DNA from: Bispira polyomma
Taxonomy: Eukaryota
DNA: 64,000 nt
Assembly: GCA_965649765.1 (NCBI GenBank)
Contig: OZ287751.1
Coordinates: 77,190,001 to 77,254,000, forward strand
Reading direction: 5' to 3'
Below, one piece after another: positions 1-64,000 of the stretch; within the stretch, counting starts at the first letter, position 1; each line of letters opens with the position of its first letter. Position numbers and translations under genes: made by a program. The notes beneath the pieces were generated by a model. That model had not been told where the DNA came from. It saw only the letters and a program-made list of their open reading frames with translations, and did no database searches.

Positions 1-668
1 TTTATCCCTATTACCAAGTACGGAAAATGAGCAATTGATAATAGCAACATCTTTCTCAAATGCTAGGGATTTCTGTTGTCTTAAGAGAAAATGTATAGGA
101 AAAACACTGGCCATATTCAGAAACATTCTTAGAATACAATCTTTAAAGACATTTTTGTTAAAATCTCGGGGCCAGTCAGTTTTTTTGAAATAATATTTTT
201 AGCTAAGTGACTTGCTTGACGCAAAAATTTAAAAATAACATGCCCCCCCCCCCCCACACACACACACACAATGACTTATGTTCAGACACAAATCCATCCC
301 AAAACCATTGGCTTTAGCGCTTTTTCTCTCGTATTTTTAGCTGTAGCCTTTTCACTTTACACTGTGAGTCTAATTGATGGATGGTGAGCTGTATTTAGAC
401 ACTGCTGTCTCCACACTGTAAGATGGATGACATTCTCTGCTAGGGGGGTGGAGAGGGAGGGTAGGGGGGATAAGAAAGAAAAGCAGAAGATTTCCAGCGT
501 TTCATAATTTTTTTAAACAAAAAGTTCTGTAGTACTAACATGTTGCAAATGCATATTACTGACTAAAAGGAAACAGTTAGGGGTTTGGCAAGACCAAGTG
601 TTCTGCCGCCAATGATGGCTTTTATAACTGATAGATAGCTGATTGGCGACAGAGAGGCTACCATTAGC

Positions 669-933
669 AAAATGTTATAAATCGAAATCGGCATATATAA
701 AATCTGGTTAGAATAAATACATACCATATCTTATTTTATGCCGACATGATATATATTAATTAATATGACATAAAAACTGAACCACAAACATTGGCACTAC
801 TCTGTCTGCCATTTTACATAATACTTAATTTACAACGGTTTTGTAACAGTATCCATTCTGTCCCTTTTTGTGTATTTCGACCTCAAAATAACAATAAGGA
901 ATCTCGGTAAATAGGAAAAGATTATTTGGTCTA
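669..933. mobile_element. Truncated, diverged relative of the Mutator-like MITE at 17694-18057
   Basis: Shares 'aaatcggcatatat...atgccga...tttacaacg...tgtccctttt...gattatttggtcta' with the right two-thirds of the 17694 MITE. Left TIR is missing. Confidence 0.6.
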
Positions 934-1184
934 GGGTGTGGCTTGCTTCTTGACAGAAATGCCACTGGCAAATACACTTGAGTGTTGATTGTTACCCGAC
1001 AGATAAGGGTAAAAAAATAATGCAGTAAAACCTCTACACATTGAACACTCTAAATACACAAAGTGTTCATTATAGAAATAGGTGTTTACTGTTTAGAGGT
1101 AATGTACGATACACTGGTGACAAATGGAACCGGAAAAAAAACAACTTTGTGAGTACTTATTGTGTCCGGTGGATACTTTGGTTT

Positions 1185-1850
1185 AGTGTTCTCTATGCCA
1201 CCGCCTCCGCCGCCACAGAGAAATTTTCGCCGTTAACACTCTCAGCTGAAAACTAGACCAGCTAGCTTCTCCAATTTTGCAGGATATCTTAATTGGGAGG
1301 TAAGCTTCTCTATGACTAAAATTAGCCTTATTCTGAAAAACAAGATGGCCGCCATCGGCATTTCTTTGAAAATTATCAACCTTTTTCTACTGGCTGGTTT
1401 TCATAACTATAAGGTTAAATCTCTTCATAGGTGATATGTATAACAGATATATACGTCCTCTACAAGCATTCAGACATTTGACCTTGAAACTCTTAATTGA
1501 AGGTCATCCACGGAGTGCCAAAGTACCCCACATAGCGAACTTTAAAAGTGCCTATAGCTACCTTATTATTGGTCCTAGAGGTTTGGCCTGTAAAGCCTAC
1601 CTATAGAAAATCATGGGCTGGCAATCTTCTGATGTGGTCAGGTTTGATCTTGGGCCCCTCATTCAAGGTCAAATAAAGTATCCAAACTTAAAAGTGCTTA
1701 TAACTTGCTTAATATTGGTCCCAGAGGTTTGCATTGTGAAACCAACTTATAGGTAATCATGGGCTGAGAATCAGAGGGTCAGATGAGGGTAGTTAAACTT
1801 AAAAGTGCTTATAACTCGCTTATTGCCCTTTACTGCTAGTCGACATCTTA
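1185..1850 (+). mobile_element. Helentron/Helitron-associated non-autonomous element (HINE-like) with ~145-bp internal tandem units
   Basis: (CCG)n-like tract near the 5' end, 'caagatggccgcc' and 'tgaccttga' motifs, and units 'aaaagtgc(c/t)tata...ggtcc.agaggtttg...aatcatgggctg' starting at ~1544, 1690 and 1801. Termini not resolved. Confidence 0.45.
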
Positions 1851-2405
1851 GGGGTCAAAATGGTTAATGAAAGGGGAAATGGAGTGAAATATTCAAAATC
1901 TAGGTTTGTGATTCAGTGTCTTGTTAATTTTAATAATTTAATGAAAATGAGAATTTTTATGTATTTATTGTAAATTCATGAATCTAACCTTTATAAAAAT
2001 GGAAAACAAACACCAAATTACCTTTAGACCTTTATACGTTTCTATTGTGGGAGTATTGGTATTTGTTCACACTAAAAGAGAAGACAATGTCCAATAAAAC
2101 TTTGATCAGAATCGTTTCTAGCAAGTTGTAACAAGAGGCATTGATTGGACTTGCGTTGTCAGTAAGCTTGCATAGATGTTCCTTTCAGTCTGAACATGTA
2201 AAAACCAAGATCCAAGGAAAGCCATCCAAACTCACTGGTCAACAAAGACAAATTTTTTAGCTACCTTAGTATAGCCACTTTGTCCCATTACCCATGTTCT
2301 GCTGGTAATAAAAATGATTCTTTTTCTAATTTCTGATAAGCAGAAATTAAGTATCCCTTGAAAAGGGCACTTTTTCGCTTCTGCGTTTGGGTTTTCTCGC
2401 CGCTG

Positions 2406-2674
2406 GTGGGCCGCAGTGGCCTAGTGGTTAGCAAGCATTGCGCTTCACAATCACTGGCCTCTCACCTCTGGGCGGCTTGAGTTCGAATCCCATTGATGCC
2501 TATGTGGGAAAGGTGGTAGTTCCTTACTGTGGGCCGCTGGTTTCAGTGCAGAACCTTGATCAACTGTATGCGGTGTTTCCTCCTGCATTTCCAACTACCC
2601 GTCCCAATATAACCTAAACAGGTACTAGAGTGGACGTTAAACATCCCAATTTTTAAAAAAAAAAAAAAAAAAAA
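2406..2674 (+). mobile_element. tRNA-derived SINE, family A (copy 1)
   Basis: Pol III A box TGGCCTAGTGG, B box GTTCGAATCC, A-rich tail. 14-bp TSD ttttctcgccgctg (2392-2405 / 2675-2688). Inserted just after a HINE-like 5' end at ~2346. Confidence 0.92.
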
Positions 2675-3100
2675 TTTTCTCGCCGCTGCATTATGGTCTT
2701 CTTTAATATCGCTCTTAAGATCAATGATATGGAAATGATTTTCGGCATTTATAGGAGTAGGTTAAATTTGACCTTCACCAAGGTCACATGATCAAAATCA
2801 AATGTTTCACATACATTTGCTTGTCACCACTTTTTCTTAGAAAGTATTTATTATCAGTTGCTATTTGAGTGAACATAATTGGAAAACTGATATTTAGGAA
2901 ATTGACATCTTTCTGAAATTAGTAAATCACATGATTTGAAATGGTGTAAAAAAAAAGTTTTAGTTAGGTTTTGAATTATGTATATGTAATGCAGTATAAA
3001 ACATCTTAGGACACATAGATATGCAAGTATACATACTAAGTAGAAGTGGTGAAATTACTTACATCTAAGTTATGTTTGACTGGTCAAGTTTCTTCTAATA

Positions 3101-4960
3101 ATTAAGCGTCCCTTGAAAAGGGCGCTTATTTGGTTTCACCCCTGGTTTCCTCACCGCCGCCGCCGCCTTTAATATTTCCTTCAATATTATCTGCATCAAA
3201 ATTATTTTTGGCAGTTCTCTTAACCAGGAGTGGGAAATTTTTTTCATATTCTTGGCTTTGAACTTTGGCCTACTTAAATGTCAGGTGACCCTGGGGATGT
3301 AAAAGTGCTTGTCACTAGGTTTTCTCAGAAAGTATTCATCATAGCTCAATGAAATTTGGTATGTACCTTGGTAAGGCAATTTTCAGGACGGGAGACGTTG
3401 ATGAGATTAATCGGATGATAATTGACCGATTGCCAACCGATTGATTTTTATTGAAATGCGAAAAATCGGTACTTTTTGCTATCTCGGAAACTATTGGGAT
3501 TTCGGCTTTTTCTTGGTATAAGTTATTCATTTACTTTTTGATTTCATGTATGATGTAAAAATCTCACAGTTCTAAGTCCAGTACTCAATGAGTACTGAGT
3601 ACTTCAAATGAGTAGTTTGCTCTATTTTGCTCTATCTTGCACTTTTATCAACTTTTCTTTTGAAGTACTTGTCATAGTTCAATGAAATTTAGCATGCACA
3701 TTGCAAATACCAAAGCATAGATGTCCGTAAATTTTTAGATCAATCTGGTGATAATTGACTGATTGACAGGGTCGATCAATAATACAAAATAGGGAAAAAA
3801 ATGTGTTGATGGGTGCTTTTTTGAGCGTGTGAGGATTTTTATTTTTAATTTCAGACCAGTACATGCAGCGCGTAACTTTTGAAGAATAGCCTGAATTTTT
3901 ATTTAATTTTTACTCCATCCAAAAATATGCGATCGTTACTGATATAAAACGATTTCAATTTCAAAAATTTTAAAAATTAAGGTCTTTTTTTTAAACGTTC
4001 ATTATCTCGGAAACGGCGCTAGATAGAGCGATTTCGAGCTCATTTTCGACCTACATGGTTGACTTTGTTTATATGTAAACTTTCAAAAAATTTTCAATTT
4101 TGGCGATCATCTTGAATTTCTGCGTCTTTTTCGAAAATGTCCGTTATCTCGGAAACGTTGCTACATAGAGCGATTTTGAGCTCATTTTTGACCCAAAGGG
4201 TTGATTTTGCTTACATGTAAACTTTCAAAAGGTTTTCAATTTTGGCGGCCATCTTGAATTTCTTCGTTTTTTTTTCGAAAATGTCCATTATCTCGGAAAC
4301 GGTGCTCGATAGAGCGATTTCGAGCTCATTTTCGACCCACAGGGTTGCTCATATGTAAACTTTTGTAAAAAATGTTCGATTTTGGCGGCCATCTTGAATT
4401 TCTGGGAATTTTACGAAAATGTCTGTTATCTCGGAAACGGTGCTAGATAGAGTGATTTCGAGCTCATTTTCAACTCACAGGGTTGATTTTGCTTATATGT
4501 TATACTTTTGAAAAAATATTCGATTTTGGCGGCCATCTTGAATTTCTGAAAATTTTACGAAAATGTCCGTTATCTCGGAAACAGTGCTAGATAGAGCGAT
4601 TTCGAGATCATTTTCGACCCACAGGGAAATTTTTCGAATATGTCCTTTATTTCGGAAACGGTGATAGATAGAGCAATTTCAAGCTGATTTTCGACCCATA
4701 GGGCTTTTTTCATTTATATATAAACTTTGAAGTAATTTTTAATTTGGGCAACCACCTTTAATTTCTGCGTCTTTTTAGAAAATGTCTTATCTCAGAAATG
4801 GTGCTACATAGAGCGATTTCGAGCTTATATTCGACCAAAAGTGCTGATTCTGCTTATATGTCAACTTTTGTACAATATCAAACCATGTTCACTGAACAAT
4901 TTCATTATTATTTCAACTTTAGGGACGCTTCATTTTTGGTATCAAAAAACGTTTTTTAGT
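3101..4960 (+). mobile_element. Helentron-associated interspersed element (HINE/DINE-like), apparently complete
   Basis: 5' subTIR aagcgtccct (3104-3113) with adjacent inverted copy agggcgctt, then a (CCG)n microsatellite and an internal tandem array. 3' subTIR agggacgctt (4921-4930) is followed by a short hairpin and a T-rich end. Confidence 0.8.
4001..4870 (+). repeat. Tandem array of ~142-bp units (~7 copies) inside the HINE
   Basis: 'ttatctcggaaacggtgctagatagagcgatttcgagctcattttcgacc' recurs at ~4001, 4143, 4287, 4426, 4569, 4647 (short unit) and 4786. Confidence 0.92.
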
Positions 4961-7900
4961 TATTTATATATTCTCCTGTTCATAGAAAATAGGAATTAGC
5001 AGTCAAACGGCTCTAAGACCAATTATTAGTTATACCCTCCACACTAAGCGTCATGTGATCCCCAACAAGAATGTTGCATATTGTTTAACTTAAGAAAAAT
5101 ATATTTCAAATAGCAAGTTATTTTAGAAAAAATGAAATATTAAACGTGCACTACTGAACTAGACTGTATGCTGAAATCCCAGAATAAGTTCAACCTGGTG
5201 CTTTATGACGGTTTGATATTGGCTGGAACTTGTGGTTTTTGGGTAAAATATTCGAAAATAGCTAAGGTCACAAAACACACACCACAGAAGACTTCCAGCA
5301 TTTTATAATTTTATAAACGAAAATGTGTGGTACCGAAGGATATTAAAACAGTTATTTGGGGGTGTTGCCTTCTTGTTGACAATGTGCTTTATTTTTGGAC
5401 AGTCTTAGCCTGATCATAGTTGTTGTTACCCACAGGTGTGGCCAGAGTAGCTGTAGTGGGTCACTGGATGGCTCTCAAATCATATCATACACAGACCAAT
5501 TATCTGCATATAGTAAATTGCCCTTTGATCGTGAAATGGGCTGATATTCACACAAGTTTTTACTAACAATAGGTTTATCATGGCAATAAATCCCAGGTAT
5601 CGCTTGGGTAACAGTAGTTGATCATTGTGATGTTCAAAGAAGATATTTAGAGTTAAATACTCATGTGACTGTAAAAGCAGCTGACCTTCTCATGGGTTTA
5701 TTGTGGCAACAGCTCAATTGTTATAGACTTATAGTCCTATTTGAAGCATGAAGATGGCCACCATAACAATTATTGTGAAAAATAGTCTCAAAACTATTGA
5801 AAAGAAAACTTAAAGTGTAGGTATCTTCACCAAACTTGACACTTTATCATGGGAACAGTTAACATATTTTTTCTGTTTTATTAAGTTTTTATCCCTGTCT
5901 AGTTGTAACATACATATAACAATTAGGGTCTATATTATGAATATGGACCTTCTGAAAAGCTTTTAATATTATTCCAAGAATGCCTTTTTAACAATGTTTT
6001 TATATGATCCTTCATATAAAGTAGACTAAGTCAAAGGTGGGGGGAGGGGGGGGCTTTGGAATGAATCCCCATCTAGGCCATCTATCCATAATTGTACTTC
6101 ATCTGTGATGTCCTTGACCAAAATTGCCCTATATGAAATATCTCAAGTAACGTTTCTAAAAACTCTTCGGTGTAATAAGGGTATTTGCAAAGTGTAACCA
6201 AATGGTGAAACACTGAAAAATTCCTTAGAACACTGTTGTGTGACCAATTTATACCGATGATGAGTAATCTACCCCAGAGCTATGAGCATTGGGAACAATT
6301 TAGTGACCTTGATTCTGTTTTAGTGGCTATGACCTTTTTACTGCTTAAACTGTATACTTCATCTGATCATTTCAAGTGGACCAAGTTGTTTGATGGCGAT
6401 TCCCCTGAACATTCATTTTAAGCAGCTCAGCAATTTATCCTAGGAGCACCCAGGACGTTTGATCGAGCAACGTCTATGAACATCTTCCAATAAAAAAAAT
6501 ACCCTGTAAATATCAATGGACATACACTTGTTGTTTTGCGTTCTTTTGGTACTTTGCACAAAAGTACGTACATGATCGAGAACCTCTATTATATGAACTT
6601 CAGTTATCTAAATATTTAGTTTTATGAACTCACTTTCACTCTCCCAAATGTTAATGTTAAAAATTTATGTTTTCCTTTTGTTTAAAACAAATGATCCTTC
6701 TATTTTCTTAACCTTTTATTATTCAAATTTGACAATCAAAAACATGTTTGGGAATTGGAGGTTCTACTCTAATAAATGAAATGACCTCTTTTGTTACTTG
6801 TTAGCCACAACCTTAAATATAGAGAAGCAAGTCTATAAATTATACAGCACAGCTAGCACCTAGATGCCTTATTAGGCTAAATCTGAAGGAGAAGGGAAAT
6901 AGATTGTGACTTTTTTATCCCCAGTGGGACACATTATCCCATTCGGTAGTGCCAGAAAAGAATGGGGGCTAAAACCTGACAAGGAACATGTAGGCCCTGA
7001 TCTTCTCTAAAGAAAATCTTAGCTCTGACTCAAGAGTCACGTCAAGTAAAAACCTAGGTGAAAATCCCTTGTATATGAAAGTAATGTATACTTGTGACCA
7101 TTTGTTTTTTGTAGAGCTTTCAACACTGAATTCAAATATACAAACAGATTTTAATTTTAAATTAACTCAATGAAAAGTTATGGAGAAATCATATTTAAGT
7201 TTGAGTCAGAGAATACAGTTGCTGTTTTGAATACAAGGAGTGATATATATGAATGCTGCAGCTGTTCTTTTGTGGCGTATAGTTGTATTCATTATATATG
7301 GAGTAGACAGCAGTTTCTCCAAAAGAGGCTGCAAATACAATATAACTTACCTCTATTATCCAAATATTTTGGGAAAACACGATTTTATTTGGATAATCGA
7401 AGGTTCATAAAACTAGAACCAGAATTTAGGTGTAAAACATCGGACAAAGAAAACAACTTGTGAGAGTGGAAATGCGTTTATAATATTGAATATTCAGATA
7501 ATAAATGTTTGGACAACTTGAGGTTCTACTGAATAAGCACAAAATTATTGGTATTGTTTCCATAAAAAAGGCGTCTTACAATACTTACTTTTGGAATTTG
7601 TTAATATTTTACTATTATTGTTTTAATTAATGGTTTTCGAGAAGCTGAACCTGAAATGATAACCAGCTGTCCACCTAAAATTACAGTCATCAGCTCGATT
7701 CTCGGCCATGGCATGTATGTGGAAAAGTTGGCAGCAGACAGTGCAGCAGAAAACCTTGACCAACTATATATACCCTGTTTACTGACACAATAGAAGGAAG
7801 TCACGGACATGACACCAAATGTGTTAAAACCAAATTACATTAAACCCAATCTAAACTAATATTACTATGATATCAAAAAATAATCTGGATTGCTCGAACT

Positions 7901-8291
7901 ATTTATTAATGAGAAAGTAATGTTACTTAACTCAGAACTATAGAGGGGAGTATTTGTTTGATGTATTTTTTTCTTTTAATACAGTCAATTAGCAGTGCAG
8001 TCACGTTCCCTTACAGGCCGCCCCTCCCCTTTTTCTCAGTCGGTTTCACTAACTCTTGACAAAGTGAACAATTGTCCATCAGAACAGCAGTAACACCTGC
8101 AGAATTGCAGATTTGGAGGGTTTTGTCCTTGGGATTAATGTTGTTGGTGGACAAAATTGCTTTACAGTTTCCTTACAATTGGTGCCGATTAACAGGAATA
8201 TTCCAGTCAAAAGAAGAAACCTAAGTTTACTTTAAATTTAAAGGTTAGGCTTGACTGCTTCTCCAACATATATAAGTGCCACATATATGTT

Positions 8292-8400
8292 CAGTAGAAC
8301 TTCTAATATCTGAACTTCTATGATCTAAACTTTTAATTTCATGAATTCATTTTACAAAATGAGGCTCTCCAACTATGTTTGGATAAAAGAGGTTCTACTG
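8292..8400. mobile_element. Small Tc1/pogo-type MITE
   Basis: Ends are cagtagaac(t)tct ... agaggttctactg, followed by TA. Related ends occur at ~6580, ~6760 and ~7520. Confidence 0.55.
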
Positions 8401-8487
8401 TAATAATAAATTTAAAGTAATGAAGGGGAGAAAAAAGAGGGTTGTGAAAGAAAAAAAGACACATTCTAAACTTAGCTTGAAGGATTA

Positions 8488-8716
8488 AGGAACGAATAGA
8501 CCTAACCGATTTTGCTTCCGCATCCATCATCCGATGTCCGTTTTCATCATCCAAAATGCTATATGTGTATCTAAAAAAATCGGCTCCCGAATCTGAGGTG
8601 ACGTCGGCCAGGTGTATTCTACTTCTCTCTTTCTTGATATTTTGATTTTATCGGATGATGGAAACGACGTCGGATGACAGATTCAAAAGCAAATTCGGAC
8701 AGGTGTATTCACCCCT
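8488..8716. mobile_element. PIF/Harbinger-type MITE
   Basis: Degenerate TIRs (aggaacgaatagaccta.. / ..caggtgtattcacccct), palindromic interior, TTA on both sides. Confidence 0.6.
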
Positions 8717-9852
8717 TTACACTAAAAAAGGGTGAGGAATTTTAATAAAGGAGGGAAGTAAGTGACTTAAATTCTAAGGTTGACCTCAGACTGAGGTAAG
8801 AATAGGGTAAGGGAGAGAAGATGTGTAGAGAAGGTGGGTACAATAAAAAGGGGAGTGAAATGTTTTAAGGGTGATCTCAGACAGGTAAGAGTGGGTTAGG
8901 GGGTGTAAAGGTAGGTAACTCTGAGGGCTGTGACTAAAACCATGTGTCCCTGAAACAAAAACACAAGCACAGATTTGGATGCAAAGCTTCTAAAAAGCGC
9001 ATCAGAATCAGGAATTCAAAAGGCCAAGACCTTAAAAAGTAGCCAGGTCGTAAAGGGGGTGTGATTGGTAAGAAAAAGTTGTTTATAGTTGTTAAGCAAT
9101 TTTTAACAGACGACTGTTGTGCTGATTTCAGAAGCCAGACAGAAGGAATTGAGTTCCAACATTAATGTAGAAAACTGTTCAATGACTATAATATGGGTGC
9201 TGCTACAATCTCAAAGCACAAAGACCCAACCCACAATTATTGAGTGATAATAGGAGAGTGGCACAGCTGGTGATTTCACTTTTGATATTACTAACATACT
9301 TAATATTAAAACAGTTTATTCACAGTTTTACAAAAAATTCAGTACATGACGAGTTCCAACACATGATATTTGATTTAGAAAAAGGGTAAATAAAACATTC
9401 ATCTTTTTTATACGTATAACAGACACGAGTAGATTTTGCTGACATGTCACATGACTTTTGAAATTGGAAGACATGTTTTTTTTTTTTCATTTATTTTTTC
9501 TACCAGTTTTGCTCATATCTTTTAAACCCTAATAGTTGGGAAAAACTCCCAAACTAACAGTCTGCAGGAAGAAGAAAGCTGGGATGCTGTTTATATATAT
9601 ATACCTGTAAAAGTCCTTTATGGATTGTAAAAAATAATTAGTTATGTACAGTTCTGCTAAAACCTAATGCAAAACCTGGTGGTTCAATGTGTGTTGGTAT
9701 ATAAACTACTAAAAAAAGACAAGAGTGTGCTTTCAGAAATGTCACAGGCGCACAGTATAAATACAAAAACGTTGATATTGTCTGACACTCCTCAGTTTGA
9801 ATAAGTTGATTGCTTCCAACTGATGCATGAAGGCCTAACATATTGTTTCTTA

Positions 9853-10501
9853 TGCCGTGGTCACACTGAGTTCGTTTGTGTTAAGTTGCTTTTAGAAAAT
9901 GGGAGAAAACGAAGTGAAAAACCGTGGGAAAATCAGGAAACGTAGTAAATATCTATGTATGGGCCGTTTTGTACACGTTTAGTATGCATCTGTACATGTT
10001 TGTACACACATTTAATATGCATTAATAGCCGTTTCAATTATGTTTAACTCGTTAGCCACGTTTTAATAATACGTTAGCCTCGTTAGTCACGTTTTTAGAA
10101 ATATGTTAGCCAGGCTTTTAATCCCGTTTCAGTCTCGTTTTTAATGTTTGTAAACCCTTTTCGTTCTCGTTCTCCTCATCCTTAATATTATTTGTATGTA
10201 TAGTTCATTTTATTCCCGTCCTTCATGTCAAATACGCATTAAATATGTGTCATATGTTTGCTGCGAACACACCACATGTTTTCGGAAAATTTTCAGCAAA
10301 TGGCTAAAAACGTAATACATTTTGAGCAGTCCGAAAATTAAGACTTTTTTTTTTGAAATGGGAAATAACTAAACTTAAGGTACCATGTTTTACTTACGTT
10401 TACTATGTTTTACTTAAATTTTGCTTACATTTACTACGTTTTAGCTCACGTTAGAAATTTTTTGTGCGTAATTAAAATGTAAGGCCAGTGTGACCATGGC
10501 A
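9853..10501. mobile_element. PIF/Harbinger-type MITE, family B (copy 1)
   Basis: TIRs tgccgtggtcacactg / cagtgtgaccatggca, flanked by TTA/TAA. Reverse-oriented relative at 19346-19905. Confidence 0.8.
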
Positions 10502-11479
10502 TAAGTCGGAGGTCATCTTTTCAAAGATTGAGAATGAAAAGAATGTCAGGCGGTGAGTGATAATAGCAATACACCTTTCTACAAGCATCATTATGATGAG
10601 TAAGAAGTGTCATGCAATTCTTGTGACAAGGTTTTTATTTTCCACTTTTTCACGAGGAACAAATCCATAAACATAATTGATATTACCATAAAATCCCCTC
10701 CGTAAAAAGCACATGGGGTTTTAGTTTATACTTAAGAAAAAAAGCAAAAATTACCGTAATTACCGTAATTTTGTTTCTTTCTTTCTATTGTAGATCAAAC
10801 AAAATTAAGTGCACACCAGTTGATCTAAGGAATTCCACAACTTCTATTTACCCATTAAGCATGTCAGCAACTGTCAACCACTTACAATTATGCAAATTTA
10901 CAACACAAAACCTTTTTTTTTATTCCATTGGTTGGTTTTTTTCAACAGTACTTTCAAATGAAGTGGATTTTTATCGGACACATTGCTCAGGATTAAACAA
11001 TGGCCAACCAGTACATTTGCATATGGACCTACACCAGTTAAATAAAAAAGAAATAGCTTTAGAAGTATTTATTAAATTTACCAAAATTAAATGTTGTGAA
11101 GTCAGATTTAAGCTGAAGCACTCTACATTGTACAAAATATATTTACTGCAGAATAGAAAGTTGGAGCCATTCATAAAATTTGTAAATTACTGCAATAACG
11201 CCTAAAGATGTTGGAAATGTATATACCTAAAAGAAATTTCCAGCTTTTAAATATAAAGGTAAGAGATATTAAATATAAATCGACATTTTAGCTGGACTTT
11301 TCAATTTTTGAGAAGTTGATGAATTAATTTTCACTATAGAATTTTAATTTGCATTTTTAATAGATCTTATTGATGTGAGGTTTCTTCTAAGAAACAACTA
11401 TAGAATAAAAAAATCAATCGAGTAGACCAAAAACATTGTCAGCTAATAAGGAAGGATGTGGGGTGTACAGGGATGGAAG

Positions 11480-11970
11480 TAAAAGGGAATAGAGCTTTTG
11501 AAGAGATAGGTTTTAAGTTTTCTCCTGAAGCCAGAAAGGGGCAGCTATTAAGAAAGTTCTAGATCCAGCCCTTTTGGTGGGCTTTACAGAGGAAACAGAA
11601 AATCTCCTTCCACTCTTTATGTAACTGAAGGAACAGCTTTGAAAGTGGTAACAGTAAGTGATTTTGAACAAAATTTGATTATGAATACAAAGCTAACCTA
11701 ATTTTTTGAGCTATGGAGACACATCGGTACAGATACCCAGACGAAAAATGACCCTGCATAGATAGTTTTAACTGGACTTTAATAGAAGAGAATTGCAGTA
11801 GTCGAGGTGATCACTTATAAGGGAGTTAACCACAGTAATAGCAGTAGCCAGTGACAATAAGTGATTTCTGATTTTTTTGATATCATGAATATGATAGCAA
11901 GACATTTTTTGCTGATGTGTGTATCAAATAGAAAGCCGAGTCAATAGTAACACTAAGGTGGTTCAACATT
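11480..11970 (-). mobile_element. Old, decayed L2 LINE 3' fragment
   Basis: 'aattgcagtagtcgag' reads LDYCN on the minus strand. Flanking sequence follows the order of the younger L2 copies. No ORF left. Confidence 0.55.
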
Positions 11971-11983
11971 CTAATCTAATAGA

Positions 11984-12272
11984 CAGGGGAGTAGCCAGGA
12001 TTTTTTATCTGGTACTCCCAAATTAAACCAATTTATAAGGTTATTTTTGGGTCTTACCAAAAAATCATATTTTGGTTTACTTGAGGAGTACTAATTTTTT
12101 TTATTTGACAATAGTAATCTATGATACTGCTAAAACGAATTAAAAGAAAAAGAAGTTTACATTTTTTTTTTTTTATTTTTTTTTTTCAAATGTTTTTTTA
12201 AATTTTGTTTTCTTTCTTGTCATTAAATTGGTACGCCTGGGCGTACTGGCGTTAATGGTAGCTACGACCCTG
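11984..12272. mobile_element. hAT-like MITE
   Basis: TIRs caggggagtagc / gctacgaccctg (CAGGG...CCCTG ends). No 8-bp TSD visible. Confidence 0.55.
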
Positions 12273-12949
12273 TTTATGTTTCATTTCTTTCATGTAAATC
12301 TCAATATTCTCTAGCTTTTGATAATTTTGTTACATTTGGGCCTGGAAGTAGGTCCTACTTTGACATTTCACATACAAGCTCACATTCTTTTCAGAAAATA
12401 TGTTGCATCATTTTAAAAATCCCAGTATTTTACAATTTTAAAGATAATGTATATGGATGTAATCCATAAAGGAAATTGGACACTGTATCTCGGAAATGCC
12501 AGTGCAAACAAAGAATTATTTCCTCTAATAAATAACACTGAATGATATTTGTGTATAACGTGACTTACAATCAATTTCACCCCTTTAGATAGTAACGAAA
12601 ATTTTTAATTATACAAACTCTGTAACATTACAATTAATTATAATTTGTTCCTACCCTCAGTCAACCATTTTCTTAGACACATTGCATTATTGTCCCACAA
12701 ATGTTTTGTACCAATTAGTTAAAACTAAGAATCCAAGTTTTATGCAACTTCAATTGCTTTATCCTCCCTTAACTGAGGCAAGACCATGCAATTGCATATA
12801 TCCACCACTATAATGGCCTATGTTCATTGGTTGGTCGATTTATTTGTAGGAGACCAAGCTTACACACAAAAACTACTCAACCCATTTTGATATCCAATTT
12901 GATAGCGGAATAGCCCATGGGCCTAGGATTTAAATTTACTTGGATTTTA

Positions 12950-13410
12950 CATCACTTTCAAGGGCTTGGCTCATATCATGGCAGCCAGATTGAATGGTGG
13001 TAGAAACCACCGGCCTATGGCATGTACCTGACAAACTTTGCCACTTATAGGAACAAAAGGTATTCAAAACCACATTGGTGAGATGCCAATAATTGTGAAG
13101 CAGGTACATGCTACTAACCAGGGGTCGGCGGTGGCCCTGTGGTTAGCAAGCATTGTGCTTCACAATCACTGGTCTCTCACCTCTGGGTGGCGTGGGTTTG
13201 ACTCCCGTTGATGCCTATGTGGGAAAGGTGGTAGTTCCTTACTGTGGGCCTCTGGTTTCAGTGCAGAACCTTGATCAACTGTATGCAGTGTTTCCTCTAG
13301 CGTTTCCAACTATCCGTCCCAATATAACCAAAACTGGTACTAGAGTGAACGTTAAATATCCCAATTCAAATTCAAATTCATGCTACTAACCAAGAGACCA
13401 CCGAGGCTCC
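12950..13410 (-). mobile_element. Older SINE (Meta-SINE-like), interrupted by a family A SINE
   Basis: 'tcatatcatggcagccag...ggtggtagaaaccaccggcct...acctgacaaac' is shared with 17570-18130 and resembles a widespread mollusc SINE core (from recall). Confidence 0.55.
13121..13378 (+). mobile_element. tRNA-derived SINE, family A (copy 2)
   Basis: Colinear with copy 1, (AAATTC)n tail. 14-bp TSD catgctactaacca (13107-13120 / 13379-13392). Confidence 0.92.
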
Positions 13411-14727
13411 GACCAAGATACAGAAGGAGAAAGTATAAGATTACTGTGAATCCGGCCATTATGATATGAAGCTGTTGACAGGAACGTAGAATCCAAACTA
13501 ATTTTAAATTTAGCCTGCGACTGGGAATAGATAGGAAGTGTTATTCAATATTGAATGGTGACATGTGTAAACTGGAAAGGCACTCAGTAGAGCATATTTA
13601 TCCACCAAGGCAACAGTCCAAAACGTGGGGGAAAATAAACATTCATGAATCCACCCTTCTACCCAGATCTGCAATAAATCACTGAGAAGTTTTTGTATAA
13701 TCCTGGTCAGAAACAAAGACAGAAAAAGTAAAGCAGATAAGTTACGAGCATAAGTTAAGCACATGCTATACATGCTGATGTAATAATGAATTATCTGCCT
13801 TATTCCTTTACTTGATATTGTTAATGTCAACAATAAATATTATAGCTTTAAATTAAGAACATAGATTTTATTTATGTTCATTTTACTTCAGTTCCTAAGA
13901 TATACACATATGTAAATTAATGTCAACAGTATGGTGAATACCCCATCTAACAGACTTAATTAATTAATAAACAACACTAATTTTTATTAATATGTGTGAG
14001 AACTACAAATCAAATAACCATAAGCTGAGCATAGTTATAAAAGGCATTTCAACCTACATCCATGTTCCAGGGCACCACTAGTAAAAATAAGTATCCACTC
14101 ACAAAAACATCCACAATTTGGTGTTTTTATTCTGAGAATGATACATTGGCCCAAATTTTTTTTTTTTACCTCTGAAAGTGGCTTGCCCTATGACCTTTCT
14201 GTGGACAATTTGTTAAAAATATAGCTTTACTAAATAGCCTACTGCGGGCTACACTCGTAAAATTCCCCAGCTCATCTAACATTAATTAACAGCTCTCCCT
14301 GATCCTAGTGATAAAACAATGATAAATTAATGGACTGTTGTTTTTATGTGAATTTACAGCAAGATATATGGACCACATAGACCATTCCAACAAACAAAGT
14401 GGCCATGCATAGACTATCATCTGCAGCTAGTATTTATAGGTCACATATCTGCTCCAATACAAGAATGGGGCTCTAAATTGCCACCTACTGCTAGGGTATC
14501 AATTGTTTCATATCAGCTAGGCTAATATAGTTAGTTTTATATCAGTTTCAAATTACCTTCCTGGTGTGAGGATGGGAGGCATCTGTACTTAAATCACATT
14601 TTCTCTTTACAATGTACACATTACCCATATCAGTGGTGGTATCACAGGTATTATCCATAATGCTGCAACTGCAACTTATCTGGTTTCAATTACAGCTGTG
14701 GATTTTCCTATTTACACAACTGTACTC

Positions 14728-14993
14728 ATGCCATCACACTGGCCTTACATTTTGATTAAGCACAAAAAATGGTCAACATAAGCTAAACGTAAGAAAAACG
14801 TGAGTAAGATGGTACCTTAGGTTTAGTTATCTCCTGTTTTTAAAAAAATGTCTTAATTTTTGGACTGCTAGAAATTTTTTACGTTTTTAGACGTTTGCTG
14901 GGGATTTTCACAAATGTGTGACAGGTATTCAATGCGTATTTACAATGAAGGACAGGAGTTAGTAAAACAAACTATACCTGCAAGTAATATTAA
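14728..14993. mobile_element. Truncated family B MITE
   Basis: 'tcacactggccttacatttt...ggtaccttag...tcttaattttt ggactgct' is the reverse complement of ~10190-10495. Confidence 0.7.
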
Positions 14994-15379
14994 ACGGGTC
15001 ATTCTTAGTGTTCTCTCTTTGAAAATAGAGTATGTTGGCTCGGTCGCTTCGAAATAACAATAACTGTACTCTATTTTCAAAGAAAAGAATGTTAACATGG
15101 ACCCTAACCTATGCATAATATTTAACTTCATATTATGCTGTAAATCATCAAACCTATAAATTATGTACTAAATGACAGCTGATTCTAAAATAAATATGGG
15201 AAATAAGGTAGCAGGATATCGTACTTATGAGGTTTGACCAAAAGTTGGCCACATGCAGTCCACATGTGGTTATCAAGGAAATTCACCCAACTTATTGCAC
15301 ATATCATAACCACAATATGTATAATCAAACTCCTTTAAGTAGAATTTTGTTAAGGCAATAATTTCTTCTTTTTTCAAGA

Positions 15380-16103
15380 AAAATCTGTACTTTTCGATTG
15401 AGTAGTATGTGCGAACCACTGACCAGGATAGAGCAGCTGCATTGCACAGTGGCCCCCAACTATCCTTCATTGGCCTAACGCAGTTTGGGGTAAATGGTTG
15501 TAATATCTAAACTGTTTTATCTACCCAGAGTACTTCTAATTGAGAGACAATGCCGTTTCTAGCAAAATCTTATTGTCCAGGTAACTGCTGAGTGCCGATC
15601 CGTGCAGCAAAAACACCCCCTATAGGGACGGGTGAAAGCCAGTAAGCGCTCTGTATCCCGTAAACCTGTCTTGGGGATGGGAGAGGCGTGTCGTGCTGTG
15701 TGTGCTTTGTCCATTTGCCTGGTTAGCTCTGCGTTCAAGGTCTTCTTAAGATAGATAACATTTCTGAGGTGCTGTCAGATCCTGAGCTCGCCCAGATGGA
15801 AGTTGGTAGCAGACTGGGGGAGGTACATGCCCCTGATCTTGTGGGGAATTGTGAGGATGTAACCGTGGCGTAAGACGGATCCCCATTTACAAGTTGATAG
15901 TCTGGTAAAGGTGGAATCATAGTGTCTGCTATGGCAGCCGTTTGGGTTTGAGAAGGTGTGGCCTGAGCAAGAGGTGCTTTAACGTATGTATAAAGGATTT
16001 TTAGGAAATAAGTGCCGAGGTCAGTTGACCAAGTAGATAATGCGGTTAATTGGAAATGTAACATGGAAGCAATAATGTCTGATACCTGTTGGTTTTCAGC
16101 CAT
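15380..16103 (-). other. GC-richer island with a 122-aa S/T/P-rich ORF, probably a decayed retroelement ORF1/gag-like remnant
   Basis: ORF 15735-16103 starts at ATG and has elevated GC relative to the flanks. No recognisable domain or splice sites. Confidence 0.25.
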
Positions 16104-17693
16104 TGTGAGTTTTGGTGAACTAATTTTCTGAGGTATTATAGATCATTATGTTGGACTGAACTGTCAGTCCCTTGAATAGGTTCTGCCATGCAATCTGATT
16201 TCCTTAGGATTCATTATTATGACAGGAGTACATTTGTTTTAATGGGAAAATCCCCAGGTGTAATGTAAACCAGAAGAGTTAGAGTTGTAGCATTATGGAT
16301 ATGATAATACCTGTAATAGGATCACTGATATGGGCAATGTGTACATTGTAGAGAGACAGGGTGATTTGAGTACAGAAGCCTCCCCTGAGGTAATTTGAAA
16401 CTAATATAAAATTGACTATATAAGCCCGGCTGATATAAACAATTGATACCCTAGCAGTAGATGGCAATTTAGAGCCCCATTCTTGTGTTGGAGCAGTTAT
16501 GTGACCTATAAATACCAGCTATAAATCACAGTCTGTGGCCACAATGTTTGTTAGAATATTCCCTTGGGTCCATGTATCTTGCTGTAAATTCACATACAAA
16601 CAACAGTCCATTAATTTATCATTGTTTTATCGCTATAATCACGTAGAGCTGTTAATTAATTTTAGATGAGCTGGGGAATTTGACGAGCGTAGCCTGCAGT
16701 AGGCTATATTTAGTAGAGCTGTATTTTTTATAAATAAAAAGGCCAACAAGTCAATCTATCACCCTGACAACAAAAAATTGCGTTTTTTTCAGTAGCCACT
16801 TATTTTTACTGGTGGTCCTCTAGAAGATGGATTTTAGTTTGAAATGCCTTTTATAATTATGCTTAGCTTATGTTAATTTGATTTGTAATTGCTATATATC
16901 AATGAAAATGAGTGATGTTAAGTCTGCTAGATGAGGTATTCACCATACTTTTTACATTAACTTACATATACACGAATATCTTTGTTTTTAAAACCACATT
17001 TTTTCACATAAAATTTGGTAGATGGGGTATGGGCTATGAAGATTTTTTTAATTTGGTGCAGATGTAGGTACAACAAAATCTATGAATGTTTATTTTTCAC
17101 TTCTTTTGCACTGCAATGCAAATGTCACCATTCATTAATGATTAACATTTCCTATCTATCCACAGTCGCAGGCTTAATTTGAATTCAGTTTTGTAATGCC
17201 CGGACAAGGCGCAGTAATGCTGAAAAGGTTTTCACCTTCAATTCATAAATTCTTATTTCGATCAAAGGTTCTTTTACAATGCACCAAAACTAAGGAACAA
17301 TCTGCTGCAAGAAATATGTGCTGCTCCTACCTGGTCACATTTATAAATGAGTAATTCTTTGTACAAGGAGGAGGACAAAACAAATTTAAGACATACTTGT
17401 TTTCCAAGGCTTTCCCTCCCTAGCTACATAGCCATTCTGGCATATCCTGGGATATGACCGCCTTCCGGAAAATACCTTACAAGCCTTGAATATGATTATG
17501 ATATATATTCCTCAGAATCCCCCCCTTAATAGGATTAGGTGATACAGACATTTGATTATATTTGGTTGGATTATGTCGATTGCAACAGCTTCGGTCATAT
17601 CATGACAGCCAGGTTTAATGGTGGAATAAACTAGTACTAAGCCACTGTAAACCACCGACCTATGCAAATACCTGACACACCTCCCCACAGAAG

Positions 17694-18057
17694 TAGACCG
17701 AATAATCTGTCCCGATTTAGTGAGATTCCTTGCTGTTATTTTGCCGACGGACTCACGAAAAGGGACAGAACGGCCTCCATAAGCAAAACGTTGTAAATCA
17801 AAATCGGCATATATAGAGATAGTATCTGATAAAATAGTTCCTTATATATGATATAGTAGCCAATGTTTAGTTATATCATGCCGATATGGTACATAAAAAT
17901 TAATATAAAATAAAAACCAAACCACACTGTCGGCCATGTTACGTCAGGTTAAATTTACAACGTTTAGTTTATGGAGGCCGTTATGTCCCTTTTCGTGAGT
18001 CCGTCGTCAAAATATCAGCAAGGGTTCTCGCAAAATAGGGACAGATTATACGGTCTA
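17694..18057. mobile_element. Mutator-like MITE with ~105-bp TIRs
   Basis: TAGACCG...CGGTCTA long TIRs. 9-bp TSD ccacagaag / ccacataag (1 mismatch). Nested in an older SINE (17570-18130). Confidence 0.85.
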
Positions 18058-19345
18058 CCACATAAGGAGAATCTACATTGGTGATACACTAGTGATTATG
18101 AAGCAGGCACTTCTTACAACTAGGTCACTGCACTGGTCCTCTTCCCAGTCGTGGCTAAAAATATCTTGCTGATGTTTGATAAATGGTCATTGTCCAACTC
18201 TCCATTGGGGGAGTGATAGATACTGGTTGGCTGTATTTGTGCAGTCAAGAAATTTTAAATGAGCGCTTTAAGTTCCACAAAGCAGGTAGATATACTTTGA
18301 AGCAAGAATACAACAGAACATTTCATGCTGTGTCTTATATAATGTCCATTATTACAGCTCACATAAATCAGTCTGTCCATTATTTGAGTCCATTCATGTA
18401 TCACTCTTTTATCACTGATACCACTGGGCAAAATTTCAACTTAAGTTTTGATGATCCCATGGGTTTGATGGGCCTCCGATAGCCCATTTACCACATAGCT
18501 TCAAATAAACTGTCCATGGTGCCACTAGGGACCTTAAAAAGCCAACCATCCACTTCATTACCATGATAATATAAACAGCAACATAAGAAGAGCTTGTTTG
18601 TTTCCTATTGTTTCCATCTTTACACACCTCATTTTGTTCATATTTAAATAGTTAAAATCTACTAAAATCTTATAGCTTCTGCTCCCCTTCCTCCCGAAAA
18701 AAATGCTGAATAGATCAGATATAGACTGTTAATAATATTTAAACTGTGTCATTTGAATGTTAAAATAGCTATTGTTTTATCAAAAAAATACACACTCACA
18801 ACAGGGATTCTACAATAGACACAATGTTTGAGTGGACTAGGTATTCACTGCAGCATTGGTTAAGCTAAGGCAGGAGAAATCAAAGGACGTTGCATCAAAC
18901 TGTACTCACAAAGATTCTTAGTTTTAACTGATTAGTACAAAACATAGGTTGGATAATAATATAATGTGTCTAAAAAATGTTTGGCTGAAACTAGAAACAA
19001 AACAACAATTGTATTGTTACAAAGTTTGTTTATTTAACAAATATTTACTATCTAAAGGGGTAAATTGATTGTAAGTCACTTTATACACAAAAATATCAAG
19101 CAGTGCTATTTATTGTAGGAAATAAGTCTTTGTTTGCTCTGTGATTTCCGAGGTATAGTGTTCAATTTCCTTTGTGGATTACATCCATATACAGTATCTT
19201 AAAAATTGTCAAATACTAGGATTTGAAAATAATGGAACATATTTTCTAAAAATAATGTGAGGTTATGTGTGATATGTAACAGTCGGATCCACTTTCAGGC
19301 CCAAATCTAACAAAATTACCGAGGGTTTGAGAATATTGAGCTTGA

Positions 19346-19905
19346 TGCCGTGGTCACACTGAGCTTACATAGTGTGTGTAAGAAAACGTAAGCATGCAGG
19401 GATAAGATAGTGCCTTAATATCCTGTTTTTTAAAAAAACATCTTAATTTTCAGACTGCTCGAAATTTTACGTTTTTAGCCGTTTGCTGAGAATTTTCCCG
19501 AAACGTTTGCGGCAAACGTATGACACGTATTCAATGTATATTTGACATAAAGGACAGGAGTAAATCAAACTATACCTACAAATAATATTAAGGACGTGGA
19601 GAACGAGAACGAAAAGGGTTTACAAACGGTAAAAACAAGAACAAGACTAAAACGGGTTGAGGAGCGTGGCTAACGTATTTCTAAAAACGAGGCTAACGTG
19701 GCTAATGAGGCTAACGTATTATTAAAACGAGGCTAACGAGTAAAACATAATTGAAACAGCTTTTAAAACATATTAAATGTGTGTACAAACGTGTACAGAT
19801 GCGTACTGAACGTGTACAAAATGGCCCATACATAGATTTTTGCTTTGTTTTCTCCCGTTTACAAAACAATACCGTAACGCGAAAGTACTCAGTGTGACCA
19901 CGGCA
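19346..19905. mobile_element. PIF/Harbinger-type MITE, family B (copy 2)
   Basis: TIRs tgccgtggtcacact / agtgtgaccacggca. Empty site visible in the other palindrome arm at ~12295. Confidence 0.85.
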
Positions 19906-21037
19906 TTAGATGAAAGAAATGAAACATACATCATAGTCTCAGCAATGATTGCTCACTGAGGTCTGAATTTAAAAAATTCGGTCTGGGAAAGGTTTAGCTT
20001 ATTTCCAGAGAGTCAATAAATCATTAACCTCCATTTTGTTCATACATATAAGGGAATGATAATTATTTGTGTGAAGCTGGTTGTCAAATGAGGTCAAATG
20101 ATTCAGTATTACCCATTTTTACTTTTACCAAACTTGAGCAAAAATGTTCACCACCTAAAACCTAAACTGATTTTTATATATTGCGAAAGGGATTTTTTTG
20201 TGATAAAATAGATAAAAAGGACGTGGGAATTATTTATTGCAGACACTTGCCCTCAAGGTAAACCCTGTAAAAGGCAGGAAAATTACTTGATAGTCCGATG
20301 TTTTCCTTAGGCATTTTCTTCCTTGTGTAGAAGGTATTGATGCCATTATTGCAGAATATATGTCAATTTACAAACGTCCTCTTTCCTGGCTAGTTATCCC
20401 TTCAATAGTGAGTCTTAGTCATATATAGCATAGAATTCTAAAAAAAACGGGGCCTTGGTAGGACTATGGAAGTATTACAAGATCATCAATATAGGTTAAA
20501 TATGTTAAGACTTTGCTTTTGTTTTAAGCTGTTTGGTGTTACTTATTAAATAGTTGTTATCAACTAGCTGAAAACCATACATATACTGAAAATAAATCTA
20601 CTTTTGTTCTATTTTAGGAATTCATTTTATAGGTCTGTATATGATCCTATGGGTTAGAGCAGCTAGTGATACAAATATAATTATAAATACAATGCAATCA
20701 ACATCAATAATTTATTGTATGCCCACTAGGTACTAGCTACTTCCCTTACTAAAGTCAAAGTCTTAAAAATGAATATTAATTTATTCAGTGTTGACTGTCT
20801 CTATTATTTGCTTTTTAATTTTTTTAGTCACAAATGATGTTCTCAATACAATTGCTTTTCCAGTTTTGTAGTGTAATATGTATTGTATTGAAAAAAAAAT
20901 ATGTATTGGGATATACTGAGTCTTTAGTATAGTGTTAAACGTACCTTTAGTAATATGCCTACTGATAATAATGAACCATCAAATATTGTTTGGTCTCTCC
21001 AGTTCAATCTATGCTGATGTCACAGTATTATGGCTAA

Positions 21038-21498
21038 TGGGCCGGTCTCACCGGATTTACATTAGGATATGTAAGTCACGCATGGCTTTGAAAAATATTT
21101 GATGCAAAACGTCATGCAAAACTAGAAATTAGAGATTTTTTTTTAAGGCGTCAACAGACGTTGAAATCCATGTATTAGTACGTCAAAAGCTGTAAAGTCT
21201 CGCAGGGGATCTTCACGTCCAAGTACATGTATGAGTACGCCAATACATGTAAAAAGACGTCATAATGACGCACATTTACACATTGTGACGCATATCCATG
21301 TTTCAGTACGTCATACTTGTGCATATCTTGCGTGTCCAAATTTCAAACAGTTTAAAATTATAAATTTCTTATGTCTCAACTCTCACACCAAGTTATGTAT
21401 GCTTATGTGTATTATGTCAGCTCCCGCAAATACCACGCAAAACCTACGCATATTAATTTTCAAACGACTCCTAACATGACGGCTGGTGGGACCAGGAT
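21038..21498. mobile_element. Probable Harbinger-type MITE
   Basis: Degenerate ends ccggtctcacc / ggtgggaccagg around a CpG-enriched interior. Confidence 0.4.
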
Positions 21499-23224
21499 AT
21501 AAGGTCTCAAAAGCATTCACACAAGAACTATACTGGTGATATTTTTTCTATTTATCAGTATTTATTTTCGTTTTAACATCTGACCCTACAGATGTAGTAG
21601 ATATATATGTGTGTGTGTGTGTGTGTGGAGGTGGTCATAAACATGAATCTGGAAATCCCCCTCTGGCCTTTTCTTCCTGTAATTTACCACATTAAGCTGT
21701 CTGCAGAGATTTAACCCTCTGGATTTACTACTGCTGTTAAAATGACTTATTGGCTATTATTTTCCTCAAGCATAGTTATATATACAGCTAGAGATTGTTT
21801 GGAAGGGGCTTTCCAACCGGATATATACAATCCACTGGAAGCCAGGACTTCCGGTTTGTACTAAAAGCTAGATATACATATTGACTGCTTTAATGGAAAT
21901 TCAGATTATCGGGAGGTAAGATGCCGGGGGAAGTGGATTATGTACTCGTTGGGAATGTGTTATTATGGGAACTTGAATTAATGGAATATAGTGTTGTTTT
22001 GGTCGTCTCAGAGGTTTATGCCATTGAATTGAACCCATTAGATTTTCAAGAAGTATTAATTGAAAAAAAGTATGTTGAAATAAAAAGTTGCCGGGGAATA
22101 CATCCAAGAGGTTTCTCGACAATAAAAAGAATGTTAACAGCTGCAGTTTATGAGATACAAAATCATATATTTTACATTAAAACTAATATGCTCTTACAAA
22201 AAGAAAGTGTGCTAAGAAAACATACTGTAAAGGTGTAGAATTTTGCTAGGGGTTTAATTTTAGCTACTATCACTATACTGTTTTTACAATAAGATTTTAT
22301 TAAGAAATGATATATATATATATAAATAAATATACAGCTGATCAGAGATTCAAAGTTATAAAAATAACTTACAGCTTAGAAAAGATAGGTAATTAATATA
22401 CACTAATCACAGTTAAATATTGAATATCATTATAATAATGGTCAAGTAGAAATTAATTTGTGTACTCTGTGTAAGTTTAAAATGACCAACAATGATATCA
22501 ATTGCCATTAGTTCAAATAATAGTTAACAAAATTATAGTGACATTTTAAATGACAGCTAAACTACTTACTTTTACAGTACTTTACTCAGCCTACCTCCTT
22601 AACACGACCCCGCACAGCAGGCCTAATAGGTTTCTAACAAAAAGTGGCCATCACCGAAGTATCAAAGAAGACTTCAATGGCTCCCGGAAGTGCCATTAAT
22701 GCAGACAGAGGCTCTCTGCTTTTGTGTTTTCCTAATGTAGTGTTTATCAGAGAGGAACAAGGTAAAAAAGGCAGTTTATGTGCTGTAAGGGATTGCTCTT
22801 TTATAAACCCCCCACAGTGAAAGGTCAGAGTAACTACTCAAAAGCTCTTAAAAATCTACATTAGTTGACAATTCAATAATGTATAGTTTTCAAGGCAACC
22901 ACTGGCAGGTGATGGATCATTTCAAGCAAGATTTTAGGCTTTCACAGAACAAGTGCTGTCTTTCAACCCATGAAGGCCTTACTTATTATTTCTAAGATGA
23001 CGGATCGCATTTCAAAGATGGTGGCAACCTTTTCAGAATAAAAACAAAAAAACTCAAAACCAAATATGTCTTAACTCGCTCTTTTACTGTAACATACAGT
23101 TGCGACTGGACTCTCACAAACCATTTCATTTTGTCACATTAGAATTTTTTTATTCTTGATTACAATGTGCATCACAGAGGATGCCTAGACATTGATTGCA
23201 GTGTTATATATATTTTTTTAATAT

Positions 23225-23400
23225 TGTAAATGTATATATGTGTAGGCATATAGTGTGATATCTCATCTATTAAGGTCTCAACCGACCTTACAGTTTACAC
23301 CCACAGCCTGGGTTCTTCCACTTTTCAACCAATTGTTCAGTCTCAGCTCCCTTAGACAGTATACTAGCCATGCTGCAACATACTGAGCACAAATACTAAC
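23225..23400 (-). mobile_element. SINE family C, 3' fragment
   Basis: Reverse complement of ~46885-47058. Confidence 0.75.
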
Positions 23401-24923
23401 AACCATTCGTTTAGCCAGGTCAATTGCTTTAAAAGCCTAACAAATAATTTTCAACATAAGCGACTGTGTCTGATAGTCACCTGATAGTATAAATCTGAAT
23501 CCTCTCAGTTTGGATGGGTCAATTGCTTCCAACCAATCTATGAATGCCTTACATATTATTTTTACGATGGTGGCACCCTTTTCAATGGCGGTTTACTTTT
23601 TAGCTTAGGCTACCCACATCAGTAACTTCTCTCTTCTGCAAGTGCTTTTTTTGGTAACAAAACTTTTCTGACTTTTTGGACTATGACTTTTTGGACGATC
23701 ATCGCCTTAGGAGAAAATATAATCAACTTGGCCATTGATAAACCTTTCTATAATAATCATAAAAGCAGAGCCACATGTCAGTCTATGTATGTCTTGTCAA
23801 CTATTATTACAATATGTTCCTGTGCTTACTACTTGTAAACATGTGGTGGAAGAGCAATACAAGACTGTTATTTTAAGGCAGTGGTACATTATTGTTAAAT
23901 TCTTGTGAATTTCCCAAAAATTATGGTATCAGTAGTTTTTTCTTTGTATCATTGTGTGTCCACTTCATTTAGTGACGGGATTGCAAAATTCATGTAGATG
24001 ATTTATATGGCAGTCAGTCACAGTTAAATGTTTAAATCATTATTAAAGTATCAAAATAATGATTACATAACAAGTTTCAAAACTTTGAATACACACATAT
24101 TTGTTTATGTTTAAGGTTTACTCAAAATATTACATATTTTCCTACAACTGGTTAGGATCTGAATGATATATGCCATTCCATTTGCGTATATAATTCAACA
24201 GCAATGCCTGATAATCTCTGTGAGTGGCACATCCCATATGCTTAGACTGACACTGAACTTTGGTTCAGTTACTTTATGCAACCCAAACACCAGGATAATC
24301 ATCTTACAATGTGTCAATTACACAAGACACAGAACAGTCTGGTTTCTGCAACAGTCCTGGAATCTATCATCCTGGTGTAGCCCTACTCCCCCCCCCCCCC
24401 CCCCCCCACACACACAGACATTTCCTTTCCCCTGATTAAGGTGACATTAAATCAGCTTGAGGTCACCTTAGATATTACAATTTGCGGCCTCATTATCAGG
24501 ATAAAAAGGTGATTTATTGTCATTTGGTTGGTTATAAGGAGGTAGAGAATAACAGTTTTTACAGAAGGGTTGTTGATATTGATTGATGGACAGGAAGAAA
24601 AGATTTACCGCAGATACAATATTGCTCTACATGGGTTTGTATTGTAAGGTCAAACAGCATGATATTAAACTCCTGTTTTTTTTTTTTGTTTTTTTGTTTT
24701 GTTTTTTTTTGGGGGGGAGGGGGGGGGGGAGCAATGAACATTTCTCAAAAACATTAATGCAATTAAATAAATGTGGGGAATACCTTATTAAGTGTATTGT
24801 TATATTAGGTGTTAAGTGTCAAAATATAGAGAAGAGTGATTACACAAGATAGTAAACCAGGAGGGTTTCAGACAAAATTAGAAAATTAGAGATTCTTTTG
24901 TTCTTTCTGGAACTAAAAATGAT

Positions 24924-26043
24924 GTTCATCCTCTTTCTGATCCTCCTGAAATTGCTGCCTGTACCGGAATCTCTGTAGATGCTGTTAATAAAATAATTAG
25001 CAACTCGCCTACAAAATCCTGCATGTTGGATCCATGGCCAACATCTCTTATCAAAGAATGTAGTGATATACTACTCCCATCCATTACAAAGCTTGTAAAC
25101 TGCTCACTTATTGAGGGACATGTACCTGATGGTTTTAAAACAGCTGTGGTTACTCCTCTTATTAAGATGGCTTCTCTTCCGGTGGATGACCTAAACAACT
25201 ATCGCCCTGTATCTGGTCTTAGTTTAATATCAAAACTGGTGGAACGTGTGGTTGATAAGCAACTGTTAGATCATATCCTTGTCCATGACTTAGATAACCC
25301 ATACAATTCTGCATATAAAACAGGTCATTCGACTGAGACAGCTCTTCTGTACATAAAAAATGAAGCTCGACCTCTCTGCTGCCTTTGACACCATTGATCA
25401 TTCCACGCTTCTCAGTTGTCTTCAGACTTGGTTTGGAGTTTGGGGCTCTCTTCTTAAATGGTTCACTTCCTACTTAAATGATCGTTATCAGTCTATAAAA
25501 ATTGGTTCTACTTTGTCCGATCTTTGTAAACTCTTGGTTGGTGTTCCCCAAGGTTCTGTTTTGGGTCCTCTGTTGTTTTCGTACACTGTCCCTCTCAGAT
25601 TTATGACTGGCAAATATAAAGGCATTAAGTTTCATTTTTAGTATTTTGCCCCATATCTTTCCTCTTACAGTAGTTTTTATAATACCAGGCGCAGTCAGAG
25701 TGGTAGTAATTTCCTTGTAGTTCCAAAATTCCACCCATCTACTCTAAAGTCAGTTAAACAGTTTGGTCACAGCTTTGCTTTTGATGCTCCCATTGTTTAG
25801 AATGCTCTTCCTGATGTGATTTGTGTGTCCCCCTCACTGGCCTCTTTTAGAAGCAGCTTGAAACCCACTTGTACACCAAAGCATACCCACCTTAGTCCCA
25901 ATCAGTCCCCCAGCGTGCTTTGTGGTGCTCGACACTTTTTGTCCCTGGATATTGAAATTGGATTTTGTGCTGTTGCGCCTTAGAGTCCCCTTCGTTAAGG
26001 GAAGATTAAGTGCTATAAAAGTCAAATTACAGTTACAATTACA
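24924..26043 (+). mobile_element. L2-clade LINE, 5'-truncated and internally deleted
   Basis: RT motifs LDPWPTSLIKEC, NYRPVS, LDLSAAFDTIDH, GVPQGSVLGP. Jumps to the 3' region at ~25640. 3' end 'gcgccttagag...aagtgctataaaagtc' plus a short repeat tail. Confidence 0.92.
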
Positions 26044-27209
26044 CAGCAGAGAGCATATACCTCCACGAAGGTGCTACAGTGTAAACAAAATTAACTAAAT
26101 TCTTGGATTCAATCTTCTGCCTGGATCTTCTTAAAACTTTAATGTGTTCTTTCTTGGCCCATGCCCCACATTTTACCAAATTTTCTGTAAAACTATTCAG
26201 CAGTTTTCATTTTATCCCTGGTGGAATAAAAACCAACAAAAAGGCATGGACGAAAACATAATAGGCTTGCATTAGGTAATGATTAAGCTAAAAATGTTTG
26301 CAAAAACTGGGTGACATGATTTTTAAACCCCAGATAATAGAGATAATTGTACACAGACCTTGATCAAAAGGCCTAAAATTGTCTTTAGACACAGATGGTC
26401 TTTGTTGGCAGGTGCAACGGAGAAAACGTTTTACAGTATTTTAAGTGGGTCTTTGTATTCTGACGTACAGTAGTCATTGAACAGGCCAGGTTTACCATTT
26501 TAAATCTTTTGTATTTTTTTTTCAAAATTATTGCAGTTATTGTTATCTCTGATTGCTTTAGAAGAATGCCCTCAACTTAAACCAACTTTTAAGGTGTTAT
26601 CAACTGTGTGTGATTTTAGAGGTAGATATAAAAGTCATATAATCCATGTATTATATATTTATTAATTTATTATTCCTTGAAAATTACTTTACATAAAAGA
26701 TACACCTCTAATGCAAGTATAAAATAATGTTTTACAAAATTCTTATGCTAATCTCAAACTGTAATAGCAACTTGTAGAATGAGCAACATAAGCCTGTATC
26801 ACAAATGTTGAAGTAAGTTCATCTGTAGTATTGTAATAATGAAATTCTGTTTGTACATTTTAAAAAAGCTTGTGATGTAAAACAATCAAACTGTAACCTT
26901 TTAGGCAAAGTTTTGGATTATTGCCACCACAATTATTTCCTAATTCTAATAACATACACATATATCCAACCTTTGGATCTTGCAGCAGTCTGCTTGTTAT
27001 AACATTAAAAAAACATTATCATGATCAGGTATGTCCACAAAACTGATGACTGTTAACTGATAACCAGACATTTTGTGTAACTTATCATTGTATTGATGTA
27101 TACCATTCAGTTCCTCTGTACACAACCCCTCATCTTATTGTTAGATCGTGGTTATATAACCTCAACTCCACTGTTAGGATGTATCGGTGTAATCCCTTTG
27201 GTTTTGATT

Positions 27210-27975
27210 AATCCCCCTATATCTATATCTATTCCCCCTATGCCTATATTTATTCCCCCTATATCTATTCCCCTTTGTCTATATATAGTCCCCTATATCT
27301 ATTTCTAACCCCCTATGTCTATGTATAGTCCCCCAATGTATATATATATAGTCCCCTACGTATATATATATATTTCCCACCCATGGCTATATATAGTCCC
27401 CTTATAACTATATATAGTGCCTCCCATGTATATGTGGGGGCCGCAGTGGCCTAGTGGTTTGCAAGCATGGCGCTTCACAATCACTGGTCTCTCACCTCTG
27501 GGCGGCGTGAGTTCGAATCCCGTCAATGCCTATGTGGGAAAGGTGGTAGTTCCTTACTGTGGGCCGCTGGTTTCTCTGCAGAACCTTGACCGACTGTATG
27601 CAGTGTTTCCTCCAGCGTTTCCAACTACCCGTCCCAATATAACCTACTAAAAGGTACTAGAGTGGACGTTAAATATCCAAATTCAAATTCATGTATATAT
27701 ATAGTACCCCTATGTCTATATATAGTCCCCCCTCATGTATATATATATAGTCCTCCTATATGTATATATAGTCCCCCTGATGTATACATATGGTCCCCTA
27801 TATATATAGAGAGTCCCCCCTCGTGTATATATATAGTCCCCCTATGTCTATATATAGTCCCCTCTCATGTATATATATGCAGTCCCCCTATGTCTATATA
27901 TAGTCCCCTCTCATGTATATATATGTAGTCCCCCTATGTCTATATATAGTCCCCTCTCATGTATATAAATGGTCC
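27210..27975. repeat. Minisatellite of ~22-25-bp (TA)nGTCCCC units, immediately downstream of and overlapping the gene's stop codon
   Basis: Repeated 'tatatatagtccccct(c)atg'. Interrupted by a SINE. Confidence 0.9.
27436..27689 (+). mobile_element. tRNA-derived SINE, family A (copy 3)
   Basis: Full length with A/B boxes and (AAATTC)n tail. Flanked by catgtatat on both sides. Confidence 0.92.
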
Positions 27976-40118: not shown

Positions 40119-41250
40119 TTACTTCACTGGACAAACTCGTATAAAACCAGGAAGTATACAACTAAACAGACTACTTAACTTGTGATAAGTAGTGCTGTCC
40201 TGCCAAAATTAATAAGGTCACTTCACTGAATAATTCCTTATGTCCAAAAAAATTCAACGAAACAGACCTCTCGAAAAATGAAAGACAAATTGTAGTAAAA
40301 CGAAGAAGAAAAATACTTCACTGATAAATGTCTTGGCACCAGTAAGTAGTTAATAAGCAACTGCCTTAAGTACCAGATAAGTGACGCTGTACCTTAAGGT
40401 AACCGAAAAATACTTCACTGAATAATTTCTTAAGAACCAGTAAGTATTCAACTAACAGCCTACTTAACATCATATAAGTAGAACCTGCTCTTTAAGTTAG
40501 AAAAGAATAACGTCACTGGACAGTTTTATTGACCAGTAATTATTCAACCAGCAAACCACTTCACTTCATGTAAATGGTGCTGTGTTTCAAGGATAAAGAA
40601 AATTACTTCAACTGGACAATTACTGACAACACAGTAAGTATTTAACCAACAGCCTACTCAAAACCATGTAAGTAGTGCTGCCTCTTAAAGATAAAGAGAA
40701 TTATTTCACTGGACAGTTTTGTAAACCAGTAAGAATTCAACCAACAGCTCACTTTACTCCATGTAAATGGTGCTGTTTTTGAAAGATAAAGAAAAGTACT
40801 TCACTGAACAGTTACTTATGTGCCAGTAAGTATACAACCAACAGCCCACTTTACTCCATGTAAATGGTACTGTTTTTCAAGGATAAATAAAGGTACTTCA
40901 CTGAACAGTTGCTTATGTGCCAGTAAGTATACACCATCAGCCACTTCACTCCATGTAAATGGTGCTGTTTTTCAAGGATAAGGAAAGGTACTTCACTAAA
41001 CAGTTACTTATGTGCTAGCAGTATTTAATCAGCATCCCTTTTCACTAATGTAAATGGTGCTGCATTTCAAGGATAAAGAAATATACTACACTGAATAGTT
41101 ACTTATGTGTTAGTAAGTATTAAACTAGCAGCCTACTTCACTCCATGTAAATAATGATGTGTTTCAAGGATAAAGTGGCTTAACTAGACATCTCTTATGA
41201 ACCAGCAAGTATTCATCCAACCGTCTACTGAAAGACATGGTAATTAGAGC
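40119..41250. repeat. Tandem array of ~96-bp double-hairpin units (~12 copies) inside the DIRS-like element
   Basis: 'acttcactg'-like unit starts at ~40121, 40220, 40315, 40412, 40510, 40605, 40703, 40798, 40895, 40990, 41085 and 41178. Confidence 0.9.
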
Positions 41251-44200
41251 ATGTCTCAATACAAGTACTAAAAGTACTAAACATGTAGAGCATGAAAAAA
41301 ACCTGATCAATAAGCAATCCATTACCCACTTAATAGATAAGGTACTGTACTCTAGTTGTCATGTAAAAAAATAGTCATCCAGACGGCATCATCTCTCCAA
41401 CTAAAAACTCTTCACCTTTATACCTCACAAAAAGAGGACAGACAAATGAGAGAAACAAAACAGCTCATCAGCATATGACTGTATGTTTGAAGATATAATG
41501 ATCCCTGTGAACTCTGTCAGATCTATCTGAATAATATGGTCCAGGTCTGGCAGGACACCAAAAAATAACTCCAGCAAATGAAGCATCCAGAACCGTTTAA
41601 TGCCCCTATGTTAAGATTATAGACTTGTATGATTATCGACATTCAATTTAAATCAAAATGCATCTCCTCGAGATATTGTGAAATTGATTCCAAAGAATTC
41701 ATTCATTTTGGATTCCCACATATAAAATACTGCATTCCTTGAACTAAACATGACCCCTTATTAAGGACATGAAAGAATTCAGTTGTGATCTGAACTACAA
41801 CCTACTTGTATACTGTTCAATCACACAAAATCCTGTTTTAAAAAGAAGTGACAGTCCAGAAATTTGATTTAATATGTGACATCAATTTCTGAACTTTTAT
41901 TAGCAACAGCCAGTCCATGGACATAAAAAATATAATCCAATTTGTGGGCGACTTCACATTCGGATGAATCACAAAAAAAAATACATGAAAATCGGCGCCA
42001 ATCACCACCCATGTAGGCTGTAGATTACAATCTTCTGAGTAATTCAGTACTTGTATCTTGTAAAAACATTCTGAATCTGAATTGACAAGTCTAAATCTGG
42101 GAGTCGGAATATATGATTTAGAACTTTTCCCAAGAATTTGATGATTAAAAAATGAAGATTAAATAAATCTCTGCAACTCCAAATTCATTAGGATATGAAA
42201 GTCGGCCCTTACGCCACCCATGCACCTAAGTGTGAATACTAATCCGGTTATCTCATTGTTCAAATAAATATCTGTAAGACATACTAAGAGCTTCTAGCGT
42301 TCACAATGAACTATAAGCAAATAATATATCACCCAAACGCTGTGGAGGCTTTTATCAAGCACACAGCTTTGAGTTTGTTGAGACATCACTGTTGAAACAT
42401 CACTGTAAGAGCATCACAGTTGGGACATCAGTGTTGCGACATCACTGGAATTCAAGCAAAAATCTGTATAAACAGGACCCATGTATGCTGTCCTATGACT
42501 TCTCAGCTACAGCAGATGTATTTCCTCCAATCTGTACATCTCAAGCATTCTCACTCTGCACAGTGGTAGTAGCACCCGACACATTTCCCGACTTAACTTT
42601 AGGAAGTCGATCCAAAATGGTGGTGACTTAATCTTAGCATCACTCTGTTTGGACACTGCTACAAACTCGCTAATGTTGTGGAGGCTTTTAACAAGCACAC
42701 AGACGAGTTTTTAAGATGACCCTCTGTGCTGTTCCAAAAATCGTCAAAAACGACAATGGACGCAAAAGATCGCAAACGAATATGTAAGGTCTGTTAAACT
42801 CCCAAAACGCTGCATCAGTTGCATTTTATTGCAGAAACCAAAGTTCCTCAGTCTTAATACTTGCTGACTTATAAATAAGTCATCTTGTCTTGAAAACTTC
42901 ACAGCAGTAGATTGAACTAGGTGTTGACACAATGGCGACCAAAATAATTGTGAAGGGTATCTCGAGGACGAGAGTTGAAGGGACTTCCGGCACATGCGCA
43001 GTGAGGTTGGTGAGAATAATTTAAGTCAAATCACAAGAATAGTCTTAGAAAAAAAGACTTATGTGATTTTTATGGTCGAATATTTAGGTGAACCAAATAA
43101 AAGCATTAGTGAGGATAAGGTATAGACTATTTATCGCAATAAAAAAACACCTCATCCCCTTTCAAACGGCCAGTTCTAAACATAAACAAACCTGCTCAAG
43201 AAACACATTTATGTTTGCCTATTGTTAGTAATAAAACACACTGGAACTAGGAGGAAAACCAATTTAAAAAAATAAGAGATGTTTAATAGAGACTCTCAAG
43301 GACAGAAAGGACTCTATTTGTGCTGGTAGCAACACAAACCCCATTAATGGAGGAAGTCTGTTTTCCCTTTTTGCTGTTTTAAAGAATTGAATTATTCTGC
43401 AGTTTACCACTCACTTTCATTCCAAACCCAAATTATCTCCTCTCCCAGTATAATGCTCACACGCAGATTAGCGTGTTGTAAGATTCTCTAGATAGGTACT
43501 CCATAAACAAATTGATTGTATTCTTCATTGTCCTATTTGTCTTCAATGGCCAAGGAACAATGCAATATTTTTGGAGCAGTCTGCTAATCTTAGAAGATTA
43601 TAAACTTTTTATAATGCATTGAAACTAAAATCTGTAAAGGTTTTAAGTAGAGACACTAAATCTACTGGGTTAAATTATATCACCCAAACAATATCTCAAC
43701 AACTATTGCTGCTAAGTGTGTTGTATACAGTTACATTCCTGCTAACCATTATAATTGGCGTTTGAGGGTGTCTTAGGTTTACCAAGATACCAAGTGGAAA
43801 AAGATGCAGATTTTATAGGTAATATGACCACAAGCTTGTCTATGATTTTGCTACCTGATTTAGTAGTTAATGTGCTTGCGCGACATTTAACACAAGAAAG
43901 TTTCAGAAAATTCAATTTAGAAACATGTAAAACAAAATCTTGAAATTGGCGAGTTAGAAATAGATGACAAAACAGAGTATTAAAGTTAATTGCTAAATTT
44001 TACCTTTGATCCCACTGGTCTGAGTAGCTAAGCTGTTCTCTCTTTAAAATCCATTAGATTTGCCATTTCAACTATTAAAATCTGCCACCCTTTTATGTGA
44101 TAGACACAGATCAAACAAGTGAGATCGTGGACTTTGTGACCTTCCAAGATAGATTTTAAAATAAATAAGAGAGCCCTCTCATTGATTGTGGAATTGACTA

Positions 44201-44979
44201 CATCACAACCAATAATCATCAAAGTACCAAAGACACATCAAAAACAACAACAATCCCTTCCTCGGTGTGCAGTTTGTAGAAGCAGTGATTGTGAATGACA
44301 GAATGACATATTACATATAATGTAGTCTGGGTAAGCAAACAAAGATTGTGCATATTTTTACTATAGCCTTGTATTCTGATACTAAGTTTGGACATATAAA
44401 TTAAATAAGTTACATGAGACATTGAAACTTGTAATACTGTGATACGTAGTCTCCTTCTGTTAGCTAACAGCTTGATGTCTGTAAAGTTCTAGAGCTTAGA
44501 GTTATTATTATAGGAAGCCATGCAAAAACACTTTGGGAAATGACGTCCTCAGAAGTCTGTCAAAGGGTGATGTCATGTTAAAGGAACCGTAGCTGTAGTG
44601 GGATTTAACACAAAATTAGCAGATTCTGTCTTCTGAAGTGGAAAGAATATAGAATTCATGAAAGTAAAACTGAAGGCTGCCTCTGTTTGTTTTGATATTG
44701 TTTTATTTGTAAATCCATCTGCACTCAATGTTTTTAGCTTATTTTGAGTACAATGAACAGGCTATCACAGTGAAAGTATTATCGATATTCCCAAAGCAAC
44801 AGCACATTTAGGCAATAATTGATGCCATACTAGCCCTGACATGACTGGATCTGGTCAACCAACAGAAAGCCAACAACTAATGTAAATACCATTGTCATGA
44901 CATTGCGCTGTAATTATCTGCAGACACAATTTAATTTAGAAGTGGATAAGAGAATATAGCTGCTGTTTTAGGCTTAACT

Positions 44980-45560
44980 AGAAATGTTACAGAAACAGGG
45001 TTCAGTACATACAATAACTACTGCAATACAGGGTTCAGTGGGTAAGTGGACAGAATAGTTACTGAAACAGGGTTAAGTTACACATAATAAATATTGCACT
45101 ACAGGGTTTCGTGCACACAGTATCTACTGAAGCAGGTTTGAGCCGACAAAAAGGCTACTGAAACTGGCTTAAGCAGACAGAATAGTCACTGAAATAACAT
45201 TAAGTAGACATAATACCTAGTGATACTGGCTTAAGCAGACAGAATACCTACTGAAACTGGTTTAAGTAGACCTAATAGCTACTGAAACAGGCTTAAGCAG
45301 ACAGAATAACTATTGAAACTAACTTACGCAGACAGAATAACTACTGAAACTGGCTTAAGCAGACAGAATAACTACTGAAACTGGTTTAAGCAGACAGAAT
45401 AACTACTGAAACAGGCTTAAGCACACAAAATAACTTATAAAACTGGCTTAAGTAGTCAGAATAGCTATGCAAACTTGCTTAAGTAGACAGAATAGCTACT
45501 GAAACTGGCCTAAAAAGACAGAAAATCTACTGTAACAGGCTTAAGGAGACATAATAGCTA
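44980..45560. repeat. ~32-bp minisatellite (actgaaactggcttaagcagacagaataact); paralog at 52955-53610
   Basis: Directly visible tandem units in both duplication copies. Confidence 0.9.
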
Positions 45561-46721
45561 TCACTTTTAAACTCAAATGGGTGTAGTGGTTTGAAACAAT
45601 TATGACACATTTTCTACCTTCATCAGTAGCTAGTTACACGCAGACAACAGTTCTTTCATACTACAAGTTTTTAAAACTAGAAAATCCCCTATCATATTTT
45701 TTACTTATTTCCAGTAACAGTAATTGCCACCGAGTAAAGCCATTTATACTCTTAGGTAAGCTTTCGAGATAGTCAGAAAATTGCTTCAAAATTAAATAGT
45801 CTTAATTGTTTTTTGCAACCTTGTCTCGCCTAGTTTCAACTCAAGTGTAGTTTCGTCTAGATAAATATGATGTAGGGACACATAAAGCCAGTGTAATAAT
45901 TAATGGGACATTTAGGGAAAACATACTGCTGTGCAGCAAGCAATAGTTCTTTAATTTGCCCTAAACAAATTCTACTAAAACCTGTTTGTAGTAATTAATT
46001 AAAACAATTAAAGATAAATACTAATATGTAAAGTAAAGGAAGTGTGCAGTGGGTTATAATATACAGAAATAAGAAAACCACAGAAAGAGATAGCAAAATC
46101 CTTGCCGCTCATAAAAATTATTTCTTATTGTGACGTCAAAAACTTGGCATGTCAGTTTATTGGGATATATAATATCAGATCGTACTCGTAGATTGACAGC
46201 CCTAGACTGGTGGCAATTTGATGAGACAGAAAAAAACCCAAAACTATGTCTAAATAGTTCATTTCTTAGCAGACAGTCTAACTTTCATTCACCTTAATAG
46301 GGCTTGAATAAAATTTATAGCTTCTATGGTATGATACATGGTATGGTGGTCTATCAGTCTAGACTAGTTGCTATTACTATGTGGTAAGTTTTTTTTTTGT
46401 AACCTTTTTATAGAAAATGAACAACAAAACAGTATCGAAACCATTTAATTAACTACAGCTATACATTAGTACCACACACCCCGGTTGCCATGGTAACTAT
46501 AATAATTGATATATAAACCATCTTTAACTTCACAGGGCTATCTCATCAAAAGTAACCATAGAAAGGTTATAGAAAACCTCAATCTAATTTAACTAATTAA
46601 AACTTTGATCCATGCTACTTGGATCATTCTAATATAGAGTTTGACTTTTATTATGTTCTCTTATTTAAAAGAATGTTTTCACACACTACTATAGTACCAT
46701 TTATATGTCTCGTAAGCTTTT

Positions 46722-47058
46722 ATTAGCTGGTTTATCTTTACAAGTTGATCTGAGTGATCTCAGAGTACCAGTTCGATCCTCAGTACTGTCCTCGGCCTGG
46801 AGATTGTACCCTTGGATAAGGTGTTTTACACAAAGTTGTCCCTCTCTACCCAGATGTATAAATGGGTACCTGTCCGCTAATGGGTGTTAGACTTTGTGTG
46901 CCGCATGTGGCAGCATGGCTAGTATACTTTCTGGGGGAGCTGAGACTGAACAATTGGTTGACAAGTGGAACAACCCAGGCTGGGGGTGTAAACTGTAAAG
47001 TCCGCTTAGACCTCAATGGAGGTGATATCAGACTATAAAGTTACACACATTTACATTT
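46722..47058 (+). mobile_element. SINE family C (CORE/Deu-like central domain, L2-like 3' end)
   Basis: B box gttcgatcc, 'cccttggataag...ctctacccagatgtataaatgggtacc' domain, (TTTACA)n tail. Absent from the paralogous site at ~57298. Confidence 0.75.
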
Positions 47059-47774
47059 ATTGAAACAAGATGTGTAATGTGGTCATGGGAATGTGTGGGC
47101 AGCACACCGAAAACCAGGATCAGTTTAGTAGACTGGTCATACAGTTCAAGGTCAAACTGGGGCCATAAAAAACATGATTTTTTTTTGTCTTGTATGTGAT
47201 ATTGCAAGAATTACTGGTTGGCTTTACAAAAAAATTGCCAAGATAGTTTTAGAAAAGTAATTGAAAGACATGTACCCTTTTGATCCATTTTCACGAGACA
47301 TTGGTGGGTGAATTTCATGTTTTTTTTATCCATGTGGAGGCTGAAAGTGTGTGTATCAACGATACTGTGTTCTTATTTTTGGCACTGCTGTCAACATGGC
47401 ATGAATTACCCTATCATAGAAATGATGGTAGATTATTTTACACAGGCATTGACATCACATGTGCTAAGTCACTCAGTAATTTCACTTTGTACTGATATTA
47501 ATCTAGACCTTATAAAACATTCTCTTCTGTTTGAATTTGTATAAAAGGGGTGTAAAAAGTAAAACACACCCAAGAGAAAGATGATAAAAAATCACATTTT
47601 CTTAAAAGAATGTCTGAGTACAACACTTATCACACAAAAGTGATTTGCTAACAGATACCTGAAACCTCTTTAAGTCACCACTTAGTTTTTGCTTAAGGAC
47701 TACGTACTTGTACTGAGTTTCTGAATAAATAGTATTCTGAGTAAATATAGAAAATATATCTGCAACAGCATCAT

Positions 47775-48064
47775 TAATTATTATAACATGACGGTAGTGT
47801 CGGCGATTCTGATTGGCTGAAGACATTGGTAAAAATAATCGTATATAGACAGACTGAAATAGATTAATATTGTCTGCTGTGTATTGGTGACCAGTGGTAA
47901 TAGTTTCCTCAATAACATAGATTTTTGCAGTAAAAACATCTAGAATCAGATAATAATGTTAATTTGTCATGTTAGAATAGGAACAACAAATTTGCCTTCG
48001 TGTTACTACGCCTCCAATCGTGATAAAAATTACCGTATATCCTGCTTTGTAATGTGTTATTCCT
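47775..48064. mobile_element. Possible Crypton-like non-autonomous element ending in an IR-bounded segment; paralog at 58028-58326
   Basis: 'ttataacatg...gattctgattggctga' start and terminal AGGAA(T/C)AACA inverted repeats resemble CryptonV-type non-autonomous repeats (from recall, unverified). Confidence 0.45.
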
Positions 48065-48337
48065 CAAACATAGGTTAATTATATCATAAATTAATACCCA
48101 GTATCACCCTTGTTTTAAGACTATAAATTTTTCAGTTCACAACTGTATCTTTATAGAGATCCACTTTATCCAGGACAGATTCAGATTTTTATCATGCTAG
48201 ATTGTGAGATGATCTCAAAAAATACAACAAAGAACAGTTTATTTAGGGACAAAAATGTCAAAATCTTTAAATTGATCAAAACTCCAGTTATTTACCAAAA
48301 AGACACCTGAGTAGTGTGTAATGTCTGAGTCATTATA

Positions 48338-48665
48338 AACTAGTACTTGAGTAACCAATGGAAGTACTCAAGTAACTAATGCCAGTACTTGAGTAACCAA
48401 TGATACTACTAGTGCTTGAGTAACCAATGCTAGTACTTAAGTAACTAATGCCAGTACTTGAGTAACCAATGATACCACTAGTGCTTGAGTAACCAATGCT
48501 AGTACTTAAGTAACTAATCCCAGTATTTGAGTAGCCAATGATACTACTAGTGCTTGAGTAACCGATGCTAGTACTTAAGTAACTAATGCCAGTATTTGAG
48601 TAACCAATGATACTACTAGTGCTTGAGTAACCGATGTTAGTACTTAAATAACTAATGTCAGTAGT
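48338..48665. repeat. ~21/28-bp satellite (agtacttgagtaaccaatgct); expanded paralog at 58460-59712 and 63517-63755
   Basis: Directly visible tandem units. Confidence 0.92.
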
Positions 48666-50009
48666 AGTTAATAAAACCTTCCCTCATTTCTTGTAGCACA
48701 GAGACTAGTACTACAATGAGCTTGTAATCCAGGTGGTTTCACCTCCCAAGTGAGACTTAAAGTGAAAACCCTTACCATTGACTGAGGATGGATAGTCTTC
48801 ACAGCATGTGTTGTACAAGAACTGAATACATAGACTTGCTATGGAAAAAAGATAAACATATCATACAGATATTGAATTTATTTTACAAAGGGTTGATAAT
48901 CTAAGTCAAATAATGTATTATTGAAGACATAATTTGGCTCTAATTGAGTGGCTTGTAGATTGGTTTTCGAATATTTAATGATTTTAAGTAAAGGATCTCA
49001 ATGTAGTCTAGTTTCTAGTCTGGCTCTAATAGAGCAGACCTTAAACGGGTCCTGCTCCTATTTCCATCTCCTGCCGTGGGACAGCTTAATAAATGAAACT
49101 AGAGATTAGACCTATTATTAGAGAAAGCCAGGAAGCTCTCTGGGAATAGATGAAACTCAGAAATGTGGAACGCAATCACCTTTTAAGGGTAACTGCAATC
49201 AAGAATGTATCCGTCCTTCAGAAAAAACACCATTTAGCATACATTTTAATATATTGTAATTGGTACTTTTATGAGTTCTAATGAAAGTAACAAGGGAATG
49301 ATTTAAATAAGAATTAAAAATATTATGTGAAAGATCAGTGAAGTTATATATATGTATCAATTACAACATAACTGTAGCTCATAAAGGCTTTAAATTCATC
49401 TGTTTAGTCCGGTGAGCTTAATTTGTCTTGCATATTGAACCTCATTACAACTCCACAAATTGTGTGTCTAAAGTGAAGATAAGACTAATCAATAACTCTC
49501 AGAAGTTTTGTGAATTGCTTTTTTGTCACTTGACAACCAATTCTTGGAAATAATAAATCCTTATTGCAATAGGCAATAACTGTGTGGGAGATGTGTGCCT
49601 AACTGGCTTTTAACTGTCTGTAATTTGTAGGTAAGATCAGATAATGAAATAATGGTTTAATCAAACACTAATTATCATAATTTGTGGACATTGAAGGTCA
49701 TCATGTAATGGTCACTGGCAAACTTAACTGACTTAAACCTTTTAAAGAAAACTGGTTTCATATCAGATAATCTGCCAGTTAAGAATAGGTACAATTTTAC
49801 AGTTTTCAGTTAGGTGTTGCTAAAATTACACTGTTACCATAATTGGGGAAATGTCAATCTTTTACTTCTGTAGTACCACAATCGATGACCAGGCATCCTT
49901 TAAGGCACACATCCCAGTCAGTATAAAAAATGGTCCGATGGGACAATTGTGATCAATGTTCAGTTGCAACCAGCAGACGAATGTTAGGGTGGAAATGCGA
50001 ATTGTACAC

Positions 50010-50152
50010 AGAGGAAAAGTCAGTGTGATGTCATTGGGAAATGTTAGTGTGATGTCACAAGGAAAAGTGATTGTGATGTCATGAGGAAATACGAGTGTGA
50101 TGTCATGAGAAAATGTAAGTTTGATGTCATGTGGAATGTGAGTGTGATTTCA
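50010..50152. repeat. ~25-bp minisatellite (gaaaatgt.agtgtgatgtcat)
   Basis: About 6 degenerate units. Confidence 0.75.
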
Positions 50153-53100
50153 TACATAATTAAGGAATACATATCAGCAACTGAAGCAAGTATTGTTATG
50201 GCATGTAGCTTTAATGAAAAAAACGATCTGAAATGCCAAATCTAAGGTTCCAAATGTTGTTTTGACAAGCAATAAAATATTAGTGAAGCCTTTCCTGAAA
50301 GTGTTAACACATTAAAATCATACTTGCTAACATCAGTTTCAGGTAATTGTCTATGGAACTCATAGGGTGGCATGCTGAGATATAGATTGTGTCATCCTTA
50401 AATACTTGGAATAGGATAATTAGTCACCATTGTAGTCTTAGTAATCTTCTAGTCTTTAGTAAACTTTACATTTAATTATCATCATACATGATTTACACAA
50501 TGGTAGCACAGCAATAAAGAACATTATAGTAGTTATGGGTTGTCATTTACACACTAGTTGTTCAAGAAATGCAATCTAAAAATAAAACACAAAAAAACCA
50601 TTACTGTATCAAGAAGAATAAAAGCAATATCTACATTAAATTCACACTGCAGTGCAAGTTCACTTACATCCATAAATAGGTGTACAATCTAATAAGAAAT
50701 TATTGCACACAATCCCTTGTTCTTTAAGGGTGTTGTTTACAAGGATGGATAGTGTAACTAGACTGGCCGTGAGCTAATCTTTTGAACATTACTTGTTTTC
50801 TACAATTGCTGCAATACCTATTTATATTGTGCCCATTTTACAGGATGTTCCTAAATGTTCTATCATAGTGGTAATGCTATTTTCCCTCAACCAGGTCTAT
50901 CATATGTGTTATGCAAATGTTGACGTCAATACCTTTATCATTTTTTAGGATTCTAAAAATAGGATCTAGACTAGTTGAGAGGTGTTTTTGTATAAAATTT
51001 GTTGAGACACAAGGACTGACGTGAATCTACTTTTAGGATTCTTTGGAGCATCATTTTTTTCTATCAATCTGACGCAAACAGGAAAATTACAGCCAAGTAC
51101 GAAAAAATAAGTGATTATTTTGGAAAAATGTCGCAGGATAGCAAAAAAAAATGCAACTCTGTGAATTGCACTGTCAATTAGGGTAAGAAAAAATTAAACA
51201 TAAGAGAAGGCAGTGTTTATTAAGGTGATAGTGGAAATGTTGAAGTATTTAAGCACATGTTGTGTTCTATGAAGGTTAAGTTGACCATTCATAGTGCCAA
51301 GGACTTGCCCAAAAATATTCCATGTCTTTGCTTGGATGTTGGGCTAATATGATTCATGTTATGTTGCTAAGAAACATATACAACAGCCTATAAAATTACT
51401 TCAATCTACTATTATTATCAGCAAAATTGACTATTAATGTAGCATGCCAATTATGGGTACATAGTTGTTTCAGTTATTTTCTAAAATAAATATTAAAATA
51501 GAAATATGGCATAATTGTTCCTGTCCTGTCTTTTGAAGACTCATCAGTGCTTTTTTCCAAGGGTCGACAAAGGCCATTTCTTTACAACGGCCAAATAGTT
51601 TTCAGTTTTTCACCAAGAGGGCCTTTCTGTGTACTTCAAAATTGCCTGCTTAGAAAATAATTTGGGTGTTTCTTTAAGATAGCTATTGTATGCTGATGAG
51701 TTATTGTATGCTATTGTGTATGAAAGTTCAATCGTTAAATCGTAAAATATATACTTTGGTCATTGGGTCCTCTTCCCTGAAACATGCACATAGGTAAATG
51801 GTGATCCTCAAACCTCTGTCTTCAGGTAGATGTATAGGACAGTTGCTGGTGATGGACGGCTACACTTGGTCATTAAAGAGAAGGTAATTGAGTGGTGAGA
51901 ATATAGATCAGCCTAGATTCTGTGTTGAGTATAAATATGAATATGAATGGCAGAAAGTACACAACTCATTCTATGTATTTTGTTTCATTATATATTATCA
52001 CCCATATACATGCATCACTCATTCCTTTTAAACATCAAATGAACACCTCATCCCCTCTCAAAAGGCCAGTTCTACACATAAACAAACCTGCTCAACTGAA
52101 GAAACACATTTATGTTTGTCCATTGTTAGTCATAAAATACACTGTAACTGGGAGGAAAACCAATTTAGAAAAATAGGGGATGTTCAACAGAGACTCACAA
52201 GGACAGAAAGGGCTATTTTTGTGCTGGTAGCAACACAGACCCCGTTATTACTGGAGGATGTCTGTTTTTCCTTTGTGCTGTTTTAAAGAATTGAATTATC
52301 CTGCAGTTTATCACTCATTTTTATCCCAACCCAAATTATCTCCTCTCACACACAGATTGGCATTTTGTAAGATTCTCTGAATAGGTATAGCATGTGACAA
52401 ATTGATTGTATTTTTTATTGTCCTATTTTGTCTACTTTTACAAACATAAGCTACACGACATGTTTCTAGAATGTTAGCGGTTGCAAATGGAACAGATTTC
52501 TGACATAACCAAGAAATTATTTATGTAAAATTTGTTGTAAAAATGGTTGACTGGCCAGGGAAGAATTCAATATTTTTGGGGGACAGTCTGCTAATTCTGT
52601 TGTGGCATTTAAGACAAAATTTGTGTTTTCTGGAGTGGAAAGAATATATAATTCATGAAACTAAAACTTAAGGCTGCATCTGTCTGTTTGGGTATTGTTT
52701 TATTGTAAATCCATGTGCTCTCAGTGTTTTTGGTTTATTTTGAGTACAATGTACATGCTATCACAGTGAAAGTATTATCCATATTCCCAAAGCAACAGCA
52801 CATTTAGGCAATAATGGATGCGATACTAGTAACGACATGGCTAGGTCTAGTTAACCAACAGAAAACCCAATAACCTATGTAAATACCATTGTCATGACTT
52901 TAGTGCTGTAATTATCTGCAGACAGAATTGAATTTGGAAGTAGAGAAGAGAGCATAGCTGCTAAAATAGGCTTACCTAGACAGAATAGTTACTAAAAATA
53001 GTTACACAGAATGACTACTGAAATACAGGGTTAGGTACACAAAATAGCCACTGAAACTGGCTTAAGTAGACAGATTAGCTACTAAACTGGCTTGAGCAGA

Positions 53101-53679
53101 CAAAATAACTACTGAAACTGTCTTGAGCAGACAGAATTGCTACTGAAAATTGGTTTAAGCAGACAAAATTGCAATGTAAATACCATTGTCATGATATTGG
53201 CACTGTAATTATCTGCGGAAACAATTTGGAAGTAGAAAAGAGGGCATAGCTGCTGAAATAGGATTAACTAGACATAATATCTACTAAAGAACAGGTTTCA
53301 GTACACAGATTAGACACTGAAACTGGGGGAAGGAGACAGAACAGTTAGTGAAACAGGATTAAGTCACAGAATAGCAATTCAGGGTAAACAGAGTATCTAC
53401 AGAAGCAGGTCATAATAGCTACTGAAAAACAGGTTTAAGTGCACAGATTAGACATTCAAACCGGGTTAAGTAAACATAATAGCCACTGAAAAGCAGGCGT
53501 AAGCAGACAAAATAACTACTGAAACTGGCTTAAGCAGCCAGGATAGCGACAGACACTGATTTAAGCAAACAGAATAGCTACTGGAACTACCTTGAGCAGA
53601 GCGAATAGCTATCACTTTTAAATTCAAATGGACGTAGTGGCTTAAAACAATTGTGACACATTATCTACCTTCATCAGTA

Positions 53680-54306
53680 AGTCTATGCTTCCTTTCAGCA
53701 TGTTTTTCTCGGCCGATTGTTTTGCTCCCTACATAATAGAACCAAGTGCTTCCTTTCAGCATATTTGCATCGGATTCGATCTGACGTCGGCCGACGTCTG
53801 TTTGGCCAACAGTTTTTATATGTATATGAAAGCTTATTTCATTGTTATCTCTGTGCTTTTTTCCCACCAAAATCCATTAAGAAACGGCACAGATATTTAA
53901 GTTTATAGACGGGTTCCCCACTTCCCCTATTGTGAATGGTATGTCACAGCTCCGTCATAATGACATCAGTTTTCGCAGTCTTAAAAATGAGAAAGTAAAT
54001 ATAGGTACCCTTATTTAACTGTAAATATCTCAGCTGTTTCTCAACAGATTTTGGTGGAAAAAGAAGCACAGTAATCACAAAAATATAGGCTGCCATTTTT
54101 AAAGTCAACATCCGACGAATTTTGAGTATATATCTGTTTCTCAACAGATTTTGGTGGAAAAAGAAGCACAGTAATCACAAAAATATAGGCTGCCATTTTT
54201 AAAGTCAACATCCGACAAATTTTGAGTATATATCGGATGATGTCGGATCGGATTGGACACCTTCAATTCGGCCAGCATCGGAATGTGCTGAAAGAAAGCG
54301 TAGGCT
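53680..54306. mobile_element. MITE with foldback interior and internal ~99-bp tandem duplication
   Basis: TIRs agtctatgcttcctttcagca / tgctgaaagaaagcgtaggct, TA on both sides. Absent from copy 1 at ~45628. Confidence 0.85.
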
Positions 54307-55449
54307 TACGAGTTACATAGAGACAACAGTTCTTGCATACTACAAGTTTTTAAAACCAGACAATCCCCTATCATATTTTTTACTTTCAAGTAACAGTAAT
54401 TGCCACAGAGGAAAGCCATTTATACGCTTGGGTGAGCGTTCAGACTACTCAGGAAATTGTTTTAAAGTTAAAAAAAAATATATTTTCAATAGATTTTTGG
54501 CAACTCGGCCATTTTTACCTCAAGTGTAGTTTTGTCTGAATAAATATAATACAGAGATACACAAAGCCAGTGTAATAAGTAATGGGGCATTTGGGGAAAA
54601 ACATAGTGCTGTGCAGCAAGCAATAGTATTTTAATTTGTCCTAAACAAATTCTACTAAAACCTGTTCATGTTAATAAATTTTAAAAGATAAATACTCATA
54701 TGTAAAGACAGTGTGTTGTGGGTTATGATATACAGAAATAAGAAAACCACAGGAAGAGATAGCACAATCCTTGCCCCTTGGAAATATCATTTCTTGCTAT
54801 GACGTCACAAACATGGGATATATATGACGTCGATAGATCGTACTTCTAGATTGACAGCAAAAGACTGGTGGCAATTTAGTGAGACATAAAAAACCCAAAA
54901 AACTATGTCTAAATAGTTCATTCCCTAGCAGACAGTCTAAATATTTGCATACTAATCAAGGGACGAACATATAAGATATTTACCCATTTAAGTATCATTC
55001 ACCTTCATAGGGCTCAGATAAAAATGTATTGATTCTGTGATACATGGTATGGTGGTCTCTCATGCAGTCTAGTTGCTATTTGTAACTACATGGTAATTTT
55101 GTTTTTCAACCTTTTAATAGGAAATGAACAGCCTAACAGTATGGAGACCATTTAATTAGCTACAGCATATGATATACAATGCTATACATTGGTACAGAAC
55201 ATCTCGGCTGCCATGGTAACTGTATATATATATATAAACCATATTTTAAATCACGGGGCTGTCTCATCCAAAGTTACCATAGAAAGGTTATAAAAAAACA
55301 CAATCTAGTTTAACTAATTAGTGCTTTGATCCATGCAACTTGAATCATTCTAATATTATATGTATGTAATACCTAACGTTGTCATGGTAATCATATAATT
55401 GCCTATATTGAGTTATTTATAAGGGCTGAAATTGACCTCCTCAACCCAA

Positions 55450-56806
55450 TGGCCTGATCACACTTTGCTTCTGTTTTGATTACGCACAAAACTTAGCAAA
55501 CGGAAGGTAAAAGGTAAGGTTTGAGTTTGAATTTGGATATTTAACGTCCACTCTAGTACCTTTTAGTAGGTTATATTGGGACGGGTAGTGGGAAACGCTG
55601 GAGGAAATACTGCATACAGTCGGTCAAGGTTCTGCAGAGAAACCAGCGGCCCACAGTAAGGAACTACCACCTTTCCCACATAGGCATTGACGGGATTCGA
55701 ACTCACGCCGCCCAGAGGTGAGAGACCAGTGATTGTGAAGCGCAATGCTTGCTAACCACTAGGCCACCGCGGCCCCGTAAAAGGTAAGGTAAAAGGTAAG
55801 GTAGAACAATTTTTGCATATTGAACTTGTATAAATGTATGTTTGCATAATGTAGCAATCACACTGTCCATGTTCTTAGGACCATTTGAGACCCGTTCTGA
55901 GAACCTGTGTGAACTAGAGTAAACGTCTACCATCTGGGCATACACTGGGCATAAAGGGGTGACAAAAACAGGAGGTAGAGCCGGAAACCTTAAACATGCT
56001 CAAAACTTAATATCTTAATAGAACTGGTGTAAAGGGGTCTAGTCGGAGCATAAACAAGGCATAAACGGGGCTTAAACTGCTTAGAACCGGTGTAAACAGG
56101 GCTTAAACTGCTAAGAACTGGCCAGAATTGGAGTAATTTGGTGTAATCTAAAGCTAACATTACATAAACGTGTGATGAACTGTTTGGATCTGGTCTGATA
56201 AATTGGTGAGATCTGGTCAAAACTGGGCATTTACTGGGCATTAACAGGTTAAACGGGGAATAAACGGGGGATGCAAATATATGCAAACGCAAAAAAAACA
56301 TTTTCCCACCATTCTCTCCCGACCAGTCAACTTTTAATGATCGGGAGTAAACTGGTATAAACGTGGTGAGAAACTGGACAGTGTAACTGCCACATAAGTA
56401 AAACTTAAAGAAAAAATTCTTCATTTTGAACAGCACAATATGAAGGATCGTTTTGCTACGTTTTTGCAATATCCACTGATAGTATTCAACGCAATTAAAA
56501 CGTAATGAAAACGAATTTAAAAACGAATTTTGCGTATTCAATGTATTCAATGTAAGTAAAGTGATTATAACATGCTATGTCTCTATGAAATGAGATCAAA
56601 TATGTGAGGTAATTCTGTGGTGCATAATTAAAACAAATTTCAAAAATGACTTACGTCACAAACGTAGTTAACAATTCACGTGTCGAGCGTCTTAATATGC
56701 ATTAAGAACGTGATAGTAACAATTTAGTTTTCCAAATTTTCACCTTGTTTACTTCAGTTCATAAAATAAAAGCGTCAACCCAATCGTACTCAGTGTGATT
56801 GAGCTA
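55450..56806. mobile_element. Harbinger-type MITE related to family B, containing a SINE; part of a ~1.85-kb insertion (55356-57211) specific to copy 2
   Basis: Ends tggcctgatcacact / agtgtgattgagcta. Confidence 0.6.
55521..55776 (-). mobile_element. tRNA-derived SINE, family A (copy 5)
   Basis: Full-length reverse copy. 14-bp TSD gtaaaaggtaaggt (55507-55520 / 55777-55790). Confidence 0.92.
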
Positions 56807-58604
56807 TATGCAACAACACATGTGGTTTAAAAATGGTGGTTTAGTAATCTACAGATAAATGTGGAACTACTTGTGATTTGTTATAATATGAAGTTATACA
56901 CAATGTTAGAGACTTCATAATAAGCATTTTGAGATACATATCGTACTAAAGTGACAAAAAATACCTTCTCCTTCATAAGATAATATGAGTGCCTTCAATA
57001 TTATGTTTTTGAATATTTCACCTGGTTTAATTAGTGCTGCCTGTCTTTGTGGCAAGGGAGCTCTTCCCACTGTGACTTAACAGGGAGATCCATTATGTTT
57101 TAAAGCTACCATTCTAGTCATCTATTTACATGTTTATGGGATTGTCAAATAACAACTTTAATCAGAAGAATGGCAGAATGAATTTCTTTCTAGTTTACAG
57201 CTAACAGGTTCTAGAGTTTGACTTTTTATGATCTCATATAGAAAAAAAAATATTTTTCCACACTACTTGAGTATCATTTACATGTCTCGTGGGTTTTTAT
57301 TGGAAACGAGATGTGTCATGTGGTCTTGGGATTGTGTGGGGAGCACACAGGAAACCAGGATCAGTTTAATGGACTGGCCATACACTTCAAGGTCAAACTG
57401 GGGCCATAAAAAGACAGTTTGTTCTGTCTTTTATGTCATATTGCCACAAGTTCTGGTTGGGTTTACAGAAAAATTGCTAAGATATCTCTAACGTTTGTTA
57501 TTCCAAAGTTATTGGAAAGACATGTACCCTATAGATCCATTCTAGGAGACATTGGTGGGTGGATTTTTTTATCCATAAGGATGCTGACAGTGCGTCTATT
57601 AAGGATATTGTGTTCTTATTTTTGACACTGCTTACAACAAGGCATGAATTGCCCATCATTGCAATGATGGTAAAATTTATACGGGCATTGACATCACATG
57701 TGCTAAGTCACTCAGCAGTTTAGTTATAACTATATCATTCACTTCTTACTCATATTAATCAATACCTTATAAAACATTCTGTTCTGTTTGAATTTGTATA
57801 AAATGGGTATAAAAATTAAGACACACCCAAGAGAAATATGACGTTTTCATGCAAGAGTGTTTGAGTAGAACATTTATTACACAGAAGTGATTTGCTAACA
57901 GATACTTGAAACCTCTTTAAGTCACCACTTAGTCTTTGCTTAAGGACTACGTACTTGTACTGAGTTTCTGAATAAATAGTATTCTAAGTAAATATAGAAT
58001 ATCTGCAATATCTGCAACAGCATAATAAATTATTTTAATATGACATGGCAGTGTTGGTGATTCTGTTTGGGCGAAAGCCTCTGTAAAAATAACCATATAT
58101 AGACAGACGGAAATAGTCTAATATTGTCTGCTGTGTATTGGTGTCCAGTGGATATAGTTTCCTCAAGAACATAGTTTTTCCAGTAAAAACATCTTGAATT
58201 AGATAATAATGTTAATTTTGTCTTGCTAGAATAGGAAAAACACATTCCATAGCCTGATATAAGGTAATTTTTTTCACGATTGGAGGCATAGTAACACTTC
58301 GGCGAACTTTGGAATTTGTTATTTCTTAAACATAGGTTAATTCTAGCACAAATTAATAACCAGTATTACCCTTGTTTTAAGACTATAAATTCTATCAGTT
58401 CACAGCTGTAGCTTTATAGAGATTTATCCAGGACAGATTCAGATTTCCATCAGGGTATATTAGTACTTGAGTAACCAACGCCAATACTTGAGTAACTAAT
58501 GCTGGCAATTAAGTAACTAATGCCAGTACTTGAGTAACCAATGCCATTACTTGAGTAACTAATGCAAGTAATTAAGTAACTGATGCCAGTACTTGAGTAA
58601 GTAG

Positions 58605-58852
58605 TTTGAATTTGAATTTGGATATTTAACGTCCACTCTAGTACCTGTTTAGGTTATATTTGGACAGGTAGTTGGAAACGCTGGAGGAAACACTGCATAC
58701 AGTTGATCAAGGTTCTGCACTGAAACCAGCGGCCCACAGTAAGGAACTACCACCTTCCCACATAGGCATCTACAGAATTCTAACTCACGCCGCCCAGAGG
58801 TGAGAGACCAGTGATTGTTAAGCGCAATGCTTGCTAACCACTAGGCCACCGC
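58605..58852 (-). mobile_element. tRNA-derived SINE, family A (copy 6), inside the satellite
   Basis: Reverse copy lacking a few 5' bases. No clear TSD. Confidence 0.9.
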
Positions 58853-59712
58853 ACATGTCAGTACCAGAGTATGTAATGCTAGTACTTAGGTAACTAATGC
58901 TAGTACTAGTACTTAAGTAACTAATGTCAGTACTTAAGTAACTAATGCTAGTAATTAAGTAGCTAATGCTAATACTTGAGTAACCAATGCTAGTACTAGA
59001 ACTTAAATAACCGATGATAGTACTTTGGTAAATAATGCCAGTACTTGAGTAACTAATGCCAGTACTTGAGTAACTAATGCTAGTACTAATACTTGAGTAA
59101 ATAATGCCAGTACTAAAGTAACCAATGCTAGTACTAGTACTTGAGTAACCAACGCTAGTACTAGTACTTAAGTAACCAATGATAGTATTTGAGTAACTAA
59201 TGCTAGTACTCAACTAACTAACCCAGTACTTGAGTAACTAATGCCAGTACTTCAGTAACTAATGCTAGTACTTGAGTAACTGATGCCAGTACTAATACTT
59301 GAGTAACTATTGGTAGTACTACTACTTGAGTAACTGATGCTAGTACTGGTACTTCAGTAACTAGTGCTAGTAATTACATAACCAATGCTAGTACTAGTAC
59401 TGCAGTAACCAATTCCAGTACTAAATTAACTAATGCCAGTACCTGAGTAACCAATGCTGGTACTAGTATTTGCGTAATTAATGCTAGTACTTAAGTAACT
59501 TATGCCAGTACTTGAGTAATCTAGTATTAGTACTTGAATAATTAATGGTAGTACTAGTACTTGAGTAATTAATGGTAGTACTAGTAATTGAGTAACTGAG
59601 GCTAGTACAAATACTAGTACTTGAGTAACTAAGGCTAATGCTTAGGTAACTAAGGCTAGTACCTAATCTATTCTAATCTAGTCATACTTTTATAAGTAAC
59701 TAAGGCTAGTAC

Positions 59713-62700
59713 CTAATGTAATCTAATCTAGTCGTACTTTTATAGCGCTTAATCTTTGTACAACAAATTCTAAGGCGCAGCAAACCCAAAACATTAATCG
59801 AAAATCAAAAAATAGTGGGCGGATGGAAGTTGTAACCAGGACGGCTACCGTAAATGGTTGCGACGGCTAAGGTGGAAAAGCCTGTTCAAAAAGGTAGGCC
59901 TTCAGTTTACTCCTGAAAGAGGAGAAAGTTTGAGCCAGGCAAACATGATCAGGTAGGCTGTTCCAAATGAGAGGGCCATCATGAGCTAGGCAGTGATTGA
60001 ACTGAACTTTGCATTTGTGGATGCAAGGTTCGAAAGTGGGAATGTTAAGGTATAATTTATCAGGGTTACTGCGCCTTGTCCTGACTGAGCATGTATATTT
60101 GGATATATGGGGGCTAAAATAAGTGGGTAATCCAGAATTTAAAAATTTATATATTATTGTTGCTGTTTTGAAAGCAACACAATATTTTATTGGGAGCCAG
60201 TGCAGTGACTTGAGTACAGGAGTAATGTGGGAAAATTTAGAAGTTTTGGTCACAATACGTGCCAATGAGTGTTGGATATTCTGAAGGCGTCTGAGATCAC
60301 TACGAGATGAGGAACAGAACAGAGAGTTGCAGTAATCAAGTCTGCTGCTGACCAAAGCATTGGCAACAGTAATTGCAGTGGATTTGAAAAGATAGCGTCA
60401 AATCCGCCTGAAATCACGGAGGCCAACAAAACATGATCTACACACCGATGCGACATGGTTAGAGAAGGAGAATTCGGAGTCGAACACCACACCCAGATTG
60501 CTTACTTTGTCAGCTGGAAAAAACCTGCTGCCAAGAATGTCAAGTGGAAAACATCTGGACAATTTTTCCCGTTTCGACTTGGAGCCAAACAAAATAAACT
60601 CAGTCTTCTCAGTGTTCAGCTTGAGTTTATTTGCTGCCATCCAGTGTTGTACATCAACAAGGCAGTTCTGTAAGGAAGTGAAAGCTGCCTGGGCAGAGTC
60701 AGGTGTAAGGTGGATGTACAGTTGGGTATCATCAGCATAGAAGTGAAAGTTTATGTTTTTGTATGCAGCAATAATCTTGCTGAGTGGAGTGGTGTACATG
60801 GAAAACAAAATGGGACTCGGGACAGAACCTTGGGGAACACCAAATTTTAATCATGTTGGGTCGGATAAGATATTGCCAATTTTGACCGTTTGGAATTTAT
60901 CAGACAAATATGCCATGAACCACTCAAGTGCCATACCGCTGATACCAAACCAAGACGATAGGCACTCAAGAAGAACTTTGTGATCAATAGTATCAAAGGC
61001 TGCTGACAGATCCAGCAGTACTAAGGCAGTAGGCATACTTTTGGATAAAGATGTATGAACATCATTTTTGATGCAGAGTAGTGCAGTCTCAGTAGAATGA
61101 CCACTTTTGTACGCTGACTGATACTTATTGGACAAATTGCTGACATCAACATGTTGTTTGATCTGTAAGGCAACCGCGCGTTCTACCAACTTAGAGATAT
61201 AGCAAAGGGCAGGACGGTAATTTTTAAGTCAGCCTTTGGAAGAGAAGGTTTTTTTATTAAAGGAGTGACAATGGCCTTTTTAAAATTATTTGGAAAGACG
61301 CCATTTACCAACGAGAGGTTGATAAGTTTTGTGATTGAGGGCAATAAAATGTCAATACATTCCTTAACAAGGAATGTGGGCCACGGATCTAACAAGCAAG
61401 ATTTTACGGGTGATGCTAGTATGATGACTTCATCAACAGTTACTGTGGAGAAACAGTTGAAGACGGTTGGTGGAGCTGTTGGTAAAGGGGCATTTGGGGC
61501 AGCTAATGTAAAACCGTCACAGATTCTGGTAATTTTATCAGTGAAAAAAGTACTAAAAATGTTTGCCAGTGATTTGCTATTGCTATTTTCGGGTAGTATA
61601 GTCTGTTTTTTTGCGGTGAAGGGTGCTGTTTAGTTTTTGCCAAAGTTTCTTCGGGTCACCCTCACTTTGTGAGATCATGTTGGCATAGTAGGCACGTTTT
61701 GAGTCCTTTTTTGTGTTGTTGCACCGGGTGATCCATTGGCGTAGTCTCGATCTATTTGGAGTAGTTTTGTTTTGGCGCCATGTTCGTTCAGCTTGTCTGC
61801 GCAGTATCTTCATTTCACGATAATTACTGGTGATCCACTCAGGTGCAGGCTTCTTCAATATCTTTGATTTACATGGCGCATGGCGTTCTATAAGAGACTG
61901 CAGGTCAGCGCAGTACTGTGTGTATAGGTCAGCAGCATTATCAGCAGGAGACTTGACGAAGGCCGTATCTGCCAACTCTTGTCTAAGGTCAGACATAATG
62001 ATTTTTTGAAATTGCCGAAAAGTGATTTGTGTGACATCAAAAGATGGCGGAGAGGGAGCATCAATTTCAGAGGATATTAAAAAATTATCACTGATGCAAC
62101 GAATGTTTTTTATGTTTCTGATACTATTGAAATCAGTTGGAGTTAGCAGGCAGTCTAGTGCATGCCCATGAATATGGGTAGGGAAGTTTATGTGTTGGAT
62201 GAGATTGCAAGATTCCAGAACTGTGGAAAATCGATTACTATTTCCAGATGCAGTGTCTATGTGGATATTAAAATCCCCACAGAATACAGTAGGAGAGGGT
62301 TAAGAGCAAGTAAACCCAACAAAAGACATGAATTCTTCGAAAAATGTATAAGATTTGAGCCAGGAGGCAGAGACAAGGATGAGTTCAAAAGATGTAAAAT
62401 TTGGTGTAGCAACTAATTGACATTCATAGTTTTTCTTAATAAAAAATCCCACCCCTGCCCACCCTGTTTACCTACACGAGGGGTATGGAATAGCTGAAAG
62501 TCAGCTGGGGTTCAGAGAGGAATGATGGAGTATCAGAACTCCTAATGTGTGTTTCTGTGATGCCGAAAATATCTATGGAGGATGAGTCGATCAAATTAGC
62601 TATGACAGGGCCTATGAGCGGGCATTTCCAAATCCAAACTAGATTGGGCCAGGGTTTCTCGCGATATCACCTGCCAGTAGGATTGTAATAAGTTTAAATG

Positions 62701-63516
62701 AACTAGCATTTTGTGGGTAATTGATTGGGCAAAATTTAGACCGGGAATAACTGTGTGTATGAAGAGACCAGAAATGTGGAACCGGATGGCAGGACAAATT
62801 GTTTCCTTGCAGGTGGTAGTGCATTGCCGATAAATTAGACAGTGTGGAGTTGTTGCGGTAGTAGAACACAAGGGTGGACAGGTACATGATGGCAGCCCTA
62901 ATGACAAACATATTGTAAGGGGAGGAGTGAGATACAAGAATAACAACGGTAAATATATATACAGTGGTGATGGGCAGTAATAGGTGATTGTATTCAGTAC
63001 AAAAGGTGTACCGAACAGAAAAAAGAAAAAACAAAATAATAACTAACAAAGGTAAATATATATAGTGGTAATGGGCAATAATAGGAGATCGTTTTCAGTA
63101 TAACCCAAACTAGGTTAACTAGGTAAATACATATAGTATTAATAGACGATAATAGGTGATCATTTACAGTACAAAAGACAAAAATAACCCAAACTAGATT
63201 AACTAGGTAAATATGTATAGTAGTAATAGACGATAATAGGTGATCCGTTACAATACAAAAGATAAAAATAACAACAACCACAGACAATATATATAGTGGT
63301 AATGGGCATTAATAGGATATCGTTTTCAGTATCACCCAAACTGCAGAAAAAAAGAAATGTTGTACAAAGATTAAACATAAAATGACAAAAAGATTATATG
63401 CTAACTTGTGAGGAATAATTTCGAGTAAACAAAAGCCAAAAACGTGGGTATAACAGTATAACAGATTATGTTGAATTTTCAAATTTCCAATGAGATGCCG
63501 CCACAACCAGAAGTCA
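59713..63516 (-). mobile_element. Near full-length, decayed L2-clade LINE (2A-like leader, APE endonuclease, RT)
   Basis: APE motifs (GNARS, IFGITET, GDFNIH) and RT motifs (LDPWPT, FDTIDH, GVPQGSV, FYADDTQ, SRLDYCNSL, HWLP). Multiple frameshifts and stops, (TAGAT)n tail. Same family as 32494-34138. Confidence 0.95.
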
Positions 63517-64000
63517 AATACTAATATACCTAATATACCTGATTAACTAAGGCTAGTGCATATACTAGTACTTGAGTAAGTAAGGCTAATACATATACTA
63601 GTACTTGAGTAAGTAAGGCTAATACATATACTAGTACTTGAGTAACTAAGGCTAGTGCTTGAGTAACTAAGGCTAGTACCTGATTAACTAAGGCTGGTAC
63701 ATATACTACTACTAGAGTTAGTAAGGCTAGTACATGTACTAGTACTTCAGCTAGTGCTAATTAATGTCAGCTCTTAATGGACAATAGATGTGTAATTTTA
63801 GGTTTAATAAAACCTCCCCTCATTTCTTGTAGCACAGAGACTAGTACTGCAATGAGCTTGTAATCTAGGTGATCTCACCTCCCAAGTGAGACTTTAAGTG
63901 AAAGAAAACCCTTACCATTGACTGAGGATGGATTGTTTTCACAGCATGTGTTGTACAAGAACTGAATACATAGACTTGCTATGGAAAAAAGTTAAATATC

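Follow-up and report, generated by a model that had tools for sequence, protein, structure and literature searches.

A retained array of double hairpins in a non-autonomous DIRS1-like retrotransposon of Bispira polyomma: a candidate structured RNA module

A double hairpin repeated in tandem in the 3′ part of a DIRS1-like retrotransposon of Bispira polyomma is a retained module, and its stems are constrained only in the transposing lineage. The copy described here lies on the minus strand of a stretch of 64,000 nucleotides (contig OZ287751.1, positions 77,190,001 to 77,254,000; called the window below and numbered from its first letter) in a genome of 1.04 Gb and 75 contigs. The initial annotation had proposed an array of about 12 double-hairpin units in a DIRS-like element with the minus strand as sense. 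We have now confirmed the array, with every quoted motif found where it had been placed. The array is real, and its interpretation as an RNA module is moderately supported by the sequence comparisons. Compensatory change, which had been the main argument for selected pairing, did not exceed a tree-aware null (double-sided changes, P 0.09-0.25). Selection on pairing is supported instead by a deficit of inherited pair-breaking changes that is graded according to the sense strand.

The element and its coding relatives

The window copy (39346..43144, minus strand) is 3.8 kb long, with an end common to other copies. Undeleted copies measure 5.2-5.6 kb, and two internal deletions were found in the window copy relative to the copy L061. 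The left (5′) ITR at 42939..43144 and the right (3′) ITR at 39346..39577, which includes a 3′ extension (both on the minus strand), match over 184 nt at 97%. The ICR (39626..39730, minus strand) is complementary to both element ends, its first part to the 5′ tip (44 nt, 95%) and the other to the 3′ extension (76 nt, 89%). Since this combination of ITRs, 3′ extension and doubly complementary ICR is the plan described for DIRS-1 (PMC7192593), the minus strand is the sense strand. Relics of coding sequence agree with this orientation and with the DIRS-like context. A tblastn search with intact DIRS proteins of the same genome against 17 natural copies gave 25 weak HSPs, without exception in sense orientation and in the order gag-RT-YR; 20 of them were to YR (best E 3e-5), three to RT (E 0.003) and two to gag (E 0.02). 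The YR matches did not include the window copy, in which the YR relic (41500..41592, minus strand) was read directly from the motif CPARP at 41557, matching CPVRA/CPVRS of intact DIRS YR. C-terminal YR relics downstream of this motif were not detectable. In the coding copy L102 the YR stop follows CPVRS after 133 codons, which projects to about 41160 in the window, and the start of the array roughly coincides with the expected end of the YR frame.

None of the copies of this element that were examined retains an intact frame for RT or YR. The window copy has no ORF longer than 106 aa, the longest ORF in 16 full-length copies has 178 aa, and Pfam gave no match for a 204-aa ORF in the copy L046 or for read-through frames of the middle of the window element. 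Sense-strand relics in the order gag-RT-YR with no long frame left thus define a decayed DIRS, and the element is a high-copy, gene-dead, non-autonomous member of this known class. In first-look DNA searches of the genome, the array yielded 961 candidates and the 3′ region 876; these figures are not copy numbers. A divergent copy, L145, was considered as a new family and rejected, as it is an old single copy. In the 5′ part, a 14-bp minisatellite (42376..42447, strand not assigned) has a very variable copy number between copies. Both ITRs carry GCGCATGCGC adjoining CCGGAAGT (39516-39534 and 42985-43002), which we take to be NRF1- and ETS-like motifs; the pair is likely to form a promoter pointing inwards from each end. 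ARAGORN detected no tRNA in the window, and reverse transcriptase fragments (RVT_1) were found outside the DIRS copy at 24882-25388 (plus strand), 33104-34169 (minus) and 60398-60850 (minus).

A young coding family (L101-L130) with RT, RNase H and YR, whose YR pieces are 98-99% identical, has ICR-matched tips about 95% like those of the non-autonomous element, and an ITR body about 70-75% like it. A coding family with the same cis ends, as expected for mobilisation in trans, is therefore present in the genome and is the likely helper judging from its termini. DIRS RT was described to act in trans and the ICR to be essential, and the same source gives the primer as not determined (PMC7192593). 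The array was not found in the helper. Neither BLAST nor TRF gave a signal in this family (29 other 3′ ends), comparison of the array with the YR end and 3′ UTR of the autonomous family revealed no DNA homology (score 36, null maximum 50), and a covariance-model search of autonomous DIRS 3′ regions, as recommended in the initial annotation, gave no match in the five searched. As the autonomous partner moves without the array, the array is not a core DIRS requirement and the proteins of this family do not need it. Coding DIRS with related ends are nested within non-autonomous copies, in L051/L040 and, in the case of the young coding family itself, once within the array (L054:2308-6755). The helper 3′ UTR contains two similar GATCTTC...GATC hairpins 43 nt apart (L102:2487-2551).

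The window element has a different motif in common with two families of autonomous DIRS. AUGACGG...CC(A/U)GA, set in a helix, occurs at 39962..40014 (minus strand) in the window and in the autonomous 3′ UTRs at L102:2378-2444 and L055:4143-4215, with differing helix sequences. Its core is presumably a tandem G-A, SECIS-core- or K-turn-like. The autonomous lineages fold with z-scores of −4.6 and −3.4, and the window copy with −0.6, which is not above shuffles. Acceptor-like (about 40054) and GTAAG donor-like sites (39831-39836, minus strand) flank the motif in the window, at distances similar to those in L102 and L055, and of 75 non-autonomous copies 53 have the donor-like AGAGTAAGT without any change. 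The region is possibly a non-coding 3′ exon. The motif may be an ancestral cis signal to which the array was added.

The array and its units

By HMM, the array (40112..41262, minus strand) consists of 12 units of about 96 bp (88-99 bp), each with two related hairpins; TRF reported a period of 95/192 at 40405-41175. The exact hairpin-1 pattern, TACTTCACTG N12-20 CAGTAAGTA, matched the genome 999 times and its reversed control not once. The stretch is covered by contigs of three public runs (all from one study, with the kind of contig unrecorded), which shows presence only; the array is therefore not an assembly artefact. In unit 8, hairpin 1 (40797..40832, minus strand) has 10 pairs, a G bulged on the 3′ strand (or a shifted U-G pair) and a 15-nt loop, and hairpin 2 (40841..40874, minus strand) has 9-12 pairs, a loop of 5-11 nt and a pair that exchanges between U-A and C-G. 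Three U-A pairs of hairpin 1 are kept in 29, 28 and 29 of the 29 unit types and its bulge base in 24. The two hairpins are homologous, their 5′ arms being the best-matching pair of 2850 nine-column windows with ACTTCAC...GTAAGTA as the common core, and the unit is thus probably a dimer of a monomer of about 48 bp.

The array occurs in nearly all copies and in all subfamilies sampled, as the proposal of a module carried by the element had required. Among 19 copies retrieved with the ICR, 18 have units, as do 27 of 29 retrieved with the 3′ region (seven of these loci were in earlier sets); neither sample was chosen with regard to the array. The breakpoints differ among the six array-less or array-poor copies that were examined. 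Unit counts in the 42 arrays having both end units range from 6 to 17 (median 11). The 585 near-complete units sort into position-specific types with an identity of 0.90 within and 0.62 between types; 535 units in the 29 types of three or more members entered the tree analyses, and 50 were dropped. Unit order is shuffled, chimeric units occur, and arm spacing varies by several bases. Unit 2 is degenerate yet retained. The observation that divergence is highest nearest the ICR described one end of an array in which both ends are diverged: mean identity to other units is 0.55-0.61 for units 1-3 and 0.57 for unit 12, against 0.65-0.73 for the middle units. In two of three comparisons between subfamilies, the last 1550 nt, from most of the array to the element end, were fully alignable but the 5′ half only to 27-41%. 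The third comparison was opposite, with 0.89 of the 5′ half and 0.72 of the 3′ part aligning. Other tandem repeats of the element (14, 17, 29 and 104 bp) come and go between subfamilies, but the array does not.

Further repeats were noted in the window and in related loci. A repeat of about 95 bp at L055:4854-5280 is unrelated to the array, and in L059 a long array of about 138 bp (134-140-bp period) replaces the middle of the element. The window contains AGTACT-rich minisatellites of 21/27/48/69 bp (48339-48663, 58462-59744 and 63536-63747), and, in the regions 45155-45560, 53039-53611 and 3993-4703, a 31-bp repeat in three arrays together with a 144-bp satellite (4002-4626).

Constraint on pairing and its strand

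Changes were counted by column-wise parsimony on the tree of the 535 units. Private changes are equally frequent in stems (13.05 per site) and loops (13.1); they are mostly decay after insertion and are neutral for pairing. Inherited changes amount to 4.76 per site in stems and 7.06 at unpaired sites. The stem/unpaired ratio is 0.72 (p 0.0014 when columns are permuted within base) and becomes 0.79 (p 0.029) without edge and indel columns. The earlier statement that loops diverge faster than stems thus applies to inherited changes only. Hairpin 1 is more constrained than hairpin 2 with respect to these changes.

Inherited changes within stems were then graded by their effect on pairing, with unpaired columns of the same base on inherited branches as the expectation. 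In the first set, changes giving a G-U pair on the sense strand reached 60 against 77.3 expected (0.78), those giving a G-U pair on the antisense strand 31 against 56.7 (0.55) and mismatches 44 against 107.2 (0.41). A second set took 275 of the 306 units of 43 further loci and gave, in the same order, 36 against 35.1 (1.03), 14 against 32.1 (0.44) and 20 against 65.5 (0.31). After correction for mutation, sense and antisense wobbles differed with p 0.067 in the first set and p 0.003 in the second, which comes from the same subfamilies, has the deep branches in common with the first and is therefore a repeat with other copies, not an independent test. Such a gradient is expected if pairing in the sense RNA is selected, and it runs opposite to the prediction for hairpins in first-strand cDNA. 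The two overlapping data sets thus agree in purifying selection on pairing with strand-specific tolerance of G-U. Pair 19-35 passed on the sense strand from G-C through G-U to A-U (five and two deep events), and RNAalifold returned a consensus only for the sense strand (−4.65 versus 0.0). The deficit of mismatches persisted when five weaker pairs were added (63/123). The results support selection as the source of the deficit, acting on RNA and on the sense strand, and we consider selection on sense-RNA pairing as such to be probable.

Several observations bound this conclusion. In representatives of the 29 types, 88.4% of the cells pair and nine of 19 pairs show a double change. Both figures exceed plain, non-phylogenetic shuffles (reached in 0/500 and 7/500, respectively), but controls with slid partners gave 4-9 double-changed pairs versus the nine observed. 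Against a null simulated on the tree, covariation was not significant (P 0.085-0.25), with 13 compensated cells versus 6.8 (P 0.11), five compensated pairs versus 3.5 (P 0.25) and 21 arrivals at a new pair versus 15.4 (P 0.085). RNAalifold, recommended as a check by the initial annotation, kept only hairpin 1, with one of seven pairs changed on both sides, and de novo mutual information on the 29 types placed just one of the stem pairs, 59-79, within its 25 highest-ranking column pairs. The T-A/C-G exchange reported for hairpin 2 is real (13 versus 11 of 29 types) and ranks sixth of 4371 column pairs by MI-APC, but it is the sole outstanding pair and involves few branches. The C/A position, presented as a wobble on the minus strand only, is such a wobble in six types but a plus-strand wobble in three.

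The G-U bias is partly mutational. Inherited branches outside the array already favour plus-strand G-to-A over C-to-T (39 versus 21 in the neighbouring 3′ region of 75 copies), which makes the sense-wobble excess weak in the first set; in tree simulation its P was about 0.08-0.10. Tips of the first set also drop to about 0.8 of expectation (sense G-U 0.85, antisense G-U 0.81, mismatch 0.78). The definition of stems from the same alignments favours apparent conservation, an effect which the extended pair set reduces and does not remove. Folding gave no strand preference. Compared with shuffled sequence, the array (40112-41000) has a more stable predicted fold whichever strand is taken (z −4.0 for minus, −4.6 for plus), and single units fold modestly, with a mean z of −1.3 sense and −1.2 antisense and the sense value lower in 15 of 29.

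The same data can be read as a neutral quasi-palindromic minisatellite, in which RT slippage and unequal exchange multiplied a palindromic seed of about 48 bp, with stems that only seem conserved through correction by template switching, conversion between units and the choice of pairs. The element does breed other tandem repeats (14, 17, 29 and 104 bp), the units are shuffled and sometimes chimeric, covariation is not significant, the helper lacks the array, and the stems decay neutrally after insertion. Template switching perfects stems, however, and here 24 of 29 types retain the bulge base, and wobble pairs persist. A neutral satellite also gives no reason why sense G-U pairs are tolerated above antisense ones, the mismatch deficit survives the five additional weaker pairs, and it is the other repeats, not the array, that vary between subfamilies. 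We consider this explanation somewhat unlikely.

Possible function and comparable systems

We tentatively propose that the array serves as a multivalent docking platform in RNA that promotes mobilisation in trans. According to this proposal, a bulged double hairpin was amplified in tandem in the 3′ part of the gene-dead element; the left ITR would drive a sense RNA in which about 20 small bulged stem-loops would fold locally and bind protein at many sites. The bound protein would most likely be the Gag/RT particle of the autonomous DIRS helper, capture by which would raise the chance of the parasite being copied in trans. Capture by the helper particle is favoured because the element must borrow every protein, so that this benefit is the most direct. 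The array may act in packaging or in RT recruitment.

The same signature of selection would be left by binding of a host protein to the sense hairpins, for transport, export or stabilisation of the RNA in the germ line, comparable to Egalitarian on the stem-loops of the Drosophila I factor. Known Egalitarian signals have stems of about 17-20 bp, and the stems of 9-12 bp found here are shorter. Hairpin 1 does resemble them in its 3′-strand bulge and three near-invariant U-A pairs, and the hairpins come in pairs; Egalitarian was reported to require two stem-loops and to recognise bending of the stem together with 3′ bulges and U-A pairs (PMC13186709). An Egalitarian orthologue was not identified in the genome, where the search with PF01612 gave three exon-sized matches, and we regard a host protein as an unlikely basis of the constraint.

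Splicing signals were also considered. An antisense transcript from the right ITR would contain many GUAAGU sites, and sense arms with AUACUUAC, which we take to be identical with the 5′ end of U1, could mask donors, so that the array would work through U1 snRNP. A plus-strand GTAAGT does occur in 289 of the 585 units, against four with one on the sense strand, ATACTTAC occurs in 177 sense units, and in three lineages the 3′ motif lies between acceptor- and donor-like sites. Both ITRs were reported to drive transcription in DIRS-1 (PMC5633606). The GTAAGTAT arm, however, underwent 16 deep changes over eight columns, including its GT, but the opposite arm only two over eight paired columns. As the sites also lie within stems, action through U1 or splice sites appears improbable.

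Still less probable is that the inverted repeats act as DNA, either as hairpins in single-stranded cDNA or as double-stranded binding sites. The cDNA of DIRS was described as single-stranded (PMC7192593), and columns 12, 13 and 17 show no deep change, a conservation beyond the needs of pairing. The first-strand cDNA corresponds to the plus strand, however, so that G-T would be the tolerated wobble there, and the opposite was observed; the arm spacing varies by several bases, unlike that of a dimeric DNA site. A self-cleaving ribozyme array or a small-RNA precursor cluster, the latter one of the functions suggested initially, can practically be dismissed: CUGANGA followed by GAAA occurs in none of the 585 units on either strand, no Rfam match fell in the array up to E 5, and stems of 9-12 bp are too short for Drosha/Dicer. 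The likeness to metazoan retrozymes, which are also tandem structured repeats in non-autonomous animal retroelements, is one of outline, as those are defined by the hammerhead, absent here, and have units of 150-300 bp that are the whole element (PMC7761336). The search against Rfam 15 (snoRNA, miRNA, IRE, SECIS and ribozymes) returned only two chance miRNA matches, both on the ICR (E 1.5 and 4). Pumilio sites (31/585, antisense), box C (5/585) and Sm sites (14/585) are too rare to matter.

The element and its array can be compared with several known systems. The TOC1 element of Chlamydomonas contains internal 76-bp tandem repeats in variable number and has split direct repeats, not ITRs and an ICR; we are aware of no work reporting that hairpins in its repeats are selected. 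It is like the window element in being a non-autonomous YR retroelement with an internal tandem array. TOC1 has been assigned to the DIRS order as a non-autonomous element (PMC9940879). Dictyostelium DIRS-1 and the window element have in common the ITRs, the 3′ extension of the right repeat, the bipartite ICR, the order gag-RT-YR (as relics here) and nesting (PMC7192593, PMC5633606). The latter differs from DIRS-1 in having no intact frame and a 1.1-kb hairpin array between the YR relic and the 3′ region; no such array is mentioned in the accessible accounts of DIRS-1 (PMC7192593, PMC5633606), and none was found in the autonomous family of this genome. The LARDs and TRIMs are likewise large non-coding parasites that are complemented in trans and have conserved RNA structure, but they belong to the LTR/integrase type of plants and have whole-element folds, with no array of one small motif in the available description (PMC7215508). 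Viral packaging signals also place several short structured repeats on one genomic RNA for a proposed multivalent binding of protein, but with 2-8 copies, in autonomous viruses and often with a fixed loop sequence (PMC8206606), whereas in the window element, a parasite, some 20 hairpins differ in their loops and have no counterpart in the helper. Precedents therefore exist for internal tandem repeats and for conserved RNA structure; in the literature searched, mostly without subscription papers, no account of a hairpin array under selection in DIRS was found. A metagenome scan gave 28 single pattern matches, none with an array or a part of the element, which were taken as chance; the best covariance-model score was 28 bits, on L178.

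Hairpins following YR were also observed in elements of another YR type, among which there is an intact young family with a 358-aa YR frame and 3′ regions 97-100% identical. In this family, L089:1890-2270 (plus strand) has, directly after the YR stop, five hairpins with the motif GGYNACC at a spacing of 50-60 nt within an outer closing stem (z −9.2), their stem sequence varying between units. Clusters of this motif follow the YR stop in L081, L083, L090, L093 and L099 too (L099:1810-2060, z −4.65). We call these elements Ngaro-like from the direct repeats in L093 and L099, and L089 by association; a plan with direct repeats was described for Ngaro (PMC8547959). Their hairpin sequence is unrelated to the window array, so that the likeness is one of analogy only, and most of the 17 YR loci screened have no structured 3′ region. 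It is a rather doubtful, speculative generalisation that short-hairpin arrays after YR are an unrecognised RNA module of YR retrotransposons, a signal by which RNA would be chosen for packaging or RT, and that it was built independently here, where it would let the parasite outcompete its helper.

Non-autonomous DIRS elements are barely described in the literature. If the array were a neutral satellite after all, it would show that a retroelement can acquire conserved stems and a G-U bias in the absence of significant covariation. As a unit of 96 nt with a signature tied to the transposing phase, the double hairpin is a small and testable candidate for a cis signal, and also a candidate for the means by which a parasite may overcome cis-preference.
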